Assembly: GCA_963793305.1 (NCBI GenBank)
Contig: CAWBZV010000014.1
Location: forward strand, 1-64,000
Length of the DNA stretch: 64,000 nucleotides
Reading direction: 5' to 3'
Source: an uncultured Gemmatimonadales bacterium
GTDB taxonomy: Bacteria > Gemmatimonadota > Gemmatimonadetes > Gemmatimonadales > Gemmatimonadaceae
Part shown: positions 1 through 64,000 of the stretch, piece after piece
Numbering within the stretch: the first letter of the stretch is position 1
How the letters are laid out: each line of letters begins with the position of its first letter
The notes under the pieces: model-generated
Databases searched by the model: none
What the model was told of the DNA's origin: nothing
Seen by the model: only the letters and a program-made list of their open reading frames with translations
Position numbers and translations under genes: made by a program

Positions 1-1550
1 ACCCGGCCTGATCGTCACGTGCGTGATCGGCGATGGCGAAGCGGAGACTGGCGCGCTCGCAACCAGTTGGCACTCGAACAAATTCCTGAATCCTGTCCGC
101 GACGGCGCGGTGATCCCGATTTTGCACTTGAACGGCTATAAGATCGCTGGGCCCACGGTGCTGGCGCGTATCCCCAGGGCAGATCTCGTCAGTCTGCTCA
201 CGGGCTACGGCTATCGCCCGTACTTCGTGGAAGGGCACGATCCGGAGCCCATGCACCAAGCTATGGCGGAAACGCTCGAGACCATCGTGGATGAGATCCG
301 CGTCATCCAGAAGGATGCGCGAGAGAACGGATTCCGCCAGCGGCCGGTGTGGCCCATGATTGTCATGATCACGCCCAAAGGCTGGACCGGTCCCCAGGTC
401 GTGGATGGGGTGCAGGTGGAAGGCACCTTCCGCGCCCATCAGGTTCCGCTCACCGAGCTGGCCGCGAAGCCGGACCACATCCGGATTCTGGAGCAGTGGA
501 TGAAAAGCTATCGTCCCGACGAACTGTTCGATGACGATGGCAGACCCGTTCGCGAGCTCACAGAACTGGCACCAAAGGGTCCGCGGCGGATGAGCGCGAA
601 CCCGCACGCCAATGGCGGTTTGCTGCTCCAGGATTTGAAGATGCCGGACTTCAGGGCCTACGCAGTCGAAGTCGATCGCCCGGTGCCATGTACGCCGAAG
701 CCACCACATCCTCGGGGAATTTCTGCGCGACGTGATGACACTCAATCGGGGTCGGCGGAACTTCCGGCTGTTCAGTCCGGATGAGACAATTCCAATCGCT
801 CGAGGCGGTGCTCGAGCTCCAACCGCGCGTGGGTCGCTCGAGACCGTTATCCTACGACGACTCATCTCGCGCGATGGCCGCGTCATGGAGGTGCTCAGCG
901 AGCATCAGTGTCAGGGTTGGCTCGAAGGGTATCTGCTCACCGGCCGGCACGGCATCTTCTCGTGCTACGAAGCCTTATGCGACGATCGTCGATTCGATGG
1001 TGTCAATCAGCATGCGAAGTGGCTGAAGGTCGGCCACGGAGAGTGCAGTGGCGGACGGTCCATCGCCGTCGCTCAATTGTCTCTTGACGGCGCACGCTGG
1101 CGTCAGGACCACAACGGCTTCTCCCACCAGGATCCCGGGCTTCATCGACCACGCTCCTCTACGAAGAAGGCGGCGGTCGTCCGCGTCTATTTGCCGCCGG
1201 ACGCGAACTCTCTCTCGTCACCGACCATTGCCTGCGGACCGCAGACCACGTCAATGTTGATCGTCGCCGGGAAGCAACGCCGCGCCGCAGTGGCTCGACC
1301 TTCCCGGACAGGCGGTGGAGTCACTCGGCGCCGGTGGGTCCGCGTGGAAGTGCGCGGGCAACGACCGGACGGGGAACACGGATGTCGTGCTGGCTTGCGT
1401 CGGCGACGTGCCGACGCTTGAAACCCTCGCCGCGGTCAAACTCCTGCGCGAGCACGCGCCGGAACTGAAGATAAGGGTCGTGAACGTCGTCGATCTGATG
1501 ACGCTGCAGCCTAAGAGCGAGCACCCCCATGGCCTTGCAGACCGCGACTT
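1..1550 (+). pseudogene. xfp: Phosphoketolase (Xfp), partial, frameshifted several times and truncated at a junction near 1541-1550
   Basis: TPP motif GDGEAETG...LHLNGYKI in 23..784. Later Xfp segments lie in other frames: [79 protein letters not shown]. The frameshifts may be sequencing errors. Confidence 0.9.
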
Positions 1551-3532
1551 GAAGCCGTCGAACATTCTCGTGCGGCCTGACGGCAGCGTCGCGTTGCTCG
1601 ACTTCGGCATCGCCAAGCAGATCGAAGGTCTCGGAACGCCGGTCGATCATACGCGGACCGGACTCCGGTTCATGACGCCGGCGTATGCGGCCCCGGAGCA
1701 ACTGCGCGGAGATCGCGCTGGCGTACAGACGGACGTGTACTCGCTCGGCGTCGTGCTCTACGAGCTCCTGACCGAGCGGTTGCCGTTCGACCTGGCACAC
1801 CGGACACCGGGCGAGGCGCAGACGATCATCCTCGAACACGATCCCGTCAAGCCATTGGCGGTCGCGAAGCGCGTGGCCGAGCGTTCGGGGATTCCGGCGG
1901 GAGCGGCGTCGTGGGCGGATCTCGATGTGCTGTGCCTCACCGCGATGCACAAGGACCCGGAGCGACGGTATCAATCGGTCGAAGCGCTCATGCGCGATGT
2001 CGACCATTACGTGAAGGACCAGCCGCTCGAGGCGCGGACGGACTCGATGCGCTATCGCGCGGTGAAGTTCGTCAGAAGGCACCGCCGTCCGGTCGCCGCC
2101 CTGGGCGTCATCATGGCCGTCGTGGTGGGCCTGACCGCGATCTATACCGTGAGTCTGGCGCATGCGAGAAACGCGGCCGTGGCCGAGGCGGCCCGCACGC
2201 AGCGCGTGCAGCGGTTCATGTTGAGCCTCTTGGATGGCGGAGACGAGAACGAAGGGCCGTCCGATAGTCTCCGGGTGTTGACCATGGTCGACCGTGGGGT
2301 GCGCGAGGCCCGCGCGCTCGATCGAGAACCGGCGATTCAGGCCGCGCTGTACACCACGCTCGGCGGTGTGTATCAACAGCTCGGGAATCTCGAGCGAGCG
2401 GACTCGCTGCTGCGCGCGGGGCTCGACGAGCGGCGGTCCCTATATGGCGTGGAGCACGCCGAGATCGCCGAGAGCTTGGTCCTCCTCGGTCTCCTGCGCG
2501 TGGACCAGGCGCGCCTCAACGAGGCCGAATCGTTCGTGCGACAGGGGCTCGCGATGGCGCTGCGCGTTCGGCCTGCGAACGATCCATCCGTCGCCAGAGC
2601 GACCGCCGCGCTCGGATATGTCCTGCGCAATCGGGGCGAGAAAGACAGCGCGCTTCGGGTGCTGCAGGGCGCGGCCCGTATCCAGTCCGACTCGGCCGAT
2701 CTCTCGGAGACGCTGACCTCGTTGGCCAATGCGTACTACGACGCCGGCCAATACGCGGTCGCGGACTCGATCAATCAACGCGTGTTGGCGCTTGATCGAG
2801 TGATTCACGGCGACCGGCATCCGAGCGTGGCCACCGATCTCACTAATCTCGGGGCGATCGAGCACGATCTCGGACACTACCAGTTGGCCGAGGGCTTCTA
2901 TCGGCAGGCGATCGACATCGATCAGGCGTGGTATGGCGCCAATCACCCGGAGACGGTCTCGTTGCTGCCGATGCTCGCGCGGACGTTGATCGCGGAGAAG
3001 CGGTACACCGAGGCCGTCGGCATGCTTCAGCAGGCGCTGGTGATTCAAGAGAAGGTGTACGGGCCGGTGCATCCCCGCGTGGCATTGGTGCTGAATGCAC
3101 TGGGGCTCGCGGCGCTCGCCCAAGGGGATGTCGATGGCGCCGAGAGCGATTTCACCCGAATGGGCGCCATCTATCGCAGCGTCTATGGCGAGCAGCACTA
3201 CACGGCGGGTATTACCGCCTCGGATTTGGGAAGTGTGTACGCGAAACGAGAGGATTATCCGCGCGCCGAGCGCTCCCTGCGGGATGCCATTCGGCGGCTG
3301 ACCGACACGCAGGGTGCCGACCATTCTGAATACCGGTGTCGCCAGGATCAAGCTTGGGGAGGTCCTGTTGGCGGACGGACGGCTGGACGATGCCAGGCGC
3401 GAGAGCCTAGCGGGTTATGGAATCGTTGCCAAACAGCCTGGGACGGGCAATACCTGGCTCCTTACGGCGCAAAAGGACGTTGCGGCGGAGTCGGTCGCAA
3501 TGAATCGGAAACTGGCTGACGACCGACGATGA
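1541..3532 (+). CDS. Ser/Thr protein kinase C-lobe + TM helix + TPR repeats; N-lobe missing; frameshift near 3325
   Basis: [25 protein letters not shown], hydrophobic [14 protein letters not shown], repeated TPR-like G..HP.(V/T)A..L..LG. C-terminus continues in ORF 3314..3532. Confidence 0.85.
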
Positions 3533-3538
3533 CGGTTT

Positions 3539-3584
3539 TTGTCTCCCCATTTCGCACTGCGTGACAACACAACAGGGGAGACAA
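3539..3584 (+). promoter_or_regulatory. 10-bp perfect inverted repeat that pairs with the RBS of the 3586 gene
   Basis: TTGTCTCCCC (3539-3548) / GGGGAGACAA (3575-3584); ATG at 3586. Confidence 0.45.
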
Positions 3585-3585
3585 T

Positions 3586-4635
3586 ATGTGGCGTATCACC
3601 ATCGCGTCGTTGGTGCTCGCCGTCAGCGCTTTTGCCCAAGCGCCCGCTGCGCCGGCTCAAGCGCCCACGATCTGTGGCAATCAGCCACTCTGCTTCGAAG
3701 CGTCGGATTTCGCGGCCACGATCACCGATTTCCGGACGAGCCTGACGGGCGGCTACCATCTCATGGACGTGACGATCCGCTTCACGAACAAGACGAACAA
3801 CCTGCTCATCATGGGATACGCGAACGGGTCGGGGACCGCCACCGATGATCGCGGGAACCGGTATGTGCTCTGGGGTGGCAACGCGTTACGTGGCATGGGT
3901 TATGTGAACGGGCAGCAGTTCGATCCCAAGTTCCAGGTTCGCGCCGGTAGCTACGGCGATGCGCGGTTCGAGCTGCTGTTGCAGGGGAACCCGCAGGTCC
4001 TCGGCTTCACGTTCGAGCTCGATCTCACCGTCAACGAGATCAACGCGTTCCAGGGCAATCAGTACACGCTGGGTGGCGAGTTCCCGCTGATCTGGAAGGG
4101 CCTGCAGAATGGCGCCGCCGGCGCCGCGCCGGGTCAGGTGGCAGTCGCGGGTGGGGGCGGTGCCACTGGTGCGGCAGGCTCGCTCACGAGCATCCCGTGC
4201 CAGAACAGCAGCGTACAGAATGTCGCCAACGGCGCGACCAACACTGCGTCGACCGTCACATTGGCCGTTTCGAGCATCGGCTCGCTGTTCGGCAAGAAGC
4301 AGCAGCCGCAGGCCGCGGCCAGCGCGCCCGCAGTGCCGTGTACGCCGCAAGGTGGAACGACAGCGACTGGCGCGGCACCGGCCGGAGCGACCGCCGCAAC
4401 CACGACCACGACGACTACGTCGACGGGAGCGGTCGCGACCAAGCCCGCGGCCACGGCGGCACCGACAGCTGCGGCTCAGAAGGCGGTGGCGACAACGCCA
4501 GCTGCGGCTCAGAAGGCGGTAGCGACAACGCCAGCTAAAGTTGTCACGCCTGCGGCCACGACGACACCAAAGCCGACGACGCAGCCCGCGACCACGGCGC
4601 CGGCAAGCACGCCGCCCAAACCTTCGAGTCCCTGA
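3586..4635 (+). CDS. Secreted hypothetical protein with Ala/Thr/Pro-rich C-terminal tail
   Basis: Sec signal ending AFA-Q, GGGGAG RBS, beta-rich N-domain, low-complexity tail. Confidence 0.8.
   Translation: MWRITIASLVLAVSAFAQAPAAPAQAPTICGNQPLCFEASDFAATITDFRTSLTGGYHLMDVTIRFTNKTNNLLIMGYANGSGTATDDRGNRYVLWGGNALRGMGYVNGQQFDPKFQVRAGSYGDARFELLLQGNPQVLGFTFELDLTVNEINAFQGNQYTLGGEFPLIWKGLQNGAAGAAPGQVAVAGGGGATGAAGSLTSIPCQNSSVQNVANGATNTASTVTLAVSSIGSLFGKKQQPQAAASAPAVPCTPQGGTTATGAAPAGATAATTTTTTTSTGAVATKPAATAAPTAAAQKAVATTPAAAQKAVATTPAKVVTPAATTTPKPTTQPATTAPASTPPKPSSP
4466..4536 (+). repeat. 33-bp in-frame tandem repeat, 2 copies (AAAQKAVATTP)
   Basis: CAGCTGCGGCTCAGAAGGCGGT(G/A)GCGACAACGC twice. Confidence 0.9.
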
Positions 4636-4642
4636 GGATCAC

Positions 4643-4945
4643 ATGCGTCGCCTAACGTTGGCGGTCCTCGCGCTCGGCCTCGGTGGACTCACGGCTTGTG
4701 GGTCGGGCGTGCGCGGGACGTACTCGGACCAATCGGGTGCGTTCGTGCTCGACCTCAAGTCGGGTGGCAAGGCGAGCTTCGCGATTCCCGGTGATGCGAT
4801 CTCCTGCAACTATCAGGTCCAGGGCGAGAGCCTCACGCTCCAGTGCCCGGGCGATTCGGGCAAGCTCGTCTTCACGCTACACGGCGACGGGTCGCTGACC
4901 GGCCCTCGCGACAGCTTCATGCCCGCCTTGCGGAAGAAATCGTAG
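4643..4945 (+). CDS. Small lipoprotein
   Basis: GAGG RBS; MRRLTLAVLALGLGGLTAC lipobox. Confidence 0.8.
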   Translation: MRRLTLAVLALGLGGLTACGSGVRGTYSDQSGAFVLDLKSGGKASFAIPGDAISCNYQVQGESLTLQCPGDSGKLVFTLHGDGSLTGPRDSFMPALRKKS

Positions 4946-5146
4946 TCACGCCTCGTCCCGATCGCGCCCGAACAACCAGCGCAGCACCCAGATCACGAGC
5001 GCGATCGGGAGCACCACGAAGATCAGAAATTTGACCAGGCCGACCGCGATCAGGCCGATCACCGCGAGCACCAGCAATGGGATGCCGAAGATCGTGATCG
5101 CGAGCAGCGGGCGCAGGGCGAGCAGGCGGAGCAGGGCCGCGAGCAT
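4946..5146 (-). CDS. Small membrane protein (66 aa)
   Basis: Almost entirely hydrophobic with a charged C-terminus; fills the gap between neighbours. Confidence 0.65.
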   Translation of the reverse strand: MLAALLRLLALRPLLAITIFGIPLLVLAVIGLIAVGLVKFLIFVVLPIALVIWVLRWLFGRDRDEA

Positions 5147-5207
5147 CTAGAGATCCGGGAAGGGGATACCTGTCCTACGGGTGTGGTTGGGCCTAAAGTT
5201 TCGGCCC

Positions 5208-6380
5208 ATGGCATGGCAGTGGCTGGTGGCGGCGGCGTTAGCCCTGGCGACGCCCCCTCGCGTCCGGACCGACGCCGGTGTCGTGGAAGGAATCGTCGAC
5301 TCCGCGACCGGCGTCGAGGTCTTCCGGGGCATTCCCTACGCCGCCCCGGCCGTCTGGGGCCAGTCGCCGCAGCCGCCACTCCCGTGGACCGGAGTGCGCC
5401 GCGCGGACGGGCTGGGCTGGAACTGCATACAGCCGCAGGTCTACGACGACATCGACCCGTTCACGGCCGGCGTGTCTCAGGACTGTCTATTCCTCAACGT
5501 CTGGACCTCGGGGACGGGCGGGAAGCGGCCGGTGATGTTCTGGATCCACGGCGGAGGATTCAAGGCGGGATTCGGTGGCGAGGCGCGACATGATGGGGGC
5601 CGCCTCGCGCAAAAGGGCGTGGTCGTCGTCACGATCAACTACCGGCTCGGCGATTTTGGGTTCAAGGGCGGCAACTACGGCTTGCGCGATCAGATCGCCG
5701 CCCTGCGCTGGGTCCGGCGCAACATCGCGCGCTTTGGTGGCGATCCGGCGCGCGTAACGATCTTCGGCGAGTCGGCGGGTGGGATGAGCGTCGGCGCACT
5801 CATGGTCTCGCCGCTCGCGCGCGGACTGTTTCAGCGCGCGATCCTGGAGAGCGGCACAGGGATCCATTCCGATATCCTGCGTCCGGACGGCGTCGTGCCG
5901 CCGCGGACGGTCGACTCCGCGCTCGCGTTCGGTTCGATACAGCCAGTTCCCGTGATCGTCGGCAATAACGCCGACGAAAGCGACACCGCGTTCGGCGCGC
6001 CGGCCCGCGCCTTCGCACGGCTCGTCACCGGGCGCGGCGGGCGCGTCTATCGGTACGTGTTCACCTACGCCAGCGACAGCCGCGGCGCCTACCACAGCGC
6101 CGAGATCCCGTTCGTGTTCGATCATGCGGGCGTGCCGTTAGCGGAGACAATGAGCGATTACTGGGTCGCGTTCGCGACGAGCGGCGATCCGAATGGCGAT
6201 GGTCGACCCCAGTGGCCGGTGTACGACGCGAAGAGCGATTCGTACCTGGAGCTCGGTTCCGTGGTGCAAGCGAAAACCGCATTTCGGCAATCCCAATTCG
6301 ATTCGCTCGACGCTATCGCGCGACATGCGGGTGAAATCAGGGGTGAGCCGGCCCGGCGGAGGGGCGGCCCGGGCGCGTGA
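5208..6380 (+). CDS. Carboxylesterase type B family, secreted, compact
   Basis: FRGIPYAAP, QDCLFLNVW, WIHGGG, GESAG nucleophile, NADE, AYHSAEI. Confidence 0.9.
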   Translation: MAWQWLVAAALALATPPRVRTDAGVVEGIVDSATGVEVFRGIPYAAPAVWGQSPQPPLPWTGVRRADGLGWNCIQPQVYDDIDPFTAGVSQDCLFLNVWTSGTGGKRPVMFWIHGGGFKAGFGGEARHDGGRLAQKGVVVVTINYRLGDFGFKGGNYGLRDQIAALRWVRRNIARFGGDPARVTIFGESAGGMSVGALMVSPLARGLFQRAILESGTGIHSDILRPDGVVPPRTVDSALAFGSIQPVPVIVGNNADESDTAFGAPARAFARLVTGRGGRVYRYVFTYASDSRGAYHSAEIPFVFDHAGVPLAETMSDYWVAFATSGDPNGDGRPQWPVYDAKSDSYLELGSVVQAKTAFRQSQFDSLDAIARHAGEIRGEPARRRGGPGA

Positions 6381-6408
6381 CCCGGCGCCATTTTCGTATC
6401 TTGTGCCC

Positions 6409-7464
6409 ATGCGGTGGCTCAAACTGCTCGGCTGGGGACTCCTCGGGTACACGCCGATTCTCGTGTTCTCGATCAGCGAGCACGCCATCGACGCCATCCG
6501 ACTCGGCCAAGCCATCAAGTGGAAGGAGATCCTGGTCGGCCGATCGCTCGAGGAGTACACGTGCGCGGCCGCCGTGCCCGCCCTCTTCTGGCTCACCGAG
6601 AAGTTCCCGATCGATCGGCACGGGTGGGCGCGACGCATCCCGATACTCGTGGTCGGCGCGCTGGCGCTCGCGGTAGGCAAATACCTCCTGTTCTTTCCGC
6701 TCTTCTTCGCGTTCTGGCGCACGTACTGGCACATGCCGACCGCGCAGATGCCCGCGTTCATCGCCAGCAACGCACTGTCCGTCACGTTCGATTTCGCGAG
6801 CGTCATCGTGGTCGCGCACGCGGTGCGGTACTACCAACGGTCGCGCGAGCGCGAGCGCACGGAGGCGGCGCTGCGCGTGCAGTTGTCGCAAGCGCAACTG
6901 GAGGCGCTCAAATCGCAACTGCATCCGCATTTTCTCTTCAACACGTTGAACTCCGTCGCCGCGCTCATGCACTGGGACGTGGCGGCGGCGGACGAAATGG
7001 TGACCCAGCTCTCCGAGCTGCTCCGCGAGACGCTGCGACATCCCGGGACGCACGAGATTCCCTTGTCGGAAGAGATCGCGCTCATCGAGCGGTATCTGTC
7101 GATTGTGCGCGCGCGCTTTCAGGATCGACTGACAGTGGCCTATGACATTGCGTCGGATGTACGGACGGCGATGGTGCCCCATTTCATCCTGCAGCCCCTC
7201 GTCGAGAATGCGCTGGAACACGGGATTGCGTTGGAGCCCGGTCCCGGTCGGATCGCGATCACGGCTACTCGCGCCGGTGACCAGTTGCGTATCGCCGTCG
7301 TGGACGATGGTCCGGGCTTGGATTCGGGGAAGACCAACGGCATAGGCCTCGCGAACACGAGGGCAAGGCTGGCGGAGCTGTATGGCGAGCGGCAAGGCCT
7401 GACGCTGGAAGCGTCGCAGCCCAAGGGGGCACGCGTAACGGTCACCCTTCCCTATCACGCATGA
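6409..7464 (+). CDS. LytS/YehU-type sensor histidine kinase
   Basis: N-terminal TMs, QLHPHFLFNTLN, LQPLVENA, DDGPG, GIGLAN. Confidence 0.92.
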   Translation: MRWLKLLGWGLLGYTPILVFSISEHAIDAIRLGQAIKWKEILVGRSLEEYTCAAAVPALFWLTEKFPIDRHGWARRIPILVVGALALAVGKYLLFFPLFFAFWRTYWHMPTAQMPAFIASNALSVTFDFASVIVVAHAVRYYQRSRERERTEAALRVQLSQAQLEALKSQLHPHFLFNTLNSVAALMHWDVAAADEMVTQLSELLRETLRHPGTHEIPLSEEIALIERYLSIVRARFQDRLTVAYDIASDVRTAMVPHFILQPLVENALEHGIALEPGPGRIAITATRAGDQLRIAVVDDGPGLDSGKTNGIGLANTRARLAELYGERQGLTLEASQPKGARVTVTLPYHA

Positions 7465-8223
7465 CATACCGCGTGATCATCGCCGACGACGAGATGTTGG
7501 CGCGCAAGCGATTGCGCATGATGCTGGAGACCAAGCCGGAGTACACGATCGTCGCGGAATGCGCCAATGGAACGGAGACGGTCGAGGCCATCGTGCAGCA
7601 CGAACCCGACCTCGTGTTCCTGGACATCAAGATGCCGGCGCTCGATGGGTTCGATGTCCTCGAGGCGCTCGACGCGGCGCGCGTGCCGCCGGCGATCGTG
7701 TTCGTGACGGCGTTCGATGCGTATGCCGTGAAGGCGTTCGAACGTCAGCGCGACGGACTATCTCTTGAAACCATTCAACGCCAGCCGCCTCGACAAGGCC
7801 CTCGCGCGCGTGGCCGTGCGACTGCGCCCGACCGGTCTCGAGCCGCACCTGCGGACGTTCCTCGAGACACTGAAGAGTGAGCGCGCCTATCCCGACCGCT
7901 TTTTGGTGCGCGCGTCGAATCATCTCTACTTCGTTCGCGAAGCAGATATCGAGTGGGTCGATGCAGCGGACAACTACGTGCGACTGCATGCCGGAGGACG
8001 CATCCACTTCGTGCGCGACACCATGAAAGCCTTCGTCGGGAAGTTGCATCCAGACCGGTTTATTCGGGTACACCGGTCGGTGATCGTGAACCTCTCTCAC
8101 GTGCAGAAGCTCGAGCCCCACGGTCATGGCGAGTACGTGTTGACCATGCGCGACGGCTCGCGGGTCACGTCGAGTCGGTCGCATAGCGAGCGGCTCCACG
8201 CCTTACTGAAAGAGTCGCGCTGA
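7461..8223 (+). CDS. LytTR response regulator, frameshift near 7745
   Basis: Receiver (IADDE, FLDIKMP, VTAFD) in 7461..7880; KPF and LytTR domain (AADNYV, FIRVHRS) in 7765..8223. Confidence 0.9.
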
Positions 8224-8240
8224 GGCCATATTGATAGGCC

Positions 8241-9287
8241 ATGATCCGTTTCGTAACCGTTTTGCTGGGATTGTTGAGCGCCCCGACCATCCCGGATCTG
8301 TCGACGCTCCCCCGCGCTCGAGCAACGCTGGACCCCGCGCACCACACCCTCGTCATCGAGCTCGTGCCCGTCGACCTGCCGGCGGCATCCAGCGGCATGA
8401 GCATGATGAGCCTGCCGACACAACAGCTGATCATCCCAGCCAGCGGCTCGATCTACAGCATCCAAACGGCGGTCATCGATAGCGCCGGCAACGAGCTCCC
8501 GCGTCCGTTCCTGCACCACGTCAATCTGCGCGATCCGAATCGCCGCGATCTGTTCTTGTCGACCGGCTTGCACATCCTGGCGGCGTCAAAGGAGACGCCG
8601 ACCCTCGATGTCCCGCAGCTCGTACTCGGCCTCCCACTGGAGCGCGGCCAGCGACTCCTGGCGACGGCCATGCTCAACAACCCCACGGACACCCCATATC
8701 ACGGTGTCCGCATTCGCCTCACGTTCGGGTATCGACTGACCGAGGGATTCGCGGGATCAGTCTTCCCGCTCTTCCGTGCGTATCCTTGGGTGCTCGACGT
8801 AAAGTTCCCGCTCGGCACGGGCCCGGACGGTAGCCTGGCGTTCGATCTCCCGCCTGGGCAAACCGTTCAATCGTGGGAGTCGAGCCCCGCCATCTCAGGG
8901 TACGTGTTGGGCCTCGGTGGCCACGTCCACGATTTCGCGACCGAGCTGGAGCTCACGGACGCGACGACTGGCCAGGTGATCTGGCGTCAGAAACCTGTCA
9001 AGGATTCGTCAGGACACGTTCTGGAGATGCCGATCACCAAGTTCTATCGCTGGTATCGACTCGGGCTTAGAATCGAAGCGTCCCATCGGTATCGCATCAC
9101 GGTCCGATACGACAATCCGACCGGGCGGACGCTCCACGGTGCCGGTATGGGCGCGGTCGCCGGGTTGTTCGTGCCGGATCGGGGGAAGCGATGGCCAATG
9201 GTGGATACGACCGACGCTGTATATCGACAGGATCTCGGCGAAGCCTTCCTCCCCGTTGATATGAAGGGGATGGATATGGAGCACTAG
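8241..9287 (+). CDS. Secreted protein, candidate PHM/DBH-like copper monooxygenase fold
   Basis: Signal peptide; LHH, GHVH, YDN and late Met in the order of PHM copper ligands. Confidence 0.55.
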   Translation: MIRFVTVLLGLLSAPTIPDLSTLPRARATLDPAHHTLVIELVPVDLPAASSGMSMMSLPTQQLIIPASGSIYSIQTAVIDSAGNELPRPFLHHVNLRDPNRRDLFLSTGLHILAASKETPTLDVPQLVLGLPLERGQRLLATAMLNNPTDTPYHGVRIRLTFGYRLTEGFAGSVFPLFRAYPWVLDVKFPLGTGPDGSLAFDLPPGQTVQSWESSPAISGYVLGLGGHVHDFATELELTDATTGQVIWRQKPVKDSSGHVLEMPITKFYRWYRLGLRIEASHRYRITVRYDNPTGRTLHGAGMGAVAGLFVPDRGKRWPMVDTTDAVYRQDLGEAFLPVDMKGMDMEH

Positions 9288-9289
9288 CT

Positions 9290-10660
9290 ATGACTTGGTG
9301 GCGTGTCTGCGCGGCAATCACACTGGGCGTGACGAGCGCGAGCGCTCAAAGCCCGAAGTTCGAGATACCGGTGACGGCCGGCGCAATGTCGAATGGCCTC
9401 CGCTACGTGTTGTCGCCCGATCATTCGGCGCCGATCGTGACGGTCGCCGTCTACTACCATATCGGCTTCCGCATCGAGCCCCGCGACCGGACCGGGTTCG
9501 CGCACTTGTTCGAGCACCTGATGTTCCAAGGCTCCCAGAATCTGGGAAAGATGGAATTCATCAAGCTCGTGCAGTCGAACGGCGGCATCTTGAACGGCTC
9601 GACGCGCTTCGACTTCACGAATTATTTCGAGACCGTCCCCGCGAACACCCTGCAGACGTTCTTGTGGGCAGAAGCCGACCGCATGCGGTCGCTCGCCATC
9701 ACGCAAGACAATCTGACGAACCAGCAGGGCGTGGTGAAGAGCGAGGTCCGGGTCAACGTGTTGAATCGTCCGTACGGTGGATTCCCCTGGCTCGACATGC
9801 CGCAGTACGCGAACACGAATTGGTACAACGCCCACAACTTCTACGGCGACCTGCGCGACATTGACGCGGCGACGCTCGCTGACGCCGAGGCGTTCCATAA
9901 GACGTATTACTCGCCGCGCAACGCGGTGGTCGTCGTCACCGGTGACTTCGTCGTGTCGGACGCGATGGGGTGGATCCAGAAGTACTTCGGGAACATCCCG
10001 GATACGCCTTTGCCGCCGCGGCCCGATCTGACGGAGCCGAAGCAAGAGAAGGAGATTCGGGCGAATAAGACCGACTCACTCGCCACGCGGCCGGCGCTGG
10101 CATTCGCGTATCACATGCCGCCGAGGAATACGCCGGAGTACTTCGCCATGGGGCTGATCGATCAGATCTTGCTCCAAGGGCATGATGCGAAGCTCTACCA
10201 GGCGCTCGTCCAGCGCGCTGGCGTCACCGGCGACGTCAGCGGCGGCATCAATTTGCTCGGCAACATGTTCGACTACGAAGGGCCGATGGTATGGATGGTG
10301 TCGCTCTTTCACGACGCGCAGCATTCGCCCGATGAGATTCTCAAGTTGGCGGATGCGGTCATCGATTCCCTGCGGACGGTCCCGGTCGATCCGGCCACGC
10401 TCGAGCGGGCCCGGGTCAAAGAACGCGCGGACCTGTACAACATCATCGGCGGGCAGGCCGGGTTCGGGCGGGCCGACTTGCTGGCGAGCTATGCGCTCTT
10501 CGACAACAATGCCAACTACGTCAATTCGCTCGAAGGGCAGTTTCGCGCGGTGACGCCCGCGGTGATTTTGAGAACCGCCAAAGAATACTTACGGCCAACC
10601 AATCGGACCGTCCTCACCATCGTGCCCGGGAAGACGACAAATGGCGCTGTCGGCAAATAG
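9290..10660 (+). CDS. M16 zinc peptidase, catalytic subunit
   Basis: TGFAHLFEH (HxxEH), NGST, signal peptide. Confidence 0.92.
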   Translation: MTWWRVCAAITLGVTSASAQSPKFEIPVTAGAMSNGLRYVLSPDHSAPIVTVAVYYHIGFRIEPRDRTGFAHLFEHLMFQGSQNLGKMEFIKLVQSNGGILNGSTRFDFTNYFETVPANTLQTFLWAEADRMRSLAITQDNLTNQQGVVKSEVRVNVLNRPYGGFPWLDMPQYANTNWYNAHNFYGDLRDIDAATLADAEAFHKTYYSPRNAVVVVTGDFVVSDAMGWIQKYFGNIPDTPLPPRPDLTEPKQEKEIRANKTDSLATRPALAFAYHMPPRNTPEYFAMGLIDQILLQGHDAKLYQALVQRAGVTGDVSGGINLLGNMFDYEGPMVWMVSLFHDAQHSPDEILKLADAVIDSLRTVPVDPATLERARVKERADLYNIIGGQAGFGRADLLASYALFDNNANYVNSLEGQFRAVTPAVILRTAKEYLRPTNRTVLTIVPGKTTNGAVGK

Positions 10661-12027
10661 AGTCGCCGGTCTGTTGGTCCTGACCGCGTCGATCCTGCAC
10701 GCGCAAAACAAAGAACAGCCACCGGCGCCGGCCGCGGCGATCGGCTTCACCCTGCCGGGGCTGAATACGACCAGCCTGCCGAACGGCATGAAGGTGACGG
10801 CCTTTCCGCATGGCGATCTGCCTCTGGTGAGGGTCACGCTGATCATCCGCACCGGCGCGATCGATGAAGGCCCGGATCAGGTCTGGCTCTCAAAGCTCAT
10901 GGCCGACATGATGCAGCAGGGGACGACCACGCGACCGGCCGCCGCGCTCGCCGATGCCGTCGCCGGCATGGGTGGCGATCTCACGATCAACGCGGGATTC
11001 GACGACATGTCGATGTCGGGTACGGTGCTCGGCGACTCCGCGGCGGCGTTCGTGCGACTGATCGGTGACGTTGCACGGCATCCGAAGTTTCCCGACTCCG
11101 AATTGGCGCGGCTCATTGGTGACCGGCAGCGCCAACTGGCTATCGCGAAGACGCAGCCACAGCAGATAGCGGCCGAGCGGTACGCGAAGCTCATGTACCC
11201 GGACCATCCGTATGGACGGCTCTTACCGACGAGCCAAACACTCGGATCGTATACGGCGGCGCAGGTGACCGACTTCTATTCGCGCACGGTCGGCGCGGCA
11301 CGAGCGCATTCTCATCGTGGTCGGGAAGTTCGATGCGCTCAAGGTGCAGCAGGCGATCGAGAGGACGTTCACCGATTGGGTGGCGGGCTCGCCCCCGACG
11401 ATCAACGTGCCGTCACCGCACGCCGAGCGGACACTCGTCCTCCTCGACCGGCCCGGCGCCGTGCAATCGACGCTGGACGTTGGTCTCCGGGTCGCTGATC
11501 CGTCGAGCGCCGATTGGATCCCGCTCGTCGCGACCGATGCACTCCTCGGCGGGTCCTTCAACTCGCGCATCACCAGCAACATCCGGGAGCAGAAGGGCTA
11601 CACCTATTCGCCGTTCAGCACGGTCACCTCGCACTACCGGAGCGCGACGTGGACCGAGAGTGCCGATGTCACGACGAGCGCGACCGGCGCCTCGTTGAAG
11701 GAGATCTTCGGTGAAATCGATCGGCTCCGAGCGACGCCGCCGAGTGATGACGAAGTCAAAAGCATTCAACACTATCTGGACGGCGTGTTCGTGCTCCGCA
11801 ACTCGACGCCGGCCGGGTTGACGGGCCAACTCGAGTTCATGGACATCCATGGTCTCGACAACCAGTGGTTCGTGAACTACATCCCCGCCGTGAACCGCGT
11901 GACGCCAACCGATATGCAGAGCATGGCGCAGAAGTACCTCGACCCGTCGAAGATGTCGATTGTCGTCGCCGGCGATAAGAAGGTGGTCGCCGATCAGCTG
12001 ACGCCATACGGCTCGCCTGTCCAGTAG
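10641..12027 (+). CDS. M16 peptidase, non-catalytic partner subunit, frameshift near 11310
   Basis: LPNGM, HPYG, SRITSNIREQKGYTY; no HxxEH; split over ORFs 10641..11498 and 11317..12027. Confidence 0.88.
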
Positions 12028-12983
12028 TGCCATTCACGTTCTCGCTCGCCGACATCGAGGCCGCCCGCGCGCAGATCGCGCCGCACGTCAAACGCACGCC
12101 GCTCGCCCGGAGCGACGTGCTGAGCCGGCGGCTCGGCACGAATGTCTACGTCAAGGCCGAGCTGTTCCAAAAGACCGGATCGTTCAAGGTCCGCGGGGCG
12201 TTCAACAAGATGCTGCGATTGACGCCCGAAGAACGCGCGGCCGGCGTCGCGGCCGTGAGTGGCGGGAATCACGCGCAGGCGGTGGCGTACGTGGCGCAGG
12301 TGCTCGGCATCCGCGCGGTGCTCTTCATGCCCGAGACGACGCCACGGAACTACGTCGACGCAACGCTCGGGTACGGCGCTGAGATCGTGTTCGTGCATGC
12401 GGTCAACGAAGGCTTCGAGTTGCTCGACCAGTATGCCGCGAAGGGATGGGTACCCGTGCATCCCTTCAAGGACGTGCTCGTCATGGCGGGAGCCGGCACC
12501 ACCGGACTCGAGATCGTCGAAGACGTGCCCGACATCACCGACTGCATTGTGAGCATCGGAGGCGGTGGGCTCATCAGCGGCGTCAGCACCGCGATCAAAG
12601 CCTGCGTGCCATCCGCGCGCATCTGGGGCGTCGAGACCGAAGGCGCTGACTGCATGTCCCGGGCGTTGGCCGCGGGAAAACCCGTGATGATGCCCGCGAT
12701 TACCTCGATGGCGAAGACCCTGGGGGCGCCCTCGGCCTCGGACGAGACCCTGGCGATCGTTCAGCGCGACGTCGAGTCCGTGACGGTCGTGAGTGACAAC
12801 GAGGCGCTCGCCGCGCTCAGGTTTCTGCTCGAGCGAACGAAAATGCTGACCGAGCTCGCCGCGTCATGCACGCTTGTTGCCGCTGACCGTCTTCGAGAGC
12901 AGCTCGGGGCCAACGTCGTGCTGCTCCTGTGCGGCGGGAACATGGCGGTGGCCGACCTGTGTCAGGCGCTGGCGACGAGATAA
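12027..12983 (+). CDS. PLP-dependent threonine/serine dehydratase family
   Basis: ELFQKTGSFKVRGA, SGGNHAQ, IGGGGL. Confidence 0.9.
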   Translation: MPFTFSLADIEAARAQIAPHVKRTPLARSDVLSRRLGTNVYVKAELFQKTGSFKVRGAFNKMLRLTPEERAAGVAAVSGGNHAQAVAYVAQVLGIRAVLFMPETTPRNYVDATLGYGAEIVFVHAVNEGFELLDQYAAKGWVPVHPFKDVLVMAGAGTTGLEIVEDVPDITDCIVSIGGGGLISGVSTAIKACVPSARIWGVETEGADCMSRALAAGKPVMMPAITSMAKTLGAPSASDETLAIVQRDVESVTVVSDNEALAALRFLLERTKMLTELAASCTLVAADRLREQLGANVVLLLCGGNMAVADLCQALATR

Positions 12984-13009
12984 TGAAACCGTAGATCGAG
13001 GGCCCCCGT

Positions 13010-13915
13010 ATGGGTGCTATGCGAGCTTTCCCGCTGGTCCTAGCGCTTGCCGCCGCCTCGGCGCAGTCGGCGGGCGCCCAAGTCGATGCCGGTACGTTCG
13101 ATTGGAGTGGCGCGGTGCCCGCCGGCGCTACCCTCCACATTTACAGCGTCGACGGCAACATCCACGTGACCGGGACGAGCAGCGGTCATGCAAAGGTGCA
13201 CGGCGAGCGCACCCACGTCCTGTCCGGTGGGCGGGCTCTGGTGTTCCAGGTCGTCAAGGACGGGGATGACGTTACGATCTGTGCCTTCCACCCGCACGGG
13301 TCCTGCGACGCGAGAGGGGTGCACGGCGAGGAAGGGTACCATGTGGGATTCCCAGGGGAGCCGTCGCCGTCGGTGGATTTCACGGTCGAGCTGCCGGCTG
13401 GGGTCAAGTTCAATGCGTCGAGTGGCGATGGGTCGATCGATGTGCGTGGAGCAGGCGCCGATGTCGCGGTATCGAGCGGCGACGGTGACATCAGCGTGTC
13501 AGGCGCGGCCGGTGATGTCAAAGCGAATTCTGGTGACGGCTCGATCACGATCGAGAATGCCCAACGCGCCGTGACGGCGCATACGGGCGATGGGTCCATC
13601 TCCATCTCGGCCGCGTCCGGGCCCGTCGAGGCCACCAGCGGAGACGGGGACGTGCATCTCCGCATGGCGAAAGTCGTGAATCCCGGCGACATCAATCTCC
13701 ACACTGGCGACGGATCGGTCACCATCTTCGTTGCGTCCGCGTTCGGCGGGGAAATTGATGCGTCGACGAGCGATGGCTCGATAGAGAGCGAGATGCCCCT
13801 CGCGCTCTCCGGACACATGGACCCGCGGCACCTGCGCGGAACCGTCGGATCGGGCGGCGACGTGCGGCTCAACATCCGAACTGGTGACGGCGATATCCGC
13901 ATCAAGCGCGAGTGA
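13010..13915 (+). CDS. Secreted beta-strand repeat protein (DUF4097/adhesin-like)
   Basis: Signal peptide; repeated (S/T)GDG(S/D)(I/V) units. Confidence 0.8.
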   Translation: MGAMRAFPLVLALAAASAQSAGAQVDAGTFDWSGAVPAGATLHIYSVDGNIHVTGTSSGHAKVHGERTHVLSGGRALVFQVVKDGDDVTICAFHPHGSCDARGVHGEEGYHVGFPGEPSPSVDFTVELPAGVKFNASSGDGSIDVRGAGADVAVSSGDGDISVSGAAGDVKANSGDGSITIENAQRAVTAHTGDGSISISAASGPVEATSGDGDVHLRMAKVVNPGDINLHTGDGSVTIFVASAFGGEIDASTSDGSIESEMPLALSGHMDPRHLRGTVGSGGDVRLNIRTGDGDIRIKRE

Positions 13916-13932
13916 GCCGGTAACGGCGAACG

Positions 13933-14682
13933 TTGTCCGACCGACCAGTCTTGCGCGAAGCGCCAAGACGCGCCGCGGAGCGGCGTTTTCTTACTGCGGA
14001 ATGGCGCGACCTCGTGATGATCAATTACGAGGTCGGGCCCGAGATGCTCGCCTCACGAGTCCCAGGCGGGACCGAGCTCGATCTCTGGCATGGGCGCGCG
14101 CTCATCTCCGCGGTCGGCTTTCAGTTTTTGGACACGCGAGTGCGGGGGATCGCGGTCCCATTTCATCGAGACTTCGACGAAGTCAACCTGCGCTTTTATG
14201 TGCAGCGACAGGTTGGCGACGAAATCCGTCACGGGGTTGTGTTCTTGAGCGAGCTCGTCGCGCCCGTGTTCGTCGCGTTGATTGCGCGACTGGCGTACAA
14301 CGAGCCTTACGAGGTGGCGCCCGTGCGGCGCGTGGTCTCGGCCGCAGGACGCTTCGAGTATGCGTGGCGCCGAGGGCGGATCGGCGGAAGCCCCGATGGC
14401 GAGTTCAGCGTGCCGGCACCCGACTCAGAGGCGGCGTTCGTCACCCAGCGTCACTGGGGATACACGCGTCAGCGCAACGGATCGACGGTCGAATATCACG
14501 TAGCCCATCCCCTGTGGCGCGTCTGTCGAGCGCGCGACGCGATATTCGAGACCGACGTGCCGAGCATTGTTGCCGCGCGAGGTCCGATTTCGGCGTATCT
14601 CGTTGACGGCTCCGCCGTCCAGGTCTCCGAGCCCCGCCACGACTTGGTGGCTCGACGTGCAGGTGATGGTCAGGATCACTGA
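13933..14682 (+). CDS. DUF2071/YqjF family protein
   Basis: FLTAEWR.L..INY, EVNLRFYV, WGYT, EYHVAHPLW. Confidence 0.8.
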   Translation: MSDRPVLREAPRRAAERRFLTAEWRDLVMINYEVGPEMLASRVPGGTELDLWHGRALISAVGFQFLDTRVRGIAVPFHRDFDEVNLRFYVQRQVGDEIRHGVVFLSELVAPVFVALIARLAYNEPYEVAPVRRVVSAAGRFEYAWRRGRIGGSPDGEFSVPAPDSEAAFVTQRHWGYTRQRNGSTVEYHVAHPLWRVCRARDAIFETDVPSIVAARGPISAYLVDGSAVQVSEPRHDLVARRAGDGQDH

Positions 14683-15000
14683 CGCCGTCGTTTGCGGCGA
14701 CTCGAGATAGAAGTTGTACGCGGGTTGGGTGTCGCAGTCGGCCGGAAGGCTCTCGACCTGGACCACGCCGGTGCCCAGCGGAACATTGTCGAGCTCAAAT
14801 GAGCCGGTGCTCGTGGTGCGCAATACCGTCGAGTCGCCCGTCGGCGGGTAGACGACGACGCGGATGTTGGCGAGCGCGCCGCCGACCGAGCTCGAAAGAC
14901 TGCCTTTGAGCGTTCCGGTGAAGGGGCCAGTCGAATTGTTCGCATCGCAAGCGGCCACGATCGCGAGAATGCCCAGCGCAAATGGAAGACACCGATTCAT
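14425..15000 (-). CDS. Lipoprotein with carboxypeptidase-regulatory-like beta sandwich; true 3' end uncertain
   Basis: MNRCLPFALGILAIVAAC lipobox; GTLKG...TTSTGSFELDNVPLG. The open frame overlaps DUF2071 by 258 nt. Confidence 0.65.
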   Translation of the reverse strand: MNRCLPFALGILAIVAACDANNSTGPFTGTLKGSLSSSVGGALANIRVVVYPPTGDSTVLRTTSTGSFELDNVPLGTGVVQVESLPADCDTQPAYNFYLESPQTTASVILTITCTSSHQVVAGLGDLDGGAVNEIRRNRTSRGNNARHVGLEYRVARSTDAPQGMGYVIFDRRSVALTRVSPVTLGDERRL

Positions 15001-15010
15001 ACGCGCCAAC

Positions 15011-15601
15011 CTATGCCGGTGCACGTCCCTCGTCCACTACTTGGTGCACGCCCGCGAGCCGCCCGGTCCAGCCCGATATGAGGATCCAGGTCGAGCCCCA
15101 GAGAAGCGAGCCAAGCATGCCGCCGAGCATCTCCGCCCCAATGAAGAAGCCGACGATGAGCAACGCGGTGTTGGCGCTCTTCGGTAGCGGCGCGGGTTGG
15201 ATGTTGGCGCCCGGCAGAAAGCGGAGAATGCGCGGCGTCGGCTGGGGGCGCGGTTTCACAGTATCGGCCGCGGTGAGGATGCTCTCCCAAACGGTCTTAC
15301 CGCCCTTTGCCTCCGGCTGTACGACCAACGCCGCGAAGGCCGCCGCGACGATGATCGTCATCGTGATCACCGCCGTGAGGTAGCTCTGGAAGAGCGTCAA
15401 GGGGCGGCCCTTCCGGCGCCGATTGCAATGCGCGATGCCGAGGACGGCCAGCACGACCAGCCCCGTGCCGACCGTGGCGACCGTCATCGTAACGACGCAA
15501 ACGAGACCGGTCACGACCGCGATTCCGCGGAGAATCCAGCTCGCCACGCCCGTGGTCGCCACGCTCCAAGCTGGGCCCGTGGGCGGCATGCCGTCAATCA
15601 T
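15011..15601 (-). CDS. Hypothetical membrane protein
   Basis: Several hydrophobic segments; start uncertain (15601 or 15589). Confidence 0.6.
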
Positions 15602-15614
15602 GTATTTTTGGCGC

Positions 15615-16700
15615 ATGGGCCAAACGACGATGACCACGAGCCTCGAGCAGTATCTCGGAGCAGAGGCCGATGCGCTGCTCGGCTACTCTACGGCGAAGAT
15701 TCCAAAGGAGATGCTCCACCTGCCAGGTCCGGACTTCGTGGACCGGGTCTACACGCAGTCCGACCGGTCCATTCAGGTGCTCCGGAATCTGCGCGCCATG
15801 TTCAATACCGGACGGCTGGCGGGCACCGGCTACCTCTCGATCCTCCCCGTCGACCAAGGCATCGAGCACTCCGCTGGCGCATCATTCGCCAAGAATCCCC
15901 AGTACTTCGATCCCGAGAACATCGTCAAGCTGGCGATCGAGGGCCAGTGCAATGCCGTGGCATCGACCATCGGCGTGCTGGGATCCGTGGGGCGCAAGTA
16001 CGCGCACAAGATCCCGTTCATCGTCAAGCTCAATCACAATGAGTTGCTGACCGCGCCGAATAAGTTCGATCAGATCCTGTTCGGGACCGTCAAGCAGGCG
16101 TGGGACATGGGAGCCGCCGCGGTCGGCGCGACGATTTACTTCGGGTCGCCCGAGTCCGACCGGCAGATCACCGAGATCAGCCACGCGTTCCAGCAGGCCC
16201 ACGAGTGCGGGTTGGCCACGGTCCTCTGGTGCTATCTGCGCAACCCACTGTTCGAGATCGACGGCACAGACTATCAACTGTCCGCCGATCTCACGGGACA
16301 AGCAAACCACCTCGGCGTCACGATCGAGGCCGATATCATCAAGCAGAAGCTGGCGGCCAACAACAACGGGTACGGCGCCGTCGCCAAGGTTCTCGGCAAG
16401 TCGTATGGCAAAACTGATAAGCGGGTCTACACGGATCTCACGTCTGATAACCCGATCGATCTGTGCCGGTATCAGGTCGCTTGCTGCTATATGGGCCGCG
16501 CCGGACTGATCAACTCCGGTGGCGCCTCCGGGGACAATGACTTCGCCGATGCCGCCAAGACCGCGGTGATCAACAAGAGAGCCGGTGGCACCGGGTTGAT
16601 CACGGGACGAAAGGCGTTCCAGCGGCCGATGAAAGACGGCGTGAAGCTCCTACACCTCGTGCAGGACGTCTACCTCGACGAGTCGATCACGGTAGCGTAG
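15615..16700 (+). CDS. fbaB: Class I fructose-bisphosphate aldolase (FbaB/DhnA)
   Basis: [41 protein letters not shown]. Start at 15615 or 15630. Confidence 0.95.
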
Positions 16701-18704
16701 CACGAACCAGAAGGTTGTCCCGGCGTCGGGATCCGACTCGACGCCGATCGTGCCTTCGTGCTGCTCGACGATGGCCTTCGCGATCGCCAGCCCGAGGCCG
16801 GTCCCGCCGTGGCGGCGCCGATCGGATCCATCCAGCTGCTGAAAGCGGCCGAACAGGCGCGGCATATCGTGGGGCGCGATACCAGGACCGGGATTGTGCA
16901 CCGCGAACCGCACGCCGTGCTCGACCCCGGTGATCGAGACCGTCACGGTCGCGGCCGCGGGTGAGAACTTGATCGCGTTCGACACCAGGTTCGTGAGCAC
17001 CTGAATCAGCCGGTCGCGATCGCCGGTCACCGGGGGCACGGGCGAGAGATCCTCGACCAAGGCGATCGCGCGTTGGTCAGCCATGGGGCGCAGCTCATCG
17101 AGGGCCGCGCCGACGACCTCCGCCGGCTCGAGCGGGACCGCGCGGAGGGCGAGCTTGCCCGCCTCGATCTTGTCCAGGTCCAACATGTCGTTCAGCAAGC
17201 GCACGAGGCGGTCGCAGTTGTTGCGCGCGATACGCAGCAAATTGAGCGCCTTCGGCGGAAGGTTCGTGACCCCTCCGCCTTCGAGCAGGCCCAAGGACCC
17301 ACGAATCGCGGTGAGCGGCGTGCGCAACTCGTGGGAGACCGTCGACACGAACTCGCTCTTGACGCGGTCCAGGTGCTTCCAACCGCTGATGTCCCGCATG
17401 ATGGTCGCGACCGATCGATCGCCCTGAGGGGAGGTATGCGCGACGATCACCTGCGACACCGGCACCTCTTGTCCGTCGCGCGTCCGCACCACGGACTCGC
17501 CTTCCCAGACGCCATCTTTCTTGGGTGGGATCGTCGCCGTGATGTCACGCAACGACATCTCGCGCACCGACTCGGTGTCGGCGAGGCCGATCATCCGCCG
17601 ACCCGCGGGATTGATGTAGGCCATCTCGCCGGTGTCGTTGGCCACGCCCACGAAGTCGGTGGTGGCGTCGAGGAGGGCGACGAGTCGGGCCTGTCCGGCG
17701 CGCTCGCCGCGTTCGGTCAACAGTCGTGCGTTTTGTCGCGCCGAGACGAGTCCGCGGGCGGTGAGCAGCACCGTGACCGGCGCGGCCGCCACGATGAGAT
17801 CACTCAATGCCGAGCCGCGGGCGCGCACGGCGGCGGTCAACAGCAGGAGGTACACGAAGCCGGCGGCCACGTACGGCAACGGGCTGCCGAGTTGATAGCG
17901 GGAGAGGCCCGTCGCCGTCTCACCCCCGTCGCGCCGGGTGAGCGACTCGCGCGCATAGAGCTCGCCGCTCGCGATCGTGAGCACGGCGGTGATGAAATAG
18001 AGCGAATCCGGCAGCATCGCATTGAGCGTTCCGGTCGCCGGCAGCAGCACGCTGCCGATGAGATCCGCGGAAATACCCGAGAACTGCGCGAGCACGAGAA
18101 ACAGGAACGCGATCGGGGGCCCCTCCGCGGTGCGACGCAAGACGAGTGTCGTGAGGCCGAAGAGGAGCACGAGGTCGCCGATCGGAAACGCGAACGCCAC
18201 GAACACGGCGCGCGGATCCATCGGCGTCGACGCCGTGGGATGCAACACGAAGTACCAGACCACGACGGCGCCGCCGAGAACGACCGTCGCGGCGTCCAGC
18301 GCGAATTTCCACCACTCCAACCGGGCGCGCCGCGCGTGCGGAAGGCTGAGCAGGGCGCCCAGCATGAGCGGGTAGTAGAGCAGGAAGATCCCGATCGGCC
18401 AGGCGAGCGAGAAGTCGCGATGCTGGACGAATTGGACGACGAGATCGCCGCACTGCCCGAGGAACACCGCCGCCGTGGCGCCGCCGGCGAGCCAGAGCGC
18501 GCGGCGCAAGCGCACGTCGAAATCCCGCCGGCGTGCCGCGATCCAGTAGAGCCACGCCGAGCCGAAATTCAGCGGCAGGGACGCCACGGGCGACGCCACC
18601 GCGCCGAGATGCGCGATGAGGCTCGAATGCGTGGCGGTCAACACGATATACGCCACGACATAGCAGGCGGCGACGACCGCCCATGGTGTACGGCGTACGA
18701 CCAT
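16650..18704 (-). CDS. Membrane sensor histidine kinase (multi-TM, PAS, HisKA, HATPase)
   Basis: [33 protein letters not shown]. Confidence 0.92.
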
Positions 18705-18750
18705 TATTCTGTGACGACGAGCCAGGGGTCCGGGTGAAACCGAACCTAAT

Positions 18751-19281
18751 TTAGTGCAAGCGACGGAATTCCAAGGTGTAGTCGAGGGGCCCTGGCAGGT
18801 GCTCGGCCTCGAGCACGACGTGCAGCTCCATGCGCTCGCCGCCGTCCAAGAAGATGAAATCGTCGTTCCGATGCCCGTCGCTGGCCGTGATAACCTGGTG
18901 CAGCGTATCGCCGGCGAAGACGCTGCTCACGTAGTACGTCTCCTTTGAGACGCCGCTTTTCCAGGGGGCTTTCGTCCCATCGCGCGCCGTGACGATCGGC
19001 GGGTGGCCGTCGAAAGTGACCACGAGCGAGTCGTCCCGCATGAGAATCGTCAAATGTGCCGGCGGACGGTTTGTGCGGAGGAGCCGGTGCCTCGCGATCG
19101 GGCGGATGATCCAGCTCATGGCGCGGATCGTGCGCTCGATTGCGGCTTGGACGTTGTCGCAGCGCCCTGTATCGAGCTCGAAGACGAGCGTGCCCGTGTC
19201 GGGTGTCGCTTGCGCACGCAGCGATGGGGGAGCGGCCGCGAAGAGAGTGGCGAAGACGAGCAGTTCGAGGGCGGGCGTGAT
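18751..19281 (-). CDS. Secreted hypothetical protein; the frame extends 5' of the called ATG
   Basis: The frame of 18751..19119 stays open to 19332 and encodes signal-like ITPALELLVFATLFAAAPPSLRA-Q; GGAG precedes an ATC at 19281. Confidence 0.6.
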   Translation of the reverse strand: MTPALELLVFATLFAAAPPSLRAQATPDTGTLVFELDTGRCDNVQAAIERTIRAMSWIIRPIARHRLLRTNRPPAHLTILMRDDSLVVTFDGHPPIVTARDGTKAPWKSGVSKETYYVSSVFAGDTLHQVITASDGHRNDDFIFLDGGERMELHVVLEAEHLPGPLDYTLEFRRLH

Positions 19282-19430
19282 GACGAGCTCCGGGAACTGG
19301 TTGCGATGGAATACAAACAGGGCGTTGCGTGATCAACCCGTCATAGCGAGTTGATGCCCGATCGAGACCCGTGTGTGACGCGCTGCCATTTTGAGACGCC
19401 GACCCGCCACAATCGTCTGTGGGCGTAGCA

Positions 19431-19462
19431 CGTTCACCCCGCACGCTCGGTCGATCACCCCG
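19431..19462 (+). promoter_or_regulatory. Direct repeat with 21-bp period, candidate LytTR site
   Basis: CGTTCACCCCG (19431) and CGATCACCCCG (19452), upstream of TAGGTT and the MCP ATG. Confidence 0.45.
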
Positions 19463-19504
19463 TGGTCGTGGTGGGGGGCAACCCCCTCGCGATAGGTTCG
19501 CACT

Positions 19505-20893
19505 ATGACACCATCGTGGACCGGTGTCCCGTACGATCCCTCTCGCCTCTATCTGACGCTGGCCGTGATGGCGGTGGTGATAGCGGCGGCAGTGCTTATC
19601 GTCCGGCGCCGTTTCCGCGACCGCCTGCTCGCGGAGATCGCGTCCACCCTCGGCGTGTTCCTGCTGATCATCGGCGCGGTCGTGTATTCCGTGGCATTCC
19701 GCGGCCTGCGTCCGCTCGAGTTGGTCCTCGCCTGGGCCATCTCGCTGCCTGCCATTGTCTGGTTCGTGTGGCGAGTGAACGAGATCATGACCCGACCCCT
19801 GGGCCAGCTCGAGGCCTTAGCCGAGTCTATCCGGAAAGGGGAATGGTCGACGCTCCTGACGCAGAATGGCACCGATGGCGTGACGTCGGCCCTCCATGAC
19901 GTGGCGTCGCTCGTCGCTCAGACCCAGCAGACCGCGCAGGCCGTGTTGGCGGCCGCGGCCGAGGTCTCCCGAATTGGTGGCGTAGTGGCCGATGGCGCGG
20001 AGCAGGTGACGGCGTCGCTCGCCCGCCTGACGGCAGGCGCCCACGAGAATACGATGGCCGCCCGTCGCATCGGGGGAACCGCCGAGCGGCTCACGGCGGC
20101 CGCGGCGGGCGTCGGCGGGGCGGCGCGAGAGACCCTGGAGATCTCCGACGCGGTGCGCCAGCGGACCGTCGACGGGGTCGCCAGCGCGGATGGCGCGACG
20201 ACCCGCGTCGCGGACATAGCGGCCGTCTCCCGGGACGCCGTGGGGCGTCTGGCCGGCTTACGGACGGCCGCCACGTCCGCCAACGAGTTGATCGATGAGA
20301 TCGGAGGGATCGCCCGGCAGACGAACCTCCTGGCGCTGAATGCGGCGATCGAGGCCGCGCGGGCGGGCGAGCAGGGCAAGGGGTTCGCGGTCGTGGCCGA
20401 CGAGGTCCGTCTACTGGCCCGGCGCAGCGCCGACGCTCTGACGGCCATCCAGGGGCTCCTGGCGCAGATTGGATCGCGGGCCGACGAGTTGGACCTGCAT
20501 ATGGCCCATGCCCGTGAGGCCGCCGAGGGCGGAGAACAGGTCATGCGCAATGCGCTGACGGTGTTCCACGACATCGAGATCCGGGTCGAGCGGACGGTCG
20601 CGCTCGCGCAGTCGGTCGTCACCGCGGCCGCGCAGGCCGAATCCTTGGTTGGAGATCTCGGCACGGCGACGACCCTCGTGGTGCGGGTGGCCGAGGGCAC
20701 GGCGGCCGAGACGGCGCAGGTGGCGACGGCGACGGCGCGGCAGCGGGAGCTGACCGACCACCTCCGGACGACCGCGGCGGCGCTGGAGCGGTCGGCGGCA
20801 TCACTCGGGGAGGTCGTGGAGCGGTTCGGCGTGTCGACGAACGGCAATGGCCATGCGCCGATCGTGGAGTACGAGCTCGTCGGCGTCGCATAA
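19505..20893 (+). CDS. Methyl-accepting chemotaxis protein
   Basis: [34 protein letters not shown]; three N-terminal TMs. Confidence 0.92.
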
Positions 20894-20925
20894 AAAACGA
20901 CGGCGACTCCGAAGAGCCGCCGTCG
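20892..20925 (-). terminator. Intrinsic terminator of susCD, possibly bidirectional
   Basis: CGACGGCG..CTC-cgaa-GAG..CGCCGTCG hairpin with A6 on +, i.e. a U-tract on -. Confidence 0.75.
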
Positions 20926-20952
20926 AGGTTGAGGTACGAAATTGCTACGGAC

Positions 20953-22335
20953 CTACGGCTTCGTATCGTCGCAGGTTTTGTAGTTCGGATTCGCCAGCTC
21001 GGTGACCGGTATCGGCAGCGTAATCTCCGGGCCGTAGGCGCCGCCCTTCGGATACGATCCGTTCGGGTACACCTGATTGGCGGTCATGCCATACTGCGTG
21101 ATCTCTCGACGCATATCGCCAAGGCGGTGCGCCGTGAGCCAGAGGCCGAAGGCGCGTTCTTCGAACAGGAACTGCACCGCGGTCATGCTCCCCGGCACGC
21201 CCGAGGCGGCCGTCACGCTTACTCCCAAATCGGTCGCCGCATCGGCGCGCGCCTGGTTGATCTTGGTCAGGAACAGGCCGTTGTTGCCCGCTTTCAGGGC
21301 CGCTTCGGCCTCGATCAGTCGGGCTTCGATGTCCGTGGCGATCGGAATCGATGCGGAGCGGCTCGTGTACTTGTGCTGGTTGAACAGCTCCGTCACGTGG
21401 TCGAACCCTAAGACGCCTGAGTCGACCCATTGCACGCGCGGATCGTTCGCCGTCCGGTAGGGCAGGCCGACAATACCTTCGCCGTCGGCGACGCTGAACC
21501 GGCCTTCGTTCTGGTCATACTCCCACACCCCGTTGTTCACACGCGAGGGTGATGCGGCGTACCCCTGATTAAACACAAAGCCGTCCGGCACGGCGGCTAC
21601 CGCGAGCGCGGCGTCGGCAAAATCACCCGAGTCGATCAGCATCCGGCCCTTCACGACCGACGCGAACGCGATCTCTTGATGAATCAACGCGTGGCCGTTG
21701 ACCGTATCCGCCCTGACGGTGTCACTGGTGAGCGCCGTGTTGAGAATCGCCAGCGCCGAGTCGAGCCGCGTGCGCCCATCGTGCCACACTTGCGCGGTCG
21801 GCTCCAGCGGACCGTAGGTGACCGCACCGTTCGAGGTAATCTGACTGAACGGAATGCCACTGCAGTACGCTTCGCCAGCTTCCGTGTAGGTGAGTCCGAC
21901 GAAGGTCAGCGCCTCGGCCTCCAGCGCTGTGCCCGGTCGGAGTGACTGATACTGCCGTGCGGCGAATTCGGCGGTCGCCCGCGCGCGCTGCAAGCGGCTG
22001 AAGATGCTGCCGAGTTGGGCGTTGTCCGTCGTGGTCTGACGGATGTCGATCTGGTTCCGGGTCGGGAAGGTATCCGACGAGTGGAATTCGTCACCCAGCA
22101 ATCCGGTCTGCTGAACGAAGCCCTCATCGTCCCCGCCGTCACCGCCGTACGAGTATCCGAAGTCGGCGTACACCGCGGCGGTCACTGTTGCCAAGGCCGC
22201 CGGGTTGCTCAACGCGCTTGGCTGCACAACGTCAGGCGCGGTCACACGCAACGTACGATTATCGCAGGCGATCAATCCCAGGCCAAGGGCCAGAGCGGCG
22301 CCGCCCGCAATGATATGAGTCAATTGGCGTCGCAT
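20953..22335 (-). CDS. SusD/RagB-like lipoprotein
   Basis: LIAC lipobox, EARLIEAEA, ERAFGLWLTAHRLGDMRR, PIP..E..NPN; follows SusC. Confidence 0.9.
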   Translation of the reverse strand: MRRQLTHIIAGGAALALGLGLIACDNRTLRVTAPDVVQPSALSNPAALATVTAAVYADFGYSYGGDGGDDEGFVQQTGLLGDEFHSSDTFPTRNQIDIRQTTTDNAQLGSIFSRLQRARATAEFAARQYQSLRPGTALEAEALTFVGLTYTEAGEAYCSGIPFSQITSNGAVTYGPLEPTAQVWHDGRTRLDSALAILNTALTSDTVRADTVNGHALIHQEIAFASVVKGRMLIDSGDFADAALAVAAVPDGFVFNQGYAASPSRVNNGVWEYDQNEGRFSVADGEGIVGLPYRTANDPRVQWVDSGVLGFDHVTELFNQHKYTSRSASIPIATDIEARLIEAEAALKAGNNGLFLTKINQARADAATDLGVSVTAASGVPGSMTAVQFLFEERAFGLWLTAHRLGDMRREITQYGMTANQVYPNGSYPKGGAYGPEITLPIPVTELANPNYKTCDDTKP

Positions 22336-22339
22336 GGTC

Positions 22340-25300
22340 TCAGTAGTTGAGGGTCACTCGCACCGTGTAGTAGCGCACGGGCGGTTGGGTCAGGAAGTCG
22401 GCGCCCTCGAAGCTGTTGACGCCCGATTGATTCTCGAGGACTTCGGGATCGAGGCCGGTGTACTTCGTCCACGTCCGCAGGTTCCGAATCGCGAGCGTGA
22501 GCGTGGCCCCGCGTGCGTAGATCTTCCGCGCGTACTCGGGCGGCAGCAGCAATGACACGGCGGCTTCGCGCCATTTCCAGAACGACGCGTCTTCGATGTA
22601 GCCCGCGACGGTGCCGTAGTAGTGATCGGCGACGGCACGAGCCTGCGTGGCCAGCGGCGCCTTCGTGTAGTCCTCGACGCAGTTGAAGAACTGGCCGCAG
22701 CGGAAGTCGGCGGTGCTGTTATACAGCTTGTTGCCGCCCTGGAAGTCGAACAACGATGAGATCTTCACAATGCGGAAGAGCGTCAGCTCGGGCGAAAGGC
22801 TCGCGTTCTCCGTCGGCAACACGCTGCCGAGGTAGACGCGGTTCGCGCCGACCGTCACGTCGTTCGGCGTGACGATACCATTCTGGCTGGTGTAGGTGTA
22901 GGGCAGCTGCCAGAACCCGCCCAGCGGGAAGCCCTGCGCGAACTCCTGCGTCGCGCCGCCGAGGCCCGAGATGATCGGCGTGTTATTGACGGTCCCAATG
23001 TGCTGCAGGCGGTTCTCGAGCGTCGAGAAGTTCCCCGTCACCGTGAAGTTGGCGTTGCGCATCCGGACGACTTCGGCGGTCGTTTGGAGCTCGAGTCCGC
23101 GGTTCCGGACTTTGCCCAAGTTCGCCCATTGGAAGGACGTGTCGCCGACCAATGGCGCCAGCGTCTGCTGGATCAACGCGTCCGTCGTGTGCTTGTCATA
23201 ATACGTGAGGCCCACGGTGAGCCGGTCCTTCAGCACCGAGAGGTCGAAACCCCCTTCGACTTCGGTGGTGCGCTCGGGCTTCAGGTCTGCGTTACCGGGG
23301 TTACCGGCCGTGAACGCCAACGTCGGGTTGCCGGCCGGCGTGACGCCCGTGACCGGGTTCTTGTACGTGAGCGCGTTGAGGAAGTCTGGATGGAGTCCCG
23401 ACTGGCCAACCGCGGCGCGGAGCTTGAGCGCCGACACGAAGTTCCCTTTCGGGAACCAGGGCTCGTCGCTGATGACGTACGAGGCGTTGGCGGTCGGATA
23501 CGCCGTCGTCCCGGCGGCGATACCCGTCGAGCTGTTCTTGTCCAACCGCACGCCGGCCGAAATGAACAGCTTGTCGCGCCATCCGAACTGTTGCTGGACG
23601 AAGCCGCCGAGCACGCGGTTGTCCTGGTTGATCTCGCTGACGGCGATCAGCTGCGACACGCCCGTGAGCGAGCTCGAGCCAGCGGTCAGTCCCGCGCCCT
23701 GCGAGAAAGTTCCGGTTTCCAACGTCCGCCGCCAGCTGCCGCCGACGGTGGTCGTAGAGCGGATGTCCTGCGGGAGGTTTGCCGTCCCGTTGACGTTCGC
23801 GTTCAACGTGTACGTCTCGTCTTCGAGCCGGTCACGGGTCCGGGTGCCGAGAATCAGGTTGCCGAACGGCACGATGTTCGGCTGCTCACCGTCTTGTTGG
23901 TCCGAGTTCACGATGTCGAAGCCGCCCGTGACGTTGGCCGAGAGCCAGGAGAGCGGGTTGTAGCTCGCCGTCACCGACGGCGTGAAGCGTTGGATGTCCT
24001 CAAAGGTGCGAATGGCGGACATCACGGCCGGGTTCAAGTTGCCGCCGAAGTAGCCGAAATTGTTCGCCGGACCGCTGAGGCCCGAGCCGAGCAGACCCTC
24101 GGAGAGGTTTCCGAGAATGTCGTTGTCGTTCTGGGGCAGCCGCGTGTTGCTCGCGACGTAGCCGGCGCTCATGCTGATCGACAGGTCGCTGCGCGGCCGC
24201 GTCGAGAAGTTGGCACGGGCGTTGGTCTTCTGGAGCTGATTGCCAATGTCTGTCCCGTTCTCGAGCTGATAGTCGCCGCTGATGAAGTACTGATTGACGT
24301 CGGATCCGCCGCTCGTACTGAGGTTGTATTCCTGGCGACGGCCCATCCGGATCGGCGTGAGCTGGCCGCGGAGCGGGCTATAGTGCACGACGCTGTCGAT
24401 CGTGCACCCACCGGTCCCGGCGGAGACTGGTGAAATGAAGATCTGACATCCGTCGAACCCAGCGCTCGAGAACGCGCCGTAGTTGGCCGGATAGTCGTTC
24501 TGGTCGTGGATTTCGCCGTTCTCGACGAATCCATCCCAGTGCTCCCGGCCGGCTGTGCCGCGCTTGGTCGTGATCACGATCACGCCGTTGGCCGCCGCCG
24601 TACCGTAAAGACCCGTCGCGGCCGGACCCTGGAGGGTCTGCACCGACTCGATATCCTCCGGGTTGATGTCGTTGAGGCGCGACGGCTGCTGGCCGCCGAC
24701 GGCGATACCCAGCGGGTTGCCGTTGCCGCTCAACGCGTTCGGGTTGTTGTCGACCTCGACGCCGTCGATCACGAGCAGTGGCTCGTTCGACAGCGAGATC
24801 GAGCTCGCGCCACGAATACGGATGCGGGCGCCCGCGCCGGTCGTGCCGCTGGCTTGCGTCACCTGGACGCCAGGAGCCGACCCCTCGAGCACGCTGGCGA
24901 AGTTCGGTGTCGCGGCCAGCGTCATCGAGTCGACGGCGAGCGTCGGCGTGAACGTAGCCACCTCGCGGGATTCCTTCTGTTGTCCCGTGCCGGTGATCTG
25001 CACCTGCGTGAGGACCCTGGCCGCCGGGGTCAGGGCGAGGTCGGCGGTGACCGTGCCGCCATCCGTCACGGTGACCGTCACCGTGCCAGCGGTGTAGCCG
25101 AGCCGGATCGCGCGCAGCGTCTGGGTGCCGGCGGGAACGTGCCGGAGCCGGTACGTGCCGCTATCACTGGTCGCGACTCTGATGGAGGAGCCATTAACGG
25201 TCACCACCACCTGGCCAATGCCGCCTCCCGTCCCCTTGTCGGTGACGCGACCGGTGACAGTTCCGCCGGTCTCTTGTGAGGCGAGTCGCATGGGTCCGAC

Positions 25301-25354
25301 GGCAGCCGCCAGACCTGCCGTGGACCATCCGATCGCTAACGCAAATCGACGCAT
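22340..25354 (-). CDS. SusC/RagA-like TonB-dependent receptor
   Basis: RIRIRG.SS, EPLLVIDG, DINPEDIES, YGTAAANGVIVITTKRG, LKPERTTE, C-terminal aromatic; GGAGG RBS. Confidence 0.95.
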   Translation of the reverse strand: MRRFALAIGWSTAGLAAAVGPMRLASQETGGTVTGRVTDKGTGGGIGQVVVTVNGSSIRVATSDSGTYRLRHVPAGTQTLRAIRLGYTAGTVTVTVTDGGTVTADLALTPAARVLTQVQITGTGQQKESREVATFTPTLAVDSMTLAATPNFASVLEGSAPGVQVTQASGTTGAGARIRIRGASSISLSNEPLLVIDGVEVDNNPNALSGNGNPLGIAVGGQQPSRLNDINPEDIESVQTLQGPAATGLYGTAAANGVIVITTKRGTAGREHWDGFVENGEIHDQNDYPANYGAFSSAGFDGCQIFISPVSAGTGGCTIDSVVHYSPLRGQLTPIRMGRRQEYNLSTSGGSDVNQYFISGDYQLENGTDIGNQLQKTNARANFSTRPRSDLSISMSAGYVASNTRLPQNDNDILGNLSEGLLGSGLSGPANNFGYFGGNLNPAVMSAIRTFEDIQRFTPSVTASYNPLSWLSANVTGGFDIVNSDQQDGEQPNIVPFGNLILGTRTRDRLEDETYTLNANVNGTANLPQDIRSTTTVGGSWRRTLETGTFSQGAGLTAGSSSLTGVSQLIAVSEINQDNRVLGGFVQQQFGWRDKLFISAGVRLDKNSSTGIAAGTTAYPTANASYVISDEPWFPKGNFVSALKLRAAVGQSGLHPDFLNALTYKNPVTGVTPAGNPTLAFTAGNPGNADLKPERTTEVEGGFDLSVLKDRLTVGLTYYDKHTTDALIQQTLAPLVGDTSFQWANLGKVRNRGLELQTTAEVVRMRNANFTVTGNFSTLENRLQHIGTVNNTPIISGLGGATQEFAQGFPLGGFWQLPYTYTSQNGIVTPNDVTVGANRVYLGSVLPTENASLSPELTLFRIVKISSLFDFQGGNKLYNSTADFRCGQFFNCVEDYTKAPLATQARAVADHYYGTVAGYIEDASFWKWREAAVSLLLPPEYARKIYARGATLTLAIRNLRTWTKYTGLDPEVLENQSGVNSFEGADFLTQPPVRYYTVRVTLNY

Positions 25355-25479
25355 AGTGTCATCCTCCGCCTCCTCAAGTGAGTGTCCTACTAGCCGTCTC
25401 GAACGAGAAAGTCCAAGCGGCTATTGTCACGTCGTTGGCGTTGTTCTGTCAAGCATTGTCGGGTGGCGGGCGCCCGCCA

Positions 25480-25510
25480 ATGGGACGAAAAGCCCCTCCC
25501 ATGGGGCGAA
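25480..25510 (-). promoter_or_regulatory. Direct repeat with 21-bp period upstream of susC, candidate LytTR site
   Basis: + strand ATGGGACGAA (25480) and ATGGGGCGAA (25501); TTGACA on - at 25447-25452. Confidence 0.45.
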
Positions 25511-25859
25511 TCACGAACCGCGTGAGGTGAGAAGCCGGGGGGAGGGGCCTCACAGAATGGATGTCAATGAATCATTCGTCTTTGGTCAAGTTATGGTATA
25601 GTCGGGTCGCAGGCCTTGTAGTTGGGGTTGGGCTCGTGAGCTGGGGTGCCGGAAATTCGAGCGTAGTCGATAGACTGCCGCCGACCGGGTAGACGTTTCG
25701 GTCACGAAGCCGTACGGGGCCGCGTTGTATGGGGAGCAGCGAATCTGTTGCATCTGGGCCTTCCGCGCCGCCCCGCCGCTCAGGTCAGCCAATGCGTCCC
25801 GCGCCGCCCATGTCAGCCCGTTGGCGATTGCTGTGCTGCCGCGGTCGCGATCCACACCG

Positions 25860-26643
25860 CTATGACGAGCGGTCCAAGAACGTCTGGACGGCGGTGCGAT
25901 ACCGTCGGCCGGTGGTGACTTTCGTGCCGTCGGTCAGAATCAGCACATAATCTCCACCAAACCATGGCTGAATTTCGCGAATGCGATCGACGTTGACGAG
26001 CGACGACCGATGCACGCGCAGAAACGCACCGGTGGGAAGACGTTGCTCGAGATTGGTCAGGGTCTCACGGATCACGTACGTCTCCTTGCCGACGTGGAGC
26101 CGCAGGTGATTGTCCATCGCCTCGCACCAATCAATGTCGTCAGTGCGAATGAAGAGCACGCGGCCGTTGCCGCGGACGGTGCGGATCGCGAGGCGGGACT
26201 GTGTGGGGGCAGTGCGAGCGGCCGACGAGAACGTCGGCGACGAGCGCCGTGAGGCGGGCGCGAAGATCCCCGGGCAACGTCGCGCGCTCCTTGGCCCGCC
26301 GCATCGCTTCGGCGAACCGTTCCCGGTCGACTGGCTTGAGCACGTAGTCGACCGCGTGCACCTCGAACGCGCGCACCGCGTGCGCATCGGATGCCGTGAC
26401 GAACACCACCGCCGGCATATGCTCGGCGCCGACCGCGCGCACGACGGCAAACCCGTCCATCTCCGGCATCTGGATGTCGAGGAGTACGACGTCAGGTCCC
26501 TCATGCTGGATGGCCGTGACCGCATCGCGCCCATTGCCGCACTCGGCGACGACCGCGATCGCCGGATCATCGTCCAGGAGCTCGCGCAGGCGCGTGCGCG
26601 CCAGCGGTTCGTCATCGACAATTAACACTCGAAGCGGTGTCAC
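25860..26643 (-). CDS. LytTR response regulator, frameshift near 26200-26240
   Basis: Receiver VDDEPLAR/LDIQMP/DYVLKP in 26140..26643; LytTR FLRVHRS in 25860..26621. Confidence 0.9.
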
Positions 26644-27899
26644 GTTCGGTAGGGAAGCTCGATGTCGACCGTGAAGCCTGCGCCGGGCGCCGTCGAGATC
26701 GTCAAGCGCTGGCGGTCTCCGTACATGTGGCGCAGCCGCGCGCGGGTATTGCCTAAACCTATGCCCTCTTGATACGACCCGTCGAGGCTCGCGCCTATTC
26801 CGTCATCGGCGACCGTGAGGCGCAGGATCGTGCCATCCCGCGACGCTTTCACATCGACCGTCCCGCCGGCCGCTCTCGGTTGTATGCCGTGCCGTATCGC
26901 ATTCTCGACGAGCGGTTGCAGGACGAGATTCGGCACGATCGCCGTCCTGACACTCGGGTCGACATCAATCCTGACGGTCAACCGTTCCTGGAATCGCAGT
27001 CGCTGCATGTCGACATAGTGTCCGAGCAGCTCCAGCTCACGCTCGACGCGGACTTCGTGCTCGGCGCCCGCGTCGAGTGAGAGGCGCAAGAGCTCGCCGA
27101 GCCCATGCACCGCCCGCTCGGCGCCACGCGGATCAATGGGGATCAAAGCCGTGATGGCGTTCAGCGCATTAAAAAGAAAATGCGGTTGCAGTTGCTGCTT
27201 GAGGCTCTCGAACTGCGCCCGTCCCAGCCGGACCGCGAGGCGTTCTTGCTCACGCGCCGCCTGGTCATAGCGCTTGGCCAAACGCTCGTGCCACGTCGTC
27301 GCGAAGCCCGAAGCTGCGCCGGCGACCGCGAGCAGAAGGATCTTGGCGCCTTCGTCCAGTGGAGCGACGGCGCTGCCCGCCGCGGCCGCGAGCGGACTCG
27401 CGGTCATCGGTACGCCACCAGCCGAAAGTAAGAAGATCACGAGGACCGAATATTCGACGACGGTCAGCGCGCTGACGACCCACGCGATGCGAGTTGATGA
27501 GGTGACGGGGCGAGCGGCCAGAATTGCGAAGTAGGCCAGGAAAATCGGGGCCTTGAGGGCGAGCCCGGCGGATTGGGCGAGACCGTAGCCGAGCATGCTG
27601 AGGGTCACCGCCGTGACGTTGACGACCGGGTTGGCGATGCTGAGCCAAGCGGGTAACCGGGGCTGGTGGTACCAGCGCAAGTACTGAAAGAAGGTCCAGG
27701 CCAGGGTAGGAATCAGGACCGACACGTTGACCAAGCGCAGCGCCGGGGTCAGCGTCGGCGAATACGCGACCGCTGAGAACGCAAGGAGGCCCAGGATGAG
27801 CGCCCGGACGGCGTTGAGCTGCCGCTCAGCCCGGTCGCGTAGCTCGACGAGCGGCTCGGAATCGTCCGTCCGGAGCGTTGGGAATCGATCCTGCGTCAC
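26640..27899 (-). CDS. LytS-type sensor histidine kinase
   Basis: QLQPHFLFNALN, LQPLVENAIRHG, GIGLGN; multi-TM N-terminus. Confidence 0.92.
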   Translation of the reverse strand: MTQDRFPTLRTDDSEPLVELRDRAERQLNAVRALILGLLAFSAVAYSPTLTPALRLVNVSVLIPTLAWTFFQYLRWYHQPRLPAWLSIANPVVNVTAVTLSMLGYGLAQSAGLALKAPIFLAYFAILAARPVTSSTRIAWVVSALTVVEYSVLVIFLLSAGGVPMTASPLAAAAGSAVAPLDEGAKILLLAVAGAASGFATTWHERLAKRYDQAAREQERLAVRLGRAQFESLKQQLQPHFLFNALNAITALIPIDPRGAERAVHGLGELLRLSLDAGAEHEVRVERELELLGHYVDMQRLRFQERLTVRIDVDPSVRTAIVPNLVLQPLVENAIRHGIQPRAAGGTVDVKASRDGTILRLTVADDGIGASLDGSYQEGIGLGNTRARLRHMYGDRQRLTISTAPGAGFTVDIELPYRT

Positions 27900-27932
27900 C
27901 TTATCAGCATTCGCATTCAGGAGAAGAGTCTA

Positions 27933-29864
27933 ATGGCCTCGATGACCCAGGGCGACGCGCCGAGCTCTACCGCCCTCGATTTCTTAGCGGACCGGGCGAC
28001 ACAGTTGCGGATCGATTCCGTGCGCGCGACGACCGCGGCCGGCAGTGGCCACCCGACGAGTTGCGCATCGGCGGCCGAAATCATGTCGGTCCTGTTTTTC
28101 TCGGTGATGCGATACGACCCGAGCCATCCGAAGGACCCCGCGAACGATCGGTTCGTCCTCTCCAAGGGTCATGCGGCGCCGATCCTCTATGCCGCGTGGG
28201 CCGAAGCCGGACGCGGCTCCGCCGCTAGTCAAGGTGCTTCGCACTTGACTGGTCGGTTGGAACAGAGCTCGCCTGGCTCGCTCTTGACGCGCGAGCAGCT
28301 CCTGACCCTGAGGAAGCTCGACTCGGATCTCGAAGGGCATCCCACTCCGAGATTGCCGTTCGTCGACGCCGCGACCGGGTCGCTTGGGCAAGGTCTCTCC
28401 GTCGGTCTCGGGCTCGCGCTCGGTTCGCCCGACACGCGGGTGTATGTGCTCATGGGTGATGGGGAGACGGCGGAAGGCTCCGTGTGGGAGGCGGCGGAGC
28501 TCGCTGGGTATTATCGCGTCGGCAATCTCTGCGCAACCGTCGACGTCAATCGCCTCGGGCAGAGTGGGCCGACCATGCTGCAACACCAAATGGAGATCTA
28601 CCAGGCCCGCTTCGAGGCGTTTGGGTGGAATGCGGTCGTCGTGGACGGGCACGATGTCGGCGCGTTGCTCGAAGCGTATGAGAACGCCGCGCATGTCACG
28701 GACCGGCCATCAGTTGTCTTGGCCCGCACGGTGAAAGGGAAGGGCTTTCCCGGCATCGAAGACCAAGAGGGGTGGCATGGGCGAGCACTGGATGCCGCGA
28801 CAGCCGACAAGGTCATCGCGGCATTGGAATCAACGCGTCATGGTATCGCCGAAGCGTGGACGCCACACTTGCCAACGGTCCATGTCGCGGCGGCTTCGCC
28901 GCCCGCGATGAATATGCCACGAGCGCCGTACGCCGTTGGCGTCAAGCGCATCTCAACCCGGCGCGGCTTCGGGGACGCGCTCGCTGCACTGACCAAGATC
29001 GACCAGCGAGTCTTTGTACTCGACGGAGATGTCAGAAACTCGACCTATACCGACGAAGCCGAAGTCGCGGCCGCGGCGCGATTCGTCGAGGGGTACATCG
29101 CCGAGCAGAACATGATCGGCATGTCCATCGGACTCTCGGCACGCGGGCGCATCCCCTTCGCCGCCACATTCTCGTGCTTCTTGTCGCGCGCATACGATTT
29201 CGTGCGAATGGCGTCGATTGGCGGCAATAACATCAAGCTCGCCGGCACGCATTCCGGAGTCTCGATTGGCGAAGATGGTCCGTCGCAAATGGGCCTCGAG
29301 GACTTGGCGCAGATGTGCGCGCAGCCGGACATGACGGTGCTCTACCCGGCCGATGCCACCGCGGCGTGGGAAGCGACGCGACTGGCGGCCGCGAAGAACG
29401 GACCATGTTACATCCGGTTAGGCCGACCGGAGTCGGACGTGATCTATCCACCCGATACCGTGTTCGAGATCGGACGGTGCCACGTGCTACGCGAGAGCGC
29501 GACCGATCGGGCGCTGATCGTGGCCGGCGGGGTCACCGTGTTCGAGGCGCTGGCCGCCTACGAGATTCTGCAGGGAGAAGGCGTCAATGTTCGCGTGATC
29601 GACCTGTTCAGCGTGCAGCCCATCGATGCCGACACGCTGATCACCGCGGCGCGCGGAGCGGGTGGGATCGTCCTGACAGTGGAAGATCACTACGCGCATG
29701 GCGGGCTCGGCGACGCCGTGATTGCGGTGCTCGCGGAAGAGGGCATCAAGTGCAAGAAGCTCGCTATACGGGAGATCGCGCACAGCGGACAATCGGCCGA
29801 GCTGCTCGATCGCTATGGCATCTCGGCTCGGCACATTGTGGGAACTCTCGAAGAGATCCTGTGA
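27933..29864 (+). CDS. tkt: Transketolase, carrying an in-frame insert of about 23 aa
   Basis: SGHPTSC, LSKGHAAP, LEGHP, GSLGQG, GDGETAEG, IAEQNM, GEDGPSQ, VEDH. Confidence 0.95.
   Translation: MASMTQGDAPSSTALDFLADRATQLRIDSVRATTAAGSGHPTSCASAAEIMSVLFFSVMRYDPSHPKDPANDRFVLSKGHAAPILYAAWAEAGRGSAASQGASHLTGRLEQSSPGSLLTREQLLTLRKLDSDLEGHPTPRLPFVDAATGSLGQGLSVGLGLALGSPDTRVYVLMGDGETAEGSVWEAAELAGYYRVGNLCATVDVNRLGQSGPTMLQHQMEIYQARFEAFGWNAVVVDGHDVGALLEAYENAAHVTDRPSVVLARTVKGKGFPGIEDQEGWHGRALDAATADKVIAALESTRHGIAEAWTPHLPTVHVAAASPPAMNMPRAPYAVGVKRISTRRGFGDALAALTKIDQRVFVLDGDVRNSTYTDEAEVAAAARFVEGYIAEQNMIGMSIGLSARGRIPFAATFSCFLSRAYDFVRMASIGGNNIKLAGTHSGVSIGEDGPSQMGLEDLAQMCAQPDMTVLYPADATAAWEATRLAAAKNGPCYIRLGRPESDVIYPPDTVFEIGRCHVLRESATDRALIVAGGVTVFEALAAYEILQGEGVNVRVIDLFSVQPIDADTLITAARGAGGIVLTVEDHYAHGGLGDAVIAVLAEEGIKCKKLAIREIAHSGQSAELLDRYGISARHIVGTLEEIL
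28212..28280 (-). repeat. Palindromic element inside tkt, related in reverse orientation to the intergenic repeat
   Basis: GCGGCTCCGCCGCT..GTCAAG..CTTGACTGGTCGGTT versus the reverse complement of 29995-30052, GCGGCTACGCCGCT..GTCGAG..CTCGACTAGTCGGTT. Confidence 0.65.
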
Positions 29865-29887
29865 GGGATTGAAGCTGTTAGGCAGCG

Positions 29888-30054
29888 GTTGGGGGGTCCG
29901 GGGGGCGTAGTTGGGGTTTGGCTCTTCGGAAAGACGCCTTCGGCGTCATTGGTTGCTCGCCGAGCCGCCTGCGGCGGGTTGCCCCCCGGAGGCGAACCGA
30001 CTAGTCGAGCAGCGTAGTGTGCTGCTCGACGCGCCGGAGCGGCGTAGCCGCTAC
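29888..30054. repeat. Intergenic multi-hairpin repeat, copy 1, with nested ~67-nt insert
   Basis: Near-identical to 49526-49627 outside 29913-29979. Confidence 0.88.
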
Positions 30055-30482
30055 GGCGCGCGGGCGATGGCGAAGAACGCGAGGGCCTTTTCGCGGTCTC
30101 GGATCTTGTCCGGCGGCAGATAGATGTTCGCGTAGGTGATCGTGTAGACGTGACCGCGCCGGAGTACCTTCGTGACAGGCCGGGCGCCTGTCACGACCGC
30201 TTTCTCGCCGAGCGATGGCACCTGCTTGATGCTGTCGCTGACCGCGTCCCAAAAACCGTCATCGTAGTCGCGCGTGGTCTCGACCTTGATCAAGATGGTC
30301 GCGTTCGAGTCGGTCGTCGTGATCAGGCATTCGGGCGACTGGAATTGCGACAGCGCCGTCGTGGTGACGGTGTCATTTGTCGCGCTCAGGACCTCGGCGG
30401 GCGTGAGCAACAAGCACGGGTTCGCCGTGATCATCTGCGCGTGGAGCGCGGCCGGCACGAAAAGCAGGAAAAGCGAGCGCAT
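30051..30482 (-). CDS. Secreted hypothetical protein
   Basis: Signal MRSLFLLFVPAALHA-Q; NPCLLLT..EV motif. Confidence 0.75.
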   Translation of the reverse strand: MRSLFLLFVPAALHAQMITANPCLLLTPAEVLSATNDTVTTTALSQFQSPECLITTTDSNATILIKVETTRDYDDGFWDAVSDSIKQVPSLGEKAVVTGARPVTKVLRRGHVYTITYANIYLPPDKIRDREKALAFFAIARAP

Positions 30483-30501
30483 GCGAAATTATACTCCACT
30501 G
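30483..30501. promoter_or_regulatory. Bidirectional -10 element between two divergent ATGs
   Basis: TATACT (+, 30490-30495) 6 nt before ATG 30502; TATAAT (-, 30493-30488) 5 nt before ATG 30482. Confidence 0.65.
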
Positions 30502-30897
30502 ATGAGCACATGGCGTGCCGGAGCACTCGCGATGGTACTGGTCAGCTGTATACCAGACAGCGGTGTCGGAGGAAGGTGGCAGGGCGCGAGTGAGCCCGGC
30601 CCCGGCATGCCGGTGACCGTCGCGTTCACGTTGCGCGTCAGCGGCGATAGTCTGCGCGGTTGGGGCGTCGCCAGAACCGACGGCCGCTCTTTTCCCATCA
30701 CGGCTCGCGGCGCGACCTCGCACGGAGCGGTGACCTTGCGATTAGCGCCGTGGCGCTATGGCGTCGTCGACATCGAGTCCGCGCAGCTGTCGGGCTCACT
30801 TGGCATGCACGGAGAGATCGTTGCAACGGTTCGCACCGATGCCGGGATAGGAGAAGGGCCGGTCACGAAGCTCACGCTCACGCGACCGACCCATTAA
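30502..30897 (+). CDS. Putative lipoprotein
   Basis: MSTWRAGALAMVLVSC lipobox; G.W.G beta motif. Confidence 0.65.
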   Translation: MSTWRAGALAMVLVSCIPDSGVGGRWQGASEPGPGMPVTVAFTLRVSGDSLRGWGVARTDGRSFPITARGATSHGAVTLRLAPWRYGVVDIESAQLSGSLGMHGEIVATVRTDAGIGEGPVTKLTLTRPTH

Positions 30898-30914
30898 AGA
30901 ATCGTTTCTTCGTC

Positions 30915-32696
30915 TTACTTCGCCGGCGAGTCGAGCGAGAAGACGGTCAACACGCCACCCTGCGTCGTGAACGATCCGGCATCACCGAAGGCGCCCAACG
31001 CGCCCAAGCCGGCCGTCGGATCTTCGGCGCCAATGCCCGCCGCCACGCCGATCCCGGCCCAGCCGCCGATGCCGGACAGAACGGCCACGTACTGCTTGCC
31101 GTCCGGCCCCACATACGTCATCGGATTCCCGATAATCCCCGACGGTGTCTTGAACTCCCACAGGAGCTTGCCCGTCTTCTGATCGACGGCCTTGAGCCAC
31201 CCTTCCATCGTCCCGTAGAAGACGAGATCACCGGCCGTCGCCAGCGCCCCACCGTAGGCGGCTAGGTTCTCCTTATCCGACCACATGATCTTCCCCTGCA
31301 TCGGATCCCAGGCGATGAACGCCCCCCGATTGCCGCCGGGGCCCGGGAACATCCGCACGATCGCGCCGACATACGGCTGACCCGCCGCGTACTTCACCTC
31401 GACGCCCTCGTAGTCCATGCAGATGTTGTTCGTCGGCACGTAGTTCCAGCCCGTCTTTGGGCTATACGCCGACGGCTGCTGATCCTTGAACCCGATCGCC
31501 GCCGGGCAGATCCCCTCGGTGTTCCCCTTGGCGGTGGTCCGCTTGCTCGCGTCTTCCACCGGCCGACCCGTCGTCAGATCGATCGACTTGGCCCAGTTCA
31601 CCGGCCCGAACGCGTTGGCGACCAACACCTTCCCGTTCGTCCGATCGAGCGTGTAGCCGAACCCGTTCCGGTCGAAGTGGGTCAGGATCTTCTTCCCGTC
31701 CTTCGTATCGATCAGCACCATCTCGTTGACGCCGTCATAGTCCCACGCGTCGTGCGGCGTCATCTGGTAGACCCACTTCACTTCCCCCGTCTCCGGGTTG
31801 CGGGCCCAGATCGTCATCGACCACTTGTTGTCGCCCGGCCGCTGGTCGGGGTTCCACGTCCCGGGGTTGCCCGAGCCGTAGTAGAAGAGGTTCAGCTTCG
31901 GGTCATACGAGTACCAGCCCCAGGTCGTCCCGCCCCCGTGCTGCCACTCATCGCCCTGCCACGTCGAGACGCCCAGGTCCTTCCCCTGCATCGACGGATA
32001 GTTCGCGTTCGGCGTGCCCGTGATCTTCACATCCGCATCCGGCCCCGTCGAGTAGGCGCGCCACACCTCGTGGCCGTCCATGGCGTCGAAGGCCGTGACC
32101 CGGCCCCTAACCCCGAACTCGCCGCCCGAGATCCCCGTGATGACGACGTTCTTCACCACGAGCGGGGCGTTGGTCATCGTCTCGCCCTTGTGGAAATCGG
32201 CCGACTTGACCTGGAAGATCTTCTTGCCGGTCTTGGCGTCGAGGGCGAGTAAGTCGCCCTGCAGGAGCTCGATGTAGAGCTTGCCCGAGGGGTGATAGGC
32301 GAGCCCGCGGTTCACCACGTCGCAGCAGGCGATCGGGATGACGTTGGCGTCCTGTTCGGGCGTGTACTGCCAGATCTGGGGCGCGCCGGGCTTGGAGAGA
32401 TCCAGCGCGTAGACCTTGTTCGGGAACGACGAGTGCAGGTACATGACGCTGCCAATGACGAGGGGGTTGCCCTCGTGTCCGCGCAGCGTCCCGGTCGAGA
32501 AGCTCCACGCGGCGTGGAGGTGCGCCACGTTCGTGGCGTTGATCTGCGTCAGTGGGCTGTAGCGCTGCAGGTCGTACGTCCGACCTGTCATCACCCACTG
32601 GTTCGCGTTCTCCGACATGGATTCCAGCGAGCCTTCTTGCGCGCTCGCCGTTGCCGCGAGAACTACTCCGGCGAAAACGATCGACGTGTATCGCAT
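30915..32696 (-). CDS. xoxF: Lanthanide-dependent PQQ methanol dehydrogenase (XoxF type)
   Basis: RYSPL.QIN, FSTG.LRGHEG, ACCDVVNRG, SGGEFGVRG, WDYDGVNE (extra Asp), GKQYVAVLSGIGGW; signal peptide. Confidence 0.92.
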   Translation of the reverse strand: MRYTSIVFAGVVLAATASAQEGSLESMSENANQWVMTGRTYDLQRYSPLTQINATNVAHLHAAWSFSTGTLRGHEGNPLVIGSVMYLHSSFPNKVYALDLSKPGAPQIWQYTPEQDANVIPIACCDVVNRGLAYHPSGKLYIELLQGDLLALDAKTGKKIFQVKSADFHKGETMTNAPLVVKNVVITGISGGEFGVRGRVTAFDAMDGHEVWRAYSTGPDADVKITGTPNANYPSMQGKDLGVSTWQGDEWQHGGGTTWGWYSYDPKLNLFYYGSGNPGTWNPDQRPGDNKWSMTIWARNPETGEVKWVYQMTPHDAWDYDGVNEMVLIDTKDGKKILTHFDRNGFGYTLDRTNGKVLVANAFGPVNWAKSIDLTTGRPVEDASKRTTAKGNTEGICPAAIGFKDQQPSAYSPKTGWNYVPTNNICMDYEGVEVKYAAGQPYVGAIVRMFPGPGGNRGAFIAWDPMQGKIMWSDKENLAAYGGALATAGDLVFYGTMEGWLKAVDQKTGKLLWEFKTPSGIIGNPMTYVGPDGKQYVAVLSGIGGWAGIGVAAGIGAEDPTAGLGALGAFGDAGSFTTQGGVLTVFSLDSPAK

Positions 32697-32805
32697 GATT
32701 GTGCCGGCCCTCCTGTGGTTGTGGGAACGGTTCGCGCGTCTATGTAATAGCGCCGTTTCGGGTTACGCAATCGCGATCTCTCTATTGTCGCGAGCGTGAA
32801 TCGCA

Positions 32806-32821
32806 TGTGACGTCTATCACT
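32806..32821. promoter_or_regulatory. CRP/FNR-family-like site
   Basis: TGTGA-cgtcta-TCACT, 9/10 match to TGTGA-N6-TCACA. Confidence 0.5.
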
Positions 32822-32857
32822 GCATTCGGTCATTGTGCCCACACATCTTCACTGCGA

Positions 32858-33178
32858 ATGGCGACAACACTTTTGACAGAGTTACCGGCGGCAGTCCTCG
32901 AGGCGCTCGCCAATGTAGTTGGCGAAGAGCCATGTCCCTTGAGGCCGCTCACGGTGGCGCGGTCGCCATTGCCAGGGCTGGGGCCGTTTGCGCGCCTCCG
33001 ACTCGAAGTGCGATTGCATCTGTTGCACGCGCGGCAAACCGGGCTCGACGAAAGCGCGGCCCGTTGTGCGCTCCTACGCGCGGTCGACGCAGTCATGCCG
33101 TCGTGGACGCCCGAATGGAGCACGCATCTGCTGCGTGAAGAAGTCCATCGCTGGTGCGCAGAAGCGTACGCTGACTGA
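32858..33178 (+). CDS. Small helical hypothetical protein
   Basis: Ends V.RWC.EAY, resembling 39907..40233. Confidence 0.55.
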   Translation: MATTLLTELPAAVLEALANVVGEEPCPLRPLTVARSPLPGLGPFARLRLEVRLHLLHARQTGLDESAARCALLRAVDAVMPSWTPEWSTHLLREEVHRWCAEAYAD

Positions 33179-33188
33179 TCTTTTCGGG

Positions 33189-33671
33189 ATGCGCCGGTGC
33201 ATCCCGTTCTTGCTCCTCGCTGCCTGCAGTCGACACGCCAGCGTCAGTCCGGTGCCCGCCAAGACGGCCGCCGTGACCGTTGGCGATTTTCAGTACACCG
33301 CCAGGAATGGCGGCGCCAACGTGTGGGGCCCGTTGGAGGTTCAGGTCACCGTAACGGCAACCAACGCCGCCGACCACACGGCGACGCTCGACGTACTCGG
33401 CGGCAATTGCGCCGTACTGATTCGGATCTTCCGCAAGTCCGACAGGAGCGACAAACCGCTCTACGACGCGTCGTCGGGTGCCGAGTGCTACGTTAAGCCC
33501 GTGCACGAGCGCTTAGCGCCCCATGCGACGTACACGGCGCAATCGGGTCGTTACGGGCCCGGTATCGATATTCCCTCGGGCCGCTACTACCTGTCGGCGC
33601 TCATCATCCCCGAGGATCGAGAGAAATCGCGCATCGAGATCCCCGCTGGGGAGTTCGTCGTCCGACGGTAG
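33189..33671 (+). CDS. Lipoprotein
   Basis: MRRCIPFLLLAAC lipobox; Ig-like beta pattern with two further Cys. Confidence 0.75.
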   Translation: MRRCIPFLLLAACSRHASVSPVPAKTAAVTVGDFQYTARNGGANVWGPLEVQVTVTATNAADHTATLDVLGGNCAVLIRIFRKSDRSDKPLYDASSGAECYVKPVHERLAPHATYTAQSGRYGPGIDIPSGRYYLSALIIPEDREKSRIEIPAGEFVVRR

Positions 33672-33710
33672 CCTTGCGACGGACCCCGATCGGGGGTTTC
33701 TTATCGCGCC

Positions 33711-34952
33711 ATGGATGCGCCTTCATCCATCGCGCATCTCCCGTTCCTCGAGGCCCTCGCCGGGATGACGGAGACGTCCCCCCAGTGGCTACGGACACTG
33801 GCGGGATTCTTGACGCTCCGGTTCGTCGAGAAGTGGGCCGATACCACTGACGGCGCACCGGCGCCGCTGCTCAAAGAAATCAACGCGGTGCACCGCGCGG
33901 TCGATGCCGTCGATGATGCACGGGTCCGCGACCTCCTCGACGACATCATCACGGCGACCACGCGATCCTGGGGTAGGCGCTCCCCGGCGGTGACGGCGGC
34001 CGTGCTGAGTTACGCGCAGCATTTGCGCGAGCTCGAGTCCTGGGCCCTCGCCGCTGACGCGTTCGACACGTTCGTCCGGCACGCGCTCACCAGCGAGGAA
34101 CGCCAGTTCGTGCCGATCGCCTACGTGCGACTCGGTGCGTGCCAGCGCGTGGCGGGCGACAGCGATGCGGCGCTGGCGGCGTACGAGGCGGGCGGCGAGT
34201 GCGCCGAGCGCGCCGGCGACATCCAGACCGCGCTCATGGCGCGCCTCGGCGCCGCGCACGTCATGAAAGACCGTGGCAACTATCCGGCGGCCGAGCAGAT
34301 GCTGGACGACGTCATCGCCAGGGCGACGGGCGTCGAGGAGCTGACCGACGTCCTGGCGCGGGCGAAGCACGACCGGGGCGTCGTGGCCACTGACCGTGGC
34401 GACACGGAGTTCGCGGTCACGCTCTACTACGAAGCGCTCAACGCTTACAAGGACGAGCGCGGCCGCCAGCGCGTGCTCGTCGACATCGCCTACAACCTGA
34501 CAGCCCTCGGTCTCGTCGATGCGGCGCGCGACGCATTCCGCGCGCTCTACGCGTCAGCGACCGAGGCCTACGGTCGCGCGATCGCCGCGATCAACCTCAT
34601 GTACCTGGCGCAACTCGGTTGCCGCGAGCTCGAGTTCGAGCACTACCGGCGCGAGCTCGCGCTCGCCGGGCTGCCGCCGCGCGGCGCCGCGCACTATTTC
34701 CTGTACGCGGGCGAAGGGCTCCGGCGGTTCGGTCGAAACGAGGCGGCGCGCGTCTCCTACGGGAGAGCCATCGAGATCGCCGCTCGGCACAAATTCAACG
34801 TGATCCTGCTCCAGGCCGATGGGGCGCTCGATGCCATGCGCCGCCACGAGGCGCTGCCGCCGATTCCGATCGCAGACGATCCGGAACCGGCGTCAGTCGC
34901 TCATGTGGTCAAAGCAGTGCGGGCGTTGTGCGAGCAGGCCACCGCTCACTGA
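33711..34952 (+). CDS. Cytoplasmic TPR-like protein, paralogue 1
   Basis: All-helical repeats (AYVRLG..R..GD...A...Y; A.HDRG); no signal peptide. Confidence 0.82.
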   Translation: MDAPSSIAHLPFLEALAGMTETSPQWLRTLAGFLTLRFVEKWADTTDGAPAPLLKEINAVHRAVDAVDDARVRDLLDDIITATTRSWGRRSPAVTAAVLSYAQHLRELESWALAADAFDTFVRHALTSEERQFVPIAYVRLGACQRVAGDSDAALAAYEAGGECAERAGDIQTALMARLGAAHVMKDRGNYPAAEQMLDDVIARATGVEELTDVLARAKHDRGVVATDRGDTEFAVTLYYEALNAYKDERGRQRVLVDIAYNLTALGLVDAARDAFRALYASATEAYGRAIAAINLMYLAQLGCRELEFEHYRRELALAGLPPRGAAHYFLYAGEGLRRFGRNEAARVSYGRAIEIAARHKFNVILLQADGALDAMRRHEALPPIPIADDPEPASVAHVVKAVRALCEQATAH

Positions 34953-35071
34953 TGACAGTGCGTATCGCTGCCCTGACTCATTCCACCGCCGCCGAGGCAC
35001 GCTGACGGCGCGGTTGCGGACGTACAGGCCGTCGCGGCGAGGACGAGCGCGGCCAGAAAAATCCGGCGCAT
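34946..35071 (-). CDS. Unannotated 41-aa secreted lipopeptide precursor MRRIFLAALVLAATACTSATAPSACLGGGGMSQGSDTHCHQ
   Basis: Translated by hand. AGGGGGG RBS, basic N-terminus, hydrophobic core, ATA-C lipobox-like site, TGA at 34948-34946. Confidence 0.8.
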   Translation of the reverse strand: MRRIFLAALVLAATACTSATAPSACLGGGGMSQGSDTHCHQ

Positions 35072-35135
35072 AGAGGCCCCCCTGAATCAAATACGTTCAT
35101 GATCCAGACGGGCTCGGCCATACGTGCGTTACGCG

Positions 35136-35945
35136 CTATTTGGGACCATTTGGTTTGATCTCGAATACGACGGGCCAACGCTTGCCCGTTACGAAAATGC
35201 GGTCGGCCGCGGAGTCGTAGGCAATGCCGTTCGCGACGTTGGCCGAGTCAGCATCGGCGCCAGCTGGCAGGAGACTGCTGATGTCGAGCCATGAATTCAC
35301 CGCGCCCGTATGCGGATTGATGCGCGCGATTTGCGTCGTCTGCCAGACGTTCGCCCAGATCTCCCCTTTGATCCACTCCAGCTCATTGAGCTTGGGAAGA
35401 GGCAGCCCCTGCGCGGTGACGCTCAGCGCATTTTGCACGTGCAGCGTCGCGGGGTCGAGGAAACGCAACACGCTGGTGCCATCGCTCATGATCAGCGACA
35501 CGCTATCGTGCGTGAGCCCCCATCCCTCGCCCGAGTAATTGAACGATGCGCGACGGTTAAAGGTCGCGGTGTCGTAGATGTATCCGACGCCCGTCGTCCA
35601 CGTGAGCTCGTAGAGCCGGCCACGGAAAATCGTGATGCCCTCGCCGAAATACGGCGGAGCCAGCACGTAGCGCCGCAGAATATTCCCGGACGAGAGATCA
35701 TACGAGCGAAAGCCCGATTGGCCGACCAGCCCAGTGGCCTCGTACATGATGCCATCGTGCATCTCGAGGCCCTCGGTAAACGCGTTCGCGTCGTGAGGCC
35801 AGCGATGCACGACGGTGACGCCGTAGGTCGGCACGCCGGACGCCGACGTCGTGTCACCCGCATGCTGTGGAGCCGTCTTCGTCTCGCCGCCGGAGCAGGC
35901 CAGAAGCCAGACCGCCGAGAGGATCAGCGCGAGTCGGGGCGCCAT
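35136..35945 (-). CDS. Glutaminyl-peptide cyclotransferase (plant/bacterial type), lipoprotein
   Basis: PHD..AFTEGL, FGEGIT, ELTW, EGWGLT, SDGT, LNELE, ANVW, NGIAYD, VTGK.W; LLAC lipobox. Confidence 0.92.
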   Translation of the reverse strand: MAPRLALILSAVWLLACSGGETKTAPQHAGDTTSASGVPTYGVTVVHRWPHDANAFTEGLEMHDGIMYEATGLVGQSGFRSYDLSSGNILRRYVLAPPYFGEGITIFRGRLYELTWTTGVGYIYDTATFNRRASFNYSGEGWGLTHDSVSLIMSDGTSVLRFLDPATLHVQNALSVTAQGLPLPKLNELEWIKGEIWANVWQTTQIARINPHTGAVNSWLDISSLLPAGADADSANVANGIAYDSAADRIFVTGKRWPVVFEIKPNGPK

Positions 35946-36901
35946 TCGAGCAGGATGCCGGCGTGGACCAAGCCACCGCCGAAGCCGTAGAGAAGCACCG
36001 TGTCGCCCTCGCGCAGCTTGCCATTGCGTTGGCCGAGCATGAGGGCGAGAGGAATCGTCGCGGCGGAGGTGTTGCCGAAATACTCGATGCTGGACAGCGT
36101 TCTCTCGACCGGAATCCCGACGCGTTCCGAGACGGCTTCCGTGATCCGGAAGTTCGCGCTGTGGGGCACGAACCAGTCGACGGCGTCGGGCGTGAGATTC
36201 CCACGGCGGAGCAATTCGCACACGCCGGCCGAGACGGTTTCGACGGCCCACTTGTAGACTTCGCGCCCATTTTGGCGAATGACATTCCGCTTGGTGTCGT
36301 CCTGGGCGGCGATGCGGGTGGAGAGCCCCGTACGGTACAACAAGCCTCCGCCGCTGCCATCGGAACCAACGATCGTCGCGTGTACCGTCGGCCGATCCGA
36401 CGGCTCCACGAGTGCCGCGCCGGCCCCGTCACCGAACAGAATACAGGTCGAGCGCTCGGTGTAATCCGTGACTTTCGTGAGCGTCTCGCCGCTCAGCACG
36501 AGCACTTTCTGTTGGACCCCGGACGCCACCAGACCGTGCGCCAGGTGCAGGCCATATGCGAATCCCGCGCAGGTCGCATTGATGTCGATCGCGCCGGCGC
36601 CGACGATGCCGAGACGGTCTTGCACCTGTGAGGCGACGCTCGGGAACGCGTAGTCCGGGGTGGTCGTGCTCAGAATCACGAAATCGACGCCGCCCAAGTC
36701 GAGCCCTCGCGCGGCGGCCGTGCACATATCGGACGTAAATTCATCGTCGCGGGTCGCGCGACGTTCGCGAATACCCGTCCGCCGCACGATCCACTCATCA
36801 TTCGTGTCGACGAGGCGGGACAGCTCGGCGTTCGTGATCACGCGCTCCGGCACGTAGGTGCCGAGCGCGGTCAGACGGGTTCCGCGCAGTTCAGGCATCA
36901 C
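35924..36901 (-). CDS. fabH: Beta-ketoacyl-ACP synthase III (FabH family)
   Basis: RTGIRERR, ATCAGF, FGDGAGA, PHSAN, GNTSAA, FGGG. Confidence 0.9.
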   Translation of the reverse strand: MMPELRGTRLTALGTYVPERVITNAELSRLVDTNDEWIVRRTGIRERRATRDDEFTSDMCTAAARGLDLGGVDFVILSTTTPDYAFPSVASQVQDRLGIVGAGAIDINATCAGFAYGLHLAHGLVASGVQQKVLVLSGETLTKVTDYTERSTCILFGDGAGAALVEPSDRPTVHATIVGSDGSGGGLLYRTGLSTRIAAQDDTKRNVIRQNGREVYKWAVETVSAGVCELLRRGNLTPDAVDWFVPHSANFRITEAVSERVGIPVERTLSSIEYFGNTSAATIPLALMLGQRNGKLREGDTVLLYGFGGGLVHAGILLEWRPDSR

Positions 36902-38145
36902 TGAGTAGTAACATGATCGAGTTGCTGGATTGTCGCAGTCGACGCCGGCCGTTCGCGCCTGAGCCGTTGCGACACAGCCTCGGCTTGGGCGAACGCCCGC
37001 AGCAGATTGTCCCCGGCCAATTTACGCAGGTCGGCTTCCGTCCAGCCTCGCCGAGCCAATTCGGCGAAGAGATCCGGGAACTTCGAGACATCCTCGAGCC
37101 CGACGACCACATCCGTGATGCCATCAAAGTCGCTGCCGATGCCGACGTGATCCACGCCGGCGACCTGGCGGACGTGATCGATGACATCGGCAACGTCTTT
37201 TAGCGTCGCTTTGGGCGTCGGGTGCGCTGCGTTCCAGGTCGCCAGCTCTTTCGCGCGGCCGGCACTATCCGCAGGATAGCGGCGCTTGAGGTCCGCCGTG
37301 AACGCGTCCTGCGCCGAGTCGTGCTCCCACACGGCCTTGGAGACGAACGATGTCACGAATGGGACCATGACGACACCGCCGTTCGCGGGGACGCGGCGCA
37401 GAATAGAATCGGGGACGTTGCGCCGGTGATTCACCAGAGCGCGGGCGCCGGAGTGCGAGAAGATGACCGGAGCCTCGCTCGTCGTGAGGGCGTCACTCAT
37501 CACGCCCGGCGATACGTGGGCCAAGTCGACCAGCATGCCGAGACGGTTCATCTCGCGCACGACTTCTTTGCCGAAGGGCGTGAGGCCGCCGTGCTTGGCC
37601 GTGTCGAGCGCGGCATCGGCCCAGTCGAGCGTGACGTTGTGCGTCAGCGTCATGTAGCGCACGCCGAGGTCGTAATACGCGCGCAGAGCCCCCAAGGAGT
37701 TCTCGATCGCATGGCCACCTTCCATGCCCATCAAGGATGCGATCTTATGCTCCTGGAACGCCCGGCGAATATCGGCGGTGCCCGTGGCGAATTCGAGACG
37801 CTGCGGATACTTGGCGATCATGCGCCGGGCGATATCGATTTGCTCGAGCTGGACGCGCGCGTAGCCGGAATCCTTGATCTCGCCCGGGATATACACGGAC
37901 CAGAACTGGGCGCCGACCATGCCCTTGTCGAGTCGGGCGAGGTCAGTCATTCTGGGCGTCGGCTTCCGCAGATCGTACGCCTCGACATCCCGACCCGCGT
38001 TCTCGCGGATTGTCCATGGGAGGTCGTTGTGACCGTCGATCAGCGGCGTCTCGCGCAGGACTTTCTCGGCGAGCGCGTGGTATTGGTCGGTCTGAGCCTG
38101 TAGGCCCTGAGCAAGCAGGACGACAAGAGGCAGTATGAATCGCAT
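36898..38145 (-). CDS. Membrane (renal-type) dipeptidase, family M19
   Basis: IDGHNDL, GMEGGH, TLTH, FSHS, GIGSDFDG; signal peptide. Confidence 0.92.
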   Translation of the reverse strand: MRFILPLVVLLAQGLQAQTDQYHALAEKVLRETPLIDGHNDLPWTIRENAGRDVEAYDLRKPTPRMTDLARLDKGMVGAQFWSVYIPGEIKDSGYARVQLEQIDIARRMIAKYPQRLEFATGTADIRRAFQEHKIASLMGMEGGHAIENSLGALRAYYDLGVRYMTLTHNVTLDWADAALDTAKHGGLTPFGKEVVREMNRLGMLVDLAHVSPGVMSDALTTSEAPVIFSHSGARALVNHRRNVPDSILRRVPANGGVVMVPFVTSFVSKAVWEHDSAQDAFTADLKRRYPADSAGRAKELATWNAAHPTPKATLKDVADVIDHVRQVAGVDHVGIGSDFDGITDVVVGLEDVSKFPDLFAELARRGWTEADLRKLAGDNLLRAFAQAEAVSQRLRRERPASTATIQQLDHVTTQ

Positions 38146-38169
38146 AGTCAGTGAAGATATACTATTGGC

Positions 38170-39369
38170 ATGCTGATCTCACTCTTGATCGCCGCTGCGG
38201 CGGCTCCGTGCGACACATCCCTTACGCTGCCGACGGGATTTTGCGCGACGATATTCGCGGACAGCATCCAAGGGCCAAGGCACGTCGTGGTTGCGCCAAA
38301 TGGTACGGTCTACGTGACCGTCACCTCGGGGGTCGTGGCGCTCAAGGATACCAAAGGCGCCGGTCGGGCCGATGCGATGGCCCATGTTGGGGATATCGGT
38401 GGCACCGGCATCGCGATTCATGCTGGCTACCTGTATGTCGACCTGAAGAGCGCGATCGTTCGGTACCGGCTGACGGACGATCTGGCGCCGGCGGGTGCGC
38501 CGGACACGATCGTGCGCGATTTGCCGACGGGTGGACACGGGTCGCGGAACATTGCGTTCGATCGGGCCGGGATGCTCTACGTGAACGTGGGGTCGCGGAC
38601 GAATTCGTGTCAGTCCGCGGACCGGCAAACCCAATCGCCCGGGATCGATCCGTGCACCGAGCTCGATACGAGGGCGGGGATCTGGCGTTTCCAGTCGGCG
38701 AAGCCGAATCAGACCCCGGCGACCGGTGAGCACGTCGTGACGGGCATCCGCAACGCCATGGGCCTCGCGCTCAATCCGATGGACGGGAAGATGTACGCGA
38801 CGCAGCATGGTCGCGATCAGCTCGCCCAGAATTGGTCGGCGTTGTACACGCAAGCGGATGGGGATGAGAATCCCGCCGAGGAGTTCGTCCGGTTCGCCGA
38901 TCACGACGATTTCGGGTGGCCGTACTGCTACTACGACAACCGGTACAAGAAGCTCGTGTTGGCGCCCGAGTATGGCGGCGACGGCGGGCACAAGATCGAC
39001 CGGTGCGCGCAGAAACAGGAGCCGCTGGTCGCGTTTCCGGGGCACTGGGCGCCGATGTCCTTGCTCTTCTACGACGGCAACAAGTTTCCCGCGAAGTATC
39101 GGGGCGGAGCATTTATCGCGTTCCACGGCTCGTGGAATCGTGCGCCGGATCCGCAGGCGGGCTATCGCGTCGTCTTTGTTCCGTTCGCCAAGGGCAATCC
39201 GTCGGGTGACTACGAGACGTTTGCGATCGGGTTCTCCGGCAAGGATCCGCTCTTCGTCCCGACTGATGCCGCCCATCGCCCCTGTGGACTCGCCGAAGGT
39301 CCGGACGGCGCTCTCTACATCACGGACGATCTCCACGGACGCATCTGGCGCGTAGTGTGGAAGGGATAA
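38170..39369 (+). CDS. Glucose/sorbosone dehydrogenase family (PQQ beta-propeller)
   Basis: GIRNAMG, HGRDQL, FGWPYC, HWAP, HGSWNR, RP.G.A.GPDG.LY..DD. Confidence 0.88.
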   Translation: MLISLLIAAAAAPCDTSLTLPTGFCATIFADSIQGPRHVVVAPNGTVYVTVTSGVVALKDTKGAGRADAMAHVGDIGGTGIAIHAGYLYVDLKSAIVRYRLTDDLAPAGAPDTIVRDLPTGGHGSRNIAFDRAGMLYVNVGSRTNSCQSADRQTQSPGIDPCTELDTRAGIWRFQSAKPNQTPATGEHVVTGIRNAMGLALNPMDGKMYATQHGRDQLAQNWSALYTQADGDENPAEEFVRFADHDDFGWPYCYYDNRYKKLVLAPEYGGDGGHKIDRCAQKQEPLVAFPGHWAPMSLLFYDGNKFPAKYRGGAFIAFHGSWNRAPDPQAGYRVVFVPFAKGNPSGDYETFAIGFSGKDPLFVPTDAAHRPCGLAEGPDGALYITDDLHGRIWRVVWKG

Positions 39370-39956
39370 AGAGACGGCCGACGCGCGCCGAGCTGCTCGC
39401 GTCGGCCGGGAAGACCATCCCGAATCTGGTGGCGCCGGGACTCCGCATCCTATTCGTGGGGATCAATCCGGGTCTCTACACCGCGTGGTCCGGACATTAT
39501 TTTGCCAAGCCCGGCAACCGTTTTTGGCCGGCGTTGTACGCATCCGGACTGACGCCGCGGCTCTTGGATCCGAGCGAGGAGCAAGAGCTCCTGGCGCTGG
39601 GCATCGGCATCACTGGATTCGTGCGCCGCGCGACAGCGACGGCGGCCGAGCTCACGGACGATGAGTATCGAGCGGGAGGTCGTCGCCTGCACGCGCTCGT
39701 GAGGAAAATCAAACCACGTTGTGTGGTGACGCTCGGTATCACGGCGTATCGTATCGCGTTCGATGCCGCTCATGCCCAACTGGGACGTCAACCGGAGGGA
39801 TTCGAAGGGGCCCAGCTATGGGTGCTACCGAATCCGAGTGGGCTCAACGCCCACTTTCAGGCGGCAGACTACGCGCGATTGTTTCGCGAAGTCGGCGAAT
39901 CGTGCGTCAATCCGCGCGGAAGTAGGCGCGGAAGCATCTCCGCTCGACGTGCATGA
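39357..39956 (+). CDS. mug: G/U mismatch-specific DNA glycosylase
   Basis: GINPG, NRFW, LPNPSGLN. Confidence 0.9.
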   Translation: MEGIKRRPTRAELLASAGKTIPNLVAPGLRILFVGINPGLYTAWSGHYFAKPGNRFWPALYASGLTPRLLDPSEEQELLALGIGITGFVRRATATAAELTDDEYRAGGRRLHALVRKIKPRCVVTLGITAYRIAFDAAHAQLGRQPEGFEGAQLWVLPNPSGLNAHFQAADYARLFREVGESCVNPRGSRRGSISARRA

Positions 39957-40233
39957 CGAACATCTCGGGGTCGATCCAATCGGGATGATGCATCACGCGC
40001 TCGGCCTCCGCGGCCCGTCGCGACATGTCGCGCACGTGGACAATCGCGTGCTCGGGTCGTCCACCTTCACGCTTCAAGTGCGACACGTACGCACCCATCG
40101 CCGTATCGATCGTCGGCAACGCGTCGGCGGGTTGTCTCACGGCGCCCGCGAGAGCCACCGCCAGTCGGTCGAGCAGCGTATTGCGCGTCAACCGCGAAAG
40201 TGGTTCATCGCTGACCAGCGGGTCCGTCGACAT
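39907..40233 (-). CDS. Small helical hypothetical protein
   Basis: LK.EG..PE motif and C-terminal C..AYF. Confidence 0.6.
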   Translation of the reverse strand: MSTDPLVSDEPLSRLTRNTLLDRLAVALAGAVRQPADALPTIDTAMGAYVSHLKREGGRPEHAIVHVRDMSRRAAEAERVMHHPDWIDPEMFVMHVERRCFRAYFRAD

Positions 40234-40322
40234 GCCCGCCGGAGGTGCAAGAGAAAGGCCCTGGATTGGGCCTCAAGATCTCAGCGCCCCGGGTGGTTCT
40301 GTGGCGCATATGCTACAGGCCT

Positions 40323-40742
40323 GTGAGCCTCGCCCAGCGACTGGTAGGCGTCTGGCGCCTCGTGTCCTTCGAGGTGCATTCGCAAGACCAGCCAATACGG
40401 CACCCGTTTGGGCGCGATGTCGTCGGCGTCTTGATTTACACCGCCAATGGTACCATGTCCGGCCAACTGATGCGCCCCGATCGATCCTCCTTCGTGTCGT
40501 CGACGATCACGCGCGGCAGCGACGCCGAGTTGGTTGAAGCGGCCACCGGATACGTAGCGTACGCAGGGACATATAGCGTTGACGAAGCGGAGCACATCGT
40601 CACGCATCATGTCACGATGAGCCTCTTCCCCAACCTCGTTGGGACGGACCAACCCAGGCGCGTGGTCATCGAGGGCGACCGGCTGGAGCTGCGAACGCCG
40701 CCCGAGGGCGGACGCGTCATGATCCTTCGGTGGCAGCGCTAA
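40323..40742 (+). CDS. Lipocalin-like domain protein
   Basis: LVGVWRLVSF, G.LIYT..G.MS, Y.AYAGTY, PNLVG..Q.R. Confidence 0.8.
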   Translation: MSLAQRLVGVWRLVSFEVHSQDQPIRHPFGRDVVGVLIYTANGTMSGQLMRPDRSSFVSSTITRGSDAELVEAATGYVAYAGTYSVDEAEHIVTHHVTMSLFPNLVGTDQPRRVVIEGDRLELRTPPEGGRVMILRWQR

Positions 40743-40751
40743 GTTTCGGCC

Positions 40752-41273
40752 ATGGATCCCCGCTACCCGATCGGTCGCTTCCAGCGACCCACGTCAATCG
40801 ACACCGAGACGCTGCACGCCGCCATCCAGGCGATCGCCGAGGCCCCGGCGCGGCTGCGCGCGGCGGTCGAAGGCCTGACGCCCGACCAGCTGAACACGCC
40901 CTATCGCGACGGTGGATGGACCGTGCGCCAGGTCGTCCATCATGTCCCCGAGAGTCATCTCAACGCGTACACGCGATGTAAGCTGGCATTGACGGAGTCG
41001 CATCCCCTCATCAAGCCGTACGACGAGAATGCGTGGGCGCAGACGTTGGATGTCGAGACGACGCCGATCGGCATCTCGATGCTCATGCTGGAGGCGCTCC
41101 ACGCACGGTGGGTGTTGCTCCTCCGAAGCCTGCAATCGGATCAGTGGGCGAGGACGTACCGGCATCCAGAGTCGGGCGACTGGCGCCTCGATCAGCTGGC
41201 GACACTGTATGCGTGGCATGGCCAGCACCACGTGGCGCACATTACCGAGCTCCGACAACGCTCCGGGTGGTGA
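40752..41273 (+). CDS. YfiT/BstA-like DinB-family thiol transferase
   Basis: RYPIG, TPYR.GGW..RQVVHH...SH, LH.RW, YAWHG.HH.AHI. Confidence 0.9.
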   Translation: MDPRYPIGRFQRPTSIDTETLHAAIQAIAEAPARLRAAVEGLTPDQLNTPYRDGGWTVRQVVHHVPESHLNAYTRCKLALTESHPLIKPYDENAWAQTLDVETTPIGISMLMLEALHARWVLLLRSLQSDQWARTYRHPESGDWRLDQLATLYAWHGQHHVAHITELRQRSGW

Positions 41274-41277
41274 TCGG

Positions 41278-41306
41278 CGCTGTATACTGCTTGCTTGTAT
41301 ACAGCG
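41278..41306. promoter_or_regulatory. 10-bp inverted repeat (operator or terminator)
   Basis: CGCTGTATAC-9nt-GTATACAGCG, overlapping TATACT. Confidence 0.5.
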
Positions 41307-41328
41307 TTTAGCGCATGTTTACGATGCC

Positions 41329-42600
41329 ATGAGTCGGCGACGCGCGAAATCCCCGGCCGACCGGGCTCGTCCCGCACAACCAAGCGCCCATCGCGCATTC
41401 CTCGACGCGCACGCGAGCGCAACGGACACGCTGGCGGCGCAACGCGAGGCCCGAGCCGGTCTGTACGTGCTGCAGTTGGCCGATTCCCTACGGGTCGGCC
41501 TCCCGCGGGAGCAGCGGCCGACGCCGCGCGAGTTGCGAGCGGCGCGCCGCCTGGTCGCCGATGTCGAGCCCGCGGCGATTCGCGATACCCTCGACCGCGT
41601 GCTCGATGCGGTGACCAATGCGTGCGGCGGCACGAGGCCGTTCGTCGCGGTGCGACTCATGGCGTACGCCCGCGTGTTGTTGAACGACTCGCGCTGGGCC
41701 CAGGCGGCGGATGTCTATCAGACGTTCATTGCGCACGCCGCGACGCCCGAAGATTTCAAGTGGATCCCTGACGCGTATCGGCGCCTGGCTTATGCCCTCC
41801 GCAGCCAGGGGCAGCCCGATGGCGCCGCGGCCGCGGTGCGCATGGGGTTGGCCGTTGCCGCCTCGCTTGGCGACGTTGAGACAGGCCTGCGCCTCAGAAT
41901 CTCCGCGGCGGCGCTGGAGCGGCTGCGGGGGAATGTCGACGGTGCGGACGCGATGCTCGTCGACGTGATCGCCGCGGCCGAGCGACATGCCTTACCGATC
42001 GTTCGCGCATTCGCGGTCCACGACCGTGGGACGATTGCCTACCAGCACGGCCGACTGCGCGATGCCGTGATGCAGTTCTACGAGGCCTGGCAGACCTACG
42101 TCGAGCCCATCAACCGGGACCGCGCGCTGGGTGACATGGCGATGGTGCTCGCCGATCTCGGCTTACGGGATCGTGCCCGCGATGCCTTTCTCATCATCTC
42201 GGGCACGACGGTCGAGCCGGAAACGCGGATGGTGGCGATGCTGAACCTCTTGGAGCTGGCAGCGAAGGACGGCCATGAGGCCGCGTTCGAGCAGTATCGC
42301 CAGGCGCTGGCGCGCGAGAGTCTCCCGGCGCGCATCCATGCCCGCTATTACCTCACGCTCGCCAAGGGATGGGAGCAGCTCGGTCGGCCGGCGGACGCCA
42401 AGACCGCCGCCGCCAAGGCCATATCGGTGGCGTCGCAGCACGGGATCGACCTCACGAGCCTGAACGACCCTGCCCCCGCGCCGGCGCTGCCACCGTCGCT
42501 CGAAGAGCAGGAGCAGGACCATCTGCGACTCGCGCATGTCGTCCGCGCGCTGGAGGTGGCGACCGGACACGCCGCGCTCGATCGTGCCCGAGCTCCCTGA
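41329..42600 (+). CDS. Cytoplasmic TPR-like protein, paralogue 2
   Basis: Shares HDRG, ARDAF, NL..LA, FE.YR..LA and AHVV.A with 33711..34952. Confidence 0.82.
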   Translation: MSRRRAKSPADRARPAQPSAHRAFLDAHASATDTLAAQREARAGLYVLQLADSLRVGLPREQRPTPRELRAARRLVADVEPAAIRDTLDRVLDAVTNACGGTRPFVAVRLMAYARVLLNDSRWAQAADVYQTFIAHAATPEDFKWIPDAYRRLAYALRSQGQPDGAAAAVRMGLAVAASLGDVETGLRLRISAAALERLRGNVDGADAMLVDVIAAAERHALPIVRAFAVHDRGTIAYQHGRLRDAVMQFYEAWQTYVEPINRDRALGDMAMVLADLGLRDRARDAFLIISGTTVEPETRMVAMLNLLELAAKDGHEAAFEQYRQALARESLPARIHARYYLTLAKGWEQLGRPADAKTAAAKAISVASQHGIDLTSLNDPAPAPALPPSLEEQEQDHLRLAHVVRALEVATGHAALDRARAP

Positions 42601-43468
42601 CGTTGTCGTCTACCTCGAGCGACTGACCGCGCGCATCGTCGGTCTCGAGCTCGAGCGCCTGCGGATTCTCAACCCGTTCGTGTTGCGCTCGGTCTCGCCA
42701 CCAACATCGGACGCGGACGGCCGCCGCGTGACCGGCGTGCGGCGCATCGGCAAGCGCATCGTGCTCGCGTTGGAGGGCGACCTCTTCATCGTCATCGACC
42801 TCATGATCGCCGGTCGCTTGCGCTGGCGCGCGAAGGACAAGCCGATACGCGGGAAGCTCGCGCAAGCCGCCCTGGAGTTTGCCGACGGCACGCTCTTTCT
42901 CACCGAGGCCGGATCGAAACGACGGGCGTCCATCAACCTGGTCTCGGGCGAAGCGGCGCTGGCCGAGATCGACCGGGGCGGACTGGAGCCACTCACGGCC
43001 GATCTCGAGACGTTCTCCGCGCGGCTCGTGTCCGAGAGCCATACACTCAAGCGGGCGTTGACCGATCCACGGTTATTCAGTGGGATTGGCAACTCGTACT
43101 CCGACGAGATCTTGCATCGCGCCCGATTGTCGCCGCTGACGCTCACGCGGCGGTTGTCGGCCGAGGAGATCGAGCGACTCTACGTGGCGACCAAGGAGAC
43201 GCTCATCGAATGGACCGCGCGGCTCCGGGCTGACGTGGGGGAGGGATTCCCCGAGAAGGTGACCGCGTTCCGCGAAGGCATGGCGGTTCATGGGCGCTAT
43301 CGCCAACCGTGCCCGGTGTGTGGATCTCCAGTCCAGCGCATCGTGTATGCAGAGAACGAAACGAACTACTGCGCCCGTTGTCAGACGGGCGGCAAGCTCC
43401 TGGCAGATCGGGCCCTCTCCCGACTGTTACGTGACGATTGGCCGAGGTCGATAGACGAGGTCGAGTAG
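42584..43468 (+). CDS. Fpg/Nei family DNA glycosylase
   Basis: GTG-PELPDV, GIGNSYSDE, C4 zinc finger CPVC...CARCQ. Confidence 0.9.
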   Translation: MPELPDVVVYLERLTARIVGLELERLRILNPFVLRSVSPPTSDADGRRVTGVRRIGKRIVLALEGDLFIVIDLMIAGRLRWRAKDKPIRGKLAQAALEFADGTLFLTEAGSKRRASINLVSGEAALAEIDRGGLEPLTADLETFSARLVSESHTLKRALTDPRLFSGIGNSYSDEILHRARLSPLTLTRRLSAEEIERLYVATKETLIEWTARLRADVGEGFPEKVTAFREGMAVHGRYRQPCPVCGSPVQRIVYAENETNYCARCQTGGKLLADRALSRLLRDDWPRSIDEVE

Positions 43469-44452
43469 GTGTACGCGAGCTGTCTCTTCTGCAATCGCTC
43501 ACTCGGTGCGAACGAGATCATTGACCGGTTTCCCGTCGGCCGCCGGCTCGCGTTCGATCCAGCGAAGGGCCGCCTGTGGGTCGTGTGCCCGCATTGCCAT
43601 CAATGGAACCTCACGCCGCTCGAAGAACGGTGGGAGGCGATCGAAGACGCCGAGCGACGATTCCGCGACGCCAAACGCCGCGTGTCGACCGGCGAGATCG
43701 GTCTCGCGCGATTGCCGGAAGGCGTCGAGCTGATTCGCATCGGCCAACCGTTGCTCCCGGAGATGGCGGCGTGGCGATACGGGCCGCGTCTGTTGCGGCG
43801 ACGGGTGCAAGCACTGGCGGTGGTCGGGGCGGCGGCGATCGTGGGCGCCGGCGCCATCATCGGCGGCGTGGAGGCCGGCATAATCACGAGTGTCCCGTTC
43901 GTGTTCGTCTGGAACGGACGCCGAATCGCCCGGTGGATCTACGGGAGTCGCGTCATCGCGCAGATTCCCGATGGCAGCAACATCCCGCTGATCGTGCGAT
44001 ACCGTCACCTCACGGCCAGCCGCTTGGCGCCGGCGCCGGCCGGACGCTGGAAGTTGGCCATCTGTCACGACTTCGGGATGCGCATTTTCCACGATGACCA
44101 AGCGCTGGCCCCGGCGCGGCAACTGCTCGCGGGCATCAACACGTTCGGTGGCACGCGGGCGCAGCTCAACAGCGCGGTCGACCTCCTCGCGGGGGTCAAG
44201 AGCGCGAACGAATATTTCGGCCACGTGGTAACGAATCACCAGTCGGGGCTCGCGAACGGCTTGGACGGGTTGCCCGTGACCGTTCGCCTGGCGCTGGAGA
44301 TGGCGGCCCACGAGGAGTCGGAGCGCCGAGCCATGGAAGGCGAGCTCGCCGAGTTAGCCGAGGCGTGGCGGCGGGCGGAGGAGATTGCGGCGATCGCCGA
44401 CAACATGTTCCTCCCGCCATCGGTTGACGCCTTCTTTCGTCGTTTAGCTTAA
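43469..44452 (+). CDS. Hypothetical protein with N-terminal CxxC...CxxC zinc ribbon and a TM segment
   Basis: CLFC, CPHC; C-terminal ALEMAAHEE.ERRA.EGEL. Confidence 0.75.
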   Translation: MYASCLFCNRSLGANEIIDRFPVGRRLAFDPAKGRLWVVCPHCHQWNLTPLEERWEAIEDAERRFRDAKRRVSTGEIGLARLPEGVELIRIGQPLLPEMAAWRYGPRLLRRRVQALAVVGAAAIVGAGAIIGGVEAGIITSVPFVFVWNGRRIARWIYGSRVIAQIPDGSNIPLIVRYRHLTASRLAPAPAGRWKLAICHDFGMRIFHDDQALAPARQLLAGINTFGGTRAQLNSAVDLLAGVKSANEYFGHVVTNHQSGLANGLDGLPVTVRLALEMAAHEESERRAMEGELAELAEAWRRAEEIAAIADNMFLPPSVDAFFRRLA

Positions 44453-44455
44453 GGG

Positions 44456-46255
44456 ATGCCGAAAGAGAAGTACAACGAAAAGCGCGCTTGGCGCGAGGCG
44501 CGCACGCTCGCGTGGCGCCACCGGGTGTCCTTGTCGCTCGGGTTGCTCGTGATGCTCGTCAACGTGGCGCTGACGCCCGTGTTGCCCGCGGCGCCGAAAT
44601 TCCTGATCGACAAGGTGCTCCTCAAGCACGACACGACCTGGCTCGTGCCGATCGTGGCGGCGATCGGCGCCGCGACGCTGATCCGCGTGATCACCTCGTT
44701 CGCCCTCTCGCAAATCGTGAGCATTGCGGCGCAGCGGGCGATCACGGACTTACGGAAGCAGGTCGAGCGTCACGTCTTGCGTCTCCCGGTCTCGTACTTC
44801 GACTCGACGAAATCCGGCATCCTCGTCACGCGCATCATGACCGACGCCGAGGGCGTGCGGAACATCGTGGGGACCGGGCTCATTCAACTGGTGAGCGGCG
44901 TGCTGACCGCGATCATTGCACTGATCGCCTTGCTCTACTTCAACTGGCGCCTGACCCTGTTCGCGATCGTCGTGCTCGGCGCGTTCGGCGCGATGATGTC
45001 GTATGCGTTCAGCAAACTGCGGCCGCTGTTTCGGGAACGGAGCATCATCACGGCCGACGTCACCGGTCGCCTCACCGAGTCGCTGGGCGGCGTTCGGACG
45101 TTGAAGGTGTACGTGGCGGAACGCCGCGAGCAGGTGGTGTTCGCGAAGGGCGTGCACCGGTTGTTCCGGAACATCGCCAAGACGATCACGGGGACATCGG
45201 CGGTGGGCGCTGGGGCGACCGCCACGGCCGGGCTCCTCGGTGTGATCGTCGGCCTGGGTGGAGCGCGCGCGGTCCTCGCGGGCACGATGACGATCGGAGA
45301 TCTCTTCAGCTACACGTTCTTCATTGCCCTCATGGCCTTCCCGCTCATTCAGATCGCGTCGATCGGCACGCAGGTGAGCGAGGCGTTCGCGGGGCTCGAT
45401 CGCATTCGCGAGATCATGGACATGAAGACCGAGGACGATCACGATCGGGAGCACGCGCCGCTGACGAACGTGCAGGGCGACGTCGCGTTCGATCGCGTGA
45501 GCTTCGCATACGTCGCGAGTCAGCCCGTCTTGCACGATCTGAGCTTTTCGGCCCCGGCGGGGACAACCACGGCGCTGGTCGGGTCCAGCGGATCGGGAAA
45601 GAGCACGACCCTGTCGCTCCTCATGGCGTTCGCCAAGCCCGACTCGGGCCGCATCCTGATCGACGGCCAGGATCTGGCGAGCACGCGCATCCGCGACTAT
45701 CGATCCCACCTCGGCGTCGTCATGCAGGATAACTTCTTGTTTGACGGTAGCGTGAAAGACAACATCGCGTTCGCCAAACCCGGCGCGACGGACGCCGAGG
45801 TGCGGCTCGCGGCGAAGATCGCGCATTGCAATGAGTTCGTGGATCGGTTTCCGAACGGATATGACACCATCGTCGGCGAGCGCGGGGTCAAACTCTCGGG
45901 CGGTCAGCGCCAGCGTGTGGCCATTGCTCGGGCGATCATCGCCGATCCGCGCATCTTGATCCTCGACGAGGCGACGTCGAGCCTCGACAGCGAGACCGAG
46001 GCGTTGATCCGGGATGGGCTCACGGCGCTCCGATCAGGACGCACGACGTTCGTGATCGCGCACCGGCTCTCCACCATCGAGAGCGCGGACCAGATCCTCG
46101 TCCTCGAGGGTGGTCGGATCGTCGAGCGCGGACGTCACGAAGAGCTGCTGGCGCTGGGTGGCCGATATCGGCAACTCTACAACCGGCAATACGGCTTGGA
46201 GACCGATCTCTTCGCTAACCCTGGCGAGGAGGACGTGACTCCGGTGCCGGCCTGA
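44456..46255 (+). CDS. ABC exporter, fused permease and ATPase (MsbA-like)
   Basis: GSSGSGKS, LSGGQRQR, ILDEATS, IAHRLST. Confidence 0.93.
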   Translation: MPKEKYNEKRAWREARTLAWRHRVSLSLGLLVMLVNVALTPVLPAAPKFLIDKVLLKHDTTWLVPIVAAIGAATLIRVITSFALSQIVSIAAQRAITDLRKQVERHVLRLPVSYFDSTKSGILVTRIMTDAEGVRNIVGTGLIQLVSGVLTAIIALIALLYFNWRLTLFAIVVLGAFGAMMSYAFSKLRPLFRERSIITADVTGRLTESLGGVRTLKVYVAERREQVVFAKGVHRLFRNIAKTITGTSAVGAGATATAGLLGVIVGLGGARAVLAGTMTIGDLFSYTFFIALMAFPLIQIASIGTQVSEAFAGLDRIREIMDMKTEDDHDREHAPLTNVQGDVAFDRVSFAYVASQPVLHDLSFSAPAGTTTALVGSSGSGKSTTLSLLMAFAKPDSGRILIDGQDLASTRIRDYRSHLGVVMQDNFLFDGSVKDNIAFAKPGATDAEVRLAAKIAHCNEFVDRFPNGYDTIVGERGVKLSGGQRQRVAIARAIIADPRILILDEATSSLDSETEALIRDGLTALRSGRTTFVIAHRLSTIESADQILVLEGGRIVERGRHEELLALGGRYRQLYNRQYGLETDLFANPGEEDVTPVPA

Positions 46256-46619
46256 CCTCGGAGATATCGGGGCGGAGGCTCTGCGCGTCGCCCAGATACA
46301 CGTGTTGGATGGCGGAGCGCTGGCGGTCGCTCTCCACGTGCAGCAACACCCGGATGCAGTGGGCCATGGCCCCCGGCACGGGAATCTCCATCGTGCACAG
46401 CAACGGCACGTCGAGCCAGCCCATCGACCGCGCGGCCATGGCAGGGAAGGCGCTGGTCAGATCGGGCGTGACCGTGAAGATCACCGAGATGATGTGATCG
46501 AGGTCGATCCCATTACGGGCGATGATCTCGGAGAGCAGCTCGCGCGTGGCGGCGTAGACGAGCTCAGGGGCATCCCGCTCGACCGTGATGGCGCCCCGAA
46601 TGGCGCGAAGCCGCATCAT
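46215..46619 (-). CDS. aroH: Chorismate mutase, AroH class
   Basis: RAIRGAITV, FTVTPDL...FPA..AR, PLLC..E, CIR, HVYL..A..LRPD. Confidence 0.92.
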   Translation of the reverse strand: MMRLRAIRGAITVERDAPELVYAATRELLSEIIARNGIDLDHIISVIFTVTPDLTSAFPAMAARSMGWLDVPLLCTMEIPVPGAMAHCIRVLLHVESDRQRSAIQHVYLGDAQSLRPDISEVRPAPESRPPRQG

Positions 46620-48287
46620 GGGAGGCGGCGCTCCGGGCGATAGGGAATCAGATCGAGCAACTCGCCGGCGCGGACGCGTGTCTGACGGTCGCGCCACCAC
46701 ATCACGTCGAGCAGGTCGCCGTGGGCGGCGAGAAACGCGTCGCGCAGTGCGCCGGGCGGAACGAGAAACGCGCGGAATTCTTCGGGGAACACGTCGTGAT
46801 CTCCAACATGGTACGCCGGTTCGGCCGCCATCTCTTCGTCAACGTCGACCGCGCGGGGAATCTCGCGAAAATTGCACTCGGAGAGCAGGGCCAGCTCATC
46901 GTAATCGTAACAGATCACTCGTCCATGTCTCGTGACGCCAAAGTTCTTGAGCAGCATGTCCCCGGTGAAGATATCAGCGCCCGCGAGATCTTTGATGGCG
47001 GTGCCGTAATCGAGCGCCGCGCGTTGCGCTTCCTCCGGATTGGCCTGCTTGAGATACAGATTCAGCGGCGTGACCCGGCGCTCGGTGTAGAGATGCCGGA
47101 CCACGACGCGGTCGCCATCCACTCGCACGGTGCGGCCGCAGGTCGCCAGCAGATCATCGAGCAGTGGTCGGGCGAAGCGCGCGACCGGAAATTCCATGGA
47201 CTCGAACTCCTGCGCATCCGCCAATCGCCCCACGCGATCCCGAACGAAGACAAAACGATATCGATCCATGACTCCCCGCCGCGTGGTGCGCTTGGGGAAT
47301 CCGAATGCGTCCTTGATGATCTTGAAGACGACGTTGAACGAGGGCAGCGTGAACACGCTCATGACGGTCCCCACGTCGCCCTCGGCGATCTCGAATCGGG
47401 CGTCGGGTCGCTCCAGGTGCCGCATGAGGCTTCGATAGAGCTCGGTCTTGCCGTGCCGATTATACCCGATCGCCGTGTAGAGCTCGTCGACGCGCTTGCT
47501 CGGCATCATCGACGCCAGAAAACCGACGAGCGCACGCGGACGGTCGATGTCCACATGGAAATAGGACCAGCTGAAACCGAACACGACGGACGCTTCGTCC
47601 GCCGTCGGCAACGCCGCGTCGACCCGTATTCCGCGCGGCCCGTTCATGAGCGCGAGGATGAACGGCCGCGGTCGCCCGGTTTTCCGACGAATGCGGCTGA
47701 CGATATACGCGCCTTTGTTCCGATAGAATATCGCGGGGACTACGTCCACCGCGACGATTGGCTCGTGGACTCCCGCGATGGATGCCGAGAGTACGGCGTC
47801 GTGGCGGAGATCGGTCCATGGAATCGAGAAATCGAAGAGGCCCAGAATATCTGAGACCGTCGCCGCGTCGAGGCGGGATGCGTGGAGCGTGACGAACGGA
47901 GGATCGCCGTCAGGTGGCTCGTCGGGCGCCGTGAAGTCGATCTCGGGGTCGCTCCCAATGGTCCCCCGAATGCGCCGTACGACCGAGTTGAAAAAGCTCT
48001 CGGCGATCTCGGCGTCGTTCCGCGTGCAGACCAGCGCGCGGTACGCGCGCTTGACCAGGGCCCAGTCCGGCGCCGTGTGCCAGGCGCGAACGGCCGCGAC
48101 CGTGGCGGCCACGCGTTCCTCGTACAACGCCAGGCGGGCCGACGCGCTCGCTTGGGCCGCGCTCCACTCGCGTTCCTCGAAATGGCCGCGCGCGCGCCGG
48201 GTGATGTAACGAAAGGCGTCGTGGTACGATCCAAACGCGGTCGCGAGAACAGAGGCAAGCGCCTGGGCGTCGTTTATTATTGTCGGC

Positions 48288-48289
<2 letters not shown>
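46616..48289 (-). CDS. aceK: Isocitrate dehydrogenase kinase/phosphatase
   Basis: [65 protein letters not shown]. Start uncertain. Confidence 0.92.
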
Positions 48290-49525
<1,236 letters not shown>

Positions 49526-49529
<4 letters not shown>

Positions 49530-49627
49530 TTGGGGGTCCGGGGGGCGTAGTTTGCCCCCCGGAGGCGAACAGACCAGTCGAGCAGCGTAGTGTGCTGCAT
49601 CGACGAGCCGCGGAGCGGCTTTACTAC
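49526..49627. repeat. Intergenic multi-hairpin repeat, copy 2 (GTAG...CTAC ends)
   Basis: Stems CCGGGGGGC/GCCCCCCGG and GTCGAGCAGC/GCTGC(A)TCGAC, loops starting GTAG. Confidence 0.88.
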
Positions 49628-49944
49628 GCGCGCCAGTGGCCTTCGACCCAGTACCAGGCGCCGTTGCGCTCGTACCAGTGGCCGGGGACCCAGCGCGTGT
49701 AGCCGGCGGGGCGCTGCTGCCAGTGACCCGGTACCCACACGTACGCTGCGGCCACGCCGTCCCACCGGTAGTGGCCGCGGACCCACACGTGCTCGGCCGA
49801 CGGCTGGGCCGGAACCACTTCGACGACTTCCGACGGCGGGGCGCTGCGAACGTATACGACGCCCGGGGGCGGCGGCGGTGGCGGCGGGCCGCCGCAGCCG
49901 ACCATGCCGATCAGGCACGCGACAGCGAGAAGCTTTGATTTCAT
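49624..49944 (-). CDS. YXWGXW-repeat lipoprotein
   Basis: GAGG RBS, MVGC lipobox, poly-Pro, repeated WV.GHW. Confidence 0.85.
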   Translation of the reverse strand: MKSKLLAVACLIGMVGCGGPPPPPPPPGVVYVRSAPPSEVVEVVPAQPSAEHVWVRGHYRWDGVAAAYVWVPGHWQQRPAGYTRWVPGHWYERNGAWYWVEGHWRA

Positions 49945-50121
49945 GTGGTCCTCATAAGTGTTGATGTAAGGACGGCTGAGCCGCTGAGACGTTAACCAGC
50001 AGGTGCAGAAAAACGCACGCTGCTCGTTAACGAACGTCGGTTGGACTGAGCTCGGCTTCGCCGGAGCGGGTCCCCCGAACGGCTGATTGTAATCGTTCTT
50101 GGTCACCGGGTACGCTCCATC

Positions 50122-51078
50122 ATGGACGCGTTACTCAATGCCTATTCAGAAGCAGTAGCCGGCGCCGCCGAGCGGGCCAGTCCGGCGGTCGTCAAGATCG
50201 AAACCCGAAAGCCCGGTGGCCGCGGGCGGTCCGGGGGCTCCGGCTCCGGATTCATCTTCGCCCCGGACGGCCTCACCCTCACCAACAGTCACGTCGTGCA
50301 AGGCGCCGAGCGCGTGACCGTCTCCTTGCAAGACGGACGCACGCGCACCGCGACCGTCGTGGGCGATGATCCCTCGACCGATCTCGCGGTTCTCCGGATC
50401 GCTGGCAACGGCGAAGACGGACCGTATCCCACCGTGGAGCTGGGAGAGTCCGCGACGCTCCGCCCTGGTCAGGTCGTCATCGCCATCGGAAATCCCTACG
50501 GGTTCCAGTACACCGTGACCGCCGGCGTCGTCAGTGCGCTCGGGCGATCGCTGAGATCCCAATCCGGGCGGCTCATCGACAACGTCGTGCAGACGGACGC
50601 CGCGCTCAATCCCGGCAACTCCGGCGGACCGCTGCTGGACTCTCGAGGTCGTGTGGTCGGCGTCAACAACGCGATCATCTTGCCCGCGCAGGGCATCTGC
50701 TTCGCGATTCCCATCGACACGGCGAAGATGGTCGTGAGCGCGCTGCTCCGAGACGGGCGCGTGAAGCGGAGCTACCTCGGCCTGGGAGGCCAGACCGTTC
50801 GGATCGCGAGGCGCATCGTGCACGACCTCGCACTCGGCGAGAACACCGGCGTGCTCGTCACGAACGTCGAGCCCGAGAGTCCGGCCGCGCAAGCCGGTTT
50901 GGTCGACGGCAATGTCATCGTGCGTTTCAATGACCAGCCGGTGCAGAGCGTCGACGACCTCCATCGCGTGCTCACCGAAGAGCGCATCGGCGTGCCGGCG
51001 AAGCTTGTGCTGGTCCGAGCCGGCGCGGTCAGAACGCTTCCCATCGTGCCCGCCGAGACCCGGCCGAAAGCCGCATAA
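50122..51078 (+). CDS. HtrA-like trypsin serine protease with PDZ; no signal peptide
   Basis: GSGF, TNSHVV, DLAVL, QTDAALNPGNSGGPL. Confidence 0.93.
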   Translation: MDALLNAYSEAVAGAAERASPAVVKIETRKPGGRGRSGGSGSGFIFAPDGLTLTNSHVVQGAERVTVSLQDGRTRTATVVGDDPSTDLAVLRIAGNGEDGPYPTVELGESATLRPGQVVIAIGNPYGFQYTVTAGVVSALGRSLRSQSGRLIDNVVQTDAALNPGNSGGPLLDSRGRVVGVNNAIILPAQGICFAIPIDTAKMVVSALLRDGRVKRSYLGLGGQTVRIARRIVHDLALGENTGVLVTNVEPESPAAQAGLVDGNVIVRFNDQPVQSVDDLHRVLTEERIGVPAKLVLVRAGAVRTLPIVPAETRPKAA

Positions 51079-51115
51079 AAAAGCTCGCCGGTAGCGCCCG
51101 TACGCTCCGGCGAGC
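51077..51115 (-). terminator. Intrinsic terminator with U-tract on the minus strand
   Basis: A6 then GCTCGCCGG(T)AGCG-loop-CGCT-CCGGCGAGC. Confidence 0.75.
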
Positions 51116-51148
51116 CCACAAAACCAGACCAAGGCGGTTAAGGACCGC

Positions 51149-51190
51149 TCAGTAGGCTCCGGCGATCCGTACCACCGTAAGGCTAGACAA
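51149..51190 (-). CDS. Putative 13-aa micro-ORF (M)SSLTVVRIAGAY with an extended perfect SD
   Basis: AGGAGGTGATCCA directly before TTG; TGA at 51151-51149; terminator follows. Confidence 0.45.
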   Translation of the reverse strand: MSSLTVVRIAGAY

Positions 51191-51340
51191 TGGATCACCT
51201 CCTCTCGAATTGGGTTCAACATGAGGGGTGGACATGTGCACAATATATCCGGTTGAAGCCTTCAGGGCGAGTCGTGACAACGGGTTACGTTGCGGCGCGG
51301 TAAAAGGTCTGTTACCGTTAAGATCTCACACCGGAGACCT

Positions 51341-51562
51341 ATGGCGAAACAAGAAGCAATCGAGCTCGAAGGCACCGTAGCCGAAGTATTGCCGAACGCG
51401 ACGTTCCGCGTCGTGATGGACAACGGCCATGACGTTTTGACGACCCTTGGCGGGAACATGCGCCGCTTCCGTATCCGCGTACTCGCGGGCGACCGCGTGA
51501 AGATCGAGGTCTCCCCGTACGACCTCACTCGCGGCCGCATCACGTACCGCCACAAAGCCTGA
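51341..51562 (+). CDS. infA: Translation initiation factor IF-1
   Basis: [37 protein letters not shown]. Confidence 0.97.
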
Positions 51563-51588
51563 GTAGAACGCGAGCAGCTTGGGCGCTC

Positions 51589-53511
51589 GTGCTCGGCGCG
51601 GGCGTTGCCGCCCCGGTTGCGGCACAAAACCCTGAGGCTCCCGTTCGGACTCCAGCGGCGTCGCTCGTCTTCGCCGCCCGCGCATTCGATCGCGCCAATT
51701 CGCTGGACTCCGCGCGCTCGGCGTACGAGACCGCCGCGGCGCTCCTCCCAACAATCTCCGATTGGCTCTGGTTACGCGCGGCAGGCGTGACCGCCGATAC
51801 CGGCACGCGCTCGCGGGACTATGCCTCGGTCCACACCGACGTCGCGCGCTCGCGTATCCCGTGGACTGAAGCGCTGGCCCGCGAGCGTACGGGAGACTTC
51901 GCCGGCGCCGCCCGCGCATACGATTCCCTTGGCTCGCACGCCGAGGCGCTCCACGCGCGCGCCGCGTCGAGCGACACCTCGGGCCACTTTGCGCTCTGCA
52001 GCGACATCGAGCAGTTCGCCCTCGCGCACACCGGCGGCCCAGACGCGCGGTCGGCGCTCGACATCGGGGATCGCCTGTGCGCTCCGCTGCCGCTGGATAT
52101 CGAGCGCGTGGCGGCCATGAGCGCCGTCCCCGCGCGCGCCGTCCAGGCGTTCGTTCGCCTCGACTCCGCCGGCCCGCTGACGCCGACCGAGCGCTTCGCG
52201 TACGGCATGGCGCTCGAGCGGTTGCACCGCACCGCCGACGCCGTGAAGCAATTCACGCGTGTGACCACGCCCGCGGCGCTCGCGCACGCGGCCATGTATC
52301 AGCGGGGCCGAACACTCGTGGCAGGCGGAGACAAGACCGGCGCCAGAGCCGTCCTGCGGCGACTGGTGGCGGCGGCGCCCAAGGATACCTCGGCTGGGAA
52401 CGCGCTGGCGCTGTTGGCCGATCTCGCGACCGACGATGGGAACGACGCCGGCGCGCGCGCCGCGTACTTGGCGATTGCCGATCGATTCCCAACGTCCGCG
52501 ATGGCCAGCAGGGCACGGTTTCGGCTGGGACTGATCACGTTCGTCGCCGGCCGCTATCGTGCGGCCGCGCGCGTATGGGACGGCCTCGCCATCACCGCGC
52601 ACGCCGAGGACGCGATCGCCGCAAAGTATTGGGCGGCTCGCGCGTGGGCGGCGGGCGGCGACACCGGCGCGGCGCGCATTCGCTGGCGAGCCATCATTGC
52701 CGGCGAGCCGTTGTCGTACTACGCCGGCCTCAGCGGAGTTCGCCTCGATGGCCGCCCGCCGGTTCCCACGCTCGGCGCCGACACGACGCCCCCGGCGGTT
52801 GGCGCCGCGACCGACAGCGCGCTGGGCCGCGCGGCGCTGCTGAATCAACTGGGCATGGACGTCGAAGCCAAGTTCGAGACCGACCGCGTGGCGCGCGCGA
52901 CGTTGGGGACATACACGGATCTTCTCGCGACCGGCACAGCGCTGGCCCGCGCCGGCGATGCCTCACGCGGGATCGCGTTCGGGTGGCGCCTCCTCGCTCG
53001 GGGCGACAGCGCGCGCACCGACACGCGCGTCTATCGTCTGATCTTCCCGTTGCTCTACGGCGACAAGATCGCGGCAGATGCCAAGGCGGCCTCACTCGAT
53101 CCAGCGCTCGTGGCGGCGGTCATTCGGCAGGAGTCCAATTTCACGGCCAACGCCGCGTCTCCGGTCGGCGCTCGCGGCCTCATGCAAATCATGCCTGGCA
53201 TCGGCCGCGACCTCGCGCGGAGTCACAACATCGCCGGCCCGTGGGATCCGGCGGTCCTCGATCAGCCCAACGTCAATATCTCACTCGGGGTCAGTCACTT
53301 CGCGACCTTCTTGGAACAAGAGCACGGCGTAGTGGTGCGCGGGCTTGCTGCCTATAATGCGGGACCGTCGCGCGTGACGCTCTGGAGCGTCCGCAAGGGC
53401 ACGAACGACCCTGAAATCTTCGTCGAGCGCATCCCGTTCGCCGAGACTCGGGACTATGTGCGGGCGATCATGCGCGGGCGCGACCTCTACGCCGCGCTGT
53501 ATCACTTATAG
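51589..53511 (+). CDS. Soluble lytic transglycosylase (Slt70-like) with TPR region
   Basis: IRQES, GARGLMQ, AAYNAG, ETRDYV. Start may be CTG at 51559. Confidence 0.9.
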   Translation: MLGAGVAAPVAAQNPEAPVRTPAASLVFAARAFDRANSLDSARSAYETAAALLPTISDWLWLRAAGVTADTGTRSRDYASVHTDVARSRIPWTEALARERTGDFAGAARAYDSLGSHAEALHARAASSDTSGHFALCSDIEQFALAHTGGPDARSALDIGDRLCAPLPLDIERVAAMSAVPARAVQAFVRLDSAGPLTPTERFAYGMALERLHRTADAVKQFTRVTTPAALAHAAMYQRGRTLVAGGDKTGARAVLRRLVAAAPKDTSAGNALALLADLATDDGNDAGARAAYLAIADRFPTSAMASRARFRLGLITFVAGRYRAAARVWDGLAITAHAEDAIAAKYWAARAWAAGGDTGAARIRWRAIIAGEPLSYYAGLSGVRLDGRPPVPTLGADTTPPAVGAATDSALGRAALLNQLGMDVEAKFETDRVARATLGTYTDLLATGTALARAGDASRGIAFGWRLLARGDSARTDTRVYRLIFPLLYGDKIAADAKAASLDPALVAAVIRQESNFTANAASPVGARGLMQIMPGIGRDLARSHNIAGPWDPAVLDQPNVNISLGVSHFATFLEQEHGVVVRGLAAYNAGPSRVTLWSVRKGTNDPEIFVERIPFAETRDYVRAIMRGRDLYAALYHL

Positions 53512-55424
53512 CCGGCCGCCTGCATGGTGAAGAGCTCGGAGTAGAGCCCGGCTTTGGCGAGGAGCTCCTCGTGGGTGCCTTGCTCCACGAGATGGGCTTT
53601 GTGGAGCACGAGAATCCGATCGGCCATACGCACCGTCGAGAATCGGTGCGAGATCAGAATGGCCATCCGCCCCTGTGTCAGCTCGGAGAACCGCTCAAAG
53701 ACCTCGAACTCGGCTCTCGCGTCGAGGGCGGCCGTGGGCTCGTCCAGAATGAGCAGTTGCGCGTCTCGCAGATAGGCGCGGGCGAGAGCGACCTTCTGCC
53801 ACTCGCCGCCGGACAGGTCGACGCCGTCCTCGAAGCGGCGGCCGAGCATCTGGGCGTAGCCCTCGGGAAGACGCGGCAGCAGGGTGTCGGCGAGCGAGTC
53901 GTGGGCCGCGGACTGGATCGGCCCGGGCACCGATGGGGCCGAGCCGTTGGTCGCCGCGACGGCACGCGTGAGGTAGTCCTGGGTCTCATCGATCTTGCCG
54001 ACGCCAATGTTCTCATCGAACCGCATGTCGTACCGCACGAAATCCTGGAAGATGACGCCGATGGCGTGGCGCAGCTCGGTCAGGTCATATTCGCGGAGAT
54101 CGACGCCGTCGAGCAGCACGCGCCCTTCGGTCGGGTCATAGAGGCGGGCAATGAGCTTGGTCAGCGTGGTCTTGCCGGCGCCGTTCTCGCCGACGAGCGC
54201 GAGACGCTCGCCAGGGCGCAGGGCGAAGCTCACGTGACGAATGGCCCAGCGCTCGCTGCCCGGATACTGGAATCCGACGTTGTCGAACACGAAGCCCTCG
54301 CGCATCGGTCGTGGGACCGGCCGCGCGTTCGGGCGATTGACGATCGTCGGCTTGATCTCGAAGAACAAGAAGAGGTCGCGCAGATTGAGGATCTGCTGAT
54401 AGACCTCCGTCGCGCCCATCACCAAGCGCTGAATGATGTCCCGGGACTGCGAGAACAATGCGGCCAGGAATGTCATCGTGCCGATCGTCACGAAGCCACG
54501 GACCGTGTCGTACAGAATCAATCCGTAGGCCGAGTAGTACCCGGCCGTGCCGAGCAGGGACAGCGATGCGCTCACCGCCGCTCTCTTTTGCGAGAGTGAC
54601 CGGTTCTCTTCGTAGAACTGTTGGGCCAACACGCGATAGCGCTCGGTCAGCCACGGGGCGAGGCCGAACATCTGGACCTCTTTCGCGGTCCGGTCGCTCG
54701 CGCCAACGAAGCGCAGGTACTCCAACAAGCGCCGCTGGGGCGTCCAGCGGAAGAGCAGCGAGTACCCGAGGCCGGCAAAATGCGTCTCGCCTATGAAGCT
54801 CGGCAGCACGGTCACGGCGAGGACCAGCAGCAGCCACGGGTTGAACACGATCATGGCCGCGCTGAGCGTGATGAGCGTGACGACGTCCTGCGCCATCGCC
54901 AGCGCCTGGGAGAAGAGCCCGATCCGCCCCGTGGATTCGCGACGCGCGCGCTCCAGGAGGTCGTAGAACGTCGGGTCCTCGAACTGCGCGAGGTCGAGCG
55001 TCGCCGCGTGCTCCATGATCCGCACGCTCGTGCGGTTCGCGAAGAGATCGCCCATCATGCTTTCGACCAGGATCGAGCCCCGGGCGAGGAGGTCGCTGGT
55101 GATGGCAATCGCGATCGCCGAGAGGAAGAGGCGGATGAGCAGCGTCCAGTCGGCGCCATGCAGGCGTGAGGCGATGACGGTGTCGACGATCTGCCGCGCG
55201 ATGTAGAGCTCGAACAGCGGCGTGAGCGAGCGCGCGAGCCGCAGCACGATCATGAGGATCGACAGGACCGGGCCCGTGCTCCAGATCAGACGGACGAGCG
55301 CCGGGAAATAGCGGAAGGCGTCGACGCGGTCGCGCCATGTCGCGCTCGGCGTGTCTCCCGCGCCGTTCTTCGGTGGGGCGGAGCCGTAGACCGGTACTTC
55401 GGCTGTCGAATAACGAGGCGGCAT
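53502..55424 (-). CDS. ABC exporter, fused permease and ATPase
   Basis: GENGAGKT, LSGGEWQK, ILDEPT, ISHRFST. Confidence 0.93.
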   Translation of the reverse strand: MPPRYSTAEVPVYGSAPPKNGAGDTPSATWRDRVDAFRYFPALVRLIWSTGPVLSILMIVLRLARSLTPLFELYIARQIVDTVIASRLHGADWTLLIRLFLSAIAIAITSDLLARGSILVESMMGDLFANRTSVRIMEHAATLDLAQFEDPTFYDLLERARRESTGRIGLFSQALAMAQDVVTLITLSAAMIVFNPWLLLVLAVTVLPSFIGETHFAGLGYSLLFRWTPQRRLLEYLRFVGASDRTAKEVQMFGLAPWLTERYRVLAQQFYEENRSLSQKRAAVSASLSLLGTAGYYSAYGLILYDTVRGFVTIGTMTFLAALFSQSRDIIQRLVMGATEVYQQILNLRDLFLFFEIKPTIVNRPNARPVPRPMREGFVFDNVGFQYPGSERWAIRHVSFALRPGERLALVGENGAGKTTLTKLIARLYDPTEGRVLLDGVDLREYDLTELRHAIGVIFQDFVRYDMRFDENIGVGKIDETQDYLTRAVAATNGSAPSVPGPIQSAAHDSLADTLLPRLPEGYAQMLGRRFEDGVDLSGGEWQKVALARAYLRDAQLLILDEPTAALDARAEFEVFERFSELTQGRMAILISHRFSTVRMADRILVLHKAHLVEQGTHEELLAKAGLYSELFTMQAAGYK

Positions 55425-55479
55425 GCGAGGGGGTTATACTCCTTGATAAGGACACAAGTATCGTGCTCAGGAGGTTCGA

Positions 55480-55836
55480 ATGCGAATGGGTGGACTGGTG
55501 CTACTGGCAGGGCTGGGCATCACGTCGATTGCCCACGCACAGGACGCGTTGGCTGGCGCCAAAGCCGACCTGAGGAAGGTGGTCAGCCTCAACGAGGTCT
55601 ACCACGCGAAGAACAAGAAGTACGCGAGCAGTGTCGGCGACTTGACATCCTACAGGCCATCGGCCGGTGTAACCGTTACCTTGGGCCTTTCGACCGCGAA
55701 TGGGTGGGCGGCGAGCGCCACGGCCAGCGGTGCGGCTGGGAAGAGTTGTGTGATCTTTGTTGGTCAGATTGCGCTGCCAAAGACACAGGCGCAGGGGTTG
55801 ACCGGTCCGGAGGCTGTCCCCGTTTGCGACAAATAG
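55480..55836 (+). CDS. Secreted protein resembling a type IV pilin globular domain
   Basis: AGGAGG RBS, Sec signal AHA-Q, helix K.DL.....E.Y, GW.A.A, C-terminal Cys pair. Confidence 0.6.
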   Translation: MRMGGLVLLAGLGITSIAHAQDALAGAKADLRKVVSLNEVYHAKNKKYASSVGDLTSYRPSAGVTVTLGLSTANGWAASATASGAAGKSCVIFVGQIALPKTQAQGLTGPEAVPVCDK

Positions 55837-55947
55837 TCGTACGCCTGCCACAGTTCTACGGTTATCCCGTTGTGGCGACTGGCTGATTAAGAGGCACAGC
55901 CATTGCACGCGTCCCTTAGGTATCAACAACTGAACCGGGGAGACGTA

Positions 55948-57267
<1,320 letters not shown>

Positions 57268-57323
57268 CGTAACGCGACACGCTCGACTAGGGTCTCGCGC
57301 GACAATCGGCGAGCCCTTAGCGT

Positions 57324-59679
57324 ATGGACATGCGCGAGCTTCGGTATGTCCTTCGCCGGCTGCGGCAGCAGCCCGGCCTTCACGATCGCGGCCACGCTCA
57401 CGTTGGCCATCGCGATCGGCGCCACCGCCTCCGTCTTCGGCATCGTCGACGGGGTGCTGCTCAAGGCCTTCCCGTACCGGGATGCCGATCGGGTCTTGTG
57501 GATCGCCCGTAGCAATCCGGCGCGTGGCATGCCGATGTCTTCGTGTCGCCACCCAATTTCCTCGACTATCGAGCGCAGAATACGACGTTCACGGCGCTCG
57601 CCGCGTCGAGTTGGCGCAATAGGACCGTCACGGGGAAGGGACCACCCGAGCGTCTGCAAGGGCTCTCCGTCACGCCGTCGTATTTCCCGGTGCTCGGCCT
57701 GACACCGATTCTTGGACGCGGGCTCGCTCCGGATTCGGGTGGTCCCGCCGAGGTCGTGATCAGCTACGGGATACTGGCGCCGATCGGGCAGACCGTCGGG
57801 TCGAGCCTCACGCTTGCATGGGCGGGTCCGCACGTCATTGTCGGCGTTATGCCTCCCGGGTTGCCCGGCGACAATCAGATCTGGACGCGGCTCACCTTTA
57901 CCCCTGACCCCGGCCCAATCGGCGGCCCCAACGCCCTCTCGGTCTACGGACGGCTCAAGCCTGGCGTCACGCTGGCAAGGGCTCAGCGCGAATTCGAGAC
58001 AATCGCCTCGCGACTGGCGGCTGCGTATCCGGCAGAGGACGCTGGCTTCACCGTCGTGACCATTGCACTGCTCGATCGCTTGTACTCGGCGGCCGTGAGG
58101 CCCGCGTTGCTCATGCTGTTCGCGGCGGCGGGCAGCGTGCTGCTGATCGGCTCGGCCAATCTCGCGAACTTGTTCCTCGTCCGGCACCTGGCGCGCGAGC
58201 GCGAGCTGGCGGTGCGCACGGCACTGGGGGCGTCTCGCGGGCGACTGGTGCGCGACCTCGTGCTGGAGGCGCTCGCGCTCGGCGCGGCTGGCTGCGCCGT
58301 CGGTGTCGCTCTGGCGTTCGGCGGCGCGCGCGCGCTTCGCGCGCTGGCACCGCCGGATCTCCCGAGATTGGATCAGGTCGGCGTCGATGCACGGGTCGTC
58401 GCGTTTTGTGCGCTCATGACATTGGTGACCATGTTGCTGTTCGGCGTGCTGCCTGCGTGGCGCGCGTCGCGCGGCAATGTCGCCGAGGTCATGAAAGACG
58501 GCGGGCGCGGGACCGGGACGGCGCGCCACCATCGACTCCAGAACGCGCTGGTCGTCCTGCAAGTGGCGGTCGCACTCCTCCTCCTGACCGGCGCGGGATT
58601 GTTCGTCAAGAGCTTCGAGCGGTTCCGGCACCTCGATCTCGGCTTCCAGCCAGACGGCGTGCTGACGGCGCAACTGTCGCTGCCCCCTGATACCGGAAGG
58701 ATTGCCCCGTTCATCACGACCGCGGTCGATCGTCTGGCGGCCATACCCGGCGTCCGCTCGGCGAGTGTAAGCACGAATCTTCCAGGCGTCTATCAGTTCG
58801 GCCTCAGGTTCTCGATCGTGGGCGATCCGCCGCCCGATCGGGCACACATGCCGGTCGTCGCCGTACATGTGCGTCACTCCAGATTACTTCCGCACGATGG
58901 GCATCCCGATCGTGCGGGGACGGGGGATCTTACCGACCGATGAGCGACACTCGTCGGAGATCGCGGTCGTGGATCGCTTGTTCGCTCGGAAGTACTTCAC
59001 CGGGCGCGATCCGATCGGTCGGCGCCTGGTGTTGGGCCCCGACACGGTGCCGATCGTCGGCATTGTCGATTCGGTCAGGCTGCACGGACTCGCGAAAGAC
59101 GAGCCGCCGGCTGTCTACTTCCCGTATGTGCAGTGTGGGGAGCCGTTCGTATTCGCCGAGGTGCGCGCCGCGGGCGATCCGGGCGTACTGGCGGGCGCGA
59201 TGCGGCGCGCGATCTACTCGGTCGATCCGACCGTGGCCGTGTCCGACGTGCAAACAATGAACGTCGCGCGTCAACCAGTACCGTCGGCTCGACGCGGTTC
59301 TCGACGTTCCTGGCATCGCTCTTCGCCGTCGTAGCGCTCGTGCTCGGCGTTGTTGGGATCTATAGCGTACTCGCGTACGTCGTCGCCCAGCGTCGACGCG
59401 AGATCGGCATACGCCTCGCGCTCGGCGCGACGCACGGGCACGTCATCGCCACCGTCTTGCGCCACGCGCTCGCGCTCACCGGCATCGGCATCGCGACTCG
59501 GCTCGGCCGCCGCGTGGTGGGTGACGCGCGCGCTATCCGGGCTCTTCCTCGGGGTGAGTCCCCACGACCCCGCCGCGTTCCTCGGCGCGGCCGGACTGTT
59601 CACCGGTATCGCCCTGGTCGCGGCCAGCGTCCCGGCGTTCCGCACGACGCGCGTCAACCCGGCGGTCGTTCTTACGTAG
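57324..59679 (+). pseudogene. Duplicated MacB/FtsX-type (ADOP-like) ABC permease, split by several frameshifts
   Basis: TLAIAIGA, ANLANL..R...RE.AVR.ALGA.RG, LVVLQVA, GIY...Y.V.QR.REIGIR.ALGA spread over several frames. May be sequencing error. Confidence 0.8.
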
Positions 59680-61581
59680 GTGCCACGGCGCGTCCACGAT
59701 GATCACGCGTGGACCGCCGTGGATCCGGAGCAGCGACTTGAGTATGGTCGGCCGGTGGCCCGACAGGAGAATGTCGTACCACCGGCGTTTGACGACCTCC
59801 GGCACCACGACGGCGATATAGCGGTCGCGGTGCCGATGGGCCGCGGCGCGGACGTGCTGCAGGATCGGCGGCATGAACTCCCGAAACTCCGACTTGAGCG
59901 TCACGAGCTTGATCGGCTCGAGGCCGCACGTCTGACATGGGTCATGCACCAACTCGCCCCACGCGGCGCGCAGCGCCTCGACCCGGTCGACACCCGTGTC
60001 GCTGTCGTCGGTCTGGACCAAGACCGCTTCGACGTTGGGCGAGATCGTCACGGCGAAGCTCAACGCCTTGCGGCTCACCCAGTCGAGTCGGGTGATGGGC
60101 ACGATCACGACCGGCGGTTTCGCTTCGTGGATCGGCAACGGCCCCCAATCGGGTTGTTCTTCGCCGAGCTCGCGCGACACGCGCTCCTGCCGATAGCGGA
60201 TGCCGAGGAACATGAAGTAGAGCGTCGGGATCGCGACCGCGGTGATCCATGCACCTTCCGTGAACTTGCAGACGATCACGACGAGCAGCGTCACGGACGT
60301 CGCGACCGCGCCGATGCCGTTGATCACGAGCGATCGGCGAGCACCCGGTCCGCCGACGCGTCGCCAATGCGCCACCATCCCCCACTGTGAGGCGGTGAAC
60401 GCGAGGAGCGCGCCGACCGCGAAGAGCGGGATCAACGCGTCCGTAATCCCGCCGAAGATGATCAGCAGGAGACCCGCGAACACGGCGAGCACGACGACGC
60501 CGAGCGAGTATACGAGACGGCGGCCGAGGTGCGCGAATCCCAGCGGCAAATAGTGATCGAGCGCCAGGAGGCGCGAAAGTCTCGGAAAATCCGCGAAGCT
60601 CGTATTCGCCGATAGGCACAACACGCAGACCACGGAGACCATCGTCAGGAAGTAGAACCACCCACGCCCGACAACGGCGCCGGTCATCATCGACAGCACG
60701 CTGTCGTATCCGGTCGCGCCCGGCGCCGTGGCGGTGATCCCATAGGCGATGCAGACATAGGCGACGCCAGCCAACAGCACCACCAGGATGCCAATGATCG
60801 CCGTGAGCGACCGTTGCGCGTTCTTGATGGTGGGTTCGGTGAAGAGTGGGACGCCATTGCTGACGGCTTCCACGCCGGTCATGGCGGTGGTGCCGCTGGC
60901 GAACGCGCGCGACAACAGCCAGAGGCTGACGGCGGCCGTACTGGCGACCGGAGAGGGTGGGCGGACGCGTGGGATCGGGTGGCCATGCGCGAGCGCCACC
61001 TGCGCGATGCCGATGACGATGACGACGGCCAGCGTGCCGACGAAGAGATACGTCGGGAGCATGAAGACGAGACCCGCTTCGCGGATGCCGCGCAGGTTGA
61101 CGATCGTCAGGGCGACCAGGATCACGAGACACAGCGGCAGCGTGAACGGCAGCAGCCTCGGTACGGCCGACACGACCTGCCCGACGCCAGCGGCGATCGC
61201 GACCGCGACGTTCAGGATGTAGTCGAGCGACAGCGCCGCCGCGGCGAGCAGTCCCGCGTGAGGCCCCAGGTTTTCTTTGGCGACCGTATACGATCCGCCC
61301 CCGTTCGGATAGGCGGCGATCGTCTGGCGGTACGAGAAGAAGACCGCCAACAAGATGGCGATGATGATCGCGCTGATCGGCGCGAGGTAGCCGATGGCGG
61401 CGGCACCGAGCGGAAGGAGCACCGTCAGCAGCGCCTCGGGACCATAGGCGGCCGACGACAGCGCGTCGAGGCCCAGGACCGGGATCCCGGTCATGGCGCT
61501 GATCTTTTGTGCGTCTTGCTCGTCCGTTCGCAGCCGGCGGCCGAACAGCATCCCGGCGAGGTCTCTAGGGGGAGAGGACAC
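59533..61581 (-). CDS. APC-family permease, YdaO/KimA-like; true 3' end probably near 59670
   Basis: LDALSS.AY, YP.GGGSY, GVEAVSNGV, FPRL, LIPLFAVG, cytoplasmic C-terminal domain. Confidence 0.88.
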   Translation of the reverse strand: MSSPPRDLAGMLFGRRLRTDEQDAQKISAMTGIPVLGLDALSSAAYGPEALLTVLLPLGAAAIGYLAPISAIIIAILLAVFFSYRQTIAAYPNGGGSYTVAKENLGPHAGLLAAAALSLDYILNVAVAIAAGVGQVVSAVPRLLPFTLPLCLVILVALTIVNLRGIREAGLVFMLPTYLFVGTLAVVIVIGIAQVALAHGHPIPRVRPPSPVASTAAVSLWLLSRAFASGTTAMTGVEAVSNGVPLFTEPTIKNAQRSLTAIIGILVVLLAGVAYVCIAYGITATAPGATGYDSVLSMMTGAVVGRGWFYFLTMVSVVCVLCLSANTSFADFPRLSRLLALDHYLPLGFAHLGRRLVYSLGVVVLAVFAGLLLIIFGGITDALIPLFAVGALLAFTASQWGMVAHWRRVGGPGARRSLVINGIGAVATSVTLLVVIVCKFTEGAWITAVAIPTLYFMFLGIRYRQERVSRELGEEQPDWGPLPIHEAKPPVVIVPITRLDWVSRKALSFAVTISPNVEAVLVQTDDSDTGVDRVEALRAAWGELVHDPCQTCGLEPIKLVTLKSEFREFMPPILQHVRAAAHRHRDRYIAVVVPEVVKRRWYDILLSGHRPTILKSLLRIHGGPRVIIVDAPWHLRKNDRRVDARRAERRDAGRDQGDTGEQSGRAEERGGVVGTHPEEEPG

Positions 61582-61603
61582 GCCGTAAGCTTATGTTAAA
61601 ATC

Positions 61604-62654
61604 ATGAGGCGCTGTACTCCGCTGCTTCTGCTGTGCGTCGCCGCTTGTAACAACCCCGCGGGGCCGCCACCGAATCTCACGGTCGCCCAGGTCACCGACT
61701 TGGGAACGCTCCCGCAAGGCGCAAATGTCGTCGGCCGCGACGGCGGCTACAGCGCCGAGTTTCAGGGCCAGTCGGTATGGCTGTACAGCGACACGTTTCT
61801 TTCCAAGCCGAACGCGCTCGGCCGCACGCTGATCAGCGACTCGTGGGCATGGACCACGGATCTGCACTCGTTCCAGCAACTCGATGACACCACCGGCGAT
61901 CCGGCGATGTTCTTGCCGGAGACGCCGGCCGAGACGCAGTTCAATCAGGCGCATCTCAACACCGATGGCCAACGATGGGCGTTGTGGCTCGCGGCTATCG
62001 TGGCGGACACCGTCCGCGACCGCGCGCTCATTCTTTTACTCCGTCGTCCATGCGGCGCCGGGCAGCTTCAACTTCTATAGCACCGGCGTCTCGGTCGCGA
62101 TCTGGGCCGGGTTCGGTCACGCGCCCGTGCGGCCGGCCCGTCTCTTGTTCGACCAGAACGGAGCCGGGCTTCGGGGCCGCCGCGCTGATCGACAGCGGCT
62201 TCTTGTACGTGTACGGATGCGGGACATCGAGCTCGATAAGCCATGTCCGTTGGGACGTGTAGATCCCGCGAACGTGCTCGACCGAAGCGCGTGGACGTAC
62301 TGGGCCGGCAATGGCCGTTGGTCGCCCAATCTCAGCGACGCAGTCTCGGTGTTCAGCGGTGACGACATCGTGAACGTGTCGTGGAACGCGTACCTCGGCG
62401 AGTACGTCGCGATCTATAGCGAGCCCATTTCCGACGATGTCATGATTCGCACCGCACCGCGACCGGAAGGTCCGTGGTCAGGCGAGCGACGGATTTTCAC
62501 CGCCCGGGCCCCAGCTGGTGGCGGCTGGATCTACGACGCGCTCGCTCATCCCGAGTTCAACGCGGGTGGCGGGAAAACGATGTACGTCAGCTATTCACGC
62601 GCGACTGGGACGTTCGCCAGTGAGGTTCGGCTCGTCGCCATCGAGTTTCACTAG
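61604..62654 (+). CDS. Lipoprotein, DUF4185-like beta-propeller, frameshifted
   Basis: VAAC lipobox, GRDGG, W..SDT, LYVYG, RTA..PEGPW, Y....HP across frames. Confidence 0.7.
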
Positions 62655-64000
62655 GGCGAGTAGCGGACGATCAGATAGCCGCGGAGCTTGTACTTGTACG
62701 GGTCGTCGATCGAGTACCCGGCGCCGACGGTCGCGTCGATGCCGGGGACTCGGACGAAGCCCAATGGCGGGACCACGTACCGCAGCTCGGCTCCGTACAG
62801 GTGGTGCCAGGTGTGCAGCGCTTCGCCGGCGGCGGTGCCCTCGAAGTAGAGCGAGACGGGGATGACGCCTGCCGTCGCGAAGCGATAGTGCAGCAGATAT
62901 TGTCCACCGGCAATTCCCAGTGGCAATGCCGGGTCCGCGATGCGCTGGGTGAGAAGGGACGAGTCGGTGAGTGGCGGCTCGACTCCGCCGAGCACGAATT
63001 GCTCGTACGCGGGAGCGGCGTGGCTGACGAGGCCCCCTTCGAACGACCCGATTGCCGCCACATCGCGGGTGCCGATATGGGCGCTGATATCGGCAAGCAC
63101 ACGCGCCCAGTCGCCACCGTCGGTGCGGCCAGCGGCGGCGCGCAGCGCGCCGCCCCAGCCGAGAATCTGGTCGTCCGTCGTGGCGTCGGCTTTGGTGGAG
63201 GCCGAGGCAAACGCGAAGGTTCGCTGGGCGCCGCCCAGTCGTCCGGCCGAGACTCCAAGTCGGTATTCGTCCGTGTGCCAGCTACCCGCCGCGGGCAACG
63301 AGGCCGCGAATGCGAGGCCATGGTACTCGACGCCGTTGTCCCAGGTGCCGAAGACCTGGCCGTCGACTTCGACCGGCCAACCGCGCCATGCGGCCGACAA
63401 CGACACGCCGCGCCAGGTCTTTCGGTCGCCGAGTGCGCCCTGGAGCATCCAGGCGAGGCGGCCGACGGGATCGGTGCTCGCGAGGGCCAGGGTCGCGAAG
63501 CGCCCTTCGGTGGCTATCGCGCCGCCCGGCAGCACTCGATATCCACGGGGGGCGATGCCATACGCGTGTGGCCCATCGATCGGCTGTGCGGCCAGCGATT
63601 CGGGCACGATCGGCGCCGGCACGGCAACCGGGGCCAGCGTGTCCGGCAGTGATAGCGATCGCGCATCTTGTGCGACGGACAGGCGCGCGCGTTGGACGAC
63701 GCGACCCGTGGCGTGAGTCGTGAGGAAATAGACCCACGAGCCGGTGGCTGCTGGAGAGGAGACAACGCCAAGCCCGGCAGCAAGCGTCCGGGTCGTATTC
63801 GTGGCCAGGTCGATCAGCTCGAGGTGCTCGACGCCACCCGCTTCGGAGACGACGATCACCGAATGCCCGTCGGCGGTAAATACGGGATCGTAGCGATTGG
63901 CCCCGTCGTCGGGCCCGATACGTCTCAGCGCGCTGTCGATCAGGACGACCGACCAGTTGTGACCGTCGTGCATGGCGACCGCGGTGGGACCGCCGATGGG
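62651..64000 (-). CDS. C-terminal part of a TolB-like propeller + outer-membrane barrel protein
   Basis: P.F..DG..VI..S propeller blades followed by amphipathic strands; continues past the window end. Confidence 0.65.
   Translation of the reverse strand, partial: PIGGPTAVAMHDGHNWSVVLIDSALRRIGPDDGANRYDPVFTADGHSVIVVSEAGGVEHLELIDLATNTTRTLAAGLGVVSSPAATGSWVYFLTTHATGRVVQRARLSVAQDARSLSLPDTLAPVAVPAPIVPESLAAQPIDGPHAYGIAPRGYRVLPGGAIATEGRFATLALASTDPVGRLAWMLQGALGDRKTWRGVSLSAAWRGWPVEVDGQVFGTWDNGVEYHGLAFAASLPAAGSWHTDEYRLGVSAGRLGGAQRTFAFASASTKADATTDDQILGWGGALRAAAGRTDGGDWARVLADISAHIGTRDVAAIGSFEGGLVSHAAPAYEQFVLGGVEPPLTDSSLLTQRIADPALPLGIAGGQYLLHYRFATAGVIPVSLYFEGTAAGEALHTWHHLYGAELRYVVPPLGFVRVPGIDATVGAGYSIDDPYKYKLRGYLIVRYSP

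What the first reader, a model, noticed from the sequence alone, without database searches (positions are those of the whole stretch)
28212..28280. Palindromic repeat inserted in frame inside transketolase
Seen: 69 nt (RGSAASQGASHLTGRLEQSSPGS) sit between LYAAWAEAG and LLTREQLLTLR, segments that are normally adjacent in transketolases. The DNA forms hairpins and matches the reverse complement of the intergenic repeat: GCGGCT(C/A)CGCCGCT...GTC(A/G)AG...CT(T/C)GACT(G/A)GTCGGTT. The A-T versus G-C swap in the stem is compensatory. Established: Rickettsia palindromic elements insert in frame into conserved genes. Inference: an independent repeat family that adds peptide segments to proteins.
Basis: partly seen in the sequence, partly recalled or inferred. 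Interest (0 to 1): 0.8.

Follow-up and report, generated by a model that had tools for sequence, protein, structure and literature searches.

The report
Mobile DNA hairpin translated inside transketolase
A 69-base hairpin repeat, one of about 100 copies in a soil Gemmatimonadaceae genome, sits in frame in a transketolase gene and in 14 other genes whose relatives lack it; it likely spreads as folded single-stranded DNA and is predicted to add only a tolerated loop, making it a new family of a phenomenon already known from Rickettsia.

Summary
Confirmed. Window 28212-28280 is a clean 69-nt in-frame insertion. Same-genus orthologues (96% and 85% identical) have the empty site, and 119 of 120 close homologues have the short spacing. 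A covariance model from 20 intergenic copies scores it 57.6 bits. The family has about 102 copies here and is essentially genus-restricted. Fifteen copies lie mid-gene in frame (Pol I, SMC, MazG, MeaB and others), all with empty orthologues. Relatives carry 52 further sites that are empty here. Contigs from three studies carry the insert. AlphaFold predicts an intact enzyme plus a helix extension and disordered loop. GNA triloops and wobble pairs point to one structured DNA strand. No RAYT, reverse transcriptase or DUF559 gene was found in this genome. A sister subtype arrives with 26-165-nt flank duplications that rebuild gene ends. In-frame palindromic repeats are known (RPE, intragenic REPs). 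This scan already described this same family elsewhere in this genome (e1-8329387) and similar cases in other Gemmatimonadaceae. New family of a known kind; mobiliser unidentified.

The parts
27933..29864 (+). Transketolase gene, human-like type (643 aa), host of the insertion; cofactor-binding and catalytic motifs intact
   Evidence: motifs GHPT, KGHA, EGHP, GDGE, WHG, IAEQ, THSG, GEDG present
28212..28280 (+). The 69-nt inserted element (HP3 subtype), read as residues 94-116
   Evidence: single 69-nt gap against G001 and G005; joint 28211 to 28281 skipping 69 in a DNA contig of run X2
28213..28225 (-). Hairpin 1, 5-bp stem with C-GGA-G triloop on the minus strand; marks the fixed end of the element
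   Evidence: 93 of 93 parsed copies have C-GNA-G here (parse allowed 2 substitutions)
28227..28250 (-). Hairpin 2, bulged stem with C-GAA-G triloop on the minus strand; compensatory A-T pair against the G-C consensus
28250..28258 (.). Conserved unpaired linker between hairpins 2 and 3
28264..28284 (.). Hairpin 3, degenerate in this copy; its last arm runs into host bases present in the empty allele
28284..28289 (+). Two codons next to the junction changed from Phe-Pro (113 and 112 of 119 close homologues) to Leu-Thr
13934..13986 (-). Intergenic copy of the family (HP3 subtype), core
   Evidence: 54.8 bits
29991..30045 (-). Intergenic copy (G-rich GGG subtype), core, downstream of the transketolase; core absent at this site in G001
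   Evidence: 41.5 bits
49564..49621 (-). Intergenic copy (GGG subtype), core, just downstream of the isocitrate dehydrogenase gene 48312-49529
   Evidence: (67 bits)

Best explanation
The 69 bases are one copy of a genus-specific, three-hairpin DNA repeat that inserted in frame into this transketolase, and the gene likely tolerates it because the 23 added residues are predicted to form only a short helix extension and a disordered loop outside the folded core. SHOWN: family membership, empty sites in relatives, about 102 copies, 15 in-frame mid-gene copies, gain or loss at dozens of sites between close relatives, no terminal inverted repeats, a fixed hairpin-1 end and a ragged hairpin-3 end. 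INFERRED: the working form is single-stranded DNA of the strand bearing GNA triloops. A hairpin-reading nuclease acting in trans cuts at the hairpin-1 edge, and the other end is resolved by homology. With microhomology (weak G^CTC preference, a few target bases often overwritten) this gives the short HP3 insertions such as this one. With 26-165 nt of carried flank it gives the GGG-subtype insertions that duplicate and rebuild gene ends. Purifying selection then keeps coding insertions only where the net length is a multiple of three and the site is permissive. The peptide is a passenger, not a selected domain.
For: Empty sites for 15 of 15 mid-gene candidates: transketolase, Pol I, SMC, Zn-ADH, cardiolipin synthase, MeaB, agmatinase, MazG, MBL hydrolase (35), gluconolactonase-like (36), membrane protein, ArsR-AHSA1, nitrile hydratase accessory, BNR protein, hypothetical (79-83). 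Of 78 sites mapped from 121 metagenome loci, 52 are empty in G000 and 26 shared; 6 of 6 HP3 insertions into G000-called genes are multiples of 3, against 13 of 22 plausible-length HP3 sites outside my strict gene class (counted by hand from the listing; 4 rows with implausible lengths dropped). Covariation: 94.7% of cells paired, 33 double changes, 0 of 500 shuffles, slid controls 23-46%. GNA triloops on one strand: 41 of 52 triloops in hairpin 2, 48 of 57 in hairpin 3; stem mismatches read G-T on that strand 12 vs 3 and 14 vs 1. d(GNA) loops closed by C:G are very stable in DNA (PMC3201870 abstract). Long flank duplications in 15 of 47 GGG copies, 0 of 80 HP3 copies; examples rebuild alaS start, icd end and mutM end. 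AlphaFold pLDDT 95.2, pTM 0.94; helix 79-100, blocks 101-120 at 57-66, under 50 at 109-114. Three distant homologues have natural 10-11 aa insertions at the same spot. G000-branch changes in this gene: 47 synonymous, 6 non-synonymous. Peptides differ in strand and frame between genes.
Against: No mobiliser was found: Y1 transposase 0 of 6 genus genomes, reverse transcriptase and DUF559 absent from G000, IS91-type 0 of 6 with a silent control; no recurrent gene family beside the copies. The GNA strand is also usually the sense strand (12 of 15 mid-gene, 29 vs 9 codirectional intergenic), which an RNA role would explain too. Excess divergence on the hairpin-3 side was clear in 4 of 9 gene loci but not significant in 21 metagenome pairs (Wilcoxon p 0.48). 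The date of insertion on the G000 branch is unknown, so the synonymous excess does not prove selection after insertion. This genome has a second, bacterial-type transketolase, so this copy may be dispensable. No RNA contig spans the filled allele. The 15 in-frame copies were selected by ORF continuity; one further site shared with G001 (sensor kinase, C11:31565) is frameshifted by 1 nt in G000.
Confidence: 0.68

Rival explanations
1. It is an ordinary REP family mobilised in trans by a REP-associated Y1 tyrosine transposase that is missing from these assemblies or visits on a transient element.
For: Size, copy number, position near gene ends and genus restriction fit REPs. TnpA-REP processes single-stranded bulged palindromes (PMC8266576 abstract), and hairpin 2 is bulged. 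G000 is 92% complete.
Against: PF01797 found in 0 of 6 genus genomes, four of them at least 90% complete, while the control rang in 6 of 14. No terminal GTAG or unpaired CGTC tag. No copies flanking a transposase gene.
Confidence: 0.17
2. The repeat works as an RNA element (transcript stability or termination), is kept by the host for that role, and spreads by recombination; coding copies are by-products.
For: 62 of 102 copies are intergenic, and the structured strand is the sense strand in 29 of 38 codirectional cases. G-T wobbles suit RNA as well.
Against: C-GNA-G triloops are a DNA-stability motif; no Rfam match at E<=1 in 27800-30200. Three mid-gene copies, including this one, are in the other orientation. 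Sites turn over quickly between close relatives, which argues against locus-specific function.
Confidence: 0.1
3. The segment is removed from the RNA like a small intron, or is an assembly artefact.
For: Run X2 holds both the filled form and a form skipping exactly 69 nt; RNA contigs show only the skipped form.
Against: X2 is a DNA run, so the skipped form exists as DNA. The RNA contigs carry the relatives' Phe-Pro codons, not the Leu-Thr codons of the filled allele. The filled junction is spanned with 0 differences in contigs of X2 and X4, wholly in X1 and partly in X3, three studies. All 15 mid-gene copies keep frame, which splicing would not require.
Confidence: 0.02
4. The added peptide is a selected functional module of these enzymes.
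For: A recurrent STRRGAA-like peptide appears in many of the 12 copies read from the GNA strand; some insertions are shared between relatives.
Against: This copy is read from the other strand and gives an unrelated peptide; several frames are used; hosts are functionally unrelated; the insert is unique among 120 close homologues and predicted disordered.
Confidence: 0.03

Closest known systems
Rickettsia palindromic elements (RPE; Ogata et al. 2000, 2002, seen only second-hand in passages of PMC10969869, PMC3733652 and PMC3184786; the original PMC186582 was not held)
   Same: Dispersed palindromic repeat, lineage-restricted, many copies in frame inside unrelated conserved genes, no linked transposase identified.
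   Different: Shorter (63-84 nt net vs about 105-150), no hit to NCBIfam models, read in both strands and several frames rather than as one conserved peptide, free-living soil host, smaller coding share (15 of 102 mid-gene vs nearly half).
GTAG- and CGTC-tagged REPs, including intragenic REPs of Opitutus terrae (PMC3733652, abstract and passages)
   Same: 20-30 aa intragenic inserts, including DNA polymerase I as a host; clustering at gene ends; compensatory stem variants; CGTC families also lack a dedicated transposase.
   Different: No terminal unpaired GTAG or CGTC tag; a fixed three-hairpin monomer rather than head-to-head dimers; no RAYT in the genus; the term Gemmatimonas does not occur in that paper's main text (its supplements were not read).
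IS200/IS605 and TnpA-REP single-strand transposition (PMC8266576 abstract; PMC6006769 search listing)
   Same: Hairpin-defined ends, no target duplication at HP3 sites, one structured strand.
   Different: No Y1 enzyme found; one end is ragged with overwritten target bases; the GGG subtype brings long flank duplications.
Betaproteobacterial repeat element (BRE), BOX and RUP intragenic repeats (PMC3184786 section 15)
   Same: Small repeats fused internally or at the ends of protein genes.
   Different: Sequence similarity not tested directly; BRE has about 9 internal inserts; MITE-type members have terminal inverted repeats, which this family lacks.

Membership tests
Rickettsia palindromic elements | Dispersed palindromic repeat inserted in frame in conserved genes, with empty orthologues | tested here: met
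   15 of 15 mid-gene copies have empty orthologues
Rickettsia palindromic elements | Homology to RPE peptide models | tested here: not met
   0 of 5 insert peptides hit any NCBIfam model at E<=10; HMMER filters limit weak hits, and that RPE models are in this library is recalled, not shown by a call
Rickettsia palindromic elements | One conserved peptide, element about 105-150 bp | tested here: not met
   net 63-84 nt, both strands and several frames
Rickettsia palindromic elements | Decorated protein expressed in vivo | not testable with these tools
   no RNA contig spans the filled allele in 4 of 4 RNA runs laid; no proteomics
GTAG REP / REPIN-RAYT | Terminal unpaired GTAG next to the stem | tested here: not met
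   flank of hairpin 1 has no such consensus in 93 parsed copies; listing of 100 tails shows none at the other end
GTAG REP / REPIN-RAYT | Y1 tyrosine transposase gene flanked by the repeats | tested here: not met
   PF01797 0 of 6 genus genomes, control 6 of 14; assemblies incomplete
CGTC REP | Terminal unpaired CGTC, 8-9 bp stem, 4-5 nt loop, short tail | tested here: not met
   CGTC occurs internally and its GTC is paired in hairpin 2; loops are mostly triloops
MITE | Terminal inverted repeats and target-site duplication | tested here: not met
   ends are not complementary; 0-3 nt of ambiguity at HP3 junctions in 19 filled/empty pairs
IS200/IS605-type non-autonomous element | No target duplication, subterminal hairpins | tested here: met
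   for the HP3 subtype; not for the GGG subtype
IS200/IS605-type non-autonomous element | Strict short target motif and precise ends on both sides | tested here: inconclusive
   weak G^CTC bias (G 12, C 11, T 10, C 15 of 19); 0-8 mismatches in the first 10 nt on the hairpin-3 side
Transketolase (human-like, NF004559) | Full-length match above cut-off with ThDP-binding and catalytic motifs | tested here: met
   793 bits vs 488; alignment to 4kxu; motifs

The most novel reading that the evidence does not exclude
The family is a transposase-orphan ssDNA element that moves by one precise nick at a GNA-hairpin end and is resolved at the other end by homology. It can carry 26-165 nt of flank, including diverged homologous gene ends from other lineages (mutM, icd), and so rebuilds the gene it lands in. 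That would be a gene-sparing, gene-end-swapping mode of mobility, and a candidate answer to how RPE-like and CGTC-like repeats without a linked transposase colonise coding sequence.
Probability: 0.25. Interest if true: 0.78.

Novelty: new member of a known kind. Interest (0 to 1): 0.45.

Why it matters
How small palindromic repeats without a linked transposase enter genes is unresolved for RPE-like and CGTC-type families. This family supplies more than 70 filled/empty site pairs at roughly 76-99% flank identity, two junction types and a defined structured strand, so the question can be approached from junction sequences. It also lists natural 21-28 aa permissive sites in Pol I, SMC, transketolase and other enzymes. 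The phenomenon itself would not surprise a specialist, and the host is known only from metagenome assemblies.

Tried and rejected
Mobiliser searches: Y1 none; IS91-type Y2 (65) none, control silent so uninformative; reverse transcriptase and DUF559 (68) only in G003, which has 1 pattern match; PF05635 once in G000 with no family copy in the 3.3-kb locus. A GIY-YIG gene next to a copy is a UvrC-like gene behind mutM, present without the repeat in four congeners. No recurrent neighbour family among 187 adjacent genes and no transposase-like ORF recognised by eye in 14 unmapped loci (118; not scanned against Pfam). Viral contigs: 0 exact matches to an 18-nt core. Rfam: none. Arm of hairpin 3 templated from the target: permutation p 0.58 in 19 pairs. 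Flank-divergence asymmetry: not significant in 21 pairs, though some diagonals were mis-set by duplications. Replichore bias 54 vs 33, p 0.03, on weak GC skew: inconclusive. First AlphaFold run on a shallow alignment failed (pLDDT 32.7). Fold search could not be queued, so surface exposure and distance to the active site were not measured. Literature: a search with Gemmatimonad, palindromic, repeat, REP listed nothing on this family among 15 rows; further searches likewise; most subscription journals are not covered. Small-share runs that I did not lay are not used.

Full report
Observation. The ORF at 27933-29864 encodes a 643-aa transketolase of the human-like type. Among 61 genomes searched, close orthologues occur in two congeners, G001 (96%) and G005 (85%), and both match residues 1-93 and 117-643 with no DNA between. 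The DNA alignment places one 69-nt gap at 28212-28280, without target duplication. Eleven of 11 other full-length cluster members listed lack it. In 119 of 120 close homologues the spacing between the KGH and EGHP motifs is 29 residues (one did not parse); here it is 52. Source names of these cluster members give the host family as Gemmatimonadaceae. The insert is not an assembly error: it is spanned in contigs of runs X1, X2 and X4 and entered in X3, three studies in all, and X2 also holds the empty allele as DNA. X1 may be the source sample.

The family. An HMM seeded on the three other window copies and iterated without the insert finds 99 genome copies at E<=1e-3 and 102 at E<=0.01, against none at E<=0.1 in the reversed genome. 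A covariance model from 20 copies that my gene caller classed as intergenic scores the insert 57.6 bits (E 2.4e-13); the first non-family hit scores 13.7. The element is hairpin 1, bulged hairpin 2, a conserved linker, then either a variable third hairpin (HP3, 73 of 100 parsed, including this copy) or a G-rich module (GGG, 27). Pairing is supported by covariation. An exact core occurs 30, 11, 9, 1 and 0 times in the five congeners. In the species-wide scan, which stopped at 76 loci, 38 had an HMM hit; the strong ones are in records titled Gemmatimonadaceae plus one short contig that aligns to G000 and is probably misbinned.

Coding copies. With a simple hexamer gene caller (5234 genes), the 102 copies fall into 15 mid-gene, 13 C-terminal, 4 N-terminal, 8 partly overlapping and 62 intergenic. 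All 15 mid-gene copies are HP3 and all have empty orthologues: transketolase, DNA polymerase I, SMC, Zn alcohol dehydrogenase, cardiolipin synthase, MeaB, agmatinase and MazG by DNA alignment, net 63-84 nt; an MBL hydrolase and a gluconolactonase-like protein by cluster members; five more by split matches in relatives. Terminal classes were not checked against orthologues. Because these 15 were picked by ORF continuity, the unbiased test is the reverse one. Of 78 sites mapped from 121 metagenome loci (24 element matches unmapped), 52 are empty in G000, and 6 of 6 HP3 insertions into G000-called genes are multiples of three. One shared site is in frame in G001 and frameshifted by one base at the element edge in G000.

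Effect on the protein. With a 129-sequence alignment AlphaFold gives pLDDT 95.2 and pTM 0.94. Residues 94-100 extend the preceding helix and 101-119 are coil of low confidence. The site aligns just after residue 91 of human transketolase 4kxu, between two conserved histidine motifs (their catalytic role is recalled). It is length-invariant among close homologues, yet 3 of 114 parsed distant representatives carry 10-11 extra residues there, and Leu and Thr occur naturally at the two changed positions. The G000 branch shows 47 synonymous and 6 non-synonymous changes, like the empty G001 branch (48 and 2). A second, bacterial-type transketolase exists in the genome. Expression of the filled allele is not shown.

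Mechanism. On the strand opposite to this insert's reading strand, loops are C-GNA-G triloops (41 of 52 and 48 of 57 triloops in hairpins 2 and 3) and stem mismatches read as G-T (12 vs 3, 14 vs 1) or G-A. Such loops are very stable in DNA (PMC3201870 abstract), so I infer a single-stranded DNA substrate. The hairpin-1 end is fixed to within a base or two. The other end is ragged: empty sites lean to G^CTC, which resembles the element's own end, and 0-8 of the next 10 bases differ from the empty allele in 19 pairs. GGG copies carry long direct duplications in 15 of 47 cases against 0 of 80 for HP3, often ending exactly at hairpin 1 (tandem and orthologous copies are not independent). Where they land inside genes, the duplication regenerates the alaS start, the icd end or the mutM end, and the icd and mutM duplicates are largely synonymously diverged. 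The simplest common model is a nick at hairpin 1 by a trans-acting enzyme and homology-guided resolution of the other end. This is inferred. No enzyme was found, the asymmetry of flank divergence held in 4 of 9 gene loci but not in the larger set, and templating of the third arm from the target was not supported.

Comparison with what is known. It works like an RPE but fails the homology and single-peptide tests, and it lacks the tags and transposase of GTAG and CGTC REPs and the ends of MITEs. In-frame palindromic repeats are reported in Rickettsia, Opitutus, Thauera, Bordetella and others (PMC3733652 abstract and passages; PMC10969869 passages; PMC3184786 passages and section 15). Supplements were not read; the intragenic list of PMC3733652 could bear on novelty. 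My searches listed no paper on this family. The scan's own notes describe the same family in this genome and related cases in other Gemmatimonadaceae; these are unchecked notes, read after my main tests, and are not counted as support.

Verdict. Real, well supported, a new family of a known kind. The added value lies in the junction data and the unexplained mode of movement. Interest 0.45.

Noticed in passing
L215:1700-1910 (G000:C5 about 285190-285340): GGG copy at the mutM 3' end: the ancestral last 8 codons lie behind the element, and a synonymously diverged copy now ends the gene; about 60 nt further upstream are also unusually diverged from G004.
   Followed up: partly
window 48312-49621 and L259: A relative carries the element plus a diverged 75-nt duplicate of the isocitrate dehydrogenase 3' end, inserted 75 nt inside the gene that in this window has the element just downstream.
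   Followed up: partly
L253, L256, L297 against L370: Element inserted about 72 nt inside alaS with a duplication that restores the start of the gene.
   Followed up: partly
L048 (G000:C11:30736-31964): Sensor kinase with the element shared with G001; in frame there, 1-nt deletion at the hairpin-1 edge here. Real frameshift or assembly error not resolved.
   Followed up: partly
L036:504-2933: Methyltransferase and membrane protein form one 810-aa ORF in G000 but are separated by a TAG in G001.
   Followed up: no
G000:C3:849161, C3:1492759, C4:100922, C5:664792, C5:914659: A sub-family with a different hairpin-2 stem and no recognisable hairpin 1 but the same linker and third hairpin.
   Followed up: no
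window 27933-29864: This human-like transketolase has close orthologues in only 3 of 61 related genomes; the next named hits at 61-64% are Acidobacteriota and Nitrospira, suggesting lateral gain by the genus.
   Followed up: no
L052, L060, L066: G002, which lacks the repeat, has other extra sequence at the Pol I, SMC and cardiolipin synthase sites; the family profile does not match it convincingly.
   Followed up: partly
G000:C6:738-2248 and C21:6550-7859: Two near-identical copies of a gene pair with the same element on separate contigs, possibly strain contamination.
   Followed up: no
L304, L325, L326, G000:C6:62212-62481: Tandem units of GGG element plus flank with periods of 135-213 nt, two or three copies.
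   Followed up: partly
window 30915-32696: ORF resembling a PQQ-dependent alcohol dehydrogenase (recalled from its sequence, not tested).
   Followed up: no
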